A stretch of 64,000 nucleotides of DNA. Origin: a bacterium (lineage in GTDB: Bacteria; Zhuqueibacterota; Zhuqueibacteria; Residuimicrobiales; Krinioviventaceae). Both the position numbers and the translations under genes were made by a program. The stretch spans positions 3,168,001 to 3,232,000 of the forward strand of contig CAXXMD010000003.1 in the NCBI GenBank assembly GCA_963675755.2, read 5' to 3'. This document shows positions 1-64,000 of this stretch, in pieces (the stretch's first letter is position 1; every line of letters begins with the position of its first letter). The notes below the pieces were generated by a model. It was not told the DNA's origin and made no database searches. It worked only from the letters and a program-made list of their open reading frames with translations.

Positions 1-1
1 A

Positions 2-1624
2 TATCTGGGACAAAACCAGACTGCTCTGCATTTTGGATTGAATGGCTACAGCTCTTGTGACGTACGAGTTGTTTTATCGGATGGAACACAACTGGACTAT
101 GCCGGCAAGAGTGCAAACCGGCAAATTACTGTTGGTGGGCCCGTTGAAAATAATTCCAACTCTGTAAATGCTCCCAATGTGCATACACCGCTGCCTTGTG
201 GTCAGAATAATTTGCAATTGTCATGGGAAGCAGTCAATAGCGTGTCCGGATATCACATCTATCGTGATACTACTCCCTTTTTTGAGCCAGACTGCCAGAA
301 TGGATCGAATCGTCTTGCAGCACTTGTAACAGATGAGGATCCCAATGCGTATGGTATTCAGTGGACCGATACTGATCCTGTTTTGGGAGATCATGAGGTA
401 AATTATTATTATGTTATTACATCTATCAAAGATGGTCAGGAGAGTGAGTGTTCAAAACATATTGGTGCATTTGATTACAAGCTGATAACCACTCCATCTA
501 CAGATTTTAATGAAATTGCTTTGTCCCTTTCAAAAGCGGATTTGGTAACCGCAGAAGATTTGATGCATGCTATACCCGGTTGTAATAGTGTTGCCAAATG
601 GGAACCAAGCATTCAGGGATACATGCAGTATATTCCTGGACTGTCTTCAACAAACTTTGATCTTGCTGAAGGGCATCCCTATTATGTGAATGTAACGGAC
701 TCTTCTGTTTACAGCCTTTCCGGTGAACTGGTTAACCCCAATTATCAACTTATTACAACGCCATCTACGGATTTTAATGAGATCATGCTGCCTTTGGATA
801 AATATGAAATTACCAAAGCCTCTGAACTGATGCAGGAGATTCCGGGATGTAACAGTGTTGCCAAGTGGGAACCAAGCATTCAAGGTTATATACAATATAT
901 ACCGGGATTGTCATCAACAGATTTCACTGTACGTGCGGGTTATCCATATTATATAAATATTACTCAGGATATTAGCTGGCCAGAGGCCGGTTTAAGTAAA
1001 TCTACTGCCGCGAAAAAAGATGTAATTACCGGCAACACTCCGGTCCATTCACCGCATGCGGTTTACGGTGAATTGGAATTACATGAAGAGATAATTGGGC
1101 TGCATTTTCGCGCCTACCTCCGGAACAGACCGGATGATTATATCAAAAGTAGCGGCAGTGGTTCTTTAATTACAGATACAGAGTGGTTTGTACAATTATC
1201 CACTATACCTGGTGGATGGCAGGCAGGTGAAGAACTGGTTGTTGAGTTTTATAATGAACATGATGTGCTTGTTGGCACGGTTACAAAAGAATTGAGTTGG
1301 AATGCCGCAGATGATGCGGGTTTGGTCAGTCTTGATAAAGTGGTTACCGAATACGAATTGCATCAGAATTATCCCAATCCTTTTAATCCGCAAACCACAA
1401 TACAGTTTGGTCTGCCAAAAGCATCACATGTGGAATTGTTTATTTCGGATGTTATGGGAAGACGTGTAAGAACATTAATAAATGCCAACCGTGGGGCCGG
1501 GTATCATCGGGTTGTGTGGACGGGTGTTGACGATTCCGGCCTCACAGTTGCTTCTGGTATTTATTTTTATTCGCTGCATACAGGCGATCAAATTTTGAGA
1601 AAAAAACTTGTATTAGTAAAATAA
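2..1624 (+). CDS. Secreted protein (5' truncated) with an 89-aa-period tandem repeat and a C-terminal FlgD-Ig/T9SS type A sorting domain
   Basis: The frame is open from base 2. It carries the repeat Y(K/Q)LITTPSTDFNEI...IPGCNSVAKWEPSIQGY twice. The C-terminus reads YELHQNYPNPFNPQTTIQF...ASGIYFY...KKLVLVK. Confidence 0.8.
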   Translation, partial: YLGQNQTALHFGLNGYSSCDVRVVLSDGTQLDYAGKSANRQITVGGPVENNSNSVNAPNVHTPLPCGQNNLQLSWEAVNSVSGYHIYRDTTPFFEPDCQNGSNRLAALVTDEDPNAYGIQWTDTDPVLGDHEVNYYYVITSIKDGQESECSKHIGAFDYKLITTPSTDFNEIALSLSKADLVTAEDLMHAIPGCNSVAKWEPSIQGYMQYIPGLSSTNFDLAEGHPYYVNVTDSSVYSLSGELVNPNYQLITTPSTDFNEIMLPLDKYEITKASELMQEIPGCNSVAKWEPSIQGYIQYIPGLSSTDFTVRAGYPYYINITQDISWPEAGLSKSTAAKKDVITGNTPVHSPHAVYGELELHEEIIGLHFRAYLRNRPDDYIKSSGSGSLITDTEWFVQLSTIPGGWQAGEELVVEFYNEHDVLVGTVTKELSWNAADDAGLVSLDKVVTEYELHQNYPNPFNPQTTIQFGLPKASHVELFISDVMGRRVRTLINANRGAGYHRVVWTGVDDSGLTVASGIYFYSLHTGDQILRKKLVLVK

Positions 1625-1646
1625 CATTATTGTTAGAATAAGCTGG

Positions 1647-1684
1647 AAACGTCCTGATAATTTGAATTTTCGGGACGTTTTTTT
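1647..1684 (+). terminator. Rho-independent terminator
   Basis: AAACGTCCTGA...TCGGGACGTTT stem followed by a T-tract. Confidence 0.75.
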
Positions 1685-1751
1685 GTTTGCAGTTTACGAT
1701 AATCTTTTTATTTTAGTCTTCTGGGCCAAGAAAAGTTAATGGACAATTTTG

Positions 1752-4079
1752 ATGAAGCATTTTCTCAAGGTAGTATCTCTTGTTATTGGGGGCGTATGTA
1801 TACTTTTATTAATGGGCATTGCTACTTATTGGTTAAAGTATCAAAGCATTGTTAATACTGTACACAGTAATGAAACAGAAAATATTAAGCCAGGTACTCT
1901 TGGTAAATGGGTAAATACATTTATCGGTACGGGTGGATTCCCGGCCTGGGTGTGTGGATACAATTTTCCCGGAGCTACCGTGCCATTTGGCATGGTCCGT
2001 CTCAGTCCCGAAACCTCATCATTTTTTCGAAATACCAGGGGATTAAATACCTCGGGATATTATTATGGTGATAGCAAGATACTTGGTTTCAGCCATACAC
2101 GCCTTGCAGGAACAGGTGCAACTGACGGTGGACATTTCCTTATAACGCCGGTTACATGGAAGCCTGAAGAGATTGATTATACCCGGGATTTTTATTATAC
2201 TTTTTCACATGCTGACGAAACCGCATTTCCCGGTTATTATCGTGTGGCTTTGGATAATAATAATGTTATTGCCGAGTTAACCGCAACAGAGAGAACAGGA
2301 TTACACCGATATACTTTTCCTGATCAGACTAACAAGGGAATTCTTTTAAACATAACCAATACCATTGCGAAAAAACGGGCAGAGAATGGAATCGTAAATA
2401 TTGATACCGAGAGAAATGAGATTTCCGGTTCTGTCAGAACGTTTGGGTCCTTTGCCGGCAGGTATGGCGGCATTAAAGTCTATTTTGTTGCACAGTTTGG
2501 CACGCCTGTAACACATTATGGAATTTGGGATGGAAAGGTTTTTACTCCCGATCTTTCTATTGCCAATAGTGATACCTTGATTGTCTATGCGGGATTCGAT
2601 GAAAATATCAAAAAGGTGAATATCAAGGTTGGTATTTCTCATATAAGTATTGAAAACGCGCGTTTGAATCTGGAAACAGAAGCCGATAGTCTTGCTTTCG
2701 ATGAGGTTTTGCAAAGCGCAATTCAAAAGTGGGAAGAAAAACTCGATCTGATTGAAATTGAAGGCGGCAGCGATAAAGACAAAACGATTTTTTACAGCGC
2801 GCTGTATCGTTGTTTTCAAATGCCAACCATTTTTAATGATGTAAATGGCGAGTATTTCGGATTTGATAAACAGGTGCATCAGGTAACGGATTTTAACTAT
2901 TATACGGATTTATCCCTTTGGGATACGTTTAGAACTCTGCATCCTTTGTATATTTTAATTGCTAACGATTATCAACGGGATATGCTGGTATCGCTGGTGA
3001 AAATGGCTGAACAGGGTGGTGCTCTGCCGCGCTGGCCTTCAGGCAATGGTTATACCGGTTCCATGCTGGGCTCGCCCGCGGATATGGTTGTTGCGGAATC
3101 ATATCTAAAAGGAATTATGGATTTTGATGTAGAGCTTGCTTATGAAAAGATAAAGGCTGTTGCGCTTGCTCCGCGCCCCAAAGGGGCCTCTTATTCAGGC
3201 AGGAGAAGTATTGAAGGATATTTAAAATACGGTTTTTGTCCTGAAGATTTGGGTGAGCGTTCGGTCAGTCGCACGCTTGAATATGCCTGGGCGGATTATG
3301 CTATCAGTCAGTTGGCGGGTGCATTGGGTAACAAGGCGGATTCGGTTCTGTTTGCGGAACATTCCCGTTTCTATAAAAATTTGTGGAATCCCAAAACACA
3401 ATACTTTCAGTCCCGCTATAGTGATGGCAGATTTGTGAAAAAATTTAAACCTTTGCAATTGACCTATACGGACTGGGATGAAGAGTATACCCGCGGTTAC
3501 GTTGAAGGCAGTGCGTTGCAATGGCGCTGGGCAGTACCTTTTGATACAGAAGGGTTAATGTCTCTTTTTAAAAACAGGGATTATTATATATCAGAGCTTG
3601 AACACTTTTTTGAAAAGGCAAATCCGAAACTGGCAACCTGGATACCGGATTCGTATTACTGGCACGGCAACGAACCGGATATTCATGCGGCGTATTTGTT
3701 CAATGATGCCGGCAGACCGGACCTGACACAGAAATGGGTTCGATGGGTTCTGGATAACAAGTATGATGTATCCTATACGGGAATTGACGGCAATGATGAC
3801 GGCGCTACACTTTCGGCGTGGTATATTTTCAGCTCGCTTGGCATTTATCCCATTGCAGGAACCGATATTTACCAGCTTGGGGCCCCATTGTTCAAACATG
3901 CTAAACTCAGGATGGGTGATAATACCCTGACAATCATTGCGGAAAATTACGCTCCTGACAATATCTATGTCAAAGCCGTTTATTTGAATGATAAACATTT
4001 ATCGCAATTCAAAATTAAACATGCGGATATTGCCAATGGCGGGACTTTGCGATTTGTGATGAGTGAAAAGCCAGAGTAA
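1752..4079 (+). CDS. GH92 family alpha-mannosidase
   Basis: Motifs VNTFIGTGG, PGATVPFGMVRLSP, GFSHTRLAGTG, SLWDTFR, YWHGNEP and GNDDGATLSAWYIFSSLGIYP. Confidence 0.93.
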   Translation: MKHFLKVVSLVIGGVCILLLMGIATYWLKYQSIVNTVHSNETENIKPGTLGKWVNTFIGTGGFPAWVCGYNFPGATVPFGMVRLSPETSSFFRNTRGLNTSGYYYGDSKILGFSHTRLAGTGATDGGHFLITPVTWKPEEIDYTRDFYYTFSHADETAFPGYYRVALDNNNVIAELTATERTGLHRYTFPDQTNKGILLNITNTIAKKRAENGIVNIDTERNEISGSVRTFGSFAGRYGGIKVYFVAQFGTPVTHYGIWDGKVFTPDLSIANSDTLIVYAGFDENIKKVNIKVGISHISIENARLNLETEADSLAFDEVLQSAIQKWEEKLDLIEIEGGSDKDKTIFYSALYRCFQMPTIFNDVNGEYFGFDKQVHQVTDFNYYTDLSLWDTFRTLHPLYILIANDYQRDMLVSLVKMAEQGGALPRWPSGNGYTGSMLGSPADMVVAESYLKGIMDFDVELAYEKIKAVALAPRPKGASYSGRRSIEGYLKYGFCPEDLGERSVSRTLEYAWADYAISQLAGALGNKADSVLFAEHSRFYKNLWNPKTQYFQSRYSDGRFVKKFKPLQLTYTDWDEEYTRGYVEGSALQWRWAVPFDTEGLMSLFKNRDYYISELEHFFEKANPKLATWIPDSYYWHGNEPDIHAAYLFNDAGRPDLTQKWVRWVLDNKYDVSYTGIDGNDDGATLSAWYIFSSLGIYPIAGTDIYQLGAPLFKHAKLRMGDNTLTIIAENYAPDNIYVKAVYLNDKHLSQFKIKHADIANGGTLRFVMSEKPE

Positions 4080-4131
4080 TGAATGGATCTGTATGGATCT
4101 ATGATTTTATCAATACTAAATCTACATCTTT

Positions 4132-5415
4132 TCAGTTTTTGAAATACTGTGCCATTCCTGCTAATGGCAATGCTTCGTCCCCACGGGCTTTGAATTGACT
4201 GGTTCCAAATTGTGACTGTTCAAACATGGCATTGATGATAATATTAATCGCCTGGTCAATATTGTTAACATTAATATCCATTTCTTTTGCCGATACCAGT
4301 ATTGGCAAAGCATTGATTGTAGAGTATCCGTTCTTAGTGATCTCTGTTACCAGATTTTGCAGGGAAATTTCCAATCCGTGATCTAGTGGTTCATAAAAAG
4401 CATGCTCTTTGGGCAATACCTGATATAATGCCAGCATACTCCTAACCAGAATGACATGATAGCTTGTGCTGGCGTTGTGTGGGTCAACCCACCTGCCATT
4501 CTCCATTAGACCCGGTAAAACTCCCAGTTTGCATTTTTGTATTGAATGATTGAGCCAGGTTTCATTTTGAGTAACTGCATAGTATCTTGCCAATAACCAG
4601 ACAGAAAACGCGTTATAGTTCCAGTTTTTAACCAGATTTATATTATTACAATAATCGGCGGCTTTTTGAGCGGCATCAAGATACTTTTTATCAAGAGTTG
4701 TTTTATAGGCGTCTAACAATGCTACCCCACAAACACCTGTATCGAACAGGGTACCTCCGCTGCCATCATCCTGTATTACCCGGTTATTTGCAAAGGCATT
4801 GGGATTACGTTCATAGAGACGTTCCAGTGTTGGACTGAATTTTTCACTTTTGCCTCGCAGGTCCGGGAACGGAAACATGCCCGAATCTAACTGCTGTCCA
4901 CACAAATAACCTGCGCTTTCAACAAGTAATGACTCTATATGTACTTTATTGCTGATTGAAAAGTCAAGCATTTCTGAAATGCCGCTAACCAGATAGCCGT
5001 TAAATCGCAGCATGGGAGGGACATCCTGAGGGTAATTTGGGGGGATCCATTCGCCATTACCATGATACATGTGTTTTTCGATAAAATTTAGATACTGGTC
5101 AAAATATTCAAGAGCCTCAGACAACGTATGGATTTGTTGATGGGTAGCCGGCATATAATACCGGGGTTCAGTTTCCGGTTTTCCTGCCCATTCTCCCAAT
5201 TCTGCTTTTAATTTTTGTACGAGAACCAGTATTTGTTGTTCATCTTGCTTTGCAAGTGCAAGACTGAGCTCATTTGCTATGGGTTGTACCTGTTTCATAA
5301 CCGATTTGGGATCACGAACAGAGTCAGTCTTGCTCTCAGCCAGATCTTTGCTGATTGCCTCTACTCCTGCTCCATATAAAAGACAGAGCAGTATCCAAAA
5401 GACTTTTATTTTCAT
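4132..5415 (-). CDS. Secreted hypothetical protein, probable alpha/alpha-toroid fold
   Basis: 427-aa ORF with a signal peptide and helical repeats (YLCGQQLDSGMF, KKYLDAAQKAADY). Confidence 0.6.
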   Translation of the reverse strand: MKIKVFWILLCLLYGAGVEAISKDLAESKTDSVRDPKSVMKQVQPIANELSLALAKQDEQQILVLVQKLKAELGEWAGKPETEPRYYMPATHQQIHTLSEALEYFDQYLNFIEKHMYHGNGEWIPPNYPQDVPPMLRFNGYLVSGISEMLDFSISNKVHIESLLVESAGYLCGQQLDSGMFPFPDLRGKSEKFSPTLERLYERNPNAFANNRVIQDDGSGGTLFDTGVCGVALLDAYKTTLDKKYLDAAQKAADYCNNINLVKNWNYNAFSVWLLARYYAVTQNETWLNHSIQKCKLGVLPGLMENGRWVDPHNASTSYHVILVRSMLALYQVLPKEHAFYEPLDHGLEISLQNLVTEITKNGYSTINALPILVSAKEMDINVNNIDQAINIIINAMFEQSQFGTSQFKARGDEALPLAGMAQYFKN

Positions 5416-5436
5416 TTTTAACCAGCTTGAATATTT

Positions 5437-8400
5437 TTAATTAAATTTTGTCAACCTTACCGGTCCCAATAAACCCGATTCAAACAGGGGTGAGTCTTTT
5501 TTATAATACCGTTTTGTGGTAAAGGTATATCTGCCGCTGGTGCGGGGTTTGCCTTCTAACAGCCATTTCGGCCATTGCCCATCTTTGATTCCGTCATCGG
5601 GGAGAAATTCATCTCCAATCAATCGGTTGGGCCAGAGATTGGCAATCTCGATCTTGAGGTGATTATCTTTATCTTTGACCGCACCGGAAATATCTACTCG
5701 CCAGGGATGTGTCCAGACAATACCCAGATCCTGATCGTTCAGAATGACATGTGCCAGGTTGCAGACCTTGCCAAGCTCCAGGAACAGGCCATCCTCAATA
5801 GAAAGATCGTTGGGTAAATCAAAGGTTTTGTTATAAACCGCAATTCCCGAATAGTATTTCACTCCTTTATTGGGATGTTTAGACCAGTCCGATAATTCAT
5901 CAAATTGTATGGATTCCGGGCCGCCCCATTTGGGATCAAACTCTACCTGCCAGGGACCTGTAATTTTAGCTATGTTTTGGAATTGTTTGAAATTGGAATC
6001 CTTTGATGTTTTCTCTGTTTTTTTATCTTGATCAAAGACTATGAAATAACTGCTATGAGGCTCAAATTGCAACGGGATTGTGGTATGCTCTCCGTTAATC
6101 GTATAATCTGTTAACGACCAGGTCACACCGGTGAGCGGGTCCCACAATTCAGGCGAGCCTTTTGTTGAGCGGAACCGGCAATCGGTTTGTACAAGCGCGT
6201 CTTCTCGATTGGATACAAAATAGACATCGAGTTCTGACGTTTGACGATGCGTATAGCGGATTGGGCCGTCGCTTTCAAAATCAGGTGTAACTGCCAGTTC
6301 TTCCAGTATTGTGGCAGTAATTTCAAAAGCAGGGAACAGGGATGCATCCATGGGGTTGAGTGCACTGCCGGATATGATCTTGCCCTTGCCGTATTGCCGC
6401 TCAATCAGTCCGTCGGGTAGATCAAATCCGCCCCACATGGCCTCTGCCAGTGAATGTACATTTTTATCACATTGGGGATAATCGACCAGACTTGGGGATT
6501 TTAACGGTGGCGGACCGGCAATTACGGCTCCATCCCAAACCAGTCTTTCCAGCTTGTGCAACAATTCCGGAGTCATGGTTTGAAGGTTGGGTAACACCAG
6601 CAGCGCATAAGAGGCGCCACCTGGGAAAACGATTCTGTGGTTCTTGACTTTTGCTTTTGCTATCAACTGCAGGGGAGAGCAGGTGTCAAAATTATAGGAC
6701 TTGCGGTCCGGCAGGGTATCACATCCTGCCAGTGCGGATTGGGGAGGTACAAACACATTCGGAGCACCTTCAGGAGTGAGGTACAGAATATCCGCAACCG
6801 TATTGCCCTGTCGCAGTAAATGCGAACAACGCGAAATATATTTGTGATAAGCGGAAACCATGGGCCACCAGGTTTGTCCACGGTCCCAGTGAACGCCATA
6901 GGGCCCCATGCACATTCCCGGACGGTATTGTTCGCCCAAGGGTTTGTGAGCAAAAGTGTGATACACAAACTTGTTAATACCCATACAGAGCGCCCAATCA
7001 CCCTGATTTTTCAATACTCCGGGATACAGCTTCCAGGCTTCATCACCACCAGCGGTAAAGGCCTCTGCCGCAACCACCGGTAAACCGTTTATATGCGCAA
7101 TGGATGAAGATTCGAAGCAGCTATAGGTTGTGTTGAAGCCATATCCCTTGCTCCAGAATTCACACATGGGCACATCCGCGTAATCGCCCATATCCAGATC
7201 AGAGGTGGGATTCATATCATACGGCTCAATGGACAGACCCAGTCCGTAACGCTCTCCCAGGTTTTTGATATGATTAACATGGTTTTCAAGCACCAGCTCT
7301 TGCGCTGTCAGACGAACATCCCATAAAAAGCGTTCGGTCTTTTCGCGGCTGTTAACAATATAACCTAGATATGTGGGTAAATAGGGGACAAGAGAATATC
7401 CGCGGCGCTTGAGAAACTCGCTGCGGAAAGTATCTGTCCAGTTTTGCGCGCCCATTTCCCAACTGTCCATGTGTAGCATGGTAAGACCCGCGTTTTTGGC
7501 AAGCGGTGCACAGCGTTTCAGCAGTTTGCCTACGTATTGATCAAAATGCGCGTTGAATGCGGTGGTGTCAAACTTGTCGCATTCGAATCCGAGTCCGGGA
7601 GCTGGAGCGGGACGTGTAACCGCACCGTTGTTACGCATACCAAAACGCAGAATTGTCATGTCACCGGCCAGGCTTTTATCAAGGCTGCCATCGGGTTGCA
7701 GATATTGAGTCAGGTTTTCAAAATTGTTAGAAATAATGATTGAATCCGTCGAGGGTTCATAATATTCTGGTTGTGAAGGCAGCCAGGGCTTTACATTGGG
7801 ACGCGAACTGTATGGAGCGCGGTAATAGAGCGCTTTTTCATCACTGTCCTGTAAGCGGAGTGGTCCACTTGAGCTACGATAACCCAGTACAAGAACATCC
7901 TCGTAATAGTCGTTCCATTTTTCTTTCAAAGTGGGGGACAATGCCCTTTCGCCAAAATAGGGGCGCCGTGGTTCGGGCACAGGTAACATTAAATTGTCAT
8001 GTATTCCGCGATTGTCAAGCTCGGTAACAGAAGCAACCAGATGGCGCATGGACTGTTCAGGTTTTACCCAGGGGCCGCCGCTGCCGCTCCATCCGGGTCC
8101 TACCCCCAGAGTGATCTCGATACCCAGCCGTTCCGCTTCTCGCACCAAGTGCACAAACAGATCCTGCCATTCCTCGCTGAGCATATCTACCGGGCCGCGC
8201 GGAACACCCACGTTGACTTCGAGGAAAACCACATTGCCAATACCCGCGGCTTTCATGGATTCCAGATCGGCAGTCATTTCCTCACGGGAATAGTTGCCGT
8301 CCATAAAGTACCAGTACACGCCGGGTCGCGCATTGTCGGGAGGATTGGCGAATTCCTGTTTCAGTTGTGATGTGGTAACAGACTGTGAAGGGTTACATCC

Positions 8401-8481
8401 GGTTGTGAATAAAATAAACAGGATTAACAAGATACTGCAAAAAACGGATTTTACTATCAGCGTAGTGTTTTTCATGATCAT
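5437..8481 (-). CDS. GH106 family alpha-L-rhamnosidase-like lipoprotein
   Basis: FANPPDNARPGVYWYFMDGN, DLESMKAAGIG, DSWEMG, AAEAFT; C-terminal beta-sandwich; lipobox FTTGC. Confidence 0.88.
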   Translation of the reverse strand: MIMKNTTLIVKSVFCSILLILFILFTTGCNPSQSVTTSQLKQEFANPPDNARPGVYWYFMDGNYSREEMTADLESMKAAGIGNVVFLEVNVGVPRGPVDMLSEEWQDLFVHLVREAERLGIEITLGVGPGWSGSGGPWVKPEQSMRHLVASVTELDNRGIHDNLMLPVPEPRRPYFGERALSPTLKEKWNDYYEDVLVLGYRSSSGPLRLQDSDEKALYYRAPYSSRPNVKPWLPSQPEYYEPSTDSIIISNNFENLTQYLQPDGSLDKSLAGDMTILRFGMRNNGAVTRPAPAPGLGFECDKFDTTAFNAHFDQYVGKLLKRCAPLAKNAGLTMLHMDSWEMGAQNWTDTFRSEFLKRRGYSLVPYLPTYLGYIVNSREKTERFLWDVRLTAQELVLENHVNHIKNLGERYGLGLSIEPYDMNPTSDLDMGDYADVPMCEFWSKGYGFNTTYSCFESSSIAHINGLPVVAAEAFTAGGDEAWKLYPGVLKNQGDWALCMGINKFVYHTFAHKPLGEQYRPGMCMGPYGVHWDRGQTWWPMVSAYHKYISRCSHLLRQGNTVADILYLTPEGAPNVFVPPQSALAGCDTLPDRKSYNFDTCSPLQLIAKAKVKNHRIVFPGGASYALLVLPNLQTMTPELLHKLERLVWDGAVIAGPPPLKSPSLVDYPQCDKNVHSLAEAMWGGFDLPDGLIERQYGKGKIISGSALNPMDASLFPAFEITATILEELAVTPDFESDGPIRYTHRQTSELDVYFVSNREDALVQTDCRFRSTKGSPELWDPLTGVTWSLTDYTINGEHTTIPLQFEPHSSYFIVFDQDKKTEKTSKDSNFKQFQNIAKITGPWQVEFDPKWGGPESIQFDELSDWSKHPNKGVKYYSGIAVYNKTFDLPNDLSIEDGLFLELGKVCNLAHVILNDQDLGIVWTHPWRVDISGAVKDKDNHLKIEIANLWPNRLIGDEFLPDDGIKDGQWPKWLLEGKPRTSGRYTFTTKRYYKKDSPLFESGLLGPVRLTKFN

Positions 8482-8597
8482 CCCTGGTTTTGATGTTTTT
8501 TGAATATATTAATAAATTAAATGCTTTACCATATCTTTTCATATATTTTTTTTGTAGTTTTTTATAATAGAATGATACTAATAAAATAAAAACAGAT

Positions 8598-9095
8598 ATG
8601 AAAAAGAAAACGGGCAACGGTCAATTTATTGATTTGGTGCTTGAAAATCAGAATATTATTCACAAAATCTGTGGTGTTTATTGTTATAATCACCAGGACC
8701 GTCAGGATTTATACCAGGAAATCGTTTTACAGATATATAAATCATTTGACCGTTTTCGTGGTGAATCCAGTTTCAGTACATGGATGTACCGGATTGCGTT
8801 AAATACAGCGATTACACAACGACGCAAACGTAACAGACTTGAACAATTGCATGATTTTACGGATTTGGATCTGTTACAAGCCAATATGGAGCCCAATCTG
8901 GATGAAGAAGTGAAACTGCTTTATCTCTCAATTCAAAAGTTGAAAAAAACGGACAGGGCAATAATCCTGTTGTGGTTGGAGGAAAAAAGTTATCAGGATA
9001 TTTCAGATATTACCGGGCTGACTGTAAAAAATATCAGTGTAAAACTGGTCCGTATCAAAAGAGAACTGACTGAAATTATTAATAAATTACAGTGA
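8598..9095 (+). CDS. ECF RNA polymerase sigma-70 factor
   Basis: DLYQEIVLQIYKSFDRFRGESSFSTWMYRIALNTAI; region 4 SYQDISDITG. Confidence 0.93.
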   Translation: MKKKTGNGQFIDLVLENQNIIHKICGVYCYNHQDRQDLYQEIVLQIYKSFDRFRGESSFSTWMYRIALNTAITQRRKRNRLEQLHDFTDLDLLQANMEPNLDEEVKLLYLSIQKLKKTDRAIILLWLEEKSYQDISDITGLTVKNISVKLVRIKRELTEIINKLQ

Positions 9096-9099
9096 AATT

Positions 9100-9822
9100 A
9101 TGAAGAATTTAGACAATATAAAAACTGCCTGGCAGCAACATAATCACCAAACCATTAACCCATCATTAACTGAAAGGGATATCATGTTATATATAGAACA
9201 ACAATCCTCGGATATCAGTACCCTGTTCCGCAAGGGATTGATTACCGATGTGATAATCAAATCGGTTCTATTGATCTCTTTTATGGGATTAATAAAAATT
9301 TACCAGAATCAGGTACCGGTTATGGGAATCAGTATTGCTTTGCTTGTTTTTTCTTTGCTGCTGCTGGCCATACAGTATGTGTTTTACCGTCAGGTGGCAG
9401 GTATTGAAGATCCATTGCAGGATACCCGAACTTTGCTGAAAAACAAGATCGATTATTTTTACAAGAAATATACCCGTGCTATTGTAATAGCTGCATTAAC
9501 CAATCCTTTGCTGGTTTTGTCCGGATTTCTTTACTACTTTTATCTGAAATATGGCTCAGTACGGCCGTTAGACACAATTGATATTATGGTGTTTGGCAGT
9601 GCGATTGCGTTAAGCTTTGTAATTTCGGTAGCGGCCCAGTTTTATCAGTACCGCTTTCATGTTAAACAGCTCGAAGAAAGTCTGGAGGAGCTTGAGCAGG
9701 ACACTATAGATGAACAGATGATACAAACATGGAAGCAGAAACGTGTTCGCCTGGTTTTGTTTGCAGTGCTGGCACTAGTACTGGGATTGATGATCTTTGC
9801 ATACATTGTTATTTTACAATAA
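9100..9822 (+). CDS. Membrane protein, probable anti-sigma partner
   Basis: About 5 hydrophobic segments; N-terminal 'LDNIKTAWQ' as seen in ECF-linked membrane proteins; starts 4 bp after the sigma gene. Confidence 0.7.
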   Translation: MKNLDNIKTAWQQHNHQTINPSLTERDIMLYIEQQSSDISTLFRKGLITDVIIKSVLLISFMGLIKIYQNQVPVMGISIALLVFSLLLLAIQYVFYRQVAGIEDPLQDTRTLLKNKIDYFYKKYTRAIVIAALTNPLLVLSGFLYYFYLKYGSVRPLDTIDIMVFGSAIALSFVISVAAQFYQYRFHVKQLEESLEELEQDTIDEQMIQTWKQKRVRLVLFAVLALVLGLMIFAYIVILQ

Positions 9823-9954
9823 ATTAAAGCAGTGCTTGATCGAGATACATATTCATGTATCGAGAGATATTGGATTGGGGACATTTGTCCCAAAGCAGGT
9901 GATAAAGACTGTTGGTTTCTTGAGGATTGCAGCATTGATCAATGTTTGTGGAAA

Positions 9955-9982
9955 TGGTTACAAGGCAGAGCCTTGTAACCAG
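9955..9982. repeat. REP-like palindrome copy 1 (GGTTACAAGGC-AGA-GCCTTGTAACC)
   Basis: Perfect inverted repeat; recurs at 11177, 11384, 18984 and 20473. Confidence 0.9.
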
Positions 9983-10301
9983 AATTGATACCTTGTTCTT
10001 TGATACCAGGATGATAAGCTTAATTCAATGAATTGCCCGGCACCTCGAAGGTGCGGGGGGAAATATACACCAATGGGAGGTACATTCGTCCCATTGCAGG
10101 TTATCATGTGTGTTGGGTTCTTTTGAGCTGTAACACAACCCTTTATATTTATTGGGAACATGCAAAAAGACAGAACCTTGTAAATAGTTAATATTGGGAC
10201 AATGTCTTTAATAATCCGTTAAATTACTTTTGGATTTAAAAATATAAATATTAATTTAAAAAAGTTAATATTTATATAAATCGGGAAAAAGGAGGGTAGT
10301 T

Positions 10302-11150
10302 ATGAAACTGGGAATTCACGCCTATGCATGGTGCTCGCAATGGACAAATGACGAACTGTATTTGATCGATAAAGTTAAAGAAATGGGACTGGATTTTATA
10401 GAGATCCCACTGATGTGTCTTGACACTTTTGACGCGGATGCCATAAAGGAGCGATTAAAATCCGTTGGATTGGGTGCGGTAACCTCTACCGTGTTGCTTG
10501 GAGATACGGATATAACCAGCGAAGATCCGGAGATCCGCAAAAAAGGTGAAGCGTATCTCAATGATTGTGTAAAAGCAACGCATGCCATTGGCGCCACCAG
10601 TTTTTCAGGGGTAATCTATTCACAGCATGTAAAATCGCTCAAACAGCGCCCGGATGAACGGCACTGGCAGTATTCGGCGGACAGCTTGCGTGGTGTTGCA
10701 CAGCTTGCTCTGGATATGGGTGTGCAAATTGGATTAGAGCCTGTAAACCGTTATGAAACATTTCTGGTGAATACCTGCGAACAGGCACTGTATCTCAAGG
10801 AAATGATCGGAGTAGAAAGTGTCAAGATCCATCTGGATACCTATCACATGAATATTGAAGAAAAGAGTTTTTATACGGCTACAAAACTGGCGGGTGATGA
10901 TCTGATCCATTATCATTTGTGTGAAAATGACCGGGGCATACCCGGTACCGGTCTTGTAGACTGGGACGGTATTTTTAAAGCGCTGTCTGAAATGAATTAC
11001 AAAGGTAACGCGGCTTTGGAAAGTTTTGTGGATTGTACGGACAATATGAATACCTGGGTTTGGCGTCAGCTTGCACCCAATGGCGACACGCTTTTAAAAG
11101 AAGGCGTTGCTTTTATTCAGCAAAAGCAAAAAGAATATGGATTGGTATAA
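10302..11150 (+). CDS. Sugar phosphate isomerase/epimerase (D-psicose/D-tagatose 3-epimerase family)
   Basis: LEPVNRYE, HLDTYHMNIEE, HLCENDRGIPGTG and ALESF motifs; strong SD GGAGG. Confidence 0.9.
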   Translation: MKLGIHAYAWCSQWTNDELYLIDKVKEMGLDFIEIPLMCLDTFDADAIKERLKSVGLGAVTSTVLLGDTDITSEDPEIRKKGEAYLNDCVKATHAIGATSFSGVIYSQHVKSLKQRPDERHWQYSADSLRGVAQLALDMGVQIGLEPVNRYETFLVNTCEQALYLKEMIGVESVKIHLDTYHMNIEEKSFYTATKLAGDDLIHYHLCENDRGIPGTGLVDWDGIFKALSEMNYKGNAALESFVDCTDNMNTWVWRQLAPNGDTLLKEGVAFIQQKQKEYGLV

Positions 11151-11176
11151 ACCAGGATAGAGATGTTAAATTTTAA

Positions 11177-11207
11177 GGTTACAAGGCAGAGCCTTGTAAC
11201 CAGTAAG
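11177..11207. repeat. REP-like palindrome copy 2
   Basis: GGTTACAAGGCAGAGCCTTGTAACCAGTAAG, followed by a degenerate partial copy to about 11235. Confidence 0.9.
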
Positions 11208-11383
11208 TGAGGGTGGAATCTTGTAGTCAGTAAGGGGGTTAGAGTTTTGTATTATGACAAATCGGACAGCTTCCCCCTTGAACCGTAACCGGAGCCTGAG
11301 TTTGATTGCATTCGCTAAAGGAGAATGCAATCGAGTATCGAAGGCCCGGTTTTAATCTTGTAATGATTTGATAGATTGGAAGA

Positions 11384-11458
11384 GGTTACAAGGCAGAGCC
11401 TTGTAACCAGTAAGAGGCAGAGCCTTGTAACCAGTAAGAGGCAGAGCCTTGTAACCAA
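11384..11458. repeat. REP-like palindrome copy 3 with a 24-bp tandem expansion (x3)
   Basis: AGGCAGAGCCTTGTAACCAGTAAG at 11391, 11415 and 11439 (last copy partial). Confidence 0.9.
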
Positions 11459-11473
11459 TAAAGAATTACATTA

Positions 11474-12352
11474 TTAATGCTGATGAAAAGCGTCCGAGAC
11501 GAATTTCAATACCTGGGGCAGGGATTCCCGCCAATACGTCCAATTATGGGCGCCGTCACGGATGCGGAATTCGTGCGGAATTTCCCGCTCGCGCATGGTG
11601 ATGTGGATGAGCGAATTGCCTTCATAGAGAAAATCGTCATCGCCACAGTCAATATACCAGCGCACGGATTTTAAACTGTCCATCGGCATGTTGGCCATCA
11701 TATATACTGAACTGTATTTCTGGTAATAAGCCTCAAGCTCTTTGTCGCTGTATTTACGATTTTTGTCCTGAGAATAGCGTTCAAGACGATCTTTAAGGTT
11801 CTCTACACTGGATGGCCCGGTTGCCGCGCTTAGCGGACAGGCAGATGAGAATAATTCAGGATGATGGAGCGCATAGGTAAACGTTCCATGTCCGCCCATG
11901 GAGAGACCTGCAACGGCACGGTAGCGTTTTTTTGCCTTGATGCGCCAGTTTGCTTCTACATAGGGCAAGAGTTCCTGAAAAAAGAAATCTTCATAGCGCC
12001 ACTCTCCCGAAAGGTCGTTGACGTATCCGCGCCTGCCGGTATCGGCATCGGGCATGACAATGATCATGGGCGTTGCGGTTCCGTCTTTGATAGCATTATC
12101 TGCAATGCGCAATACTTCGCCAAACTGGATCCACCCGGTCTGGTCATCACCTGAGCCATGCAGCAAGTAGAGCACAGGATACGAACGCTGTGAGGTTTCA
12201 TAATCCGGGGGGAGATAGATGGCAAACTTGCGCTCCATGTTCAGGATCATACTGTTCATAGACAGTTCGTCAAACACCTGACCGGTTTGTGCGGGAAGAA
12301 CCAGAGGGACCAGAATGAATATAGCAAGAACATAGATAAGGTTTCTATTCAT
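11474..12352 (-). CDS. Secreted esterase (alpha/beta hydrolase, CE1-like)
   Basis: YPVLYLLHG, nucleophile elbow GLSMGG, DCGDDD, GAHNWTYW. Confidence 0.9.
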   Translation of the reverse strand: MNRNLIYVLAIFILVPLVLPAQTGQVFDELSMNSMILNMERKFAIYLPPDYETSQRSYPVLYLLHGSGDDQTGWIQFGEVLRIADNAIKDGTATPMIIVMPDADTGRRGYVNDLSGEWRYEDFFFQELLPYVEANWRIKAKKRYRAVAGLSMGGHGTFTYALHHPELFSSACPLSAATGPSSVENLKDRLERYSQDKNRKYSDKELEAYYQKYSSVYMMANMPMDSLKSVRWYIDCGDDDFLYEGNSLIHITMREREIPHEFRIRDGAHNWTYWRESLPQVLKFVSDAFHQH

Positions 12353-12448
12353 ATCGCAATTCCTTTATTATTGTGAAATACAGGTATGAAATAGTATAGT
12401 TTATATGGGGGATAAAATCAATAAAAATTGTGTGGGGTTTAAAGAAAT

Positions 12449-12477
12449 AAAAAAAATCCCCGCCAGGGCGGGGATTT
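12449..12477 (-). terminator. Rho-independent terminator
   Basis: AAATCCCCGCC-AG-GGCGGGGATTT with an A8 tract on its left, just after the minus-strand gene. Confidence 0.8.
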
Positions 12478-12482
12478 GAAAT

Positions 12483-14546
12483 TTAGAAATATTTTTTATC
12501 AAGCTGCTTTGCAAGTGCAAGTAACCTGTCTGACAATTGAACGGCAGTTGAAAATGTGAATTTCTCGTTATGCCAGTTGTCCCACAGGGTTTGCAGCTCT
12601 GTTGCAATTTTTACATCTTTTAAATCTTTAAATTTCTCAACAAACTGTTTGGTTGCTGTGGGTTTGTGGTTAACATAGATCTGCTGTGATTCCAGGGCAA
12701 GCTTGTTCAGTGTCATACCATTCCATATGGTGATGAATGTCAGAATATCTGCGGCAGGCGATTTTTCCAGACCATAAAGCGTGTCTTTTAGGGAATTGAT
12801 ATAGGCCGTTTCACCGTTTTTATATTGGGATTGAAGGTTTTGCAGCCCTTTATAAAAGCCCGGCCATTTTGCACGTGTGTCACGTTCAAGCATCTCTTTT
12901 AGTTTGTCTTTTTGCGGATACAGTTCTTCAGTTATTTTCCCTTCCGCATACGCTTTTTCGATCAGGTAAAAAAGCTCGTCCATGTGTACCAGCTCCACTT
13001 TATCAGCCGGGAACTGATCCATTGCCGCTTTGATTTTACCCATGCTTACCGAGTGATTGCCAATACAGTTGATGAATAAAGGACGGTTGGGACAGGCGTC
13101 AATAAACTCTTTAAAGACCTTGAACACATCATCACCGCGGTGAATGCCTTCACCAAAAAAGATGTCGGGTTTGCCGTTGCCTATAAAATGTTTTTCAAAT
13201 GCAGATTCTCCCATGCCTCTCATAAAGCCTTTTACATCCGGCATGGTTTCGCACTGGGTTTCGTAAAATCCCGGTACAACTGCTTCCTGCCACCAATCCC
13301 GGTCATTCCAGTTTGCTATATGTACTTCTGTAATACCGCATTTTTTCATATAATCGTTGGTCAGTTTCAGGAATTTTTTCGGGTCGGGATGAAGATGCGG
13401 ATACGTATAAGTCGCTCCGGATGATGCGGCAACAAAATAATCCGTGGGGCCCAGGTTTTCAAAATAGTATTTTACCTGTGCCGGCATAAAATCGTATGCA
13501 AGCGGCATAAATCCCCAGTTGTATTTTATTTTTCCGCGAGTGGGATCAGCCCAATCCTTTACCACATGGTTCTCTACAAACCAGGCAGCGTCTCCATCTG
13601 TTGTCATGTATGCGATATAGACCTTGTTCTCTAGTTTTAAATTCTTTTTATCAAGCGGACGCTGTTTAAAATTATAATCAGGAACCGGCATGCTTGAATG
13701 CACCGACATGTTTGTTGTATTCAGATTGCACATGCCATATATACCAAATTCTGCTGACAGGGCAATGGCCTCGTGTTCATTGTCGCGCGCGCAATGCCAT
13801 CCGATGACATATGCTTCCTCGGGATATTCCTGATAAATCTTTTTGATCAGGTTATAGTCCGCCTTGTCCCGCTCAGAGGTAGACATGTCGAATGAAAATA
13901 TATTATGGGCCATTACATAATCACGGTTGGTAAAGGTGGAAACGGGAAAATGCGGAACATGGATGCACAACTGGGCTACTACTTTTTTATTACACTTGGG
14001 TAAAAGTTCTTTTCTGGCCCATTCATAGGCGGTCAGATGGTCTGGCGCTTTATCGGACATGTCTGCTTTTTGTTGTAATCCGAATTCTTGAGCAAGAGCG
14101 AGCTGTTCACGGGTTACCGGCAGCAAGTTGTTTAATGCACCATATGTGGTTGCCAGATTCAACGAGTGGGGTTTGGCATTGTCGTACAAAACTGTTCCCG
14201 AGATTTCTTTCGCAAACAGTTTAAACAAGTCTTTGATTGAATCAACTTTTTCATAGTCAATATTGTATTCATCCCGGTAATGGTCTAGCCAGAACTGGTC
14301 CTGTTTGTTATAAACAATATAGACACGGGTATTGTTTCTGTTGATCAATCCTTGAAAACATGTGGTTAAATTTTTGGTTTGCCAGTCTGTTTTATAATCA
14401 AGCGAGATTGCCCATAATTTTTCAGGCATTTTGCCATGCGGCATTATACGTTCATAGCCAGGGGAACTGCTGCATTTTAGCCAGGGAGCGGCGGACAGTG
14501 CAGCACCTGATGCAGTCATGGTTCTGAGAAAAGTACGACGTTTCAT
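12483..14546 (-). CDS. Tat-exported GxGYxYP-family putative glycoside hydrolase
   Basis: MKRRTFL twin-arginine start with SD GGAGG; QGLINR, DGD, and the variant motif SSGATYTYP. Confidence 0.72.
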   Translation of the reverse strand: MKRRTFLRTMTASGAALSAAPWLKCSSSPGYERIMPHGKMPEKLWAISLDYKTDWQTKNLTTCFQGLINRNNTRVYIVYNKQDQFWLDHYRDEYNIDYEKVDSIKDLFKLFAKEISGTVLYDNAKPHSLNLATTYGALNNLLPVTREQLALAQEFGLQQKADMSDKAPDHLTAYEWARKELLPKCNKKVVAQLCIHVPHFPVSTFTNRDYVMAHNIFSFDMSTSERDKADYNLIKKIYQEYPEEAYVIGWHCARDNEHEAIALSAEFGIYGMCNLNTTNMSVHSSMPVPDYNFKQRPLDKKNLKLENKVYIAYMTTDGDAAWFVENHVVKDWADPTRGKIKYNWGFMPLAYDFMPAQVKYYFENLGPTDYFVAASSGATYTYPHLHPDPKKFLKLTNDYMKKCGITEVHIANWNDRDWWQEAVVPGFYETQCETMPDVKGFMRGMGESAFEKHFIGNGKPDIFFGEGIHRGDDVFKVFKEFIDACPNRPLFINCIGNHSVSMGKIKAAMDQFPADKVELVHMDELFYLIEKAYAEGKITEELYPQKDKLKEMLERDTRAKWPGFYKGLQNLQSQYKNGETAYINSLKDTLYGLEKSPAADILTFITIWNGMTLNKLALESQQIYVNHKPTATKQFVEKFKDLKDVKIATELQTLWDNWHNEKFTFSTAVQLSDRLLALAKQLDKKYF

Positions 14547-14774
14547 GCATCCTCCGGGATTGTGGATCGTCATTCGCTATTTTTTTTGTAAAAAAGATAT
14601 AATTCAAGATAGTGTGTATTTTGGGAAAAACAAGAAGTATAATGAATTGATTCAAGAGTTAACAATTTTTTACCAGTATTTTGCATACCCTGATATTGTT
14701 TGTTTGGGAATATTTTATTACTTTTAGACGGTCAAAGGATTCTTAGTCTACTTTACAAAATTAAAGGATCCGTT

Positions 14775-16409
14775 ATGAAAAAAATGTTGTATCTGTGCCT
14801 GCTGGTTTTTCTATCTTTTCAATCCATTTTTGCGGCAAAGGGAGATTCTCTCTGCTTTCACAAGATTGTAAGAGATAATAAAGGTTTTATGCTTTCCTGG
14901 TATCAACCGGAAACAGATGGCGCAGCGTTTACTCACGTAGCAAAACTTGCAACGGAATTTATTAAAACAAAATGTCCGGTAGAACCCAAAACCGGCAAAC
15001 CTTTATATTATCTGTTTTGTGAATTCCCACACCCCTCAACCGATGATAATTTTTTCTCTGGTACGGTTGCGCGTTATACGCTTCCCAATAATCCCGCTTG
15101 TGTGTTTGCAGGATTAACGCAGAGCCTGGCTGTAGATTATTATCCGTTTTATGGTGATGAATCGGTATTGCAAATTGTACAGGATATACTGGACCATATG
15201 ATTAAATATGGTACTACTCCTGTGGATTGGAAATGGGGCGGGTGTCCCTATGCCAGCAGCGATCCGGGTGAAACCGTATATGCCGGCGGTACCCAATGGC
15301 AGGATGAAGGTCGCGGAGACGGACCGGGTGTTCTGGAACCGGACAAAATTGGTGAAATGGGTGTTGCGTACCTGCAATTTTACCAGATTACAGAGAATAA
15401 TAAATATCTCGATGCGGCAGTTGCCTGCGCAAGCGCACTGGCTAAAAATGTAATAAAAGGGGATATCCACAAATCTCCATGGCCATATCGCGTGAATGGT
15501 AAAACCGGCGAGGATGTGGAATCGTATTGCTCGAATGTACTGCCATCTATCATGCTGTTTGATGATCTGGAGCGGATCAAAGATTATATTGATGTACCCC
15601 CAGTGCAGCTCGAAAGTTTTCAAAAGGCCAGAGAGATTGCCTGGAACTGGTTGTTCTCAAAATCCGGTCCCATGAAGACCTTTATCTGGAAAGGGTACTT
15701 TGAAGATTGTCCCATTGATGCCGATAATAGTAATCGTGTTCAGGTAACTGCTGTTGAAACCGCAAGATATCTGTTGCAGCACCCGGAATTTGATCCTTTT
15801 TACAAAGAGAATGTATCTGCGCTGTTAAAATGGAGTGACAGTGTGTTTGGTACTGATGGTTCCATGGGCTATAACGCGCAATGCGAGCAATTGATCTGTT
15901 ATCAACCAATGGGCAGCCACACTGCCAGATACGCATCCGTGTGCGCCATGTGGTACGCGCTGACCGGTATTGAAGCGTACAAAACCGAAGCGCTGGAGAA
16001 TTTCAACTGGGCCACCTATTGTTGTGACAATGAGGGTGTTGTATCGGTGGGGCCACGATGGCTGGGCGCCTGGTTTTCGGATGGTTACGGCGATTATATA
16101 AAGCACTTTTTTGACGGCATGCAGGCTGTTCCCGAATGGGCACCGGCAGGAGAAAATCATCTGCTGGGTTCTTCAAGTTTGGTGCAGTCAATCAAGTATG
16201 ATGAAACAGAAATCCAATATCGCACGTTTTTACCCCAATCGGTAGAAACGCTCAAGCTTAACAAACAACCCAAAGCGGTAACTGTCGACGGCAAGCCGCT
16301 GGCTATGCTCACCGAAGTGGCAGAAGGCTGGAACTGGCAGCCTTGCGGCAATGATGGCGTTGTACGAATTGAGCATACAAACGGACGGGAGGTCCGTATC
16401 GTGTTCTAG
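14775..16409 (+). CDS. Secreted hypothetical protein, six-hairpin glycosidase-like
   Basis: Signal peptide MKKMLYLCLL...; EPDKIGE, YLDAAVACASAL and YFED helical pattern. Confidence 0.6.
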   Translation: MKKMLYLCLLVFLSFQSIFAAKGDSLCFHKIVRDNKGFMLSWYQPETDGAAFTHVAKLATEFIKTKCPVEPKTGKPLYYLFCEFPHPSTDDNFFSGTVARYTLPNNPACVFAGLTQSLAVDYYPFYGDESVLQIVQDILDHMIKYGTTPVDWKWGGCPYASSDPGETVYAGGTQWQDEGRGDGPGVLEPDKIGEMGVAYLQFYQITENNKYLDAAVACASALAKNVIKGDIHKSPWPYRVNGKTGEDVESYCSNVLPSIMLFDDLERIKDYIDVPPVQLESFQKAREIAWNWLFSKSGPMKTFIWKGYFEDCPIDADNSNRVQVTAVETARYLLQHPEFDPFYKENVSALLKWSDSVFGTDGSMGYNAQCEQLICYQPMGSHTARYASVCAMWYALTGIEAYKTEALENFNWATYCCDNEGVVSVGPRWLGAWFSDGYGDYIKHFFDGMQAVPEWAPAGENHLLGSSSLVQSIKYDETEIQYRTFLPQSVETLKLNKQPKAVTVDGKPLAMLTEVAEGWNWQPCGNDGVVRIEHTNGREVRIVF

Positions 16410-16427
16410 AAAAGCAGGAGGAGTGTT

Positions 16428-17309
16428 ATGAGATTTTTAACAGCGTACTGTTTTTTGAGCATATTTATATTTTTCAGTTGTAACCAATATTCTAAAATAC
16501 AAAAACCTTTTAGTTATTTTAATCAGCAACCGCCCGGCTTACAGCCGGAGCGGTTTGCTTCCGATGTGTTTAATCAATCCGGCTACATGCTGCATGGGTA
16601 TCCCACTTTTTCTCCTGACGCGCAAGAGGTGTACTGGCCGGTTGTACCACCTCGGATTTTCCATATAAAACAAAATGATGCCGGCGTGTCTGCTCCACAG
16701 ATAGCGTCATTTACAGCGGGAAATATGCAGGCACCGTTTTATGCACCCGATTCTGACAGAATCTACTTTCAATTGTCCCACAAGGCAGGATATGGATCGT
16801 TGGATATTTGCTATGTCGAAAAAATGGACACCACATGGGGAGCCATAGAAACCCTGCCAATGCCGCCCAATTCACCCAAGCTTGAATCGCAGCCCTCTTT
16901 GTGCCGTAACGGGAATCTCTATTTTACCGGATTTTATGAAAAGGGTATGTTGAATCGCGGTATCTATCGCAGTCAATACAAAAGCGGTAAATTTATGGGA
17001 CCCGAACTGTTACCGGAAATTATCAACACCTCCGCATTGGACTATACACCCTTTATTGCACCGGACGAATCGTTTCTGCTTTTTGCCTCTACCCGTGAGG
17101 GGGAAGAAGAAGAGGCGATCCGGTTGTTTGTCAGTTTTCATAACACAGATGATACCTGGACTGAACCTGTAAATCTGAACAAAATTATGCAATTCGACCA
17201 GCCCAGCCGCTTTCCCTGTCTTACACCCGATGGTATGTACATTGTCTTTCAGAGCGGCCAGGAGTATTACTGGGTAAGTGCAGAGATTTTAGAGCAGTGC
17301 AAGGTATAA
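16428..17309 (+). CDS. PD40/TolB-like beta-propeller lipoprotein
   Basis: Lipobox FFSC; repeats PTFSPD, PFIAPDESFLLFAS and PCLTPDG. Confidence 0.8.
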   Translation: MRFLTAYCFLSIFIFFSCNQYSKIQKPFSYFNQQPPGLQPERFASDVFNQSGYMLHGYPTFSPDAQEVYWPVVPPRIFHIKQNDAGVSAPQIASFTAGNMQAPFYAPDSDRIYFQLSHKAGYGSLDICYVEKMDTTWGAIETLPMPPNSPKLESQPSLCRNGNLYFTGFYEKGMLNRGIYRSQYKSGKFMGPELLPEIINTSALDYTPFIAPDESFLLFASTREGEEEEAIRLFVSFHNTDDTWTEPVNLNKIMQFDQPSRFPCLTPDGMYIVFQSGQEYYWVSAEILEQCKV

Positions 17310-17377
17310 ACCTCATATCCATAAATTGGGGATGTATTGTATGGTATTCTAATGAATCATTTAAATAGGACCAAATA

Positions 17378-18961
17378 ATGAAAATTTCAAGACGAACGTT
17401 TTTAGCTTCATCTACAGCAGTGTTGGGTGTTATGGCTTTTCCGGTTTGCAAGTCCAATAATGCTTCGCCTCGCAGTTACCAGGTTTGTTTATCTGTGGAT
17501 ACCATTGAGAATAATCCTGAGCTCCTTGCAACCATTGCAGATGCCGGGTGTAAGGTTGTCTGGATTGGCGCGTTTTTCTATGGATATTGGCCGGTAAGTA
17601 TAGAAAAACTGGTGAATGCCCGAAAACGTGTGAATGCAATGGGCATGGAGGCCCTGATTATCAATATTCCACTGGGGCATCCCGGTGATTCGCTGGGCTC
17701 CAAAGACGGTGATTTCCCATTAACACCTCCTATGCATTGGAAGACCGCAGTGCATTTTGACGGACATGTATATTCCGGCACCTCTTTGCACAAGCCCGCT
17801 ACTAGTGAAAATGTACAAGCCGTCAAAGAGCTAAAAGACGCTGGTTTTTCTACAATACTTTTGGATGATGATTTTCGTCTGGCTACAGGACCGGGGCAGA
17901 TTGGCGGATGTTATTGTGATTTTCATCGTGACTGGTTTTTAAATAGTAATGGATATGCTGCAAGTCGTTGGAATGAATTGCTAAATGATGCACAGCAAAG
18001 ACGGTTTACGCCTCTGTTAAGGTCATGGGTGGATTTTACTACATCTCAATTAACAGATTGTTTCAACCAACAGCAGCAAGTTATAGGAGAACAGAACCTG
18101 GGTATTATGGTAATGTATCTCGGTTCGGAAAAAGCCGGTATCGCTCTGGATGAATATACGAATGTTCCTTTCAGGGTGGGAGAGCTGATGTTTGATGATA
18201 AATCCTTTGCCCGTGTCAAGGGAAAAACCGACGAGCTTTACAGTGCGCTGTTTCATCGTCGTTTTACACAGCCAGAGCTCGCCTGGAGTGAGACCACAGC
18301 TTTTCCGCATGATAACCTCTCTGCAAAAAATGTAGCTGCCAAATTGACTGTTTCTACTATTGCAGATGTAAGGAATACCTGTTTTATGAGTGGAATGCAG
18401 CCTTATCCGATTTCATATTGGGAAACTTTGAAACCTGCAATGCAAACACAGTCTGAATTCCATTCTGTTTTGGCGGAGCACAAACCCCAGGGTCCGTTCA
18501 AACATTGGCGGGGATTGCCAGAACGATATGTAGGAAAAGACAAGCCTTTTAGTCAGTGGCTGGCTACAGGTGTTCCGTTTGAACTGTGTGACAATCTGCC
18601 GCAGGATGGATGGACCTTTTTATCCGAAGCCGATGCTGTTCATCTCACGGATCAGGAACTCGGGTCCGGCACGCGTTTTATTGCACAGCCTGCTGAGGGA
18701 TTGCACACTGAAATCGAGCAAATAAAAGAAGCATTGCCAGAGATGTTTGCGCTCAAAGCCCGGATTTTACCGCAATTAAAACAGACTCCATTTATTGTGC
18801 AGGATATTCCGGCAGTATGCGCCTGGTACCCCACAGCCAAAGCTGTGCTGGTATGGAACCTGACCGAACAGCAGCAAAGGCTTACCGTACAAATGGATGA
18901 GAAACAACACGAGCTGTTATTGGGTCCGCTGGAATCCGGATTGGTTCGGGATTTGGGATAA
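17378..18961 (+). CDS. Tat-exported hypothetical protein, possible TIM-barrel glycoside hydrolase
   Basis: ISRRTFL signal; ILLDDDFR followed by GCYCDFH, resembling GH42/GH-like metal motifs. Confidence 0.55.
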   Translation: MKISRRTFLASSTAVLGVMAFPVCKSNNASPRSYQVCLSVDTIENNPELLATIADAGCKVVWIGAFFYGYWPVSIEKLVNARKRVNAMGMEALIINIPLGHPGDSLGSKDGDFPLTPPMHWKTAVHFDGHVYSGTSLHKPATSENVQAVKELKDAGFSTILLDDDFRLATGPGQIGGCYCDFHRDWFLNSNGYAASRWNELLNDAQQRRFTPLLRSWVDFTTSQLTDCFNQQQQVIGEQNLGIMVMYLGSEKAGIALDEYTNVPFRVGELMFDDKSFARVKGKTDELYSALFHRRFTQPELAWSETTAFPHDNLSAKNVAAKLTVSTIADVRNTCFMSGMQPYPISYWETLKPAMQTQSEFHSVLAEHKPQGPFKHWRGLPERYVGKDKPFSQWLATGVPFELCDNLPQDGWTFLSEADAVHLTDQELGSGTRFIAQPAEGLHTEIEQIKEALPEMFALKARILPQLKQTPFIVQDIPAVCAWYPTAKAVLVWNLTEQQQRLTVQMDEKQHELLLGPLESGLVRDLG

Positions 18962-18983
18962 AGATGATCTCGGTTTATTGAAA

Positions 18984-19010
18984 GGTTACAAGGCAGAGCC
19001 TTGTAACCAG
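18984..19010. repeat. REP-like palindrome copy 4
   Basis: GGTTACAAGGCAGAGCCTTGTAACCAG. Confidence 0.9.
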
Positions 19011-19070
19011 TGGGGGATAGAAAATTGGGAATAGAATATTGGAAATAGTTTTCATGGTTTTGGAATTCTA

Positions 19071-19099
19071 TTGATAAATGCTGTTAGTTTTTATATTAT
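19071..19099 (+). promoter_or_regulatory. Sigma70-like promoter
   Basis: TTGATA-N17-TATTAT, at the position equivalent to the promoter at 20651. Confidence 0.55.
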
Positions 19100-19234
19100 C
19101 CAAAAGGGAAACAGGTCTTTTATTATTAAAAGTAAAAATTTTATTTTTCGGGGCGACTCACGGGGACTCGGTGATGTACCGGGTGAGACCAAAACTGATA
19201 TTTAATCAACTGAAATAAATATTGAGAGGGGTAT

Positions 19235-20314
19235 ATGCATAGGAATCTGTACTTGATCATTTTATTTGTATTTGCGGTATCAATACTATGTAAACGAATA
19301 CCCACATTGCCGGAAACAGAGCCGGAACCCGGCAGCAGAAATTATATATGGGAACTGGATACTCTGAACTCACCCATGAATTACATAAGTTCAGTTTGGG
19401 GTGCGTCTCCAATGGATGTATGGGCTGTTGGCGGGGGTGGTACCTATAAAGACAGGTTATGGCATTATGATGGTGTTGAGTGGTCTATTTATAATAAAGA
19501 AGCTATAAATGTAGGGGGTATGACCCTTTGGGGCACAGGTCCGAACAATGTTTGGATGGGCGGACAGGGCGGTTGGGGAGTAGAGGGGGCTGCGATCTGG
19601 CATTTTAATGGCAAAGAATGGAGCCAGTTCTATAATTATAAAGTTGATGGCGCTTATATAATTTCTATTGAAAAAATTTGGGGAACATCTGCCAACGATG
19701 TTTATGCTTGTGGAATAATTGATTTTAAAAAAGAGACAATTGATAACTGGCGTGGCTTTGTATTGCATTTTGATGGTAAAAAGTGGAAAGAAATTGTACG
19801 AGCAACCTTTAATTCTCAATTTTTAAAAATAAGGAAAAATGATAATAAAGTCATTGTACAATCTTATGCAATGGATTATGAAAGCAGCGCTCAAGATATA
19901 ATAGCATTTTATCAAATAAGTGATAATAAACTTGATGAAATTTATTCAACAACGCTTAAAGATGTTTATTGGGCCAGTCTTCATGTTATTGATGGAATAA
20001 CCTATTTTGTTGTTGGGGAGGAGATATATTCATATCAAGGAGCAAAGATGATTGAGCAATTTACAATGCCAAATTCTGAATTTAATTGTCAGATATATGG
20101 CAGAAACAAGCTTGATCTTTTTCTTAGTATGAAAGATGGCATTGCGCATTATAATGGTACTGATATTGAGTATTTATATAGATACCCTTATGAACAAATG
20201 GGAAATAATAATGATCCTATGATTTTCAAAAATGAAATATTTTTTTGTGTGTCGAACCCTTACGGGACACCGGAAAATAGTAATTTAATTTTACATGGCA
20301 AGATTTTAAAATAA
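19235..20314 (+). CDS. Putative beta-propeller lipoprotein, paralog A
   Basis: Signal peptide with Cys (SILC); EPGSRNYIWELDTL; repeated WG(A/T)S/GPxxVW blades. Confidence 0.8.
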   Translation: MHRNLYLIILFVFAVSILCKRIPTLPETEPEPGSRNYIWELDTLNSPMNYISSVWGASPMDVWAVGGGGTYKDRLWHYDGVEWSIYNKEAINVGGMTLWGTGPNNVWMGGQGGWGVEGAAIWHFNGKEWSQFYNYKVDGAYIISIEKIWGTSANDVYACGIIDFKKETIDNWRGFVLHFDGKKWKEIVRATFNSQFLKIRKNDNKVIVQSYAMDYESSAQDIIAFYQISDNKLDEIYSTTLKDVYWASLHVIDGITYFVVGEEIYSYQGAKMIEQFTMPNSEFNCQIYGRNKLDLFLSMKDGIAHYNGTDIEYLYRYPYEQMGNNNDPMIFKNEIFFCVSNPYGTPENSNLILHGKILK

Positions 20315-20347
20315 GGAGAATACTGCTAAACCATAAGAATAATTAAT

Positions 20348-20376
20348 CGGAGACAGCGATTGCGGCGCTGTCTCCT
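20348..20376 (+). other. Strong intergenic hairpin (duplicated at 21928-21956)
   Basis: GGAGACAGCG-ATTGCGG-CGCTGTCTCC, a 10-bp stem with no long T-tract. Confidence 0.7.
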
Positions 20377-20472
20377 GAATTTAGAACAGCACTCTCAGGC
20401 TGGCGCCCTAATACTTTATCGCAATCCTTTTTTATGTATCGCGGGATATGGGGTAGGGGACTTTTGGGGATA

Positions 20473-20499
20473 GGTTACAAGGCAGAGCCTTGTAAACAG
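20473..20499. repeat. REP-like palindrome copy 5 (one mismatch)
   Basis: GGTTACAAGGCAGAGCCTTGTAAACAG. Confidence 0.85.
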
Positions 20500-20650
20500 T
20501 GGGGACCTTGTTTGGGGCAAGATTGGGATGGACAAATCAAAGCCCATATCAGGATTTGTAGAGTGTTTTGATAGGGGTTTACAGTTTTTACGTCTATGAT
20601 TAAATATTTTTAGTGTTTTCGTTTTTTTTTTGCGAGTTTTGCGATATTAC

Positions 20651-20679
20651 TTGACAGTGACTAATTCTTTTTGTATTAT
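20651..20679 (+). promoter_or_regulatory. Sigma70-like promoter
   Basis: TTGACA-N17-TATTAT. Confidence 0.65.
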
Positions 20680-21993
20680 CCAAAAGGGAAGCAAGTCTTT
20701 TATTATTAGAAGTAAAAATTTCAATTTTCGGGGCGACTCACGGCGACTCGGTGATGTACCGGGTGAGACCAAAACTGATATTTAATCAACTGAAATAAAT
20801 ATTGAGAGGGGTATATGCATAGGAATCTGTACTTGATCATTTTATTTGTATTTGCGGTATCAATAGTATGTAAACGAATACCCACATTACCGGAAACAGA
20901 GCCGGAACCCGGCAGCAGAAATTATATATGGGAACTGGATACTCTGAACTCACCCATGAATTATTTCAATTCAATTTGGGGCGCGTCCCCAAATGATGTC
21001 TGGGCAGTAGGTGGGGCAGGTACCTATAAAGACCGGTTGTGGCATTTTAACGGCAATGAATGGTCGGTTTATAATAAAGAAGCAATTAATGTTTGTGGTG
21101 TTACCCTTTGGGGCACTGGTCCGAACAATGTTTGGATGGGCGGACAGGGCGGTTGGGGAGTTGGAGGTGGCGCAATCTGGCATTATAATGGTGATAAATG
21201 GGAACAGTACTATCATTGCCAGATTGAAAATGCATATTCAATTGAAGTTAGAGATATCTGGGGTATCGCCTCGAATAATGTTTATGCTTGTGGTACGATT
21301 AGTTTCTTTGATGGTACCAATGAAAAATGGAGAGGATTTGTGTTACATTTTGATGGAAAAGAATGGAGACAAGTTGTACAGGCATCATTTAATTCGCAAT
21401 TCATGAAAATCAGGAAAAATGATAATAGTGTTATTGTACAATCTTATGCTATTGATAAAGAAAGCAGCGCTAAAGATGTAATAACATTTTATCAAATAAA
21501 AAATAATGATCTTGATGAAATATATTCAACTACCCGTGAAAATATTGACTGGGCAAGCCTTCATGTTATTGATGGAATAACCTATTTTGTGATTGGAGAA
21601 GATATTTATTCTTTTTCAAGTGGAAACATTGAAAAACAGTTTACAATTCCATTTGAAGAATTTGAATGTCAGATATTTGGTCGTACTAAACTTGATATCT
21701 TTGTTAGTATGAAGGATGGTATTGCTCATTATAATGGAGAAGATATTGAATATTTGTATTATTATCCAGGTGAACGGATGTCAGAAGTAAATGATCCATT
21801 AATTTTTAAAAATGAAGTATTTTTTGTTGTGTTAAATTTTAACGGAAATGTAAATGAAACAAATTTAATTTTACATGGCAAGATTTTAAAATAAGGAGAA
21901 TACTGCTAAACCATAAGAATAATTAATCGGAGACAGCGATTGCGGCGCTGTCTCCTGAATTTAGAACAGCACTCTCAGGCTGGCGCCCTAATA
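20674..21993 (+). repeat. 1320-bp direct repeat unit 2
   Basis: Aligns to 19094-20413. Confidence 0.92.
20815..21894 (+). CDS. Putative beta-propeller lipoprotein, paralog B
   Basis: Same length (359 aa) and colinear with 19235-20314. Confidence 0.8.
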   Translation: MHRNLYLIILFVFAVSIVCKRIPTLPETEPEPGSRNYIWELDTLNSPMNYFNSIWGASPNDVWAVGGAGTYKDRLWHFNGNEWSVYNKEAINVCGVTLWGTGPNNVWMGGQGGWGVGGGAIWHYNGDKWEQYYHCQIENAYSIEVRDIWGIASNNVYACGTISFFDGTNEKWRGFVLHFDGKEWRQVVQASFNSQFMKIRKNDNSVIVQSYAIDKESSAKDVITFYQIKNNDLDEIYSTTRENIDWASLHVIDGITYFVIGEDIYSFSSGNIEKQFTIPFEEFECQIFGRTKLDIFVSMKDGIAHYNGEDIEYLYYYPGERMSEVNDPLIFKNEVFFVVLNFNGNVNETNLILHGKILK

Positions 21994-22058
21994 GACAGTT
22001 TTTAAAAAACTGCATGGGCTGTTCTATGGAAATATAATAATTTTTTCAAAAAAGGAAA

Positions 22059-24789
22059 ATGATTATGAGAAAAATTTGTTTATTTTTTTTACTGCTAATG
22101 ATGTTTGGAAATGTATTTTCACAAACTCTCTACAGATCAATAACCAGACAACCATCATCAATCGAATGTATTCTAAAGTATTATCCACCAAATGGTGGTT
22201 GGACATCATATGATGGTGCTTCTTATCATATTGGTAATGTAACTTTTCCTAATGTTGATGATCCAGAGGAAGATGATATTTATCTATATAGGTCATACTT
22301 TGTATTTAACGTTAGTTCAATACCAGATAATGCTACAATTACTCAAGTTGAGGTGGTTTATTCAACAGGTGATAATGGTGATTATACCTTCAGACTTACA
22401 AATATTCCTTCCGTTGAAGGGATTCGGTCCGAAGATTGGGGGCCAATTGGTTCTAGTACTATCCTTGAAGATGAGCTGGATTATGGGAGTGATAGTTTTT
22501 ATTCGACAAATTTTAAGAATGCAGTGACTGTTGCTTTAGAGAGTAATAATCTAATCATTGGTGCTTTATCAGAAGATGAATGGACACATGGTTCATTGAC
22601 TACTTTAAGTTTAAGTTTGAATATTGATTATTCTTATCCTGCTGATGCGGTTGATATTATAGTAAAAAATGATCTATACGGTGCAACGGGCGGAAACGTT
22701 GGCGTAGCGATTTATCCGAATTCACTGGTTTCCCATTCCAGTCCCTATTCATTTACCGCTTATGAAGAAGATAGGTTGAATTTGGCAGCTTATGACAACC
22801 AAAGCGTTAGCGGTAAAACCTGGTTTTTTAATGATACGGAATATGGTGTAGAGAATAGTGTGTGGAGAAAATATTCAAACGGAAGTTATTCGACAATAGC
22901 TAATACTGCAAATCTAACAACTAATCAATTAACTACAAGTGATGATGACGCTAATTTTATTGCTTATTTGAAATCATCAACTTATACAACTAGTGGAACA
23001 TTGTCTTATGATGAAATTTGGTTTACTTCTTTTACTTTGGAGGACGATGTTTTTGTGCCTGATGGAAAAACACTCACTATTGCCAGTGGTACAAGCATCA
23101 CTCTTGATGATTGTTTTATAAAGTGTCAGGGGACAGGGCGAATTGTAAATAATGGAACAGTTTCATCAGGTATTTCTGTTAAAGATGGTTCAACAATAAA
23201 AGGTTATTATTATACTGTTGGTGACGCAATGACAAATGCGCTTACCGGGCAATCAGTGTATTTGTCTTTCAGGTAGTTATTCCGGTTGGATCAGCATGAG
23301 AAGTGGAATTGATGTTATAGGATCAGGATCAACAAGTACGTATGTTGGGCAGGTTGCCTTTAATAGTCAAACGAATTGTGAACTCAAAAACCTCAATACT
23401 TCTAATCTGGATATCTCTGGTGGCAACTCTACTACCAAAGTGACCAATGTTCGAACCAACTATCGAATTGAGCTCAATAATAGCAGCGCGTTTTTAAGCA
23501 ATGTAACGTTTTTACAAGGGGATTATTATCCTGGAATAGATGTTAATGATGGCAATCCTGTACTGTATAATATAACTTCAACAACCACCCGATCAAGTTC
23601 CGGAGACCCGGCTGTTTATCTTCATGGAGGAGCAAGTCCCAATATTTATGTTGGTTCAATCCGTAATAAGAATAGAGGTATTCAGATCGGTAGTTCCTGC
23701 TATGCAACAACAGATGCTGATTTTTGTTCAAATACCTGGGACATGTACGCCCTTAGTGGTGCCTGGGATTCTGATATAGATGGTTATTTCAGTGCTCAGG
23801 ACCCTGAGGATTGTTTATATTATCCAAGTGGTGATCTGGAAGATTATTATGAGATAGGAAGTTGGAATTACTGCGGTGCTGGTGTTGCGAAACATGAAAC
23901 TGGTGACAAGATCGAGTCAATGGTTGGTGGTAGTATAACAGATAAAGGATTAAAAGGGGCGTTCAAGGAGTATAACAATATCCGTAAAATTATGATAAAT
24001 GATGCCAAGACCGGAAACATGGACCCCAAATTATATGAGACAGAGTTTGAAGCATTGCTCACAACATTTGCGGATTACGCTCAAACCGGTGATGAGAAAA
24101 ACAGTCCACTTGCCTTAAAGTTATATCAGAATATCTGTTTTGATCTTGAAAAACCGGAACAGTTCTTGTCGTTACTGAATAAGGTAAAAACTGATAACAA
24201 GAGCGAAGCATTGGCCCCGCATCTCGCACATCTAACTATTTCGTATTACAGTTATTTAAATGATGTGAAAAGTGCCTTGATCGAGACAGAAATGTTTGGT
24301 AAGAATTTTCCAAAATCTGATCTGTTGGTAGAAGTTTTGTATAACAAGGGTGTATTGTACCGTTTTGGTTTAGAGGATTGCGACAACGCCGCTAAAGCCT
24401 ATTCGGAAGTGATTGAGCGTTTCCCTGACCACCCTACAGCTGAATCTGCAAGAGCATCACTTGAGCGTTTGGGTGTTTCGAAACCGGAAACGGAAGAGGA
24501 AAGTATTGAACCTATTAAATTAGCATTGGGTAACTTTCCTAATCCATTTAATCCAACCACAGAAATTCATTTTTCATTGCCAGAAACCGGCTTTGTAAGC
24601 ATCAAGGTTTTTGATGTAATGGGGCGTCTGGTTACAACGTTGGTAAGGGCAAATATGAACGCGGGCGCGCACCAGGTGATCTGGAACAGCCGGGACCAGT
24701 ATGGTAATACCGTAGCGTCTGGCATGTATTTTTATCGTATGCAATACCAGGACCAGACCCTAACTCAAAAAATGGTACTTATGAGGTAA
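22059..24789 (+). pseudogene. Secreted protein (beta-helix, TPR, FlgD-Ig/T9SS tail) split by a 1-nt frameshift at about 23267
   Basis: ORF 22059-23276 has the signal peptide; ORF 23236-24789 has TPR (AYSEVIERFPDHP) and NFPNPFNP tail but no signal. Deleting one T from TCTTTCA gives continuous GQSVYLSSGSYSG. Confidence 0.7.
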
Positions 24790-24821
24790 GTTATGAAAAG
24801 CAGGCAAAATAGCTTGAAAAT

Positions 24822-24861
24822 AAAAAAACCGGACAACCCTTTAGCGAGGAACGTTGCCCGG
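24822..24861 (-). terminator. Minus-strand intrinsic terminator
   Basis: CCGGGCAAC...GTTGTCCGG then T7 on the minus strand; the G-U pair only forms on that strand. Confidence 0.7.
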
Positions 24862-24893
24862 CACATCCAAAGGTAACAATGTTACCTAAAGCG

Positions 24894-24927
24894 AGGTCCG
24901 TTACTTTTTCAGTAGCGGGCCTTTTTT
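24894..24927 (+). terminator. Plus-strand intrinsic terminator
   Basis: AGGTCCGTTACT-TTTTC-AGTAGCGGGCCT followed by a T-tract. Confidence 0.75.
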
Positions 24928-24976
24928 AATATAAAAATGTTTGCCTGAATAGCAAGGATTTTTCAATGTTTGTCAA

Positions 24977-25004
24977 TCGGGCGGACGCACAGGTCTGCCC
25001 TTAC
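24977..25004 (-). repeat. Second REP-type element (GTAA-GGGCAGAC...GTCCGCCC)
   Basis: Minus strand GTAAGGGCAGACCTGTGCGTCCGCCCG: a GTAG-like tetramer followed by an imperfect palindrome; single copy in the window. Confidence 0.5.
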
Positions 25005-25018
25005 AAAAACGATTTAAA

Positions 25019-26305
25019 TTATTCCAGTTTAAAATGCTTGCGAATATCCTGTAGTTCATCTTCATTGATGGCAACCAGACCGCCCAGGCTCTTGGCATCG
25101 ATGAGGGAGCGGGCGCTGAATTCAGCCACTTCCAGCCGGTCAAAGGCTTCCAGCAGCGAGCTGCCAACAGTCAGAATGGCATCATGCTCCAGCAAAATAA
25201 CCGGGGTGCTCTTGTTGAGCATTTTTGAGATTTTGCCTTCCTGTGTAAACTGGTCTCCAAAGGGGATCTTTGGGATGTCCCGCAGCAAAATATAACTCTC
25301 TGGAATGGAGCGCGTATCAAAGTTGTCTTCAGTAATGCTGAATGCCATGGCATTTGGCGCCTGGGCTGAGATGATGGCATTGATCTCGGGATGATCGCGA
25401 TAGATGCGGTCGTGCAGCAGTACGGAGCGGCTGGGCAGTTTACCGCGCTCGCGCTTGCGATCGTTGATCAATACAATATCCTGAACGTCCAGCAAGCGTC
25501 TGTCAACACCGGTTGGGGTAATCACAAAACTGTTCTGATGCACACGTACCGAAACTACACCTTCTGTACTGTTCATGATCTGCTGATCATAAGCTCGGTG
25601 CACAATTTCGCAGATATGGCGTCTATAGGCTTTTTCTCGATTGCTGCGGTTTTCAGGATCAAACTCTACCAGGTAATGCTTGGACTGGTGAAACAGAGCA
25701 AGCTGGTCGTCTGTGAGCTCGCGATATTTTCCCAGAACGTTAGCGCGTATTGCCAGACGTGCGCAAAAATCAAGGGTCTCAAAACGGTGGAACGCTTCCA
25801 TAATGCTGCCGCCGCCGCAAACCACGCCGTGGTTTTCCATAATTATAGAGTCGTTACCGTCTTTGAAAGACTGGGCAATCAACTCTCCCAGCTTGTCGCT
25901 GCCGGGCAGGGCATAGGGAGCATAGCCAATGTTACCGCAAATATCATCCGCTTGCGGCAAAATGCGGGTTGAGGGCTTTTGCCGGGCAATGCTGAATGAT
26001 ACCAGCGCACTGGGGTGTGCATGCACAATACCACGGATATCGGGACGGTTATCATAAATCGCTTTGTGAAACGGAAACTCGGAAGAAGGTTTGTGAAGAC
26101 CCTTGATCTCGCCGTCCGCTTTAACGCGCACAATATCGTCCCATTCCAGCTTGCCTTTATCAACACCGGCGGGAGTAATCCAAATATCTCCATTTTCATC
26201 CCGAATCGAGAGGTTGCCGCCAGAAGTCGTTGTCATTCCATATCTGTATACACGCTGCATAAACAAAGTCAGCAGTTCTTTGGGGTGGGTTATATCGTAA
26301 TACAC
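25019..26305 (-). CDS. Class II aldolase/adducin family protein with two tandem aldolase domains
   Basis: GGNLS, PSSEFPFH, VHAHP and MENHG in domain 1; EGVVS, PSRSVLLH, ISAQA and LEHDA in domain 2. Confidence 0.88.
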   Translation of the reverse strand: MYYDITHPKELLTLFMQRVYRYGMTTTSGGNLSIRDENGDIWITPAGVDKGKLEWDDIVRVKADGEIKGLHKPSSEFPFHKAIYDNRPDIRGIVHAHPSALVSFSIARQKPSTRILPQADDICGNIGYAPYALPGSDKLGELIAQSFKDGNDSIIMENHGVVCGGGSIMEAFHRFETLDFCARLAIRANVLGKYRELTDDQLALFHQSKHYLVEFDPENRSNREKAYRRHICEIVHRAYDQQIMNSTEGVVSVRVHQNSFVITPTGVDRRLLDVQDIVLINDRKRERGKLPSRSVLLHDRIYRDHPEINAIISAQAPNAMAFSITEDNFDTRSIPESYILLRDIPKIPFGDQFTQEGKISKMLNKSTPVILLEHDAILTVGSSLLEAFDRLEVAEFSARSLIDAKSLGGLVAINEDELQDIRKHFKLE

Positions 26306-26441
26306 TGTGGTTCCTTTCCTTAAACGTTTTCGTAGAACTGTATAATGTACAATTTTTTCTAAAAAAATGCATGTTAATCTTTAATTGAACACACAGAATG
26401 ACAAAAATATTTTTATTTTTTTTAGAATTTATGAAACAGAT

Positions 26442-26459
26442 TTGAGAATTTTTTCACAA
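26442..26459. promoter_or_regulatory. Rex-like operator
   Basis: TTGAGAA-TTTT-TTCACAA, one mismatch from TTGTGAA-N4-TTCACAA. Confidence 0.5.
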
Positions 26460-26461
26460 AG

Positions 26462-26477
26462 TGTTTCATTTGAAACA
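26462..26477. promoter_or_regulatory. Upstream activator sequence for a sigma54 enhancer-binding protein
   Basis: Palindrome TGTTTCA-TT-TGAAACA (TGT-N10-ACA), about 120-135 bp upstream of the -24 box; further TGAAACA half-sites at 26432, 26541 and 26551 (inverted). Confidence 0.6.
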
Positions 26478-26597
26478 TTTTGTTTCTTGTGCGATAAGTT
26501 ACTGTTTTTAAATGTTGTCCGCAAGTATGTTCCGTAATTTTGAAACACGCTGTTTCATGGTGTTTGTTTTGTTTGTTGTTTTTATTGGGTTTATGGC

Positions 26598-26613
26598 TGG
26601 TACGCTGTTTGCA
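26598..26613 (+). promoter_or_regulatory. Sigma54 (-24/-12) promoter
   Basis: TGGTACG-CTGT-TTGCA versus consensus TGGCACG-N4-TTGCW. Confidence 0.75.
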
Positions 26614-26714
26614 GTCGTGTTCCAAAAATCGGCAGATGCCGTTTAAAAGTTACAAGACTATGAAAAACAGTGGATTATATATCTGCTGAATTCACTAAAA
26701 ACCTGGAGTTTAAA

Positions 26715-28019
26715 GTGAAACAACACATTGCAGGATTTTTAATTTTACTGATGGGATTATTTGTACTGTTTTCCTGTACAAAGAAATATCCCGACCAAAC
26801 CCAGATGGATTTGGCAATTGGTGGAGATGGGTGTACCAGCTGTCATATGAATACCGATCTGTTAAAGGAGGTAGCTACCCCTCAGGAAGATACCGAGGGT
26901 GATGCGGGCGAAGGCTGAGGCGGGGAAGTGGCTCCGTTGGAGACATGGCAGATGGTTTCAATTAAAGAATCTTTTCTAAGTACCTCACATGGTAAACTGG
27001 GCTGTACAGCTTGTCACTTTGGTAATGCCAAAGCAAAGACAAAAGAAGAAGCCCACGTAGACGACTTTGTTGCAAGTCCCAGTATGCAGCCGGATGTATA
27101 TTGTGAAGGTTGTCATGCTGAAATTACCAATGATCATAATGGTAGTTTGCACAAAAATCTCGATGGATATTACAAACGTATTGAAAAGCGCCTGGGTTAT
27201 GATATTTCAGGTGATGAAATGATTGTTGGCGAATTCAATAAAGAATGCGGCAAGTGTCATGCTAGCTGCGGACAGTGTCACGTTTCCCGACCTGTATCCG
27301 TTAAAGGTGGTTTCCTGGATGGACACACCTTCCAGCGTGAACCGACCATGAAAGACAATTGTACAGCATGTCATGGCAGTCGTGTTGGCGCCGAATTCTT
27401 TGGTGAGAATGAAGGCATGAGAGCAGACGTTCATTGGATCCCCAATGTAAAACGTTGTGTTTTCTGTCACGATGGCAATTCTATGCATAGTTCAACGGAT
27501 GGTGCAACCCACCGCTATGAAGACCAGGATATGACCCGTTGTGAAGACTGCCATATGGATGACAAAGAAGCTAATGAATATCATCTTACGCACTGGAAAG
27601 ATGACGGCGGATTGTCATGCCAGGTTTGTCATTCTCAGGACTATAAGAACTGTAATAGCTGCCATACCGGTGGCGCGGGAATTACCGGCAGTTCGTATAT
27701 GGATTTCAAGATTGCCAAGAACCCGATCAAGACAGATTACCGGAACTATGATGTTGTAACGGTACGTCATATTCCAATTTCTCGTGATACCTATACAAGC
27801 TGGGGTATTACTGACTTGCCGAATTACAATGTTGAACCCACCTGGAAATATGCAACACCGCATAATATTCAGCGTTGGACAGCTCGTACAGATACAACCG
27901 GTAGTACAGCTTGTTATGAAAAGTGTCATAATTCAGATTATTACCTGACGCTTGAAGACTTGTTTGAAGAAGAAGTTGATGCAAACAAGGATTACGTATT
28001 AACACGAAATGATAACTAG
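26715..28019 (+). CDS. Predicted selenocysteine-containing multiheme cytochrome c lipoprotein (Sec68; 10 CXXCH + 1 CX3CH)
   Basis: GTG start with SD GGAG and lipobox LFSC; CTSCH precedes the in-frame TGA at 26916-26918; the frame continues GGC GGG GAA GTG into the 363-aa multiheme ORF, which has no export signal of its own. Confidence 0.8.
26919..26946 (+). promoter_or_regulatory. Candidate bacterial SECIS element
   Basis: GTG-G-CTCC-GTT-GGAG-A-CAT hairpin; the apical loop starts with GU, 17 nt after the UGA. Confidence 0.6.
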
Positions 28020-28055
28020 AACAAATAACAAATAATACAAAATGGAGGAAACTCG

Positions 28056-29060
28056 ATGTTAAAGAGAACACTTTTATTGTTACTGGGTTTGTCACTGGTC
28101 TTGTTCCTGTTTGGTTGTAGCGATGATGATGACAGTCCTGCTGAAACCGAAACTGTAGATGAATTTAGTTTAATGACAGATGTTGGTGATGTATATTTTA
28201 CAGATTATACCACAACCGGTGGCAATGCTGTGAATGTTTCTATTTCTGCTGTATTCCCGATTTTGGCTGATGGCGATGCATCAAATGATCCATTGATCCT
28301 TGATTATCGTTCAGCTGCTGACTATGCAACCGGTCACTTGACAGGTGCTATCAATATTTCATTGGGAAGTTTGATGGATAAAATTGAAGATGGTACCATA
28401 ACCAAAGACAAGACCGTTTTGAACGTGTGTTATACCGGTCAAACCGCAAGTTTTGCTACCAGTATTTTGAATCTGTTGGGTTATGAAGCAGAAAACCTAC
28501 TTTATGGTATGTGTGGTGTTACTACAGATGCTTCTGTCAATGGTACTGACAAATGGAGCTCTCAGGTTGCATCTGATGAATTTGCAGCGCAATTGGTTGC
28601 TTCTGTCTCTACTACTACTACTGAATATGATTTTCCGTCAATTTCTACAAGCCAAACAACTGCAGAAGAAGTTATTACAGAACAATTTAAATCTGTAGGT
28701 GCAAGTGGTTGGACTATTTCTGCCGGAGATGTTTTTGCTAATCCTTCCGGTTATTTTGTCATCAATTACTGGCCACAGGCTGAATACGAAGCACCGGGTC
28801 ATATTCCGGGTGCATATTGTTTCCCACCCAAATCTTCTTTGCAGAAAGCAGAAATGTTGAAACTGCTGCCTACTGACAAAACAATCGTTGTATATTGCTA
28901 TACAGGTCAAACCTCTGCTCAGGTTACTGCTTATCTGCGTATGTTGGGTTATGACGCGAAAAGCTTGTTGTATGGTGTAAATGGTTTTGCTTATAATGCA
29001 TTAGCCGGCCATAAATACTCTGCACCAGCAGACGATTACTCAGCAATTATCGTAAAATAA
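28056..29060 (+). CDS. Tandem rhodanese-domain lipoprotein (sulfurtransferase)
   Basis: Lipobox LFGC; ILDYRSAADYATGHLTGAINI and GHIPGA; two active-site loops CYTGQTA and CYTGQTS. Confidence 0.88.
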   Translation: MLKRTLLLLLGLSLVLFLFGCSDDDDSPAETETVDEFSLMTDVGDVYFTDYTTTGGNAVNVSISAVFPILADGDASNDPLILDYRSAADYATGHLTGAINISLGSLMDKIEDGTITKDKTVLNVCYTGQTASFATSILNLLGYEAENLLYGMCGVTTDASVNGTDKWSSQVASDEFAAQLVASVSTTTTEYDFPSISTSQTTAEEVITEQFKSVGASGWTISAGDVFANPSGYFVINYWPQAEYEAPGHIPGAYCFPPKSSLQKAEMLKLLPTDKTIVVYCYTGQTSAQVTAYLRMLGYDAKSLLYGVNGFAYNALAGHKYSAPADDYSAIIVK

Positions 29061-29070
29061 ATCCTGCAAA

Positions 29071-29115
29071 AATCCGAGACTGTGAAATTTTTTACAGTCT
29101 CGGGTTGCTTTTTTG
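29071..29115 (+). terminator. Intra-operon hairpin/terminator
   Basis: AATCCGAGACTGT...ACAGTCTCGGGTT followed by GCTTTTTT. Confidence 0.7.
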
Positions 29116-29181
29116 TTTTTTATATATTATCATTCAGTATAATCAAATATGCGCGGTTCCAAATATATCGCGGGAAAAATT

Positions 29182-30360
29182 ATGAAAAAAATCATTCCAA
29201 TTCTGGTGCTGTTATCAAGTATGTGCCTGCAAGCACAGGGCCTGGTATTTCACGGAAAGGTCAGGAACTCTGTTTACAGTTACGAGAGTGATGAACAGCA
29301 TAATCGGGCTTATCAGTATTTGCGTTTCAGCCTTGCAACTGCTGATAAAAAGTTCCGTATCAATTCATCTGTACGTGCGCTTACAGATTTTAACGAAACC
29401 ATAGACAGCGATCTTCGTTTCAAAGCTTATGCGTTGAATCTTGAAGCCAACGATCTTTTAGGCCGGGTAGATTTAAAGCTGGGACGCCAGTTCTTACATC
29501 CTGGAACTGTTTTAGGCGCTCTCGATGGTCTGTCTGGCTCTGTCAAGATCAATAAAATGTTTTCTGTAGAGGGTTATGCCGGAACAGAATCACATTTTGA
29601 TCGTATTTTCAAGGTCTACGAGCTGGATGACAGTTTTGTTGCCGGTGGTTTGTTTAATGTTAAAAATCTGTATTCAACCAATCTGCAGCTTTTATATTTG
29701 CATAAATCCAATGTTGATACAACCTTGTTTCAACTCGCTGGTTTAAATGTCACCAATTATACTTTGGATAAAACGCATTTTAATGTTCAGGCGCATTATG
29801 ATATGCAAAATGAACGTATGCATCGCTTGATTGCTTCTGTTCGTCAGGAGTTGTTGGGCAATATGGCGGTTAACCTCAGGTATAAAAGCCAATATCCCCA
29901 GGTTTACACAAACTCGTTTTTTTCTATTTTTTCCCCCAAGGCTTATAAACAATATCATGCAGGGCTGAGTTACGAATTTTATAAAGATTATTATATCAGT
30001 ACGCAATACCAGCTGGTCCAGTTTGATGATGGTAACGCAAACAAGGTGTTTTTTACTGTAAATGGAATGAATGCCAGTGCCGGAGTTTTATATGAAAGCG
30101 GTTACGCAGGCGATCAATTATCTCTTATGTTTGATTATGCATATGAAGTGATTGAAAATCTCTATGCGTCAATTAATCTTGATTATTCGAAATACAGAAC
30201 AGAAGAATTGTATGAATATGATAATCAATTGGCAAACGCGTTGCGCTTGAATTATCGACTCAACAAGAACTGGATCATTGATTTGGAATATCAATGGTTG
30301 AATAACAAATTTACAGAAAATGATTCCCGTTTTCTGAATCATATTACGTATAGATGGTAA
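29182..30360 (+). CDS. Outer-membrane beta-barrel (porin) protein
   Basis: Signal peptide, alternating amphipathic strands, LKLGRQF...LDG motif, C-terminal aromatic ITYRW. Confidence 0.78.
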   Translation: MKKIIPILVLLSSMCLQAQGLVFHGKVRNSVYSYESDEQHNRAYQYLRFSLATADKKFRINSSVRALTDFNETIDSDLRFKAYALNLEANDLLGRVDLKLGRQFLHPGTVLGALDGLSGSVKINKMFSVEGYAGTESHFDRIFKVYELDDSFVAGGLFNVKNLYSTNLQLLYLHKSNVDTTLFQLAGLNVTNYTLDKTHFNVQAHYDMQNERMHRLIASVRQELLGNMAVNLRYKSQYPQVYTNSFFSIFSPKAYKQYHAGLSYEFYKDYYISTQYQLVQFDDGNANKVFFTVNGMNASAGVLYESGYAGDQLSLMFDYAYEVIENLYASINLDYSKYRTEELYEYDNQLANALRLNYRLNKNWIIDLEYQWLNNKFTENDSRFLNHITYRW

Positions 30361-30375
30361 TTGAAGGATTTTCCA

Positions 30376-31242
30376 ATGAAATATAAAATTGGTATTTTAG
30401 CATTATTCCTGTTGGTTTCTGTTTCTTTGGGACAGAATGTAGAACTGATCTTTTCACATCAGTTCCATGCTGTAGATGTTGAGGCCGAATGTTCTGCTTG
30501 TCACGTTGCGGCTGACACCAGTACAATGGCAATGCATAATCTGCTTCCTGATATGGAGACCTGTTATACCTGTCATGATGAAGATACGGATTGTACCGTA
30601 TGTCACAAAGACCCTGACAATGCTGTCCCGTATCCGCGTATTGAGCAATATATTGCCAAGTTTCCACACGCAACACATGTGGAAAATGAGGTTGCATGCG
30701 AAACATGCCATGCCGGTGTAGCAGCAAGCAGCAATATTCTTGACAGTCATTTGCCTGATATGGGTGCATGTATGAATTGTCATACTGAACTTGAACAGCC
30801 GGACTATTGTATTACCTGCCATGCAGAATCTGAAGATTTGATGCCAGCTGACCATAAACTGGACTGGACAAAATCGCATGGATTTGCAGCACAGGCTGAT
30901 CAGGAATGTTCAATTTGTCATACAGAAGACCAGTGTCTTGATTGTCACCAGGGTGACAACCTTGATCACAAAGTGCACCCGTTGAATTTTGTCAACAATC
31001 ATGCTATCTTTGCCAAGGGCAACAAGGACAACTGTTTGACCTGTCATGAAGAACTGCTGTCATGTGTCGATTGTCATCAACAGGAACTGGTAATGCCCGC
31101 AAACCATTCCAGTGCAGGATGGTCCAACTTTACAACCGGTGGCCGCCATGCACGTGAAGCCCTTCAGGATCTCGATTCCTGTGTTAGTTGTCATAATGAC
31201 GCTGTAGGTGATCCGGTTTGTTTGACCTGTCATCAACAATAA
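30376..31242 (+). CDS. Periplasmic dodecaheme cytochrome c (cytochrome c3/c7-like repeats)
   Basis: Signal peptide; 12 CXXCH motifs counted; FSHQFH and FPHATH distal-His motifs. Confidence 0.9.
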   Translation: MKYKIGILALFLLVSVSLGQNVELIFSHQFHAVDVEAECSACHVAADTSTMAMHNLLPDMETCYTCHDEDTDCTVCHKDPDNAVPYPRIEQYIAKFPHATHVENEVACETCHAGVAASSNILDSHLPDMGACMNCHTELEQPDYCITCHAESEDLMPADHKLDWTKSHGFAAQADQECSICHTEDQCLDCHQGDNLDHKVHPLNFVNNHAIFAKGNKDNCLTCHEELLSCVDCHQQELVMPANHSSAGWSNFTTGGRHAREALQDLDSCVSCHNDAVGDPVCLTCHQQ

Positions 31243-31264
31243 TATTTGATTTAAATAGATTATT

Positions 31265-31299
31265 AAAGGTGCTGTAATTTTTTTACAGCACCTTTTTTT
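31265..31299. terminator. Bidirectional terminator
   Basis: AAAGGTGCTGTAA...TTACAGCACCTTT plus a T-tract, between convergent genes. Confidence 0.8.
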
Positions 31300-31314
31300 A
31301 TGTCGTTTGATGAA

Positions 31315-31974
31315 TTATAGGATTTGCATTTGATCGGCAGGATATTGCTGCAGTAGTTTGAATGCTTCATCTGGTGATGTAGTTTTACTCAACCAAATGT
31401 CCTGATCGTTGTCTTTGAGTATGACCGGCATTCGGGTATGAGGGATTTGTAGCAATGTTTCATTGGCTTCAATGGTAATCAAGGTGCAGGAAAAGATTTG
31501 ATCATTACCCGGTAATGTGCAAATATCCCACAAAGCTGCAAAAGAAAATATTTCCTGATCTAATAATTGAATACGTTTTTCAACTCTTTTTTGATCTTTG
31601 GGGGCCAGTTTTTTATCCGGCCACTCAAAGAATGAAGTTGCGGGGATAATGCATCTTTGTCCCTTTTTCCAAGCGGATTTATAAGAAGCTTTTTCTGTCA
31701 GCGTTTCATAGCGGGCATTAAAGGTGCTAAATTTTTTTTCTTTTAGGGGTTTGTTCCACCATGAAGGAATAATGTCCCAGCGAAAGAGGTTAATCTTACG
31801 GACACCATTGTCTTCCAGAATAACAGGTACTTTTGATTGGCTTTCGCCCCGTGCGGGAAAGAAATCCTGCGTGCTAAAGAGCTTGTCTAATTCTTCGGGA
31901 GGAATGTGTTCCAGTCCATATTTTTCAACAAGGTTTTTGAGCCTCATATAGTTTATGGCAAAATGACCACACAT
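31315..31974 (-). CDS. SOS response-associated peptidase (SRAP; YedK/HMCES family)
   Basis: N-terminal MCG, FNARYET, RCIIPATSFFEW, HTRMPVIL. Confidence 0.9.
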   Translation of the reverse strand: MCGHFAINYMRLKNLVEKYGLEHIPPEELDKLFSTQDFFPARGESQSKVPVILEDNGVRKINLFRWDIIPSWWNKPLKEKKFSTFNARYETLTEKASYKSAWKKGQRCIIPATSFFEWPDKKLAPKDQKRVEKRIQLLDQEIFSFAALWDICTLPGNDQIFSCTLITIEANETLLQIPHTRMPVILKDNDQDIWLSKTTSPDEAFKLLQQYPADQMQIL

Positions 31975-32177
31975 TTAAAAATCCTTTTGTTAGGTTATCC
32001 AGCTGGGTCTGTATAAATTTAACAATTTGATTAATAGATTTTTTCCCTGATTTATAATGCAAAAATAGGAAATAATATTCTAATAAAACAGTGAATTCTT
32101 GCTTATTGTAATTGATTTTCATACAATAGCAATTGCAGAAAATTCATTAAATTTCACATAAATTACAGGAGTGATGT

Positions 32178-33530
32178 ATGGATGCGCTATATCTTTCTCG
32201 ATTACAGTTTGCGCTAACAATTGCGTTCCATTATCTGTTTCCTCCCATTTCTATCGGTCTGGGTTTATTACTGGTATTCATGGAGGGGATGTATTTAAAA
32301 ACCAAAAATCAGTTGTATCACCGGATGACCCGCTTTTGGGTTAAGGTTTTCGGACTTGTGTTCGCACTGGGTGTTGCATCTGGTATTGTGATGGAGTTCC
32401 AGTTTGGTACAAACTGGTCTACCTATTCACGCTTTGTGGGTGATGTCTTTGGCAGTGCGCTTGCTGCTGAAGGTATTTTCGCTTTTTTCCTGGAATCCGG
32501 GTTCCTCGCAGTTTTGTTATTCGGCTGGAATAAGGTTAAACCCAGAACTCATTTCTTTTCAACAATTATGGTGGCGTTTGGTGCGCATTTCAGTGCCGTT
32601 TGGATTGTTGTTGCAAATTCATGGCAGCAAACTCCGGCGGGTTATCATATTGTAGAAACTGCTAATGGTGCACGCGCTGAAATTGTAGACTTTTGGGCCA
32701 TGCTTTTTAATCCATCAACCGTTGACAGATTGAGTCATACACTTATGGGAGCATGGCAGGCCGGTGCGTTCTTTGTGATCAGTGTAAGTGCATGGTATTT
32801 AATTAAAAACAAACATGTTGATTTTGCCAAGGCAGGACTTAAAATAGCTCTTATTTTTGCAGCAGCAGCATCCATGCTGCAATTGGTTACAGGACATTCA
32901 AGTGCTGTTACCGTATCTGAAACACAGCCAGCCAAGCTTGCTGCAATGGAAGCTCATTTTGATGAAATGGCACCTGCAGATCTCTATCTTTTTGGTTGGG
33001 TGAATTCAGATAATCAACGAGTTAATTTTGGTGTTCGCATACCGGGTATGCTCAGTTTTCTGGTTTACGGTGATTCAAACAAACCATTAAAAGGTTTAAA
33101 TGCATTCCCTGAGGATGAACATCCGCCTGTAAATGTGGTGTTTCAAGCATACCATATTATGGTAGCAGTGGGTATGTTTCTCATCCTGATCTCCTGGTTG
33201 GGATTGGTATTATTATGGAAAGATAAAGTCTATAAAACCAGATGGTTGTTATGGGTGTATGTTTTTTCAGTATTGGGCCCTCAAATTGCCAATCAACTTG
33301 GGTGGATAACTGCTGAAGTTGGCAGACAACCCTGGATTGTTTATGGTTTATTGAAAACCAAGGATGCTTATTCTCCGGTTGTTAGTGGCGGACAGGTTTT
33401 AACATCAATTATTCTTTTCGGATTTATTTATCTATTATTGTTTGCCTTGTTTGTCTATTTGCTGAATGAAAAAATCAAAAACGGACCGGAGCTTGAGGAG
33501 AAAACCATAGAGGAGGGACATTTGGCATGA
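32178..33530 (+). CDS. cydA: Cytochrome bd ubiquinol oxidase subunit I
   Basis: [50 protein letters not shown]. Confidence 0.97.
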
Positions 33531-34555
33531 GTTTAGTATTTGATTTAAATACAATCTGGTTCTTCCTGGTGGGTATACTTTTAACCGGGTATGCAATTCT
33601 TGATGGATTTGATTTGGGAATTGGTGCATTGCACCTTTTTGCTGAAACTGATCATGATCGTAGAATAATGCTCAACTCTATTGGACCCATCTGGGATGGA
33701 AATGAAGTATGGCTGGTTACCGGGGGTGGTGCATTGTTTGCCGCTTTTCCCGAAGTTTATGCTACTGCATTTTCAGGCTTTTATATGGCCCTTATGTTAT
33801 TGTTATTTAGTCTCATATTCCGGGCTGTTGCTATAGACTTTCGCAGCAAGCAGTCTTCAAAAGTTTGGCGTAAAACCTGGGATATCAGTTTTACTATTAG
33901 TAGCATAGTTGCTTCGTTGCTTATTGGTACTGCACTTGGAAATGTAGCGTGGGGTGTGCCCTTGGACGCAAGTCACGAGTATGCCGGTTCTTTCTGGACG
34001 CTTTTGAATCCCTATTCTTTATTGGTAGGTGTTTTGGTTGTTGTATTGTTCATGATGCATGGTGCTCTTTATGGTATCCTCAAAACTGAAGGGGATTTGC
34101 AGAAAAAATTGGGTAAATTGTTCAGAACCAATTTTGTCTTGTTTGGCATTGGTTATATAGTTGTAACCATTGCAACATTATTGTTTGCTGATAATATTAC
34201 TGAACATTACAAATCAAGTCCTGCTTTGATGGTTTTTCCTGTTATTAATGTTTTATTGATTGTAAATGTTTGGTGGCAGCACCATAGAGGTAAAGACCTT
34301 GCAGCGTTCTTATCTTCTTGCTTTACGATACTGTTGCTTATGTTGATCTTTGGGTTGGGTATTTATCCGGATATGTTGTATTCTAATCCTGTTGCCGGTA
34401 ATACACTGGATATTTACAATGCCGCATCTTCACAAAAAACTTTAAAAATCATGCTGACAATCGCTTTGATCGGTATGCCCTTTGTGATTATGTATACTTC
34501 AACTATTTTTTGGATATTCAGAGGTAAGGTCAAGCTGGATTCTAGTAGTTATTAA
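33527..34555 (+). CDS. cydB: Cytochrome bd ubiquinol oxidase subunit II
   Basis: LDGFDLGIG, IGPIWDGNEVWL; ATGA overlap with cydA. Confidence 0.97.
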   Translation: MSLVFDLNTIWFFLVGILLTGYAILDGFDLGIGALHLFAETDHDRRIMLNSIGPIWDGNEVWLVTGGGALFAAFPEVYATAFSGFYMALMLLLFSLIFRAVAIDFRSKQSSKVWRKTWDISFTISSIVASLLIGTALGNVAWGVPLDASHEYAGSFWTLLNPYSLLVGVLVVVLFMMHGALYGILKTEGDLQKKLGKLFRTNFVLFGIGYIVVTIATLLFADNITEHYKSSPALMVFPVINVLLIVNVWWQHHRGKDLAAFLSSCFTILLLMLIFGLGIYPDMLYSNPVAGNTLDIYNAASSQKTLKIMLTIALIGMPFVIMYTSTIFWIFRGKVKLDSSSY

Positions 34556-34559
34556 ATTC

Positions 34560-34590
34560 AAGCGCATCAGGTTTCTGGTGCGCTTTTTTT
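34560..34590. terminator. Terminator between convergent genes
   Basis: AAGCGCATCAG-GTTT-CTGGTGCGCTT plus a T-tract. Confidence 0.75.
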
Positions 34591-35851
34591 ATGCAATGCT
34601 GCTATTACCTGTTGTATCTATCTCTTGTTGACAATCCGGGCACAAACCCTGGCTGAACCGGGCTTTGGTATGACTAGCCATATAATTTTCAACTTCGTGC
34701 CAGTAGCCTTTATCATCCCGTATTTTTTTACAACTTGCACAAATAGGCAAAAGCCCGCTCAATTCTTTGACTTCATTAAGGGTTTTTGAAAGTTCATCAA
34801 CCAGTTTTTTCTGTTCTTTTTCAAGCTCTTTTTGTTCTGTGATATTGTTTAATATAACCAGTTGACCAAAATTCTGCTTTCCCTTCTTGTCGACCAAAGT
34901 AATTTTAATATCGTAAAATGTTGATTCGGGATTGTTATGTTCCAGTTCTGTTCTTATAGGGGTCTGTTTTTGGATCAATTCGAGTAACGCAGGCCACGCT
35001 GTTAAAACTGTATTGATATTTTTTCCCAAAAGATCATCAGTATAGTCAAGAATGTTATAGATAGCAGGATTTGCATCTACAATGCGGTCTTTGGAGTCAA
35101 TGACAAGCAAACCTTCTGCCATGGTATCAACCAGATTGTGACGTGCAATAGGTAAGAGTATAAAAATTTTAAATCTGTAAATGGTATAAAATAAAATTAC
35201 ACCGGATATCATCATGGTTAGTGGAGTTATATCAAGCCCAGGTAATGGATTCAGTTTAAAAACATAAATTATATTACCAATAAATGACATAAAAGAAGCA
35301 ACCAGAATTAAAATGGTTTGGCTTTTATATTTACCTTTAAACCGTTTGGTTGCAATTACAAGGTTGTAAATTCCCAGTGTAATGATTGTATATGTAAAAG
35401 CGATAAAAATCCAAAAAAACAATCCATAGGTGTAATAAACTCCCTTTGTTGATTCTACTATTTTCAGACTTTTCCAAATTAAATGATGGTAATTATTTGA
35501 TAAAACAAGTAAAAAAGTAATTAAAGGAATTGTAAAAATAAGGATATAAAAACGTCTATTATATTTTTTCGTTTTTTTATTATATTGCAAGGCAAACATG
35601 AAAAAGAATACCGCAGTAACACTGATACCAATATAAGAGATTTGTGACCACAATAATTTTAAATCCAAAGTTGTTGCCGCAATTTTAAAAGCATTACCAA
35701 AAGACCAAATAGTAACAGCAAATTCCATCAAGCCCAGGTATTTGATTTCAAGGTTTACACAACGACGGCATATTACTACTGCAACGAGTAAAGACAAGGC
35801 TGCACCAGCCAAATAGATGTTACTAAAAATTGTAAACTGGTAGTCTGGCAA
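34589..35851 (-). CDS. HisKA_7TM + PAS sensor with C-terminal Cys-rich domain, no kinase domain
   Basis: 7 TM segments with SYIG and TNxxH-like motifs; PAS (DRIVDANPA); tail LLPICASCKKIRDDKGYW...GLCPDC. Confidence 0.8.
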   Translation of the reverse strand: MPDYQFTIFSNIYLAGAALSLLVAVVICRRCVNLEIKYLGLMEFAVTIWSFGNAFKIAATTLDLKLLWSQISYIGISVTAVFFFMFALQYNKKTKKYNRRFYILIFTIPLITFLLVLSNNYHHLIWKSLKIVESTKGVYYTYGLFFWIFIAFTYTIITLGIYNLVIATKRFKGKYKSQTILILVASFMSFIGNIIYVFKLNPLPGLDITPLTMMISGVILFYTIYRFKIFILLPIARHNLVDTMAEGLLVIDSKDRIVDANPAIYNILDYTDDLLGKNINTVLTAWPALLELIQKQTPIRTELEHNNPESTFYDIKITLVDKKGKQNFGQLVILNNITEQKELEKEQKKLVDELSKTLNEVKELSGLLPICASCKKIRDDKGYWHEVENYMASHTKARFSQGLCPDCQQEIDTTGNSSIA

Positions 35852-35917
35852 TTATTAATCCTTTGAATTTATATGAATAACATCAAGTGCAATGTTGTAA
35901 ATACTAGTAAATGGTGA

Positions 35918-37177
35918 TCAGGTTTTCGGAAATTCCGGGTAAAGACGGTTTCTACACTCCGGGCAGATGCCATGAGTAAAGTGAGCGTCAGAATGATTCA
36001 TGACAAAAGCTTCAACCTGGTGCCAATAGCCTTTATCATCACGGATTTTTTTACACTTGCCGCAAATTGGCAATAATCCACTCAACTGTTTTACAGCATG
36101 AATAGCGTTTTGTAATTCGCTGATCAGTTTTTCCTGTTCCTTCGTAATGATAACTCTGGGTGTTATATCGTCCAGAATAACGAGTTTGCCAAAAGATACC
36201 TGGTCTCTTTGACGGATTTTATTAATTCTTACTTGATAGTATCTTTCATCACCATCTATATTTAAAGAAATGGTTTGATTGTTTGCATCTTTTTCGATAA
36301 TAGTTAAAAGCTCTGGTATTGATTTTAATTTTTCATTTATTTGATAGCCTATTAATTTTTTTTGAGGGATATTGAAAAGTTTGATCATAACAGGATTTAT
36401 ATCAACAATTCTATCCAAATCGTCCAACGCTAAAAGTCCGTTTTGCAATTCATCTACCAATTGATGTCTGGCTATGGGCACAAGGTCAAATAGCTTGTAT
36501 TTTGTAACCGAAATAAAAAAGATCAAACCCGTAAATATCATGCCTATGGGAGCAAAATCCAGATTGAGGGTTGGATTTATATTAAGGACGTACATTAAAT
36601 TGCCAATTACCGGTATAATTGTGGCAATTACCAAAGCAATAATTTGGTTTTTGTAAAATTGAGGGAATTTAAAAAAAGATTTAAAAACCAGTATATATGA
36701 TATGATAATCAAAATATAACTATACACAGCATTAATCCAATACAAAGGTCCATGATAGTATTTTGCAATATTATTCTGTGGATTAATTTCAATCATAGTC
36801 CAAAAAAGTGTGTAATTCTCTTTATAGAAAATATTGAACAAGGTAATCGTTGGAATGATCAAAAGTATTGCCACAGTTTTAATGTTTATAATATAATGTT
36901 TTTGGGTAAAGGCAAGTGCAAATAGAAAAAATAATAACGGTGATGTAACAATACCCAGATAGGAAAATTGAGACCAAAGTATTTTTTGTTCTATACCTGT
37001 TCCCGCAACCTCGAATCCAACACATACAGCCCAAAAGGCTACTGAAAACTCTAGTGCTGCTAAATATCGACTTTCCTGAATTTGTCTTTTTTTTAATAGA
37101 AGGCCAATTACAAAAAGAGCAAATGCAGCCGAATAAAAATAAATGTTGCTCAATATTGAAAAATTATAATGTTCCAT
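35918..37177 (-). CDS. Paralogous HisKA_7TM + PAS sensor with C-terminal Cys-rich domain
   Basis: Same architecture; tail LLPICGKCKKIRDDKGYW...HGICPEC. Confidence 0.8.
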   Translation of the reverse strand: MEHYNFSILSNIYFYSAAFALFVIGLLLKKRQIQESRYLAALEFSVAFWAVCVGFEVAGTGIEQKILWSQFSYLGIVTSPLLFFLFALAFTQKHYIINIKTVAILLIIPTITLFNIFYKENYTLFWTMIEINPQNNIAKYYHGPLYWINAVYSYILIIISYILVFKSFFKFPQFYKNQIIALVIATIIPVIGNLMYVLNINPTLNLDFAPIGMIFTGLIFFISVTKYKLFDLVPIARHQLVDELQNGLLALDDLDRIVDINPVMIKLFNIPQKKLIGYQINEKLKSIPELLTIIEKDANNQTISLNIDGDERYYQVRINKIRQRDQVSFGKLVILDDITPRVIITKEQEKLISELQNAIHAVKQLSGLLPICGKCKKIRDDKGYWHQVEAFVMNHSDAHFTHGICPECRNRLYPEFPKT

Positions 37178-37278
37178 ATAATTGAATCACATTAATAAGA
37201 AAAAGTATGAAATAACTTTTTGATTTTGCTGTATTTTGACCAATGTAATGAAAATGTTCTACTCTTTCAATACTTTTA

Positions 37279-37977
37279 TCAAAATCCGATAGAAATACCC
37301 AATTGTAAAGTTATGAGATCTGTTCTGCTTTTGATTGTATCAAAAATAACCTTGTTGCCATCTGTATGGTTGTATCCGGTTATGATATTGGTTTCTCCGC
37401 CATACAAATAGCGTAACCGTAGATCGAGCCACATATCTTTAAAGGCATTTTCATCATTTGATGATGCAAAATCATAAATATGATACATGAAACCGGCACC
37501 TGCTCCATAACAAAAAACCTGATCTTTTTCAGTTGTCTCAAAGGTTGAGCCATCTTCTACAATACCGTAAATGGGGCCGGTAACTCCTCCGGATTCATCA
37601 AAGAGATGTTGAAATCCCAGCATGGCATCAAAGTATGGGCGAAATGTTTCGTTTGATATCTGGGTGCGAAAAATTAAAAGACCGATTATAGTACCCTGTA
37701 TGGATTCAGCGGAAACTTTGCCGGTTGGTGTGTTAAATTCCGCATTATCAGGATCAAAAAAAAGCGCGCTTGCTTCAATACCTGCCCAAAAGGGGTTGTC
37801 GCCCAATGACATCAAAAATGATCCGTCAAACCCATAGCCAAAATCGTTTACATTCTCTTTAAACTCACCGTTTGTCAAGCCTATTACAGGATGAAAATTT
37901 AGATAAACATTTTGAGAAAAAGTAGTACCAGCACAAAACAGAATAAATAATAAATAGAGTTTTCGTTTCATATTCAC
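37279..37977 (-). CDS. Small outer-membrane beta-barrel protein
   Basis: Signal peptide; RPYFDAMLG and YGAGAG; C-terminal LQLGISIGF. Confidence 0.7.
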   Translation of the reverse strand: MNMKRKLYLLFILFCAGTTFSQNVYLNFHPVIGLTNGEFKENVNDFGYGFDGSFLMSLGDNPFWAGIEASALFFDPDNAEFNTPTGKVSAESIQGTIIGLLIFRTQISNETFRPYFDAMLGFQHLFDESGGVTGPIYGIVEDGSTFETTEKDQVFCYGAGAGFMYHIYDFASSNDENAFKDMWLDLRLRYLYGGETNIITGYNHTDGNKVIFDTIKSRTDLITLQLGISIGF

Positions 37978-38201
37978 CTCAAAAAAGTTTGCTTGTATTA
38001 AAGACGTTTATTTTGGAAACGAGTTTCAAAGTGTCAATCTACTTGTTGTAAATGCAATTATTTTTTTCGTGTTTGTTAAAAGATTTCGAGCTTGATTACC
38101 GGGTACCCTAGTAGAATAACTGAAAAATTATAATGCGCATATTATATTTTGACTCAATTGGCCCTGATCTATTTGAATATTCATGATTCGTTCTTATAAT
38201 A

Positions 38202-39338
38202 TCAATAATTAAAAATGCTTTTATTCTCGAGATGAAATGGTGTTTTATGAAATTTATCACCATTGATTAAAAGTTCTACAGCGTGAACTCCTGAATAGAA
38301 CTTGCGTGTTGTAAGTGGCATGAATTTATGCTTTTTTACAATACTAATTCTTTCAAATGGTTTGATTTGTTTTTTTGAGATTTTAAATACTTTGGGAGCA
38401 GTTTTGCCATTCGCTTTAACAAAGTGCACTAGATAATCTATCATCAGGTTTTGTGTAGAATCATGTTTGGATTCAATTGTAAAGTTGAATGTCAATTCTT
38501 GTCCCATTCTAACATTTTGGGGTATCAGGTTTATTGGGCTAATTTCTATTTGTGGGGAAAGCGTGTATCCCAATAGTTCAAGAGCTTCTTTGTTGCCTTG
38601 TTTAACCAATGTCCTTGCAGCGTGGCTTGTAATCCATTGTGTGCCTTTGTTATTGATTTTTTTCCATTGCTTCAAAGTATCTACAACAATATGGGGATTG
38701 TCTTTGGCTATGTCATTCAGATTATTTGCAACGGATCTGCGAACATATAACTCCGGATCATCTTTTAAAAGCTCCAGTAATTCAATTACCGGCCGGGGAT
38801 CTTTTTGAAACATTTTTAACCTTCTTCCCAATGGCAAGCGCGGACGAGTTCCCTCTGACACTAACCGACGAACATGGCAGTTGGAATCTTGAGCCCAGGT
38901 TTTAAGAATATTTAATGTTTTTTCTGGTTCTAATTCTAAAAAATATCCCAGGTCTCCTTCGGCAGAAAATCGTTTTGTCATTTCAAATAATGCATTCATT
39001 GATAAATCATAATGTTCAAGACCATACTTGCTAACATAACGTGTTTGTGGAATGATAATAAATCCGTTGTACCCGCTCAAATCATTTTGTTCCAATTCTG
39101 GCTCCAAAGCGTTTAGTAAAATTTCAACAGCTTGAGGAAAAGATTTGGGTAAGAATTGATATAAAGACTCGGTTATTAATGCAGACCTTTCGCCATATTG
39201 CAAATCATCAAGCTTTGGCAATATCGAATCCAAGAATCCTTTTTCATCAAAAGATGAACAGGCATGTGACAAACGTTTTGCGAATTTTTTTATTATTTCC
39301 TGATTAAAAACATTTCTGAATTGAAATCCTGTTTCCAT
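38202..39338 (-). CDS. DNA alkylation repair glycosylase (AlkC-like HEAT repeat with C-terminal Ig-like domain)
   Basis: TKRFSAE, HVRRLVSEGTRPRLP, YVRRSVANNLNDIAKD, TTRKFYSGVH. Confidence 0.85.
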   Translation of the reverse strand: METGFQFRNVFNQEIIKKFAKRLSHACSSFDEKGFLDSILPKLDDLQYGERSALITESLYQFLPKSFPQAVEILLNALEPELEQNDLSGYNGFIIIPQTRYVSKYGLEHYDLSMNALFEMTKRFSAEGDLGYFLELEPEKTLNILKTWAQDSNCHVRRLVSEGTRPRLPLGRRLKMFQKDPRPVIELLELLKDDPELYVRRSVANNLNDIAKDNPHIVVDTLKQWKKINNKGTQWITSHAARTLVKQGNKEALELLGYTLSPQIEISPINLIPQNVRMGQELTFNFTIESKHDSTQNLMIDYLVHFVKANGKTAPKVFKISKKQIKPFERISIVKKHKFMPLTTRKFYSGVHAVELLINGDKFHKTPFHLENKSIFNY

Positions 39339-39710
39339 AATTATTATCCATTTTTGATTTTACAGTATTATTTGTACAATATTTGTGTCTGGAATCCGTT
39401 AAAAATTTACAAGAAAGTATTGATTAATTACAGGTTTTGTAGTAAATTAACAGAATTATTTACTCATAGGGATTTTCTTTTTGTATTTTCTGAATATAAG
39501 AAATATATTATGGAAAATGCAAAACCATTTCAATGAAATTGTACAGATTAGGTGTATTATTTGAAAATTACTTGCTTGATGAATATATTGATTTTTAATA
39601 GTTTATTTATTATATTGGATGTTGTAATAAGAACCGGGAATTACCATCAAGCTAATACTGAATAGATAATCAAAGTTGGAATTGTAAAATAACAACAGGT
39701 GTTATTGAAA

Positions 39711-40205
39711 ATGAAAAAGAATCTTGTTCTGGTTTTATTGTTTTTATTTGCGGTTACTGCAGCAGCACAAACTGGTATTCCATCATCTGCTGGAGCTGGT
39801 GCATCACAATATGTATTAGGCAATAGCGATGAAGTTTTAATGCCCGTTAATGTGTGGGGATTTGTTGGAAAGCCAGGTCAATATATGGTACCCTACAAGA
39901 CAGATTTGGTGTCACTTTTATCTTATGCAGGTGGTCCACTTGAAGAAGCAAAGATAAAAAGCATTCGCGTGGTTCGTAGTGGAAAAAACGGCGAGGAAGG
40001 TCAGGTCATTGAAGTGAATGTTAAGGACTTTATTGAAAAAGGAAGTAGTGATCTTATTCCGGTTTTGGAACCTGGTGATACAATTGTTGTTTCTGGTACT
40101 ACTTTTAATTTTGTAAGAAACAGTTTGCAATTTGTAGTCCAGGTTGCAGCGCTTGCTCAGATTTATGCTATTATAGAGTATTATACTGCAAGAGCCAATG
40201 ATTAA
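39711..40205 (+). CDS. SLBB-domain polysaccharide export protein (Wza-like, short)
   Basis: VNVWGFVGKPGQY, LLSYAGG, LEPGDTIVV; directly upstream of wzc. Confidence 0.8.
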   Translation: MKKNLVLVLLFLFAVTAAAQTGIPSSAGAGASQYVLGNSDEVLMPVNVWGFVGKPGQYMVPYKTDLVSLLSYAGGPLEEAKIKSIRVVRSGKNGEEGQVIEVNVKDFIEKGSSDLIPVLEPGDTIVVSGTTFNFVRNSLQFVVQVAALAQIYAIIEYYTARAND

Positions 40206-40234
40206 TAGTAATTGAAACTTTTGGGAAAACAAGA

Positions 40235-42637
40235 ATGAATACATACAAAGAGCCAACAAACGGCAATGGGCAATATCCAATGAATTTTTTGGCATCGCAA
40301 GAGACCCAATTTAATTTTCAGGATTATATGCGGGTGATCTATAAAGGCCGATTTGTAATTATGGTTTCGTTTATTTTGATAATGTTTGTTACTGTTTATT
40401 ATACATTTACTACAGCACCCGTTTATGAAGCATCAGCAAAGATCATGATAGAAGATCAACAAGGGGTTGGTGAATCTTTGTTTGATATTTCTTCCATGAT
40501 GAAAAAAGAAACCATGATCAATAATCAGGTTGAGATCCTGAAAAGCCGTACATTGGCAGAACAGGTAATAAAAAAGCTGCAAGCTTCCAGATATGCTAAT
40601 GAATTGCGCATTTTAGGCAACTATCCTGAAGGTGAACAACCCAAAGAAGGCATTGTCTCCTCGTTAAAGGATTTTATTAAAGGTATTCTTGCAGGAAAAG
40701 GCGCCATAGAAGAAACGGATGAAGATATTTTTAATGGTTTTGTTCAGGATTTGAGGGATGTGATTGCTATCAGTCCTATTCGTAATACTGATATGATTGA
40801 AATCAAGGTAAGTGCGTTATCTGCAAAAGAAGCTGCATATTTAACCAATATAGTAGCTGATGTTTACAGTGAGATGAATCGTGATGATAGCCAGGCAGAG
40901 GTACGACAGGTAAAAGACTTTTTGGAAGATCAGCTGGCCCAATATGAAAGTGATTTGTCAAATTCTGAAGAAGATTTGAAAAATTATCGCGAGACTGCCA
41001 AAGTTATCGCGCTTGATACTGAAACACAAGAACTGATTGAAAAACTGACAGATTTTGAAACATTATATAACGAAGCAAAAACGTCAATTGAAGCTGCAAA
41101 GCAACGCTTGAAATACATTGACGGTCAACTGAGTAAACAACAACTGAATTTGGATGTGGAAGCGATTTCTTCACGTCCTTATCTTGAAGAATTGAAAAGA
41201 CAGATTGCAGAAAAAGAAGCCGAACTTTCTTCTATGATTGGTTCAATGATCTTTGTTGGTGAAGATTATGAAAATAATTATAAAATCAACTCTTTACGTA
41301 AACAGATTGAATCTCAAAAAGAAAAGTTCAAGATGGAAGTGGAAAAAATTGCGGTAACAGAGTTTATTGATCCATCTGTAATGTCAGGTACATTGATTGA
41401 AAATAAAATTGAAGTTGAAACAGAGATACAATCATTAAAGCCCCGTGTATTTGAATTGGGAAAACTTGTAGATCAATATCGGGGTGAGCTTGAAGACCTT
41501 CCTGAAAAAAGTTTAAAACTTGCACGACTTGAACGTGACGCCAAAGTGCAGGAAAAAATCTTTTTGATGCTGCAGGAAAAATATCAGGAATCCCGTATTA
41601 CTGAAGTTGGTCAATTGGGAATTGTACAAATTATTGATTATGCCAAAGCCCCCGATGATCCTGTAAAACCCAAGAAAAAAGTTAATTTGATTCTTGGATT
41701 CATGCTGGGTATTGGTTTGGGTGTAGGTATAGCTTTTGTAATTGATTATTTTGATAATTCAATAAATACAATTGAAGATGTAGAACGTCTTCATTTGCCT
41801 CTTATGGCTACTATTCCCTTTATTAAACCGGAACAGGGGAATGGCGTATTAGACCGTATGCGGTCTGTTGATGATACAGAAGCACAGGATATTAATGAGC
41901 GATTGATCACACACCTTAAACCCAAATCACCTATTTCAGAAGCTTATCGTACTTTACGTACCAATATTACATTTACTGCTCCTGAAAATCCCAAAAAGGT
42001 GATAATGGTTACCAGTAGTGGTCCTAAGGAAGGCAAGTCCACATCCATTTCAAATCTTGCAATTACCATTTCTCAAATGGGATCAAAAACTTTGTTAATC
42101 GATGCAGATCTTCGTCGTCCCATGTTGCACAAATTGTTTGGTAAAGAAAAACAATCCGGTTTAACCAATATACTCGTTGGTAAAGATACTATAGAATCCG
42201 CTGTTAAAGAGATAGGTAATTTACCGAATTTGCATTTATTGACTTGTGGTATTTTGCCCCCGAATCCCGCTGAACTTTTGGGTTCTGTGCAAATGAAAGA
42301 GTTTTTAAAAGATGTTAAAGAAAAATACGATATGATTCTTATAGACACACCACCTATTATTGCTGTAACAGATTCATCTGTTTTATCTACGATGGTAGAT
42401 GGTGTAATACTGGTTGTTCGCTCTGCACAAAGTAAGCGAGAAGCTGTTGTGCATGCGGTTGAACAATTAAAGCGTGTAGAAGCACCGGTATTGGGTGTTT
42501 TGCTCAACGGTATACAGGCCAAGAACGTTTATGGATCATATTATTATTATAATTACTATCATTATTACTATGGCGCCGATGGCGAAAAGAAAAAGAAACG
42601 TACCAAAAAACGTAGAAAAACAAAAAGTGCGTACTAG
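40235..42637 (+). CDS. wzc: Polysaccharide co-polymerase / BY tyrosine kinase
   Basis: Two TM segments around a coiled coil; EAYRTLRTN, Walker A GPKEGKS, IDADLRRP, IDTPP; Tyr cluster YGSYYYYNYYHYYY. Confidence 0.93.
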   Translation: MNTYKEPTNGNGQYPMNFLASQETQFNFQDYMRVIYKGRFVIMVSFILIMFVTVYYTFTTAPVYEASAKIMIEDQQGVGESLFDISSMMKKETMINNQVEILKSRTLAEQVIKKLQASRYANELRILGNYPEGEQPKEGIVSSLKDFIKGILAGKGAIEETDEDIFNGFVQDLRDVIAISPIRNTDMIEIKVSALSAKEAAYLTNIVADVYSEMNRDDSQAEVRQVKDFLEDQLAQYESDLSNSEEDLKNYRETAKVIALDTETQELIEKLTDFETLYNEAKTSIEAAKQRLKYIDGQLSKQQLNLDVEAISSRPYLEELKRQIAEKEAELSSMIGSMIFVGEDYENNYKINSLRKQIESQKEKFKMEVEKIAVTEFIDPSVMSGTLIENKIEVETEIQSLKPRVFELGKLVDQYRGELEDLPEKSLKLARLERDAKVQEKIFLMLQEKYQESRITEVGQLGIVQIIDYAKAPDDPVKPKKKVNLILGFMLGIGLGVGIAFVIDYFDNSINTIEDVERLHLPLMATIPFIKPEQGNGVLDRMRSVDDTEAQDINERLITHLKPKSPISEAYRTLRTNITFTAPENPKKVIMVTSSGPKEGKSTSISNLAITISQMGSKTLLIDADLRRPMLHKLFGKEKQSGLTNILVGKDTIESAVKEIGNLPNLHLLTCGILPPNPAELLGSVQMKEFLKDVKEKYDMILIDTPPIIAVTDSSVLSTMVDGVILVVRSAQSKREAVVHAVEQLKRVEAPVLGVLLNGIQAKNVYGSYYYYNYYHYYYGADGEKKKKRTKKRRKTKSAY

Positions 42638-42657
42638 ATCGTCGATTTTGGTAAGAA

Positions 42658-43629
42658 TTGCTAAGGAGTAAGGAAATTAATAATTTTGCACTGATTGGGG
42701 CCGCGGGCTATATTGCCCCCAGACATTTGAACGCTATCAAGGAAACAGGCAATCAACTAGTGTGTGCCTTGGATACAAGCGATTCAGTGGGGATTTTGGA
42801 TCGATATTTTGATGATGTTGATTTTTTTACTGAATTTGAGAGGTTTGACAGGCACATTGACAAGCTGCGTAGACTAGATACACCTAAAAAAATTGATTAT
42901 GTGAGTATCTGTTCACCCAACTATTTGCATGACGCACATATTCGATTTGCACTTCGTTCTGAAGCAGACGCTATCTGTGAAAAACCTCTTATGTTGAATC
43001 CTTGGAATTGTGATGCATTGATGCAGGTTGAAGAATTGTTTGGGAAAAAAGTGTACAATGTTTTGCAGCTTCGTGTACATCCTGCTATTGTTGAGTTGAA
43101 AAAGAAAATTCAGGCATCAAAGGGCAAACGCCATTCAATCGATTTAACGTATATCACTTCTCGTGGAAAATGGTATTTTTACTCCTGGAAAGGTGATATT
43201 ACAAAGTCAGGTGGAGTCGCTACCAATATTGGTATCCATTTTTTTGACATGTTGTTATGGATTTTTGGCGATGTGAAAAAATCGGTTGTGCATCATTCTG
43301 ATTACAAGAAAGCAGCTGGCTTTCTTGAACTTGAAAATGCAGATGTGAGATGGTTTTTGTCTCTTGATAAAAACGATTTACCGGAGCAGGCAGTTAAAGA
43401 AGGGAATTCAACATTCCGATCCATTACAGTTGATGATGATGAAATTGAATTTTCAGGTGGTTTTACGGATTTGCATACCATTGTTTATAATGATATTTTA
43501 AATGGTAAGGGATATGGCATCTCTGATGCAAAACCATCTATTCAAGTAGCATATGATATCCGACATGCAGAGCCCGAAGGCTGGGCTGGTAAAATGTATC
43601 ATCCGTATTTAAACAGGATAAGCAGTTAA
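42658..43629 (+). CDS. wbpB: UDP-GlcNAcA 3-dehydrogenase (WbpB/WlbA, Gfo/Idh/MocA family); start may be ATT at 42676
   Basis: NFALIGAAGYIAPRH, ICSPNYLHDAH, CEKP, SGGVATNIGIHFFD. Confidence 0.88.
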   Translation: MLRSKEINNFALIGAAGYIAPRHLNAIKETGNQLVCALDTSDSVGILDRYFDDVDFFTEFERFDRHIDKLRRLDTPKKIDYVSICSPNYLHDAHIRFALRSEADAICEKPLMLNPWNCDALMQVEELFGKKVYNVLQLRVHPAIVELKKKIQASKGKRHSIDLTYITSRGKWYFYSWKGDITKSGGVATNIGIHFFDMLLWIFGDVKKSVVHHSDYKKAAGFLELENADVRWFLSLDKNDLPEQAVKEGNSTFRSITVDDDEIEFSGGFTDLHTIVYNDILNGKGYGISDAKPSIQVAYDIRHAEPEGWAGKMYHPYLNRISS

Positions 43630-43679
43630 TTGACATTCCGCAATTGTTTAATTATTTGTTATTCATATACCTAATGGTT

Positions 43680-44282
43680 ATGACAGAAAACATTATAAAA
43701 CATAATTTTTTATTGAATTTTCAGGATCGCGAAAAATTAAACAGGCACAAAGGTGCCTGTTTGTGGTTTACGGGTTTATCTGGTAGTGGTAAATCCACAA
43801 TTGCCAATTTGTTGGATAAAGCCCTTTATGATCTTGAAATCCATTCTTATATTTTGGATGGCGATAATATACGTACCGGTTTGAATCAGGATTTGGGATT
43901 TTCTCCTCAGGATAGAGTAGAGAATATCCGACGAATAGGTCATGTGTCAAAATTATTCGTTGATAGCGGGATTTTGGTACTGACATCATTTATATCCCCG
44001 TATCGTCAAGACAGGGATAGTGTTAGAGAATTGTTTGATATTGATAGATTTATTGAAATTTATGTAAAATGTTCTTTGGATGTATGTAAATCCCGCGATC
44101 CAAAAGGGCTGTATAAAAAAGCAATGAATGGAGAAATTCAGGACTTTACAGGTATTTCGGCACCTTATGAAGAACCGATTGAACCGGAAATTGTTTTGGA
44201 AAATAATGATAATAATGACTTGGAAACGAGTGTGAAAAGAATACTCGATTATTTGAGAAACAAAAATATAATTAGTGTTTGA
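43680..44282 (+). CDS. cysC: Adenylyl-sulfate kinase
   Basis: [35 protein letters not shown]. Confidence 0.96.
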
Positions 44283-44290
44283 GGTTAATT

Positions 44291-45172
44291 ATGGACCATT
44301 TGGAACAACTGGAAAATAAAAGTATATATATATTGCGCGAAGCTTATGCAAATTTTAAAAATCTTTGTATGCTTTGGTCAATTGGTAAAGATAGCACGGT
44401 CTTGCTGTGGTTAGCAAGGAAGGCCTTTTTTAGTCATGTACCTATCCCGCTAGTTCATATAGATACTGCTTACAAAATTCCGGAAATGATAGAGTACCGC
44501 GACAAGCTGGCTATGGAATGGTCATTAACTATGATTTATGGCCAAAATGAAGAAGCTTTAAAAGCGAAACGTACGTTTCCTGATGGAAATGCTGATCGTA
44601 TTACCTGTTGTCGTCTGTTAAAAACAGAAGCATTAGTTAATACATTGAATGGTGCTGGTAAACGCTATCGTTTGAATTTGGAAACGGGTAAGTATGAGGT
44701 TGATACCAATACCGAGCCCTACACGGGTGTTATTGTAGGGGCTCGTGCTGATGAAGAAGGCAGCCGTTCAAAAGAAAGATATTTTTCTCCTAGAGATCAG
44801 GAAAGTATATGGGATATTGGCGACCAGCCACCCGAATTCTGGAATCAGTATAAAACTGACTTTGCTCCCGGGACGCATGTACGGGTGCATCCATTATTAG
44901 ATTGGACTGAATTGAATATTTGGGAATATATAAAACGTGAGAATATTCCAACAGTGTCTTTATATTATAACCAGGGAGAAGGAAAACGTTACCGCTCTTT
45001 GGGATGTTATCCCTGTACCTTCCCGGTAGAGTCTGACGCCCAAAATGTTGATGAGATTATTGAAGAATTAAAAACCGGCAAATTTGCTAATATTGCTGAA
45101 CGGTCAGGACGAGCACAGGACAAAGATGATGGTGGCGGCCTTGAAACTTTGAGACGTGATGGGTATATGTAA
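44291..45172 (+). CDS. cysD: Sulfate adenylyltransferase subunit 2
   Basis: [29 protein letters not shown], terminal GYM. Confidence 0.95.
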
Positions 45173-45190
45173 TCTTATAGGATGTTTTAA

Positions 45191-46984
45191 ATGAAAGAAC
45201 AAATGAATATAGTGATTGCCGGGCACGTTGATCACGGTAAAAGTACCATTATTGGTAGAATGCTTGCGGATACCAAGTCTTTACCTGAAGGAAAGCTGGA
45301 GCAGGTTAAAGCCAATTGTAAATTGAATTCCAAGCCTTTTGAATATGCATTCTTACTGGATGCTCTTAAAGATGAGCAGGCACAGGGTATAACCATTGAC
45401 TCTGCGCGTGTATTTTTTAAAACTGAAAAACGGCATTATATTATTATTGATGCACCTGGCCATATTGAATTCCTGAAAAATATGGTATCTGGGGCTTCAA
45501 GAGCCGAAGCAGGATTGCTGGTTATTGATGCGTATGAAGGTATACAAGAAAATTCCAGACGGCATGGATATATGCTGTCTATGTTGGGTATTAAACAGAT
45601 AGCAATTCTTGTAAATAAAATGGATTTGGTAAATTATGACCCAAAAGTATATGATGCTATTGTTAAAGAATATCGGGAATTCCTTGCAAAGATTGATGTA
45701 GAACCAAAATGTTTTATACCTGTTAGTGGCAGGGAAGGAGATAATATTACTTCAAGCATCAATCATATGGATTGGTATCAGGGTGATTGTCTTTTAGATA
45801 TATTGGATGATTTTGAAAAAGAAAAACCGGATTTTAAAAAACCATTTCGGTTCCCGGTTCAAGATGTTTACAAGTTTACCAATAAAAAAGATGACCGTCG
45901 CATTGTTGCCGGAAATGTAGAGAGTGGCAGTATTAAAGTTGGAACAGAAGTCGTTTTTTATCCTTCAGGAAAACGCAGTAGAATTAAATCCATTGAAGGC
46001 TTTAATATTGATCCCAAGGATACCGCATATGTAGGCGAGTCCGCAGGGTTTACTCTTGAAGAGCAGATCTATGTAACTCGTGGTGACATCATGACAAACG
46101 CTGCAGAAATAAAACCCGAGGTTGCGCGTAGACTACGGTTAAATCTTTTCTGGATGGGCAAAGAACCCTTTGTTAAAAATAAAGATTACTTTTTAAAAGT
46201 GGGTACAACCAAAGTACGCTGCCGTTTGGAAGAAATACATAGGTTGATCAATGCTTCAGACCTTAACTCCATTCAAAGTGAACAAGTTAACCGGCATGAT
46301 GTTGCTGAATGTACATTACAGTTAAATAAAGCAATTGCTTTTGATACGGTAGATCAGATTGCCACTACGAGCCGTTTTGTGATTGTCGATGATTACGAGA
46401 TTGTAGGTGGCGGCATTATCAAAGAGCCTCTTGAAGATAAATTGGCATGGGTTCGTGATAAAGTGATTCTTCGTAATTATAAATGGGAAAAGAGCATTAT
46501 TACAGAAGACCAACGGGCTGAAAAGTATAACCAAAAATCGGTTATGATAATTTTAACGGGTCCCCAAAAAGTTGGCAAGAAAGAAGTAGCAAAATCCCTG
46601 GAAGCCAATCTTTTTAATGATGGCAAATGGGTTTATTTTCTTGGTATTGGTAATGTGCTTTATGGTGTAGATGCAGATATTAAAAAACAAGATAATGCAG
46701 AGAACCGTCAAGAGCACCTGCGTAGATTGTCTGAAGTGGGACATCTGTTACTTGATTCGGGAATGATTTTAATCGTTACAGCTGTAGAGCTGACTCAGGA
46801 TGACCTTGAAATTATTAAAACGACGATTCATCCTGATAAGATCAAAGTTGTGTGGGTTGGAGATGAATTAACCACTGATGTTTCTTTTGATGCCAAGGTG
46901 CCGGGCTTGATGGATGTTGATGAATCTGTAGTTAAATTAAAAACTATATTGCAGGATAATGGCTTTATTTATAAACCTTGGTGA
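45191..46984 (+). CDS. cysN: Sulfate adenylyltransferase subunit 1 with a degenerate C-terminal APS-kinase-like domain
   Basis: [24 protein letters not shown]; C-terminal [12 protein letters not shown]. Confidence 0.92.
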
Positions 46985-47003
46985 TTTTGGGAGCGAATAG
47001 TAA

Positions 47004-48782
47004 TTGCTAAGCTTTTCATTTATATATACAGTAATTGTTGTTTTGGGAATGACTGCTATTTTAATGCTTGACTTGTATGAAGCTGAAATTGTAGTCTTTG
47101 CTTCATTGATTTTGTTGGTTTTGGGTGGAATCATTGATACAAAAGAAGCTTTTGCCGGATTTTCTAATCATGGAATGATTACCGTTGCATTTTTATTTAT
47201 TGTTGCAGCTTCTATTCAAAAAACCGGTTTACTAAACAAGCTTTCTACTTTATTGTTGGGTAGAAATAACAAACACATGTCTTTCAAGCTATTCAGATTT
47301 CTTGTGCCGGTTTCGACCTTTTCAGCATTTTTTAACAACACACCTATTGTTGCGATGTTGATACCTTCGTTACGCTATTGGGCTCGAAAACATAATATTT
47401 CCGCATCAAAATTATTAATCCCTTTATCTTATGCTGCTATCCTGGGAGGAACGTGTACCTTAATTGGCACCAGTACTAATCTTGTTGTCCATGGTTTGAT
47501 GATCGAGAATGATTACCAGGGATTTTCATTGTTCGAGTTTACCAAAGTTGGACTCCCCATGGCAATTGTTGGATTGCTTTTTACCGCATTTGTAGGAATC
47601 CGATTGCTGCCTGATAGAAAAGAAATGGTTGTCCAGCTTTCTGACAATATTCGCGAATTTGTTGTGGGATTAAAAGTCCAGGAGGACTATCAGGCTATTG
47701 GAAAGACTATTGAGAATGCTGGCCTGCGCCACCTCAGTGGACTGTTTTTGTTTCAGATTGAAAGAAATGAAAAGATTATTACTCCTGTGGGACCGGAAGA
47801 GAAAATAAAGCTGAATGATCGGTTATATTTTACAGGACTTCCAGAGACGATTGTTGAGCTGCAGAAAACCCAGGGACTGGTTCTCCTACAAGATAACTTG
47901 ATTGACCTTAAACAATATGATTCTGATAAATATAAAACTTTTGAAGTCGTTATATCACAAAATTCACAATTGGTAGGCCAAAAAGTTAAAGACAGTGATT
48001 TCCGCAGAAAGTACAATGCGGTTATTTTGGGTATTCATCGCAGCGGTGAGCGCATTCAGAAAAAGATTGGGGATATTGTACTGCATGTTGGCGACACGTT
48101 GTTTATTCTTGCGGATAATGGATTTCTAAAAAAGTGGTACTATTCAACCGAGTTTAATCTGGTTTCAGAATCGTTCTCATATCCTTCCAAACCGGGTTGG
48201 TATACGCCTTTTGCGTTGATTGTATTGCTTGCCATGATTATTGTAATGGGATTCAATCTGCTCCCTATTGTACTGGCTGTTGCGGTAGCTGCCATGATCT
48301 ATATTTTAAGTAAATGTATTTCTCCTGCTGAAGCGTTGAGCAGCATTAATTGGAGTATTCTGTTAATCATAGCGTCTTCATTTGGAATCTCCAAGGCGTT
48401 GGTTAACTCGGGTGTGGCTACGTTTGTTGCACATGAAATTTTGGGGGTTTTTAGCGGCATGGGTGTTTTTGTGATTTTGGCTGTCATTTATTATATGACC
48501 AGCTTTTACACCGAGGTAATCACAAATAACTCGGCTGCCGCGCTCATGTTCCCCATAGCGTTGTCTGTTGCAAATCAGGCGGGTCTTGATCCACGGCCAT
48601 TTTTCATTGCAACCGCTTTGGCTGCTTCGGCAAGCTTTTCTACGCCGATAGGATACCAGACCAACCTGATGGTTTATGGTCCGGGTGGATACAAATTCCG
48701 CGATTTCCTAAAAATTGGCCTACCAATGAATATTTTTATTGGACTTTTAGCAATTGTTTTGCTATATTGGTTCTACTTTTAG
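47004..48782 (+). CDS. SLC13/DASS permease with TrkA-C domains (probable sulfate transporter)
   Basis: SAFFNNTPIVA, LGGTCTLIGTSTN, TPIGYQTNLMVYGPGGY. Confidence 0.9.
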   Translation: MLSFSFIYTVIVVLGMTAILMLDLYEAEIVVFASLILLVLGGIIDTKEAFAGFSNHGMITVAFLFIVAASIQKTGLLNKLSTLLLGRNNKHMSFKLFRFLVPVSTFSAFFNNTPIVAMLIPSLRYWARKHNISASKLLIPLSYAAILGGTCTLIGTSTNLVVHGLMIENDYQGFSLFEFTKVGLPMAIVGLLFTAFVGIRLLPDRKEMVVQLSDNIREFVVGLKVQEDYQAIGKTIENAGLRHLSGLFLFQIERNEKIITPVGPEEKIKLNDRLYFTGLPETIVELQKTQGLVLLQDNLIDLKQYDSDKYKTFEVVISQNSQLVGQKVKDSDFRRKYNAVILGIHRSGERIQKKIGDIVLHVGDTLFILADNGFLKKWYYSTEFNLVSESFSYPSKPGWYTPFALIVLLAMIIVMGFNLLPIVLAVAVAAMIYILSKCISPAEALSSINWSILLIIASSFGISKALVNSGVATFVAHEILGVFSGMGVFVILAVIYYMTSFYTEVITNNSAAALMFPIALSVANQAGLDPRPFFIATALAASASFSTPIGYQTNLMVYGPGGYKFRDFLKIGLPMNIFIGLLAIVLLYWFYF

Positions 48783-48794
48783 GATGAGGGGTTA

Positions 48795-49559
48795 TTGGCA
48801 GTAGAAATCGACAAAATTTGCGCTATCGCTGTGGAAGCGGGTAAAGAAATCCTCAATATTTACGAATCGAGCGATTTCGAGGTTGAGATGAAAAGCGATA
48901 ACAGTCCTTTAACTATTGCGGACAAACGATCACACTCGGTGATCAAAACTCAACTTGAATTGCATTATCCGGATATACCCGTGCTTTCAGAAGAAGGCAG
49001 GGAGATTTCTTATGCTGAGCGCAAAAATTGGAACCCCTTTTGGTTGGTTGATCCGCTGGACGGAACCAAAGAGTTTATAAAGCGCAATGGTGAATTTACT
49101 GTAAATATTGCGCTGATTGAAAATAATTTGCCGGTTTTGGGTGTTATATATGCACCGGTGCCAGATACGCTCTATTACGCAAATCAGAGCAATGGCGCCT
49201 ATATAAAACATTCGGACTCGGCCCCGTTGCCCATTCATACGGATACTGATACTGTGGATGGCGTGGTGATTGTCCGGAGCCGCTCGCACGCGTTGGATGC
49301 TGAGGAAGAGCTTTACAGCCGCTATACCGTCAAAGACGAGATTGCGGTGGGAAGTTCGCTCAAATTCTGCATGCTGGCCGAGGGCAAGGCGCATGTGTAT
49401 TACCGTCATGGTCCCACGATGGAGTGGGACACTGCAGCAGGACACGCCATAGCAAACGCCGCCGGTGCCAGGGTAACCCAACCGGATGGCAGTGCGTTTA
49501 CCTATAATAAACCCGAGTTGTTGAACGGCCCGTTTTTGGCAAGTGTAACCAATGTGTGA
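48795..49559 (+). CDS. cysQ: 3'(2'),5'-bisphosphate nucleotidase
   Basis: KSDNSPLTIAD, LSEE, WLVDPLDGTKEF, GSSLKFC, EWDTAAG. Confidence 0.95.
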   Translation: MAVEIDKICAIAVEAGKEILNIYESSDFEVEMKSDNSPLTIADKRSHSVIKTQLELHYPDIPVLSEEGREISYAERKNWNPFWLVDPLDGTKEFIKRNGEFTVNIALIENNLPVLGVIYAPVPDTLYYANQSNGAYIKHSDSAPLPIHTDTDTVDGVVIVRSRSHALDAEEELYSRYTVKDEIAVGSSLKFCMLAEGKAHVYYRHGPTMEWDTAAGHAIANAAGARVTQPDGSAFTYNKPELLNGPFLASVTNV

Positions 49560-50980
49560 TGATTATGAAAATTTTTAAATACATCCCGTTATTACTGATT
49601 GTTGCGTCTATTTCCTGTACCAAGGTGTTTGACGCGCCAACTGAGTTCTCCCTGTTTGGCAATGTAACCCTTGAGGATGAAACCGATTACAGCGGCATTA
49701 CCGTTGAGGTTTACAGCATGACGAAAATGGATACCGCGGTAACCAATCTTCAGGCACGGTTTCCCAGTGTGGGATTTCCCATTACCCAGGCAGCTATTTT
49801 TGATCACCGAGAGAAAACGCCTTTATACACCACAACAACGGATGAAAATGGTGACTGGTCAATCAATAAAATTGAAGAAGGCGAATACAATATTGTTGCT
49901 CGAAAGGCGGGGTATGGATGGAAGTATGTATACAATGTAACCGCCGCCACCGAAATGCCTGAAATAGAGCTCAAACCCGAGATTCGTATTGAAGGCACGC
50001 TTGACGCCTATACCGTCTGGGGCCCGGATCAGCATTATGTAGTAACCGGAGATATCACCGTACCCGAAAATGGTCAGTTGATTGTGGATAAGGGGACGGT
50101 AGTGCGTTTTGATGGGCAGTATGGGCTCACCAATTATGGTACTTTGAAAGCCACCGGAGAAGCGGATGCGTTTGTCTGGTTTACACATAATACGCCGGGG
50201 GAGGATGTGTATTGGAGGGGGGTTCTGACAAGTGATGAAAATGCTTCCTTAAGTATTATTTGGGCACATATAGACTATGCTGAAAATGGTATTGTTTTTC
50301 GAAATCAGAATAATAGTAGTACTATTCAAAATATAATAATTCATATGTGCAAACAAAGTGGTATTTTTCTTGCTAACGAAGGTCTTGGAAAAGTTAGTAA
50401 AAGTATAATTTGGGATTGTAGTCTAAATATAAAATTAGAAAGTAAATCTAATTTCGAATCAATATACAATCTAATTGCATGCAATGAAAAGGATCATTGT
50501 GATGGCATCTATTGCTCTGATTCAGAATTTATTTTAAGGGATAATTGTTTATACAATCTTAAAATTGGTGTTCAATTACTTTTTGAAAGTGATATAACAA
50601 TAGAATATAATTTTTTTAATAATTGTGAAATACCCTTAAAATTGGGTGGTTCTTATAGTAAACCTAAGTGTGTTGTTGAGAATAATACTTTTGTAGAAAC
50701 TATTTATAAAGTGATAGAACTACAAGGCGAGATAGACTACAGGATTTTATTCAACAATATATTTAAAAGTAAAGATGACTTGTTTATAACTGGTACTATT
50801 CCAACTGATGAAATGATCTATATTAGTAATAATTTTTGGGGAGTAACTAGTGTTGATGCAATTTTAAATATGATGAGTTTAAGTGATGCAGCGAATGGTA
50901 CATTACCAAAACAAAAATATAATATCGAACCAATATTGACTTCTGAAATTAAAAATTCTTACCCACGATATGATAATTAG
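49556..50980 (+). CDS. Lipoprotein with carboxypeptidase-regulatory-like Ig domain and right-handed beta-helix
   Basis: Lipobox SISC; TTTDENGDW...GEYNIVARKAGY; ITVPENGQLIVDKGT followed by parallel beta-helix repeats. Confidence 0.7.
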   Translation: MMIMKIFKYIPLLLIVASISCTKVFDAPTEFSLFGNVTLEDETDYSGITVEVYSMTKMDTAVTNLQARFPSVGFPITQAAIFDHREKTPLYTTTTDENGDWSINKIEEGEYNIVARKAGYGWKYVYNVTAATEMPEIELKPEIRIEGTLDAYTVWGPDQHYVVTGDITVPENGQLIVDKGTVVRFDGQYGLTNYGTLKATGEADAFVWFTHNTPGEDVYWRGVLTSDENASLSIIWAHIDYAENGIVFRNQNNSSTIQNIIIHMCKQSGIFLANEGLGKVSKSIIWDCSLNIKLESKSNFESIYNLIACNEKDHCDGIYCSDSEFILRDNCLYNLKIGVQLLFESDITIEYNFFNNCEIPLKLGGSYSKPKCVVENNTFVETIYKVIELQGEIDYRILFNNIFKSKDDLFITGTIPTDEMIYISNNFWGVTSVDAILNMMSLSDAANGTLPKQKYNIEPILTSEIKNSYPRYDN

Positions 50981-52217
50981 TAAAAGAATTAAAAATAATA
51001 TTATTGTTACAAATTCGCTCTACACTTTTTTAACTCAAGCTGCTAATTATATATTACCTGTTTTAGTTATACCTTATATTACACGTGTGTTGGGAAGTGA
51101 GAATTTTGGTAAAGTCGCATACACACAATCTCTATGTTTAATTTTATCATTAATTACGGATTATGGATTTACCCTATCCGCAACTCGAGATATTGCTCAA
51201 AATAAGAATAATATATCTTTAGTTAATAATATTGTAAATAATGTTATCAATGTTAAGATATATTTGATTTTTTTCTCATATGTTTTATTATTTTTGTTAT
51301 TTAATTTTACTTCTTTATTTAAAATATCATCTCCATATTATTATGTTTCGTTTTTATTGGTTTTATCTTATAGCGCAAATACAACTTGGTTTTTTTTAGG
51401 TATTGAGAAATTAAGATTCCCTACATTTATTGTAATATTATTTAAATTGTTTTTTGTAGTTTTGGTTTTTATTTTGGTTAAACAAAAAAATGATGGAGCA
51501 GTATATCTATTATTATTTGCTATTACAAATTTAATTGGGAATTTAATTAATAATATTTATATATATAAGAATTTAAAATTTAGATTTATAAAGTTAATTG
51601 ATTGTTGTATTATACTAAAAGAGTCGTTTAGTTTGTTTTTCTTTAAAGTTGCAGTTAGTTTATATACTAGTGCAAATAATTTTATTTTAGGTTCAATATT
51701 AGAACCATCACTTGTTGGAGTTTATGCTGGTGCAGAAAAATTAGTAAAAGCTATTGTTGGTTTGTGGATGCCATTGAGTAATGTGATTTACCCTCGGATT
51801 AATTATCTCTTAGCCAATAAACCCAAAGAAGCTCAAAAATTAATATTTAAAACTTTGATAATATATTTTTTTTCAAGTTTATTAATTACTATTTTGTTTG
51901 TTATTTTTGCTGATTTTTTTGTGAAATTATTTTTGGGTGAAAATTTTATTGATTCAATTCAAATCATGCAAGTTTTAGCTCCAATAATTGTATTAATAGC
52001 ATTAAGTAATGTAACTGGTATACTTTGGTTATTACCACGAAAAAAAGATAAGGAATTCAATACGATAATAGTTATTGCGGGGATCTTAAATATTTTGTTT
52101 GCTTTAATTTTAGTTAAATTATATGGTCCTCTAGGTATGGCATATTCAGTATTAATTGCAGAATCATTTGTTACATTATCAACAATTATTTTGTTTGCTA
52201 AAAGCTGGAGGTTGTAA
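50970..52217 (+). CDS. wzx: Polysaccharide flippase
   Basis: PYITRVLGSENFG, TDYGFTLSATRDIA, WFFLGIEK; many TM segments. Confidence 0.9.
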   Translation: MIISKRIKNNIIVTNSLYTFLTQAANYILPVLVIPYITRVLGSENFGKVAYTQSLCLILSLITDYGFTLSATRDIAQNKNNISLVNNIVNNVINVKIYLIFFSYVLLFLLFNFTSLFKISSPYYYVSFLLVLSYSANTTWFFLGIEKLRFPTFIVILFKLFFVVLVFILVKQKNDGAVYLLLFAITNLIGNLINNIYIYKNLKFRFIKLIDCCIILKESFSLFFFKVAVSLYTSANNFILGSILEPSLVGVYAGAEKLVKAIVGLWMPLSNVIYPRINYLLANKPKEAQKLIFKTLIIYFFSSLLITILFVIFADFFVKLFLGENFIDSIQIMQVLAPIIVLIALSNVTGILWLLPRKKDKEFNTIIVIAGILNILFALILVKLYGPLGMAYSVLIAESFVTLSTIILFAKSWRL

Positions 52218-53342
52218 ATGTTTGATTTTTTAATAGTTGGTGCGGGTTTCTCTGGTTGTGTTTTGGCAGAAAGAATTGCAACTAAGATGGATAAAAAAGT
52301 ACTTTTGATTGATAAATCAAATCATGTTGGTGGTCATTGCTATGATTATTTTGATCAAAATGGTATTTTAGTTCATAAATTTGGACCACATATTTTTCAT
52401 ACAAAAATGGAACATGTTTTTAGTTATTTATCTCAATTTACTGATTGGATACCATATTTTCATACAGTTTTAGGCGTTATAGAAGGAAAAACTGTTCCTA
52501 TTCCATTTAATTTGAATTCAATGGGAAAATTATTTCCCAAATTAGTTTCAAATAATTTAACCGATTTATTAGTGAAAAACTATGGAATGAATGTGAAAAT
52601 ACCTGTTTTGGAATTGAAAAAATCAACAAACAAAGAGTTGAAAGTATTAGCAGATTACGTTTATGAAAAAGTTTTTGAGGGATATACTTATAAGCAATGG
52701 GGGTTGAAACCTGAAGAATTAAGTCCTTCTGTAACTTCAAGAATACCAATATATATTAGTAAAGACGATAGATATTTCCAAGATAAATATCAATGTTTGC
52801 CAAAGGATGGTTATACAAATTTATTTAATAATTTAATCAGTCACAAAAATATTAAATTGTTATTAAATACTGATTATAATGAAATTAGTTCATTAGGTAT
52901 TAAATTTGATAAATTAATTTACACAGGACCTATTGATGAATTTTATGATTATCAGTATGGTGAATTGCCTTATAGAAGTCTAAATTTTAAATTTCAATTT
53001 TTAGATCAAAAAAAATTCCAAGATGTTGCCCAAATTAACTACCCCAATAATTATGCGTTTACAAGAATAACTGAATTTAAACATATGACAAAACAACGAT
53101 GTAAGGGCACTACAATAGTTTATGAATATCCTGTAGCTTATAATAAATCAACTAATTTACCTTATTATCCTGTACCTACTAACCTAAATAAAGAGTTATT
53201 TGAAAAATATAATTTAAAGGCTAAAAAAAGTGAAAATATTCTTTTTTTAGGGAGGTTAGCTGATTATAAATATTATAATATGGATCAAACTGTTGATAGA
53301 GCTCTAAACGTTTTTGAAAATATTTTAAGTTTGAATAGGTGA
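52218..53342 (+). CDS. glf: UDP-galactopyranose mutase
   Basis: IVGAGFSG, HKFGPHIFHT, LPYRSL, FTRITEFKH, GRLADYKYYNMD. Confidence 0.95.
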   Translation: MFDFLIVGAGFSGCVLAERIATKMDKKVLLIDKSNHVGGHCYDYFDQNGILVHKFGPHIFHTKMEHVFSYLSQFTDWIPYFHTVLGVIEGKTVPIPFNLNSMGKLFPKLVSNNLTDLLVKNYGMNVKIPVLELKKSTNKELKVLADYVYEKVFEGYTYKQWGLKPEELSPSVTSRIPIYISKDDRYFQDKYQCLPKDGYTNLFNNLISHKNIKLLLNTDYNEISSLGIKFDKLIYTGPIDEFYDYQYGELPYRSLNFKFQFLDQKKFQDVAQINYPNNYAFTRITEFKHMTKQRCKGTTIVYEYPVAYNKSTNLPYYPVPTNLNKELFEKYNLKAKKSENILFLGRLADYKYYNMDQTVDRALNVFENILSLNR

Positions 53343-53347
53343 TATTT

Positions 53348-54385
53348 ATGAATCAATATGTTTTACCATTACTTGAAAAAGAACCATTTGTTAGTGTAAT
53401 AATTGCAAATTATAATTATGAAGTTTATATAAAAGAAGCTATTCAAAGTGTGCTTGATCAGACTTATTCCAATTTTGAAATTGTTATTTGTGATGATGGT
53501 TCAACTGACGAATCAATTAAAAGTATCAAATCTTTTAGTGATAAGCGAATAAAATTGATTGTGCAAGAAAATGGTGGTATGGCATCAGCTTTAAACTCCG
53601 CATATAAAAATTCACATGGTTCTATTTTGTGTTTCTTGGATGCAGATGATTATTTTGGAAAGACTAAAATAGAAACTGTGGTTGAGAATTTTAAAAAATC
53701 AGGACAAACTGGTTTTGTTGTGCATCGAGTTATGAGAGTAAATGAATATGGTGAAGAACAAGGCATTTTGCCATTATTTTCAAAATTACCAAATGGTTAT
53801 TTAGCGAAGGAACTTCTAAGAAATGGAGGGATTATAAAAGAGTTGCCTCCTTGCAGTGGTCTTTCTTTACGAAGAGAAATAGCTGAATTATTATTTCCTT
53901 TAAATGAATCGTTTAAAACAAGTGCTGATGCTATAATTCAAAGAATTGCACCATTGATTACACCTATTTATTATATAAAACAATACTTGTCTTATTATAG
54001 ACTACATAATAATAATATAACATATAAGGGAAGTTTTAGTATTGATAAACATATAAAAGAAGGAAATATTTGGGAACAGCTTTGGAATGAACAAAATAAT
54101 TTTTTGAAAAAAAATAAATATGAGTTTAGATTTAATTCTTTAAAAAATAATTATAGTTATTGCATTCGTAACTACGTTCAATATAAAATTACTGGTGAAA
54201 AAGATAAAGAATTATATTATTTTAATTTAATGTTGAATAATAGTGAACATAAAAAGGAACCATTAATACGAAGATTTTACTGGTTAACAACACGAATTAT
54301 GTGGAAGAAATTGTTTGTAGTTACTTATAATTTTTATACAAAACAAAGTCAATTAAAAAGAATTTTAAGTAAATTAAATACATGA
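53348..54385 (+). CDS. Glycosyltransferase family 2
   Basis: VSVIIANYNY, CDDGSTD, FLDADD. Confidence 0.92.
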   Translation: MNQYVLPLLEKEPFVSVIIANYNYEVYIKEAIQSVLDQTYSNFEIVICDDGSTDESIKSIKSFSDKRIKLIVQENGGMASALNSAYKNSHGSILCFLDADDYFGKTKIETVVENFKKSGQTGFVVHRVMRVNEYGEEQGILPLFSKLPNGYLAKELLRNGGIIKELPPCSGLSLRREIAELLFPLNESFKTSADAIIQRIAPLITPIYYIKQYLSYYRLHNNNITYKGSFSIDKHIKEGNIWEQLWNEQNNFLKKNKYEFRFNSLKNNYSYCIRNYVQYKITGEKDKELYYFNLMLNNSEHKKEPLIRRFYWLTTRIMWKKLFVVTYNFYTKQSQLKRILSKLNT

Positions 54386-55518
54386 ATGAAATAAAAAAAA
54401 TTGCGATATTTCATTATACACTTATGAAAAATAATCCTTCAGGATTATGTATGATGAATTTAGTTAATTCAATTTCAACAAAATACCAAATATATATTTT
54501 TTCAAATATTTGTGATATTTCTGGAGAAAATATTGTACATGTTAGAATTCCACTACTTCGAAGACCAGTGTTTGTTATGTTTATTTTATTTCATCTTATT
54601 GCACCAATTTATTATTTTTTGTATACATTTTTTTATAATATTAATTTTAGTTTAAGAATTATTTCGGAAAATAATTTGTTTTTAGGTGATGTAAGTTATG
54701 TTCACTTTTGTCATAAAGAATTTTTAGAAAAACATTGGTCTGAAATTGAGCATTTTGGAGTTCGGAAATATTCGAATTACTTAAATCATAAAATACGAGC
54801 TTTTTTTGAACCATTTATTTATAGAAAGCTTGAAAATATAATTGTTCCATCAGAAGGTTTAAAAAGAGAACTTGTAAAACATTATCCGTTTACATTTAAC
54901 AAAATCAAAGTTATATCTAACCCTGTTGATATACATTACTTTAAACCAATAAAAAATGAGCTGTTAAATACACAATCAAATGAAGATTTGTGTACAGGTG
55001 TTTTTGTTGCATTAGGTAACTTTGAAAGAAAAGGATTGCCTTTATTATTAAATGCATTCCGTTTGATATCAGATAAAAAAATAGTTTTATTGGTAATTGG
55101 AGGTAAAAAAGATTTAATTAATCTTTATAAAAAAAAATACAGAGATTTACAAGATCGAGTTAGTTTTTTAGGTTTTCAAAGTGATATTAGAAAGTATTTG
55201 TGGGTATCTGATTTTTTTATTTTCCCAACAAGTTATGAGGTATTTCCACTCGTTGCACTAGAAGCAGCAGCTTCGGGTTTACCTCTTATTACAACTAGAG
55301 TTAATGGGATTGAAGAATTTGTTATCAATAATGAAAATGGTTTGTTTATTGAAAGAGATGCTGAGGATATTAAGGAAAAACTACTTAAATATTACAATAT
55401 GCCCAGAAGAAAAAAAGAAGAATTACGAATTAATGTATTAGATACAATAAAACGTTATGATATTATTAATTATAATAATAAAATTGAAAAATTTATTGCT
55501 GGTTTACTAAATGATTGA
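54382..55518 (+). CDS. Glycosyltransferase family 4
   Basis: RKGL; FPTSYEVFPLVALEAAASGLP (EX7E). Confidence 0.9.
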   Translation: MNEIKKIAIFHYTLMKNNPSGLCMMNLVNSISTKYQIYIFSNICDISGENIVHVRIPLLRRPVFVMFILFHLIAPIYYFLYTFFYNINFSLRIISENNLFLGDVSYVHFCHKEFLEKHWSEIEHFGVRKYSNYLNHKIRAFFEPFIYRKLENIIVPSEGLKRELVKHYPFTFNKIKVISNPVDIHYFKPIKNELLNTQSNEDLCTGVFVALGNFERKGLPLLLNAFRLISDKKIVLLVIGGKKDLINLYKKKYRDLQDRVSFLGFQSDIRKYLWVSDFFIFPTSYEVFPLVALEAAASGLPLITTRVNGIEEFVINNENGLFIERDAEDIKEKLLKYYNMPRRKKEELRINVLDTIKRYDIINYNNKIEKFIAGLLND

Positions 55519-56782
55519 TATAATAATAATTTCTACAATATTAATAATACTTCTACCTTTGAAATATAGTATTTATATTTGGATTTTGTTAACCAATTTC
55601 GATATTGCAGGTAGTACTTGGGAATCAGGCTCGTCTACAAATCTAATTAACTCAATAAGAATTTTGTTGCCTCCATTATTGATTTTTTTTAAAATTAGAA
55701 ATAAAAAAGCAATATTATACAATAATTTATATGAACATTTTAAAAAATATGAGAAAATTCTTGTTTTGATTTTTGTTTTGGTAATTTTTTCCTTTTTTTA
55801 TAAAGATAGTCATTTGTTATCTGGAATGAAATTCTTTGGTTACATTACTGTATTTCTTTTCCAATTTATTTTATTTGCCAGTTTTTGGTACTATAGAGTT
55901 ATTAATTTGAAAGGTATATTGGTTGTATTTTTTATTACAATCCTTATTGCAATAACGCAAACATTCTTTTTTAATCAAGGTTTTGGTGGTTATTCCGCTT
56001 TAAGATTTACTACATTTACTAGTCCTCAATCCTATGGTCAATTTCTCGTCGGTATTTTTTGTTTATTGTTGTTTTATGAAAAAATTTCACCAATTACACG
56101 AACAATATTATTGTCAATAGTACTCACAACTATTATTTTAACTGGAAGCAGATCTGCGCTGATTGGAATTATTGCTGCATATTTCATTTATATTATTATT
56201 CTTACTAGATTGAATTTTATTAAAATATTTTTATCATCAATATTAATTTTTGTTTTTACAATGTTTTCTTCAAATTATTTATTTAAATATGTAAGTAATC
56301 GTTTTCTTGAATTGTTTTTTGTAATTTCTTCTTATGATATTCAGAACGTATCTACATTTGCTTTTAGGCTAAGCTTATGGGATGTGATACTTGGTAATAT
56401 TCAGAAGAGTAGTTGGTTTGAGTTACTATTGGGACATGGTATTTCAAGTGGTTCTAAATTAGTACTACAAAATTTTTATAATTATACAACTAGCAATATT
56501 GATGGTAATCGGTTATTTCATAATGAATTCTTAAGAATAGTATATGAATTCGGTTTCAGTGGTTTATTGTTATTTTTAATTTTACTATTTTATTATATAT
56601 ATAATATATTAAAAAGTGAGAAAAATAGTTTCGGTTATTCAATTATAGCATTTTTGCCCTTCTTATTTTTAACTTTATTTGTTGAAAACATTTTGGCATC
56701 AAGTGGAAGCCCCGGGGGAATTATGATTGCTATGATTTTTACAAGTTTTTTCCATTTTAAAAACAATGAAGAATATTTATGA
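55511..56782 (+). CDS. wzy: O-antigen polymerase/ligase-family membrane protein
   Basis: About 11 TM segments; LTGSRSA, LLGHG, HNEFLRIVYEFG. Confidence 0.8.
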   Translation: MIDIIIISTILIILLPLKYSIYIWILLTNFDIAGSTWESGSSTNLINSIRILLPPLLIFFKIRNKKAILYNNLYEHFKKYEKILVLIFVLVIFSFFYKDSHLLSGMKFFGYITVFLFQFILFASFWYYRVINLKGILVVFFITILIAITQTFFFNQGFGGYSALRFTTFTSPQSYGQFLVGIFCLLLFYEKISPITRTILLSIVLTTIILTGSRSALIGIIAAYFIYIIILTRLNFIKIFLSSILIFVFTMFSSNYLFKYVSNRFLELFFVISSYDIQNVSTFAFRLSLWDVILGNIQKSSWFELLLGHGISSGSKLVLQNFYNYTTSNIDGNRLFHNEFLRIVYEFGFSGLLLFLILLFYYIYNILKSEKNSFGYSIIAFLPFLFLTLFVENILASSGSPGGIMIAMIFTSFFHFKNNEEYL

Positions 56783-57894
56783 AAAAAATAATGATTATTG
56801 GTCATTATGGTGGCGATAATGCTGGAGATGAATTGATGTTATATTCTATTATAGCTTCGTTGCTCCGTTTGTATCCCAACAGTCAATTATATATTATTGC
56901 AAAAAAAAAAATATCGCTTTATCATAAATTTAATAAATTAGAATTTTTTAAACCAAATTTAATAAAGATTATTCCTTTATTGTTTGAAAGCAATATGTTA
57001 ATTTTAGGTGGTGGAACTCATTTCCATGATGATTATAACAATAAAAGGTTAATTCGCCATTATTTCTATATGTTGAAAATATTATTGATATCATTTTCTT
57101 TTAAGATACAAAAGAAGAAAGTTTACTATTTAAGTGTTGGTGTAGGTCCAGTAAATAAACATTTGACTCGTTGGATTATAAATGTTGCAAATTTACTTTC
57201 TGATATGATTATTGTCCGAGATACTAGATCTTTCAAATATCTTCAATCTTTAAAATTGAAACAAGAAAATTTATTTTTCAATTTTGATATTTCTGTTTTA
57301 TCAATTATTTCAATTTTAAATCAAATAGAGGTTGAAAAGGATGATAAAGTATATGGTATTTCTCTAACTTCATTTGAATTTTCTGACCAAAAAATTGATG
57401 ATTCATATTGGTATGACTTTTTTTTCCCAATAATATTAAAATATTATCAAAATAATAATTGTAAATTTAAATTGTTTGCATTTCGTAGTGGTGTAAGAGA
57501 ATCTGATATCCCATTATGTAATGAATTATATAAAATGTTAAAAGAGTTTGATCCTGTACGTGTTGAATTGTTTATTTTTGAAAATAATATTGAGACTTTA
57601 CTAAAAGAAATTTATTTTTGTAAAAAATTCATTGCTTGTAGATATCATTCAGCAATTACTGCGTTTTGTGCAAAATGTGAATTGTTTATCATCCCTTATC
57701 ATCAGAAGTTGATTGATTTTGCATCTGATATTTCATTATTAGACCAATTTATACTTTCCCCTATAAATGATGAATGTAATAATGAAAAAAAAATATATGA
57801 TTTTTTCGATTCAAAAACTTATTTTGATTCACAAGAGTTAGTTAATAAAATATATATTGATACACAAAATATACTTAAATATTTTGAAGCTTAG
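56779..57894 (+). CDS. Polysaccharide pyruvyl transferase family protein
   Basis: GHYGGDNAGDE, LGGG, GVGP, VRD, RYHS. Confidence 0.88.
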   Translation: MKKIMIIGHYGGDNAGDELMLYSIIASLLRLYPNSQLYIIAKKKISLYHKFNKLEFFKPNLIKIIPLLFESNMLILGGGTHFHDDYNNKRLIRHYFYMLKILLISFSFKIQKKKVYYLSVGVGPVNKHLTRWIINVANLLSDMIIVRDTRSFKYLQSLKLKQENLFFNFDISVLSIISILNQIEVEKDDKVYGISLTSFEFSDQKIDDSYWYDFFFPIILKYYQNNNCKFKLFAFRSGVRESDIPLCNELYKMLKEFDPVRVELFIFENNIETLLKEIYFCKKFIACRYHSAITAFCAKCELFIIPYHQKLIDFASDISLLDQFILSPINDECNNEKKIYDFFDSKTYFDSQELVNKIYIDTQNILKYFEA

Positions 57895-57913
57895 TTAAAC
57901 TTAAATTTATTTT

Positions 57914-59086
57914 ATGAAAAAAATTGCTGTAATAATACAAACTCCGACTTATGGTGGCCCTCATAATCAAGTTTTTAGATTGTATGAACCATTGAAGCAG
58001 AATGGGTGGGAAACAATATTGATTATGACGAATGAAGCTGGTAGAGGTATTGACAAATTTGATGATTTAGGCATTTCTATATATCAATTATCTCTACATA
58101 GGTTACGGAAGAAGTTAAACCCAATTTATCATATTAAATATATGTATCATTTTATTGCTGAAGTGAAAAATATTAAGAATATTTTGTTGGATAATAAAAT
58201 TGATATAGTACAAATTTGTGGTTTAATGAATTTTCAAGCTGCTTTTGCTGCACATAGCTTAAACATTCCTATTGTTTGGCAATTATTAAGTAATTTTGCA
58301 CCAAAACCGCTTCGAATTATTTTCACACCGATAGTTCAATTTTTTGCAAATTCTGTTATGACAACTGGGCATGAAATAGCTCGGCAACATCCTGGAATCT
58401 TATCAAAGAGCGAAAAACTGTTTGAATTTTTTCCACCTGTTGATACTATAGAATTTACAAATTCAGTGCAAAAAAAGATTTATGCTCGGAAATTGTTAGG
58501 TATTGAGGAAAACTCTTTTGTAATTGGCACGTTAGGTAATCAATGTAACCAAAAAGGTCATGACTATTTCATTCAGATTGCTAGAAAATTAAAAAAGATC
58601 AATACTGATTTTAAGTTTGTAATATTGGGAACTCGTGTTATAACAGAAGTGAAACATTATAATAGATCAGTAATTCAGATTGCTCAAAAATATAAATTAT
58701 TTGAAAAAAATTATTTAAAGATTATTGAACCAACAAATAGAGTTTCTGATTTGATTGCTGCGTTTGATGTTTTCGTACTAACTTCTAGGGCAGAAGGTGT
58801 TCCTACTGCTTTATTAGAAGCTATGTCAATGGGTCTTATTGTAGTTGCTAATGATGTAGGTGCAATTAGTGAAATTATTAGTAATAATGAAAATGGTTTT
58901 TTGATTTCAAAAATTGATATTTCAGAATATGCTCAAATTATCCAAAATATATATGAAAATAGTAATAAATTTATGAGAGATAATGCAGTTTTGACTGCTC
59001 AAAAAAAATTTAGTATTGAAGCATGTGTGAAAACACATATTCAAGCATATAATTATGCAATATCAAATAATCATGAAAAAAGTTAA
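57914..59086 (+). CDS. Glycosyltransferase family 4
   Basis: QKGH; FVLTSRAEGVPTALLEAMSMG. Confidence 0.9.
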   Translation: MKKIAVIIQTPTYGGPHNQVFRLYEPLKQNGWETILIMTNEAGRGIDKFDDLGISIYQLSLHRLRKKLNPIYHIKYMYHFIAEVKNIKNILLDNKIDIVQICGLMNFQAAFAAHSLNIPIVWQLLSNFAPKPLRIIFTPIVQFFANSVMTTGHEIARQHPGILSKSEKLFEFFPPVDTIEFTNSVQKKIYARKLLGIEENSFVIGTLGNQCNQKGHDYFIQIARKLKKINTDFKFVILGTRVITEVKHYNRSVIQIAQKYKLFEKNYLKIIEPTNRVSDLIAAFDVFVLTSRAEGVPTALLEAMSMGLIVVANDVGAISEIISNNENGFLISKIDISEYAQIIQNIYENSNKFMRDNAVLTAQKKFSIEACVKTHIQAYNYAISNNHEKS

Positions 59087-59828
59087 AGTATTAAATATTC
59101 TAGTTAACCCCCTGAATCTCAAATCAGGCGTAAATTCCATCCGCACCCGGATTGCTGAGCAGGGCAAAGGCTATGTGACAGTGACCGGAGTGCATGGCGT
59201 AATGGAGTCGCTGAGGCGTCCTGAGGTGCGTGACGCGCACCGGGCAGCCTGGCTGACTGTTCCTGACGGTATGCCGCTGGTGTATATTGGCAGAATGTTC
59301 GGCCATAAAGAAATAGACCGCTGTTATGGTCCGGATCTGATGCTGGCGGTTATGGAAGACTCGGTGAAACACGGCTATACCCATTATTTCTACGGCGGAC
59401 AAGAAGGCCGCGCCCAGGAGCTAAAGCAGGCAATGGAGCAGAGGTTCCCCGGTGTCAAGATCGTCGGTACCTATACACCACCGTTTCGTCCCCTGAACGA
59501 GCAGGAAAAGCAAGAGCTGATTGACCAGGTTAGACAGCTCAAACCCCATATTGTTTGGGTAGGACTGTCCACACCCAAGCAAGAGCTGTTTATGCACGAG
59601 TATATGCCCCTGTTGGATACCAACGTTATGATTGGTGTGGGTGCTGCGTTCGACTTTCATACCGGTCATATCAAAAGCGCTCCCCACTGGATGCAGCGTT
59701 CGGCGTTAGAGTGGGCGTATCGGGTATATCAGGAACCACGCCGCCTATGGAAGCGGTATTTCGTGAATAATCCATTATTTATTTGGAATTTTACGTTACA
59801 ATTGCTTAAATTACGAAAATACGATTGA
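59073..59828 (+). CDS. WecB/TagA/CpsF family glycosyltransferase (GT26)
   Basis: PDGMPLV, GPDLM, WVGLSTPKQE, GVGAAFDF, EPRRLWKRY. Confidence 0.93.
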   Translation: MKKVKVLNILVNPLNLKSGVNSIRTRIAEQGKGYVTVTGVHGVMESLRRPEVRDAHRAAWLTVPDGMPLVYIGRMFGHKEIDRCYGPDLMLAVMEDSVKHGYTHYFYGGQEGRAQELKQAMEQRFPGVKIVGTYTPPFRPLNEQEKQELIDQVRQLKPHIVWVGLSTPKQELFMHEYMPLLDTNVMIGVGAAFDFHTGHIKSAPHWMQRSALEWAYRVYQEPRRLWKRYFVNNPLFIWNFTLQLLKLRKYD

Positions 59829-59841
59829 AAGGGGCTGAATA

Positions 59842-60813
59842 ATGAAAACAGCATTGGTGTGCGGAGCCGGCGGATTTATTGGCGGGCATTTGGTAAAACG
59901 GTTGAAACGAGAAGGCTATTGGGTACGCGGCGTTGATCTCAAATATCCCGAGTTTGATGAAACCGCAGCAGACGATTTTATCATTGGCGATTTACGCGAT
60001 TTTGATACCTGCCGCTATGCCGTCGATCAAAAATTTGACGAAGTGTATCAGCTAGCTGCCGATATGGGCGGTGCCGGATTTGTCTTTACCGGTGAAAATG
60101 ACGCGGATATAATGCACAACTCTGCACTGATTAATTTGAACATTCTTGATGCATGTCACAAACGCAATGTCAAAAAAGTGTTTTATTCATCATCGGCGTG
60201 CATCTATCCGGAGCATAATCAGCTTGATCCGGATAACCCCAACTGCACTGAGGCGTCGGCATATCCTGCAAATCCGGATAGCGAGTATGGCTGGGAAAAA
60301 TTGTTCAGTGAACGGTTGTATTTTTCTTTTTATCGTAACTATGGTATTGAGGTGAGGGTAGCGCGTTTCCACAATATTTTTGGTCCTTTGGGAACCTGGC
60401 AGGGTGGCCGCGAAAAAGCTCCTGCTGCATTTTGCCGCAAAGTAGCCATGACCCCGGATGGTGGTGAGATGGAGATGTGGGGAGATGGAGTGCAAACCCG
60501 TTCGTTTTTGTATGTTGACGAATGTCTTGAAGGTGTAAGGCGCCTGATGGAATCGGATTTTATTGGTCCGGTAAACATTGGTTCCGAAGAAATGGTATCG
60601 ATCAATCAACTGGCAGCAATGGTTATGGAAATAGCGGGTAAGCAATTGAGTGTTAAACATATTCCGGGTCCGCAAGGTGTGCGTGGCCGTAACTCGGACA
60701 ACCAGTTAATTTTTGAAAAATTGGGATGGAAACCTGACGCTCCGTTAAAAGAGGGTTTGCGTGAAACCTACAAGTGGATTGATGCTCAGGTGAAATCATC
60801 CAAACTCCTATAA
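59842..60813 (+). CDS. NAD-dependent epimerase, GDP-mannose 3,5-epimerase-like
   Basis: GAGGFIG, LAADMGGAG, SSSACIYP, YGWEK, GGREKAPAAFCRK, GVRGRNSDN. Confidence 0.88.
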   Translation: MKTALVCGAGGFIGGHLVKRLKREGYWVRGVDLKYPEFDETAADDFIIGDLRDFDTCRYAVDQKFDEVYQLAADMGGAGFVFTGENDADIMHNSALINLNILDACHKRNVKKVFYSSSACIYPEHNQLDPDNPNCTEASAYPANPDSEYGWEKLFSERLYFSFYRNYGIEVRVARFHNIFGPLGTWQGGREKAPAAFCRKVAMTPDGGEMEMWGDGVQTRSFLYVDECLEGVRRLMESDFIGPVNIGSEEMVSINQLAAMVMEIAGKQLSVKHIPGPQGVRGRNSDNQLIFEKLGWKPDAPLKEGLRETYKWIDAQVKSSKLL

Positions 60814-60835
60814 ATAGGGTATAGGGGAGGAATGT

Positions 60836-62260
60836 ATGTTAAAAAAGAACTGGGCTTTTATATATACGGTTATTGTTTTTCTATTCGATATTACGTTGTT
60901 TAATCTGGCATTTAGATTTGCTATCTATTTGCGTTTCCCGGATCTTAAAGACATATCCATGTATTATGATCCCTGGGTGTTTGTAAATATTATTTTTGTT
61001 GTACTAATAATATCTTTGGGGGTTTATCGTGATTTTATGCAAAACACTCGGGATGTAAATGTACTGAATCAACGCAAACTCGCTTTTTATCTTGCCCTAA
61101 TTACAATGTCAGCATTGTTTCTGGTAAAAGGGCACGAGTATTCTCGTGCTGTTATTGTTATCTTTATATTGACTCAATACTTTTTAATAGACTTTGGTAA
61201 CGCTGTTTTATTGAATCTGAACAAGCGGTTATTGTCGAAAGGATTTGGAAAGCGTAATACAGTCATTGTGGGTGTCGATGAAATGGCCAAAGAGTTTGGT
61301 GAAAAACTCAAAAATATTTTTGGGGATTATTATCATATCATCGGCCACATGGAGAACGGTAGGTTGACCGAGCCTGATCCTACGTTAGAGGATGTTACAA
61401 TAGGAAAGTTGGAAAACCTGGAAAATATGTATAATGATTTAAATATTGAACAAATTTTTATTGTATCATCATCAATGTCCTTTCTGAAATATGAAAAAGT
61501 ACGTCAATTTTGTCAAAGTAAAAATATAAAGCTTAAAATGGTTTCCCATATTATTTATGATTTAATGGGCAATGCCAAAGTCAAGGATGTTACAGGTGTA
61601 CCATTATCTACAATTCAGGGACGATATCGTTTTGAGAAATTTCAGTGTATTACAAAGAGAACTCTGGATTTGGTATTGTTAGCTTTATCAAGTGTGATTC
61701 TGTTGCCTGTTGGTTTTATAATTGCATTGCTGATTAGACTTACCTCAAATGGTCCTGTTTTTTTTAAACAAAGACGTGCATTATACAAGGGCGGAAAAGA
61801 GTTTTTGTTTTACAAATTTCGAACAATGTATAATAACGCAGATGAGATTAAAGAGAAATTGTTAAAAGAAAATGAAAGTAATGGCGCCTTGTTCAAGATG
61901 AAAAATGATCCTCGCATTACACCTGTGGGACGTTTTTTGAGGAAATACAGCCTGGATGAAATTCCCCAATTTATAAATGTGTTAAAAGGGGACATGAGTA
62001 TTGTAGGCCCCAGACCATTACCTTTAAAAGATTTTAATATGATCAAAAATGATAAAATAAATTATGATTGGTATGAGAAACGAGGAGAAACAAAACCGGG
62101 GATAACCGGTTTGTGGCAAATTTCAGGACGTAGTGATTTGACATTTGAAGAAATGTGTTTGCTGGATCTTTATTATATTGAAAATAAATCAGTATTTTTT
62201 GATCTTGAAATCATGTTTGAAACTGTTCCTGTAGTTTTGTTTGGTAAAGGTGCATATTGA
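60836..62260 (+). CDS. Initiating polyprenyl-phosphate sugar-phosphotransferase (WcaJ/CpsE type)
   Basis: [45 protein letters not shown]. Confidence 0.93.
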
Positions 62261-62279
62261 TTTATTCAGAGAAGGACAA

Positions 62280-63236
62280 ATGAAAGATTATTTGAAAAAG
62301 AAAGTTTTGGTTACGGGTGGGGCTGGATTTTTAGGAAGTCATCTTTGTGAACGGTTACTCAAAGAAGGTAATGAAGTTGTTTGTGTAGATAATTATTATA
62401 CCGGTACCAAAAATAATATAATAAAGATTATTGATGATCCTTATTTTGAGCTAATCCGGCATGATATTACATTTCCGGTATATCTTGAAGTGGATGAAAT
62501 TTATAATCTTGCTTGTCCTGCCTCTCCAATTCATTATCAAAGAGATCCGGTTCAAACAACAAAAACATCCGTTCATGGCGCTATCAATTTGTTAGGTTTG
62601 GCAAAACGACTCAAGATAAAAATATTGCAGGCATCTACCAGTGAAGTTTATGGTGATCCTGCTGAACATCCACAAAAAGAATCATATTGGGGAAATGTAA
62701 ATCCAATCGGATTTCGTTCGTGTTACGATGAAGGTAAAAGATGTGCGGAAACCTTGTTTTTTGATTATCACAGACAGCATAATCTGCCAATCAAGGTTAT
62801 TCGTATCTTTAATACATATGGTCCAAGAATGCATCCGAATGATGGGCGAGTAGTCAGCAATTTTATCATGCAAGCTTTACAAAACAAAGATATAACGATT
62901 TATGGAGACGGCAGCCAAACCCGATCTTTCTGTTATGTTGATGATTTGATAGATGGAATGATCAAGATGATGGCTTCGTCAAAGGATTTTACCGGCCCTG
63001 TAAACCTTGGAAATCCCCACGAGTCTACAATTCTAGAGATTGCGCAATTGATCGTCGAGTTGACGAATTCAAAATCCAAAATTATTTTTCAGGAGCTTCC
63101 TGCTGATGATCCTGTAATGCGCAAACCTGATATATCTCTTGCTAAGGATAAATTAAATTGGCAGCCATCAGTTGAATTGGTTGATGGATTGGAAAAAACA
63201 ATCAACTATTTTGAAAGTCTTGTTGCAAACAAATAA
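62280..63236 (+). CDS. UDP-glucuronate decarboxylase (UDP-xylose synthase)
   Basis: [50 protein letters not shown]. Confidence 0.93.
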
Positions 63237-63250
63237 ATTTTGGATATTCA

Positions 63251-64000
63251 ATGAACCGTCTATTTTTCTTAATATTATCATTCCTGTTTTTAAATATTAA
63301 TTTATTTGCAATGTCATCAGAAACATTGCCTACCCATCATTGGACATATGAGCTGATTTCAGAATTCCAGGCTAGAGGTTATTTTCTGGAATTGTCTCAA
63401 ATGACTTTGCCCTATTCTCGAGGAGATGTAGCTAATGCAATTCTGAACAATAAAGAAGATATCAAAGACTTGAAATTGTATCAGAGTTGGATGACTGAGC
63501 TTGAAAATGAATTTGAACAGGAAATTGAAGAAATTACGACTCATTCATTGAAAAATGAAAATAGATTGGTACTCCGCTCTAAAGTAAATGCACACCTTGA
63601 CAATAACTCTATAGATACAAAATATAAGGGGATTTATAGAGGGGGTGTTGGCGTTAATTTTACTGAAAATATATTTGCATTTAGTGGTGTGAATTTTAAT
63701 CAATATGATTTGGATGATCCGGAATATGCTGGTTATGAATGGCGGGGGATTACAGGATACACAGAGCAGGCTTTTATATCTTTTCAGAATAAAAGATTTT
63801 TACTAAAACTGGGAAGAGACTATTTGCGTTGGGGAACTGGTAAAAACGGGACCTTGGTTATGTCAAATATTGCCAGACCGTTAGATCAGATCTTTGGTGA
63901 TGCAAAGTTTGGACCTTTCAAATTCAGTTTTTTTACATCTGAATTGGATCAATACGGCTCTATCTATATTCAAGATGCAAAAATACCAATTCGAAGGTTT
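63251..64000 (+). CDS. Capsule assembly Wzi-family outer-membrane protein (3' truncated; absent from the ORF track)
   Basis: Own translation: MNRLFFLILSFLFLNINLFA...HWTYELISEFQARG...PYSRGDVA...LGRDYLRWGTGKNGTLVMSNIARPLD; appears open to the window end. Confidence 0.72.
   Translation, partial: MNRLFFLILSFLFLNINLFAMSSETLPTHHWTYELISEFQARGYFLELSQMTLPYSRGDVANAILNNKEDIKDLKLYQSWMTELENEFEQEIEEITTHSLKNENRLVLRSKVNAHLDNNSIDTKYKGIYRGGVGVNFTENIFAFSGVNFNQYDLDDPEYAGYEWRGITGYTEQAFISFQNKRFLLKLGRDYLRWGTGKNGTLVMSNIARPLDQIFGDAKFGPFKFSFFTSELDQYGSIYIQDAKIPIRRF

What the first reader, a model, noticed from the sequence alone, without database searches (positions are those of the whole stretch)
26715..28019. Hidden selenoprotein: 10-11-heme cytochrome c lipoprotein read through an in-frame UGA (GEG-U-GGE)
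Seen in sequence: the ORF caller splits this gene at a single TGA (26916-26918), but both halves are in the same frame, joined by three sense codons. The upstream piece has an SD, a lipoprotein signal (LFSC) and one CXXCH. The downstream piece has 9 CXXCH plus CYEKCH but no export signal, although c-type heme attachment needs export. The joined protein is 434 aa with the UGA residue at position 68, in a flexible acidic/Gly linker (EDTEGDAGEG-U-GGEVAPLE). Established knowledge: bacterial Sec insertion uses an in-frame UGA plus an immediately 3' SECIS. A multiheme selenoprotein is known in Geobacter (ExtKL), but as I recall it has fewer hemes and a much later Sec position. Inference: this is a distinct, probably mis-annotated family of seleno-multiheme redox enzymes in an FCB-type lineage.
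Basis: partly seen in the sequence, partly recalled or inferred. Interest (0 to 1): 0.93.

Follow-up and report, generated by a model that had tools for sequence, protein, structure and literature searches.

The report
New selenocysteine multiheme cytochrome family
A gene that databases split in two at a TGA codon is really one 11-heme cytochrome containing selenocysteine; it belongs to a widespread, unannotated enzyme family that is paired or fused with a sulfur-carrier (rhodanese) protein and probably reduces sulfur compounds.

Summary
Window 26715-28019 (+) is one reading frame of 434 codons with a single in-frame TGA (26916-26918, residue 68), a lipoprotein signal and 11 heme-binding motifs.

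Comparative evidence says the TGA encodes selenocysteine:
- The same TGA sits in the same G-E-G-U-G-G motif in 37 of 46 matches in genomes of the phylum and in 66 of 80 metagenome loci.
- Among 110 full-length loci (91 TGA), the rest have Cys in 17 and Ile in 2, never Gly or Trp.
- A 7-bp hairpin 9 nt after the TGA shows compensatory changes and is absent from Bacteroidales-type Cys forms.
- The genome has selA, selB, a Sec-containing selD and tRNA-Sec.

The protein matches neither the ExtKL/MccSep model nor the octaheme tetrathionate reductase (OTR) model. Public proteins are nearly all truncated at the TGA.

A tandem-rhodanese lipoprotein gene is adjacent in 38 of 39 genome loci and 60 of 80 metagenome loci, and is naturally fused in both orders.

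Most likely function (inferred, not shown): a rhodanese-coupled reductase of sulfane sulfur or polysulfide. This is a new selenoprotein family of a recently established kind.

The parts
26705..26708 (+). Shine-Dalgarno-like GGAG, 6 nt before the GTG start
   Evidence: Read from the sequence. Function is inferred.
26715..28019 (+). One gene: a 434-residue lipoprotein cytochrome c with 11 heme motifs and Sec68. Currently called as two ORFs.
   Evidence: Single frame with one TGA. Orthologs read through at the same codon.
26715..26777 (+). Signal peptide with lipobox L-F-S-C. Cys21 (26775-26777) is the predicted lipidated residue.
   Evidence: Cys21 is at least 90% conserved in A2. Lipidation is inferred.
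26832..26846 (+). Heme motif 1 (CTSCH, residues 40-44), upstream of the Sec codon
   Evidence: Invariant in 36 sequences. Coordinates.
26916..26918 (+). UGA codon read as selenocysteine (residue 68) in the motif G-E-G-U-G-G
   Evidence: TGA in 37 of 46 phylum matches and 66 of 80 metagenome loci. Cys (TGC/TGT) in 17 of 110 full-length loci.
26928..26946 (+). Candidate bacterial SECIS hairpin: 7-bp stem GTGGCTC/GAGACAT and 5-nt loop CGTTG, starting 9 nt after the UGA. The window copy has one G·A mismatch.
   Evidence: 86 distinct sequences: 87% of cells paired, 5 of 7 pairs with changes on both sides, covariation 0.273 against 0.142±0.013 in shuffles (0 of 500 reach it), slid controls at most 0.119. 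Loop G21 and T23 are invariant.
27003..27929 (+). Heme motifs 2-11 (nine CXXCH, and CYEKCH at 27912-27929) with nine conserved non-motif histidines
28056..29060 (+). Partner gene: lipoprotein with two rhodanese domains. Catalytic loops are CYTGQTA (28428-28448) and CYTGQTS (28896-28916). The mature N-terminus is C-S-D-D-D-D.
   Evidence: Pfam Rhodanese, 2 stretches, E=4e-25. C21, C125 and C281 are invariant in 29 orthologs. Adjacent or fused to the cytochrome gene.
29149..30360 (+). 403-residue protein of no named family, probably an outer-membrane beta-barrel or porin; it ends in ...YRW
   Evidence: No Pfam or NCBIfam hit. Nearest ESM-Atlas cluster is 'Porin family protein', score 0.99, a lead only. 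Follows the rhodanese gene in many loci of the phylum.
30361..31242 (+). 293-residue cytochrome c with 12 CXXCH motifs and a non-lipoprotein signal peptide, probably periplasmic
   Evidence: Localisation is inferred.

Best explanation
Window 26715-28019 is a single gene for a selenoprotein.

What it is:
- An exported, lipid-anchored cytochrome c with 11 covalently bound hemes.
- Codon 68 (UGA) is read as selenocysteine, with the help of a small hairpin 9 nt downstream (26928-26946) and the genome's SelA/SelB/SelD/tRNA-Sec machinery.
- It belongs to a widespread family that is annotated nowhere as a selenoprotein. The family is unrelated by family models to the two known selenocysteine multiheme cytochrome families tested here (ExtKL/MccSep and OTR).
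- Its constant partner, sometimes fused to it, is a lipoprotein with two active rhodanese domains.

Most likely mechanism (inferred, about 50%):
1. The rhodanese picks up sulfane sulfur from polysulfide, elemental sulfur or thiosulfate as a cysteine persulfide.
2. The selenolate, on its glycine-rich loop, attacks that sulfur.
3. Electrons delivered along the 11-heme chain release sulfide. In this lineage the chain is fed by the neighbouring 12-heme cytochrome and a porin-like barrel.

Shown by comparison: the recoding, the hairpin, the family and the rhodanese link. Inferred: substrate, direction of electron flow, localisation, and the role of Sec.
For: Recoding:
- One frame with one TGA.
- TGA inside 37 of 46 matches in 43 of 167 genomes of the phylum. 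It was verified at the G-E-G-U-G-G motif in 27 of the 30 loci fetched; 2 have Cys and 1 was not assessed.
- In 80 metagenome loci: 66 TGA, 9 Cys, 2 Ile, 3 not assessable.
- All 7 assessable Bacteroidales loci have Cys.
- selA 580 bits, selB 371 bits, selD 377 bits with its own in-frame TGA, and tRNA-Sec with anticodon TCA.
- selA was found in 31 of the 35 genomes that carry the TGA form. The four without it are 56-90% complete.

Hairpin:
- Covariation statistics.
- The RNAalifold alternative has none.
- Cys-type loci pair at only 1-4 of the 7 positions, apart from L034 (5 of 7) and L035 (7 of 7).

New family:
- ExtKL model NF040886 and OTR model TIGR04315 give no hit on the gene at E<=10.
- NCBIfam gives only ExtM at E=0.006.
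- 183 clusters at 50% identity match at E<=1e-30.

Rhodanese link:
- Adjacent in 38 of 39 genome loci and 60 of 80 metagenome loci.
- Single-ORF fusions rhodanese-cytochrome in L093 and L111, and cytochrome-rhodanese in P0158 and P0185.
- Both catalytic Cys are invariant in 29 partners.

Catalytic heme:
- 11 heme motifs but only 9 non-motif His conserved at 93% or more, plus one at 88%.

Precedent:
- MccSep, a Sec-containing 5-heme polysulfide reductase encoded beside rhodanese-like ExtH and porin-like ExtI (PMC13510729; PMC5877670).
Against: - No experiment: no Se incorporation, no expression data and no activity.
- No RNA run holds the stretch.
- The window's own hairpin has a G·A mismatch, and folded alone it is no better than shuffles (z = -0.3).
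- The hairpin overlaps conserved codons, so part of its conservation is due to protein coding.
- Some relatives lack Sec or Cys at the site: Ile in L066 and L068, Arg in P0064, no motif in P0054, Tyr in P0185. P0185 is itself a rhodanese fusion, so the rhodanese link does not strictly need a chalcogen residue.
- No second conserved Cys exists in the cytochrome, unlike MccSep.
- AlphaFold2 gives the Sec loop pLDDT below 50, and no solved fold matches the model, so the position of Sec relative to any heme is unknown.
- No quinol dehydrogenase is in the operon.
- Oxidation rather than reduction cannot be excluded.
Confidence: 0.8

Rival explanations
1. Same selenoprotein, different chemistry. Sec68 is the distal axial ligand of one heme (His/Sec ligation, like the His/Cys hemes of TsdA, SoxA or MccSep heme 2), and the enzyme interconverts thiosulfate and tetrathionate or oxidises reduced sulfur rather than reducing polysulfide.
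For: - At least one of the 11 hemes lacks a conserved His partner.
- No conserved His or Met lies in residues 22-68 apart from H44 of heme motif 1.
- The only solved relative by profile is octaheme tetrathionate reductase 1sp3_A, E=3.4e-5.
- Cys, and Tyr in P0185, at the site could also ligate heme.
- Rhodanese is classically a thiosulfate sulfurtransferase (established knowledge).
Against: - No geometry is available.
- The Ile variants cannot ligate heme.
- The OTR similarity starts after the Sec loop (query 89-304) and rests largely on heme motifs.
- The OTR family model does not hit the gene.
Confidence: 0.2
2. Same selenoprotein, but its physiological substrate is selenite or tellurite (detoxification or respiration), as first proposed for the Geobacter ext cluster.
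For: - The gene set parallels extHIJKLMN: rhodanese-like ExtH, porin-like ExtI and multiheme cytochromes (PMC5877670).
- MccSep also reduces selenite (PMC13510729).
- The weak NCBIfam hit is to ExtM.
Against: - MccSep prefers polysulfide, with about sevenfold higher Vmax/K0.5.
- The family is very widespread in sediment and sludge metagenomes, where sulfur is far more abundant than selenium (inference).
- No ext family model hits the cytochrome gene above noise.
Confidence: 0.1
3. The TGA is a true stop. Two genes lie here: a 67-residue monoheme lipoprotein and a separate 363-residue decaheme protein. Alternatively the gene is a pseudogene or carries an assembly error.
For: Gene callers make this call here and in 117 of the 120 best database relatives. 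TGA is a normal stop in the genome.
Against: - The downstream piece has no signal peptide although c-type hemes need export.
- Conservation continues across the TGA.
- Cys codons replace the TGA in 17 of 110 full-length loci.
- A covarying hairpin follows the TGA.
- The same TGA stands in independent assemblies.
- In L093 and L111 the fusion ORF's only TGA is at this site.
Confidence: 0.02
4. The UGA is read through as another residue (Trp, Gly or Cys) without the Sec machinery.
For: The site lies in a Gly-rich stretch where Gly would fit. One database protein shows W at the site (P0159), possibly a caller using another code.
Against: - Non-TGA orthologs have Cys and never Gly or Trp codons.
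- The genome does not reassign TGA.
- The full Sec machinery is present.
- The hairpin is kept in TGA forms and lost in Bacteroidales-type Cys forms.
Confidence: 0.02

Closest known systems
MccSep / ExtKL of Geobacter sulfurreducens (NCBIfam NF040886), a Sec-containing multiheme polysulfide reductase (PMC13510729)
   Same: - A periplasm-exported c-type multiheme cytochrome with one UGA-encoded Sec.
- Sec/Cys variation among homologs.
- A SECIS-like hairpin just after the UGA.
- Split into two ORFs by annotation.
- Encoded next to a rhodanese-like lipoprotein, a porin-like protein and 10-12-heme cytochromes.
   Different: - The family model gives no hit.
- 11 hemes against 5.
- Sec at residue 68 in an N-terminal G-E-G-U-G-G loop, against U325 in a D-G-U-P loop of a C-terminal Ig-like domain.
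- No second conserved Cys to ligate heme.
- A lipoprotein rather than a soluble protein.
- Rhodanese is directly adjacent or fused.
- Taxa are KSB1-type and other uncultured lineages, against mainly Desulfobacterota and Nitrospirota.
Octaheme tetrathionate reductase (PDB 1sp3; NCBIfam TIGR04315). Some members are listed as selenoproteins in PMC13188914 (table passage seen).
   Same: The only solved structure reached by the family profile (E=3.4e-5, query 89-304). It shares the run of heme motifs and a D-V-H segment. Both concern sulfur-compound redox chemistry.
   Different: - TIGR04315 does not hit the gene at E<=10, while the same genome has a true member at 570 bits elsewhere.
- 8 hemes against 11.
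- The Sec loop and heme 1 lie N-terminal of the aligned part.
His/Cys-ligated heme enzymes of sulfur metabolism (TsdA, SoxAX), as cited in PMC13510729
   Same: A chalcogen residue next to, or on, a c-type heme as the catalytic centre (working analogy only).
   Different: No sequence relationship was found. Ligation by Sec68 is untested.
Sud/Psr polysulfide respiration of Wolinella (recalled, not from a call)
   Same: A periplasmic rhodanese-like sulfur carrier hands polysulfide sulfur to a reductase.
   Different: The Psr reductase is a molybdoenzyme, not a heme selenoprotein.

Membership tests
Bacterial selenoprotein gene | In-frame UGA conserved at the homologous codon, with coding conservation on both sides | tested here: met
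   37 of 46 phylum matches, 66 of 80 metagenome loci, and alignment A2.
Bacterial selenoprotein gene | Cys in place of Sec in some orthologs | tested here: met
   TGC/TGT in 17 of 110 full-length loci: one clade of 14 plus L034 and L035.
Bacterial selenoprotein gene | SECIS stem-loop shortly 3' of the UGA | tested here: met
   7-bp hairpin 9 nt after the UGA, with compensatory changes in 5 of 7 pairs; 0 of 500 shuffles reach the covariation score. Caveats: it overlaps conserved codons, and the structure was derived from these same sequences.
Bacterial selenoprotein gene | Sec machinery (selA, selB, selD, tRNA-Sec) in the genome | tested here: met
Bacterial selenoprotein gene | Selenium shown in the protein | not testable with these tools
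   Needs 75Se labelling or MS.
MccSep / ExtKL (NF040886) | Match to the family model above its cut-off of 250 bits | tested here: not met
   No hit on the gene at E<=10.
MccSep / ExtKL (NF040886) | Five heme motifs, a heme-ligating Cys, and Sec in a C-terminal domain (PMC13510729) | tested here: not met
   11 motifs, Sec68 N-terminal, no further conserved Cys.
OTR family (TIGR04315) | Match to the family model above its cut-off of 375 bits | tested here: not met
   No hit on the gene at E<=10. A true member lies elsewhere in the genome. Only a remote profile hit to 1sp3.
Multiheme cytochrome c | Several CXXCH motifs and an export signal | tested here: met
   11 motifs and a lipoprotein signal. 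Pfam Cytochrome_C7 at 33 bits.
Porin-cytochrome outer-membrane conduit | Outer-membrane barrel, periplasmic multiheme cytochrome and lipoprotein cytochrome in one operon | tested here: inconclusive
   The gene order fits, but the barrel is supported only by an Atlas lead, and the pair occurs without barrel or second cytochrome in L024 and L083.

The most novel reading that the evidence does not exclude
Sec68 is the sixth ligand of heme 1, a His/selenolate-ligated c-type heme, which to my knowledge (recalled) has not been seen in nature. The complex of this cytochrome with its rhodanese sits on the cell surface, fed through a porin-cytochrome conduit. It would be an extracellular selenoenzyme that respires solid sulfur, widespread in uncultured sediment phyla.
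Probability: 0.15. Interest if true: 0.92.

Novelty: new variant of a known kind. Interest (0 to 1): 0.78.

Why it matters
A selenocysteine multiheme cytochrome was shown to be the long-sought sulfur reductase of Geobacter only in 2026. The gene here represents a second family of that kind:
- It is unrelated to the Geobacter family by family models.
- It is larger, with 11 hemes.
- It is physically coupled to rhodanese.
- It is common: 183 clusters at 50% identity match at E<=1e-30, and at least 570 metagenome stretches encode relatives.
- It occurs in uncultured lineages; source names include KSB1, Zixibacteria, Calditrichaceae, Gemmatimonadetes and, as a Cys form, Bacteroidales.

Every public protein record I saw for the TGA forms is truncated, so the family is invisible to metabolic reconstructions and to selenoproteome censuses.

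If the function is right, the family adds an unrecognised route of sulfur (or selenium) reduction to anoxic sediments and sludges. It also gives a natural set of Sec, Cys and Ile variants for studying why selenium is used.

Tried and rejected
- **Single-sequence folding.** Folding the 60 nt after the UGA gave z = -0.3, which is uninformative. The hairpin was established by comparison instead.
- **RNAalifold alternative.** Its preferred hairpin (columns 2-7 with 14-19) has no covariation: 0.071 against 0.080 in shuffles, 399 of 500 as high. Rejected.
- **Rfam.** Only a chance snoRNA match, E=0.57.
- **AlphaFold2.** On 36 sequences: mean pLDDT 75, Sec loop below 50.
- **Expression.** No RNA holder listed. 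Run X7, labelled metatranscriptomic but 'probably DNA', covers only two 151-nt pieces of the rhodanese gene.
- **K332 as heme ligand.** It looked invariant in 36 sequences but is only 83 of 107 in the wider set. Dropped as a candidate.
- **Alternative genetic code.** Rejected.
- **Literature.** Searches for an earlier description of this family found only MccSep/ExtKL, the OTR family and GSU2204 as cytochrome selenoproteins.
  - Passages read in PMC13490349 and PMC12545173 were irrelevant.
  - The supplements of PMC13510729 (data S1, S2) and of PMC13188914 could not be seen and might list members.
  - The search library omits most subscription journals.
Full report
**1. The observation**

Window 26715-28019 (+) translates in one frame into 434 residues, with a single internal stop: TGA at 26916-26918, codon 68. 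The mechanical ORF list splits it into 26670..26918 and 26928..28019.

- The N-terminus is a signal peptide ending in the lipobox L-F-S-C (Cys21).
- A GGAG lies 6 nt before the GTG start.
- There are ten CXXCH motifs and one CX3CH (CYEKCH), so 11 heme sites.
- One heme site lies before the TGA and ten after it.
- The piece after the TGA has no export signal, although c-type heme attachment needs export (established knowledge).
- TGA ends 11 of the 40 ORFs of 250 aa or more in the window, so the organism does not reassign it.

**2. Is the TGA real and conserved?**

Independent assemblies:
- A 97%-identical complete chromosome (L021) has the same TGA.
- Contigs of a second sample of one study cover the site without change.
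- A contig from a different study spans the whole stretch with 154 differences, none listed at the TGA, and no indels. Only 40 of 155 differences were printed, in positional order up to 27377.

Genomes of the phylum (167 searched):
- 43 have a relative, at 46 places, and 37 of the 46 places contain exactly one TGA.
- Of the 30 loci fetched, 27 show the TGA inside the motif [E/S]-[A/S]-G-E-G-U-G-G-x-V-x-x-[L/V]-E-[A/P]-W.
- Two (L034, L035) have Cys and one was not assessed.

Metagenome contigs:
- Of the best 80: 66 have TGA, 9 have Cys (6 TGC, 3 TGT), 2 have Ile (ATA) and 3 are not assessable.

Other points:
- All seven assessable Bacteroidales loci have G-G-C-G-G.
- No ortholog has Gly or Trp codons at the site.
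- On a FastTree of 107 distinct sequences, the Cys forms make one clade of 14 (support 1.0) and one nested pair. The minimum is 4 changes.
- A midpoint root gives U as the root state. The root itself is not secure.

**3. Sec machinery and SECIS**

The genome holds selA (580 bits), selB (371 bits), selD (377 bits, itself with an in-frame TGA in K-C-A-G-U-A-S) and a tRNA-Sec with anticodon TCA. selA was found in 130 of 167 genomes of the phylum, and in 31 of the 35 genomes carrying the TGA form. The four exceptions are 56-90% complete.

The 48 nt from the TGA onward align without gaps in 88 sequences, 86 of them distinct. A hairpin of columns 13-19 with 25-31 (window 26928-26946) gave these figures:
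- 87% of cells paired.
- Changes on both sides in 5 of 7 pairs (40 cells).
- Covariation score 0.273 against 0.142±0.013 in shuffles (0 of 500 as high).
- At most 0.119 when the partner columns are slid.

Loop positions G21 and T23 are invariant. Examples of compensation are GTGCCTC/GAGGCAT, GTACCTC/GAGGTAT, GTGGCTC/GAGCCAT and GTGGTTC/GAACCAT.

Comparison with the non-TGA forms:
- Cys-type loci pair at only 1-4 of the 7 positions.
- The recently converted L035 still pairs at 7 of 7, and L034 at 5 of 7.
- The Ile form L068 keeps 7 of 7.

Caveats:
- The structure was read from these same sequences.
- It overlaps conserved codons.
- The window's own copy has one G·A mismatch and folds no better than shuffles when taken alone.

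Position (9 nt after the UGA) and the G/U in the loop agree with what I recall of bacterial SECIS models. That comparison is recalled, not tested.

**4. What the protein is**

Family searches:
- Pfam sees only a generic Cytochrome_C7 match.
- NCBIfam sees only ExtM at E=0.006.
- The models of the cytochrome selenoprotein families listed in a 2026 review (PMC13188914, table passage) were tested on the genome. NF040886 (ExtKL) and TIGR04315 (OTR family) give no hit on this gene at E<=10.
- A genuine OTR-family gene lies elsewhere in the genome.
- NF041027 (GSU2204 family) did not appear in the scan.

Structure searches:
- A profile of 36 full-length relatives reaches one solved structure: Shewanella octaheme tetrathionate reductase 1sp3_A (E=3.4e-5, query 89-304). 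The alignment is mostly heme motifs and a D-V-H segment.
- The AlphaFold2 model has mean pLDDT 75 and the Sec loop below 50. It matches no solved fold.

Conserved residues:
- Across 107 sequences, all ten heme motifs downstream of the Sec site are kept in at least 106 of 107; motif 1 is invariant in the 36 full-length sequences.
- Nine non-motif His are conserved at 93% or more (H92, 114, 146, 204, 240, 258, 290, 293, 383). H352 is conserved at 88%.
- At least one heme therefore lacks a conserved His partner.
- No conserved Cys exists outside the motifs, the lipobox and position 68.
- R192, R223, R267 and R351 are conserved.

**5. Context**

The next gene (28056-29060) is a lipoprotein with two rhodanese domains. 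Both catalytic Cys loops are intact, and C125 and C281 are invariant in 29 orthologs.

Adjacency:
- A rhodanese gene flanks the cytochrome gene in 38 of 39 genome loci. The exception is cut at the contig end.
- It flanks the gene in 60 of 80 metagenome loci, 36 downstream and 24 upstream. Most of the rest have short flanks.

Fusions:
- In L093 and L111 one ORF encodes lipoprotein signal, two rhodanese domains, linker, heme 1, G-E-G-U-A-G and the rest. Its only TGA is the Sec site. L129 is a partial copy of the same arrangement.
- P0158 and P0185 are fusions in the opposite order.
- These fusions may explain why JGI names several truncated relatives 'thiosulfate/3-mercaptopyruvate sulfurtransferase'; this is my inference.

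Exceptions and wider context:
- The two Ile-type loci have 3 kb downstream without a rhodanese.
- The two Cys-type KSB1 loci have truncated rhodanese genes.
- P0185 has Tyr at the site.
- In this lineage a 403-residue protein follows. It has no family, and its nearest Atlas cluster is 'Porin family protein'.
- After that comes a 12-heme cytochrome with a signal peptide.
- In L024 (Bacteroidales) and L083 only the cytochrome-rhodanese pair is conserved.

Localisation lead:
- The rhodanese's mature N-terminus, C-S-D-D-D-D, equals the Bacteroides fragilis lipoprotein export signal consensus.
- The Bacteroidales partners have C-E-K-D-E, which fits C-X-K-(D/E)2 (PMC5080379 passages).
- Surface exposure is therefore a lead. 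Whether it applies outside Bacteroidota is unknown.

**6. Mechanism**

- Shown by comparison: UGA-68 is a Sec codon with its own hairpin, and the protein works with, or as one chain with, a tandem rhodanese.
- Inferred: export and lipidation, and attachment of 11 hemes.
- Inferred: one heme without a His partner forms the active site together with Sec on a flexible Gly-rich loop.
- Inferred: sulfane sulfur carried as a rhodanese persulfide is attacked by the selenolate and reduced by electrons from the heme chain.

The model borrows from MccSep, where U325 and a heme-ligating Cys reduce polysulfide (PMC13510729, Results and Discussion read). Here the second thiol would come from the rhodanese.

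Substrate (polysulfide or S0, thiosulfate, tetrathionate, selenite), direction of electron flow and Sec-heme ligation remain open.

**7. Known or new?**

- Of the 120 best database proteins, 117 cover only 72-84% of the query. The eight TGA-form truncated pieces I read start at or after the Sec site.
- Names given by sources are 'hypothetical protein', 'cytochrome c family protein' or 'multiheme c-type cytochrome'.
- Among the 150 best representatives of 50% clusters, 43 start just after the site.
- Six literature searches found no description of this family.
- The KSB1 genome survey notes selABD but has no mention of multiheme cytochromes or cytochrome c (passages).
- Supplements were closed, and the library omits most subscription journals.

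**Verdict.** This is a real selenoprotein gene and a new family within the recently established kind 'selenocysteine multiheme cytochromes'. Confidence in the recoding is about 0.95. Confidence in the rhodanese-coupled sulfur-reductase function is about 0.5.

Noticed in passing
G000:C3:1425405-1426334 (-), outside the window (locus L010): The genome's selD is itself a selenoprotein: one in-frame TGA in the motif K-C-A-G-U-A-S-K-L.
   Followed up: partly
G000:C3:241922-243166 (+), outside the window: A canonical octaheme tetrathionate reductase family gene (TIGR04315, 570 bits, no stop), followed by further cytochrome-like matches at 243733-244479.
   Followed up: no
L034 and L035 (genomes G087 and G086, same genus): The only Cys-type copies inside the window's own family have truncated rhodanese genes (pieces of 84 and 181 aa). 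selA was not found in G086, which is 86% complete. This may be a decaying system or an assembly effect.
   Followed up: partly
L066 and L068 (metagenome loci): Ile (ATA) replaces Sec in G-[D/E]-G-I-[S/G]-G, and no rhodanese gene lies within 3 kb downstream. L068 still keeps the full hairpin.
   Followed up: partly
P0185, P0150, P0155, P0258 (database relatives): - P0185 is a cytochrome-rhodanese fusion with Tyr at the Sec site.
- P0150 and P0155 have a double Cys (G-E-C-C-G-G).
- P0258 carries three cell-wall-binding CWB2 repeats before the cytochrome part, which suggests surface display in a monoderm.
   Followed up: partly
window 34589-35851 (-) and 35918-37177 (-): Two paralogous multi-pass membrane proteins of about 420 aa. 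They share a C-terminal motif L-S-G-L-L-P-I-C-x-x-C-K-K-I-R-D-D-K-G-Y-W-H. No family search was run.
   Followed up: no
window 32178-33530 (+) and 33527-34555 (+): Two overlapping membrane-protein genes that look like cytochrome bd oxidase subunits I and II (my reading of the sequence, not tested). They lie just after the convergent gene that ends the cytochrome operon.
   Followed up: no
window 25019-26305 (-): A 428-aa protein, divergently oriented upstream of the operon, that appears to hold two class II aldolase/adducin-like halves (my reading, not tested).
   Followed up: no

Follow-up and report, generated by a model that had tools for sequence, protein, structure and literature searches.

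The locus raised two questions: whether four neighboring genes for a multiheme lipoprotein with an in-frame TGA codon, a rhodanese, an outer-membrane barrel, and a second multiheme cytochrome form one unit, and what kind of respiration they would serve. The window (the whole 64 kb stretch of DNA that was analyzed) carries these genes co-oriented on the + strand, spanning 26715-31242.

Gene cluster and its conservation

The genes and the terminator-like elements of the cluster were as follows:
26715..28019, + strand: g1, candidate selenocysteine (Sec)-containing 11-heme lipoprotein cytochrome with an OTR-like fold (434 aa from GTG 26715)
28056..29060, + strand: g2, tandem-rhodanese lipoprotein (PF00581) with an acidic run, SDDDD, after the lipid Cys
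29071..29116, + strand: terminator-like hairpin and T-run in the g2-g3 gap (16 pairs)
29149..30360, + strand: g3, predicted 22-strand outer-membrane beta-barrel (likely start ATG 29182)
30361..31242, + strand: g4, periplasmic 12-heme cytochrome, predicted inside g3 (likely start ATG 30376)
31265..31295, + strand: terminator-like hairpin and T-run closing the cluster (13 pairs)

The initial annotation had described four co-oriented genes of these types as one operon closed by a terminator at 31265. All four were found as described, and a terminator-like hairpin is present at that position. The arrangement was also well above chance among 80 related loci, but a survey of the four families upheld only part of the proposed unit: g1 and the tandem rhodanese g2 were adjacent in 78/80 loci, whereas g3 and g4 followed them, giving all four together, in only 28/80. 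The g1-g2 pairing holds across phyla, and the g3-g4 pair was absent from at least 25/80 loci, each flanked by at least 3 kb in either direction. What is conserved as a unit is the g1-g2 pair rather than the set of four. A single operon is not assured, because a terminator-like hairpin, stronger than the one closing the cluster (16 vs 13 pairs), separates g2 from g3; in 8/21 loci the g2-g3 gap held a similar hairpin followed by a T-rich tail. Given this hairpin and the loci with ample flanks that are missing g3 and g4, the g3-g4 conduit may serve a different acceptor.

Selenocysteine in g1

Two features bear on the reading of g1:
26916..26918, + strand: in-frame TGA, read as Sec, residue 68 of 434 aa, motif GEG-U-GG
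26929..26945, + strand: SECIS-like hairpin with a 7-pair stem and loop GUU, beginning 13 nt past the U of UGA

g1 is whole only when the TGA is read as selenocysteine, and it is a true selenoprotein candidate, as the initial annotation had it. The codon at this site was TGA in 69 of the 80 related species loci, TGC/TGT in 9, and CGG (Arg) in 1, with the contig too short in 1; the surrounding G-E-G-U-G-G motif was invariant among related loci. The Arg-bearing locus (L039) was also the sole full-flank locus lacking the rhodanese. In the SECIS-like hairpin, 76.4% of cells were paired (66.6% in shuffles; 40-51% in slid registers), and the observed score was reached by 0/500 shuffles. The hairpin covaries, with both-sided changes in 6/7 pairs; the window's own copy has a G/A mismatch at one of the 7 pairs. 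The genome encodes selA, selB, selD, and tRNA-Sec, and TGA acts as a stop elsewhere in it (e.g., in cydA).

If the UGA were a real stop, g1 would be two genes or a broken gene: an 82-codon monoheme lipoprotein ORF (GTG 26670; approximately 67 codons when counted from 26715, the preferred start), followed by a decaheme protein of 363 aa. Among the best 120 database homologues, 117 do have public gene calls that start only past the UGA, and the SECIS families of Rfam gave no match. Against this, the frame and the motif are kept across the UGA in the 69 species, a Cys codon occupies the site in 9, compensatory changes occur in the hairpin, and the full Sec machinery is encoded. The ORF starting after the UGA also has no signal peptide, which c-type cytochromes require. 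A stop at this codon is considered highly improbable.

Hemes and fold of g1

The proposed multiheme nature of g1 was borne out and its heme count made specific: a lipobox Cys, 10 CXXCH motifs, and one conserved CX3CH were present, which therefore gives 11 heme sites. The body of g1 resembles the octaheme tetrathionate reductase (OTR) of Shewanella oneidensis, a sulfur-compound reductase. In the structure search, OTR (PDB 1sp3) was the best match (Z 8.6, rmsd 4.2 Å over 242 residues, 21% identity; g1 89-434 vs OTR 1-435), and the next match had Z 3.6 (MtrA, Z 3.4). It was also the best profile match (E 2.6e-6), and several heme motifs of the two proteins align in order. OTR has 8 hemes; of the extra ones in g1, two lie in an N-terminal extension and one in the tandem motif CGKCHASCGQCH. 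Both the Sec and the lipid anchor of g1 are missing from OTR. Lys56 and Cys64 of OTR, which we take to be residues with functional roles, align to no conserved Lys or Cys of g1 in the HMM alignment.

The alignment of g1 homologues contained no invariant free Cys, and its free His residues were 9 invariant and 1 near-invariant for 11 hemes. R159, R223, and R351 were invariant. The shortfall of free His and the invariant Arg would fit one catalytic heme and an anion-binding site. In the g1 model, the Sec loop (residues 61-69) had pLDDT < 50. No curated family matched g1, and TIGR04315 was matched by 0/25 members of the g1 family at E<=1. The enzyme has been overlooked so far, having no curated family and being UGA-truncated in public protein sets.

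The rhodanese g2

Rhodanese g2 is the fixed partner of g1. It is the two-domain lipoprotein initially annotated: Pfam PF00581 matched in two stretches (E 4e-25), and both active-site Cys (C125, C281) were invariant in 46 homologues. Its N-terminus, C-SDDDD, equals the acidic surface-export consensus for B. fragilis (Bacteroides) lipoproteins (PMC5080379), which suggests a surface location. In this genome, the lipid Cys of g1 is followed by TKKYPD; g1 may face the periplasm while g2 sits outside, because C-TKKYPD lacks the acidic export signal.

The barrel g3 and the cytochrome g4

g3 was modeled with a signal helix and a beta-barrel of 22 strands (mean pLDDT 83), as expected for the annotated outer-membrane barrel. 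Foldseek returned 338 PDB matches at E<=0.001; among the matches listed, all were outer-membrane barrels, with the FimD and PapC usher pores leading. By sequence family, g3 matched no Pfam family at gathering score (BBP2_2 weakly, E 0.013, below that score) and no MtrB/PioB family, and the Atlas clusters nearest to it had no common Pfam family. g4 has exactly 12 CXXCH motifs, a signal peptide, and no lipobox, in agreement with the annotated 12-CXXCH periplasmic cytochrome, and its heme motifs were conserved in 30 homologues.

That the barrel could accommodate the dodecaheme cytochrome was supported by complex prediction: g3 and g4 scored 0.79, and the best of three controls 0.00. The 0.79 mark was reached by 58/80 solved complexes and 2/110 mismatched pairs. 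The runs agreed in at least 92% of contacts (partner pLDDT at least 77), and g4 residues 142-291 contacted g3 at residues spread from 33 to 403, over the whole barrel chain. Barrel and cytochrome are thus predicted to form an inserted complex, although the prediction could in part draw on what the predictor had learned from the solved MtrAB structure. In keeping with a conduit, L035 and L039 encode, in the space separating g1/g2 from g3, a multiheme cytochrome that ends in a type IX secretion tail.

A periplasmic multiheme cytochrome predicted inside a barrel, with a lipoprotein multiheme alongside, is the layout of MtrCAB (Shewanella) and of Pcc OmaB/OmbB/OmcB (Geobacter). The MtrB barrel has 26 strands against the 22 predicted for g3, and g4 scored weakly on the DmsE/MtrA family (17.5 bits, cut-off 192). 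The outer partner here is enzyme-like, with Sec, and accompanied by a rhodanese. The shared layout would suit g3, g4, and g1 being a general extracellular electron conduit for metal oxides, humics, or partner cells, with Sec and rhodanese merely accessory (e.g., for protection or repair). So would the matches of g4 and extra cytochromes to the MtrC/MtrF domain family PF22113, and the type IX secreted multiheme cytochromes of some clusters. However, g1 has the rhodanese, not the conduit, as its invariant partner, its fold is far nearer to OTR than to MtrA, and the Sec, the invariant Arg, and the shortfall of distal His suggest catalysis over simple wiring. A general conduit is therefore judged quite unlikely.

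Promoter and operator candidates

Upstream of g1, three candidate regulatory elements were found:
26462..26477, + strand: palindrome TGTTTCA-N2-TGAAACA, candidate activator site (upstream activating sequence)
26541..26557, + strand: palindrome TGAAACA-CGC-TGTTTCA, candidate sigma-54 enhancer-binding protein site
26598..26613, + strand: sigma-54-type -24/-12 promoter match TGGTACGCTGTTTGCA (GG-N10-GC)

The promoter match, 117 nt before the g1 start, was the sole strict one on either strand of the window. Relaxed matches occurred upstream in 8/73 loci (approximately 2 expected). The first palindrome, whose pattern occurs only here in the 6.48 Mb genome, sits inside a terminator-like hairpin (26456-26483). 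The pattern of the second, TGAAACA-N0-6-TGTTTCA, has three occurrences in the genome, another of which lies on contig C2 between an orthologous activator gene and its TPR gene. Among near-matches to it in relatives, 34/71 were within 1 kb upstream of g1 (21 loci). Judged from these patterns, it is a candidate rare operator common to the cluster and to a sigma-54 activator gene elsewhere in the genome.

Comparison with the ext cluster

The initial annotation had regarded the locus as analogous to the ext cluster of Geobacter sulfurreducens (ExtH/ExtI/ExtKL, the last being MccSep; GSU2940-2936). The layout does run parallel: according to PMC5877670 and PMC13510729, a Sec multiheme c-type cytochrome is combined there with a rhodanese-like lipoprotein and a porin-like barrel (~45 kDa), and a 12-heme cytochrome (ExtM), comparable to g4, adjoins. 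The gene order here is different, and ExtJ and ExtNOPQS are absent. Homology of g1 to ExtKL/MccSep was rejected: the MccSep profile NF040886 gave no match at g1 (best in the genome 35 bits elsewhere, cut-off 250), and heme number, Sec position, and fold differ. MccSep is a soluble periplasmic tetramer with 5 hemes, one of them His/Cys-ligated, and Sec325 in a C-terminal Ig-like domain, whereas g1 has 11 heme sites, Sec68 in the N-terminal extension, a lipid anchor, and the OTR-like fold. Both carry Sec in a short Gly-containing loop, which in MccSep takes two conformations (PMC13510729). MccSep, a Sec multiheme enzyme encoded with rhodanese and porin genes, is a polysulfide reductase (PMC13510729), and by analogy its polysulfide/selenite reductase activity suggests the function of g1. 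Of the first interpretation as a whole, the Sec, the rhodanese partner, the barrel, and the predicted inserted complex gained in silico support; the ExtKL kinship and the four-gene unit did not.

Proposed function

The cluster probably combines a Sec 11-heme enzyme, a sulfur-carrier partner, and an outer-membrane electron wire, and respires sulfur compounds. An envelope system under sigma-54-type control that reduces sulfur compounds is the best explanation as a whole, and is favored with modest confidence. In silico support exists for the genes, for reading the TGA as Sec, for the pairing of g1 with g2, for the barrel and its predicted complex with g4, for the OTR-like fold, and for the shared operator; the substrate, the reductive direction, and a surface location are what we infer, and g1 is presumed to touch g2 as well as g3/g4. 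As catalytic subunit, g1 would be lipid-anchored, with 11 heme sites in an OTR fold and an N-terminal extension bearing one extra heme and the Sec, the latter in a loop (GEG-U-GG) that is rich in glycine and probably mobile. S-S bonds (or Se-O bonds) in polysulfide or sulfane sulfur, possibly in tetrathionate or selenite, would be the target of the selenolate, and the adduct on the Sec would then be reduced via the heme chain. With its two active rhodanese domains, g2 would capture sulfane sulfur as persulfide and hand it to g1, and g4, threaded into barrel g3, would take periplasmic electrons through the outer membrane and on to g1.

The same division of labor is found in Wolinella succinogenes, where Sud, a periplasmic rhodanese-type protein, passes polysulfide sulfur to the polysulfide reductase Psr. 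Psr is an inner-membrane molybdopterin enzyme, whereas here a heme/Sec protein would be the reductase, and it and its rhodanese partner are both lipoproteins. The OTR-like fold does not fix the substrate, because OTR can reduce nitrite and hydroxylamine as well. One cultured representative of a phylum carrying the g1 family, Caldithrix abyssi, showed no sulfur or thiosulfate respiration in the tests given in PMC5317091; this counts against the sulfur reading, the family link being at phylum level.

The same proteins could work oxidatively or both ways, g1 and g2 oxidizing sulfide, sulfane sulfur, or thiosulfate like TsdA or SoxAX, with electrons passing inward via g4/g3 to the respiratory chain (e.g., the nearby cytochrome bd oxidase). 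Porin-cytochrome conduits also occur in iron oxidizers, cydAB lies 0.9 kb downstream (32178-34555), and the conservation, fold, and complex results fix no direction. TsdA-type multiheme sulfur enzymes run in both directions (PMC13510729). However, cydAB is behind the terminator and an opposite-strand SRAP gene and is not among the gene clusters recurring in at least 3 of the 80 loci; the Sec-dependent chalcogen chemistry known so far, as in MccSep and thioredoxin reductase, runs in the reductive direction; and NrfC-like and NrfD-like quinol-side modules, usual for reductases and not exclusive to them, were found with the cluster in 8 and 5 loci, respectively. The oxidative direction is thus unlikely, though the least so of the alternatives.

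Reduction or detoxification of selenite/tellurite, or selenium acquisition, with the rhodanese as selenium carrier, is less probable still. The ext cluster was first linked to selenite/tellurite reduction (PMC5877670), rhodaneses can carry selenium (as cited in PMC5877670), and the orthologous activator gene adjoins an RND efflux system in this genome. MccSep does reduce selenite, but less well than polysulfide, which it prefers sevenfold by Vmax/K0.5 (PMC13510729). A 23-heme, two-cytochrome outer-membrane wire would also be a large cost for a trace element. By record titles, the g1 family occurs commonly among MAGs whose labels point to sediment or sulfidic-habitat lineages, which argues weakly for sulfur over selenium.

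Gene cluster and flanking genes

Four co-oriented genes were located within positions 26715–31242 of the window. They are referred to as g1 (multiheme lipoprotein cytochrome with a probable selenocysteine, Sec), g2 (tandem-rhodanese lipoprotein), g3 (outer-membrane barrel), and g4 (periplasmic 12-heme cytochrome).

Features of the gene cluster (positions in the window, strand, description)
26715–28019, +, g1: lipoprotein signal peptide; single in-frame TGA (26916–26918); 10 CXXCH motifs and one conserved C-X3-C-H
28056–29060, +, g2: lipoprotein; two rhodanese domains (Pfam PF00581, E 4e-25)
29071–29106, +, terminator-like hairpin in the g2–g3 gap: 16 pairs and a T-run
29149–30360, +, g3: weak Pfam match only (BBP2_2, E 0.013)
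30361–31242, +, g4: signal peptide without a lipobox; exactly 12 CXXCH motifs
31265–31295, +, terminator-like hairpin 3' of g4

The terminator that the initial annotation had placed after g4 was recovered as the terminator-like hairpin at 31265–31295. The hairpin in the g2–g3 gap was stronger than this one, and a comparable hairpin was present in the same gap of 8 of 21 related loci. The cluster occurred once in the 6.48 Mb genome, and its flanks were unrelated to it: a class II aldolase and an SRAP peptidase, both encoded on the opposite strand, and cydAB downstream. The cytochrome bd oxidase genes cydA and cydB (32178–34555) lie just downstream on the cluster strand, separated from the cluster by the terminator and the SRAP peptidase gene (31315–31974), and the ATG of cydB is overlapped by the TGA stop of cydA.

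Selenocysteine codon of g1

Species were scanned with one genome each. A relative turned up in 266 genomes, and the 80 top-ranking loci were retrieved. At the site aligned with residue 68 of g1, the codon was TGA in 69 loci, TGC or TGT (Cys) in nine, and CGG (Arg) in one, the remaining contig being too short. The sequence on both sides of the codon was conserved, as is expected for a bacterial selenoprotein: the motif G-E-G-U-G-G was nearly invariant, and G67, G69, and G70 were invariant in 25 full-length sequences. In a quick tree, the Cys forms made up two clades, one of them nested in a Sec clade, and the Arg form was nested too. A database search yielded 2724 homologues; among the 120 best, 117 began just past the UGA position and three were full length, one of which had Cys in the same AGEG-C-GG context.

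The Sec machinery was present in the genome: selA, selB, and selD scored 580, 371, and 377 bits, each exceeding its curated cut-off, and a tRNA-Sec lies at 368512–368607 of another contig, C2. The selD gene (L010, contig C3, 1425405–1426334) has one in-frame TGA of its own, so the selenophosphate synthetase is probably itself a selenoprotein in this organism.

A candidate SECIS-like hairpin of seven pairs with the loop GUU begins 13 nt past the U of the UGA (alignment columns 14–30). Across the 69 UGA-bearing genes, 76.4% of cells were paired, vs 66.6% in shuffles and 40–51% in slid registers. Compensatory changes on both sides were found in six of the seven pairs, and the observed score was matched by none of 500 shuffles. 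In several cases, the amino acids encoded by the two arms change symmetrically (e.g., GAU...GAU and GGG...CCC), a sign of selection at the RNA level. Hairpin-like complementarity is retained in the Cys-type clade too, so part of the signal comes from coding constraint. The hairpin was visible only in the 69-sequence comparison: folded as a single sequence, 26910–26990 did not stand out from its shuffles (z 0.07). Rfam searches of the whole window at the gathering score and of 26850–27050 at E ≤ 10 found no SECIS family, and their hits were at chance level.

The rival reading takes the UGA as a true stop codon. Among the best database homologues, nearly all gene models start past the site. TGA otherwise serves as a stop, e.g., at the end of cydA. 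The ORF 3' of the g1 UGA has no signal peptide, and c-type cytochromes need a signal peptide for export and heme attachment. With the conserved UGA context, the aligned Cys forms, and the Sec machinery, selenocysteine is the very probable reading of the g1 UGA.

Gene neighbourhood

The initial annotation had treated the four genes as one co-occurring unit. In the survey of 80 loci, the pairing of g1 with g2 held up: a rhodanese gene adjoined g1 in 78 loci, downstream in 69 and upstream in nine, the gap never exceeding 1297 nt. The two loci with no rhodanese were L068, at a contig end, and L039, also the sole locus with Arg for Sec/Cys. The wider unit did not hold, as the barrel and 12-heme genes were both present in only 28 of the 80 loci, with partial or weak evidence in about seven more; neither was found in 46, of which 25 had flanks of 3 kb or more in each direction. 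Because of this difference, g1 and g2 are regarded as the core module and g3 and g4 as an add-on. The add-on was found mainly in the clade of the window, in records labelled KSB1, Zhuqueibacterota, or Calditrichota.

Both domains of g2 carry an active-site Cys loop, as is expected of PF00581 sulfurtransferases, and the active-site residues C125 (VCYTGQTAS) and C281 (YCYTGQTSA) were invariant in 46 homologues.

Recurrent neighbours were a PAS-AAA-HTH sigma-54 activator (36 of the 80 loci), a small TPR protein directly 5' of g1 (24 loci), an extra 3–8-heme lipoprotein cytochrome (23 loci), and NrfC-like (eight loci) and NrfD-like (five loci) proteins. The extra cytochrome follows g4 or g2 in its 23 related loci. 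In the own genome, four tandem tblastn matches to it (43–45% identity) were found at C2:575738–577561, apparently a repeated-domain homologue away from the cluster. In two Chloroflexota-labelled loci, an NrfC-like 4Fe-4S gene (L075:9346–10263 and L084:4085–4951) starts 8–35 nt past g1, with the rhodanese gene on the upstream side; the arrangement of genes near g1 thus differs between phyla. Two other loci encode multiheme cytochromes of about 580 aa between g1/g2 and the barrel gene (L039:6248–7993 and L035:10417–12177). These cytochromes have domains like those of MtrC/MtrF and end in a type IX secretion domain.

Relation of g1 to known multiheme enzymes

Assignment of g1 to MccSep (ExtKL), the Sec multiheme enzyme of Geobacter, was considered and rejected. 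The NF040886 model had no match at g1 (hmmscan, E ≤ 0.1) and none among 25 g1-family members at E ≤ 1; across the whole genome, its matches lay elsewhere and reached only 35 bits (cut-off 250). These matches, of about 35 bits, are ORFs of 380 and 455 aa at C2:662544–663323 and C2:783356–784150 (L093–L096), which may be distant multiheme relatives. NF040942 (ExtJ) and NF040941 (an unrelated motif family) gave no meaningful match, and the names ExtH and ExtI were absent among the NCBIfam matches of the cluster. An MccSep entry did not come up in the PDB searches, whose structure library ends on 2026-04-08 and may lack it.

As described in PMC13510729, the five-heme MccSep carries Sec325 in an Ig-like domain at its C-terminus, its active-site heme is Cys-ligated, and its native form is a soluble periplasmic tetramer. 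In contrast, g1 has 11 heme sites (10 CXXCH and one CX3CH), Sec at residue 68 of 434, and a lipid anchor. Unlike MccSep with its Cys heme ligand, g1 has no free Cys that is invariant across 80 sequences, once those of the heme motifs, of the lipobox, and at the Sec position are set aside.

Structure comparison pointed to OTR, the octaheme tetrathionate reductase of Shewanella (PDB 1sp3). The g1 model had a mean pLDDT of 73, with the Sec loop below 50. Against the PDB, the best phmmer match had E 0.1 and Foldseek gave none at E ≤ 0.001 (OTR at E 0.65). An aligner independent of Foldseek placed residues 89–434 of g1 on 1sp3 (Z 8.6, rmsd 4.2 Å, 242 residues), with the next match at 3.6. In the g1-family profile search, OTR ranked first (E 2.6e-6), with the heme motifs aligned in order. 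A fold shared with OTR is therefore predicted for g1 from the model. Membership of the OTR family proper was not indicated: TIGR04315 was absent from the match lists, and g1 has 11 heme sites vs the eight hemes of OTR. Compared with OTR, g1 has an N-terminal extension that adds two hemes and the Sec loop, and one additional heme in the tandem motif CGKCHASCGQCH.

All 11 heme sites were conserved in the 80 sequences, but the free His that could act as distal ligands come to only nine invariant ones and one near-invariant one; R159, R223, R351, and Y310 were invariant. A catalytic multiheme enzyme in which one heme is special and a pocket binds anions has this pattern.

Predicted complex of g3 and g4

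The g3 model, built from an alignment of 27 homologues (mean pLDDT 83), showed a signal helix followed by a beta-barrel of 22 strands. Foldseek gave 338 PDB matches at E ≤ 0.001; among those listed, all were outer-membrane barrels, with the FimD/PapC usher pores first. The barrel gene stands next to the periplasmic multiheme gene, as in conduits of the MtrAB/Pcc type, with g3 and g4 0–16 nt apart.

The proposal that the barrel accommodates the dodecaheme cytochrome was consistent with complex prediction. Mature g3 and g4, each with its own alignment, scored 0.79 (0.76–0.83 in three runs), vs 0.00 for the best of three controls; among solved complexes 58 of 80 attain that mark, and among mismatched pairs 2 of 110. 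The contacts agreed between runs to at least 92%, and partner pLDDT was at least 77. The C-terminal half of g4 (residues 142–291) touched residues along the whole barrel chain of g3, from 33 to 403, as expected from insertion into the lumen. The prediction thus supports g4 being inserted in the g3 barrel, with resemblance to, or memory of, solved MtrAB structures possibly contributing to the score.

Homology to the known conduit families was not indicated: g3 had no MtrB/PioB match, only the weak BBP2_2 one, and g4 reached only 17.5 bits on TIGR03508 of the MtrA/DmsE type (cut-off 192).

Cellular location

Past its lipid-modified Cys, g2 starts with S-D-D-D-D, and similar acidic runs were found in most homologues. 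According to PMC5080379, SDDDD is the surface-export consensus derived for Bacteroides fragilis lipoproteins and also works in Capnocytophaga. A lipobox was present in 77 of 78 g1 sequences. In other clades, g1 starts with C-S-E-E-D-D or C-S-D-D-D-D; the own-genome g1 starts with C-T-K-K-Y-P-D, which is not an acidic export signal. The proposed surface exposure of g1 is for this reason the least secure point of the model.

The gene at 23236–24789 encodes a TPR-repeat protein of 517 aa whose C-terminus is a type IX secretion sorting domain, and on the basis of that domain the organism has a Bacteroidota-style secretion system.

Proposed function

A sulfur-compound reductase system is the best-supported interpretation of the cluster; for its substrate, for the way in which electrons flow, and for contacts between g1 and either g2 or g3/g4, we rely on inference. 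In this scheme, g1 would be an OTR-fold Sec enzyme, the tandem rhodanese g2 would supply sulfane sulfur, and, in the lineage of the window, the barrel–cytochrome wire g3/g4 would deliver the electrons. The proposed working resembles that of Geobacter ExtH/ExtI/MccSep, but the g1–g4 system is apparently built from unrelated parts.

Three rivals concern this function. A general extracellular electron conduit would agree with the predicted g3/g4 complex; the constant partner of g1 across the loci is the rhodanese, and g3/g4 are the add-on. Selenium or tellurium handling would give the cluster a different substrate. The initial annotation had named sulfur and selenium side by side. An oxidative or bidirectional role would keep the same parts and change the direction of electron flow. 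Reduction of a sulfur compound is preferred over all three.

A more specific reading, which we consider unlikely as a whole, would make the Sec of the GEG-U-GG loop the sixth ligand, or the immediate neighbour, of the sole heme with no conserved distal His. A c-type heme with natural His/Sec ligation would then sit in an enzyme of the OTR fold, and this enzyme would serve cell-surface respiration of insoluble sulfur through an undescribed porin–cytochrome family in bacteria of the Fibrobacterota–Chlorobiota–Bacteroidota group, such as KSB1 and Calditrichota. It would be a second independent invention of selenium–heme sulfur reduction besides MccSep.

MccSep, the first Sec-heme polysulfide reductase, was published in 2026 and is mainly confined to Desulfobacterota and Nitrospirota. 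The g1 family is unrelated to it in sequence, and probably in fold, and occurs in at least 266 species-representative genomes and 2724 database proteins; public gene calls routinely cut it short at the UGA. No prior description of the family was found in the accessible portions of the literature, where the Sec-linked cytochromes were MccSep (ExtKL) and the GSU2204 and OTR families; in the available part of a 2026 review, the same three were the only cytochrome-type entries of the selenoprotein table, and the g1 family was absent. If the system reduces sulfur compounds, KSB1, Calditrichota, and Ignavibacteria, abundant sediment heterotrophs, would gain an unrecognised molybdenum-free route in the sulfur cycle, and selenium-assisted heme chemistry would have arisen twice. 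For experiments, the cluster offers a compact new candidate porin–cytochrome conduit and a clear candidate operator–activator pair.

Candidate regulatory elements

The sequence TGGTACGCTGTTTGCA at 26598–26613, 117 nt 5' of the g1 start, was the sole strict match to the sigma-54 -24/-12 consensus when both strands of the 64 kb window were searched. Such a motif was not general 5' of g1 in relatives: strict matches were found in 4 of 75 loci and relaxed ones in 8 of 73, vs about two expected. Because promoter-like matches were so few, sigma-54 dependence of the cluster, as judged from sequence, is a lead and not a finding.

Upstream of TGGTACGCTGTTTGCA are two palindromes of TGAAACA half-sites. 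The genome contains three copies of the arrangement TGAAACA-N0-6-TGTTTCA: one at window position 26541, one at C2:324732, and one elsewhere; the inverse arrangement occurs once, at window position 26462. The C2 copy is flanked on one side by the gene whose product is most similar to the neighbouring activator (60% identity) and on the other by the TPR gene belonging to it. In relatives, near-matches with at most two mismatches were found within 1 kb 5' of g1 in 34 of 71 cases (21 loci), often paired and 70–80 nt apart. In the own genome, the activator gene (C2:323280–324644) and the TPR gene are on the other contig, and the candidate operator still precedes g1. Past these two genes, the region C2:323280–331719 holds an ORF of 125 aa that is rich in His and three genes of an RND-type efflux system (408, 519, and 1029 aa).
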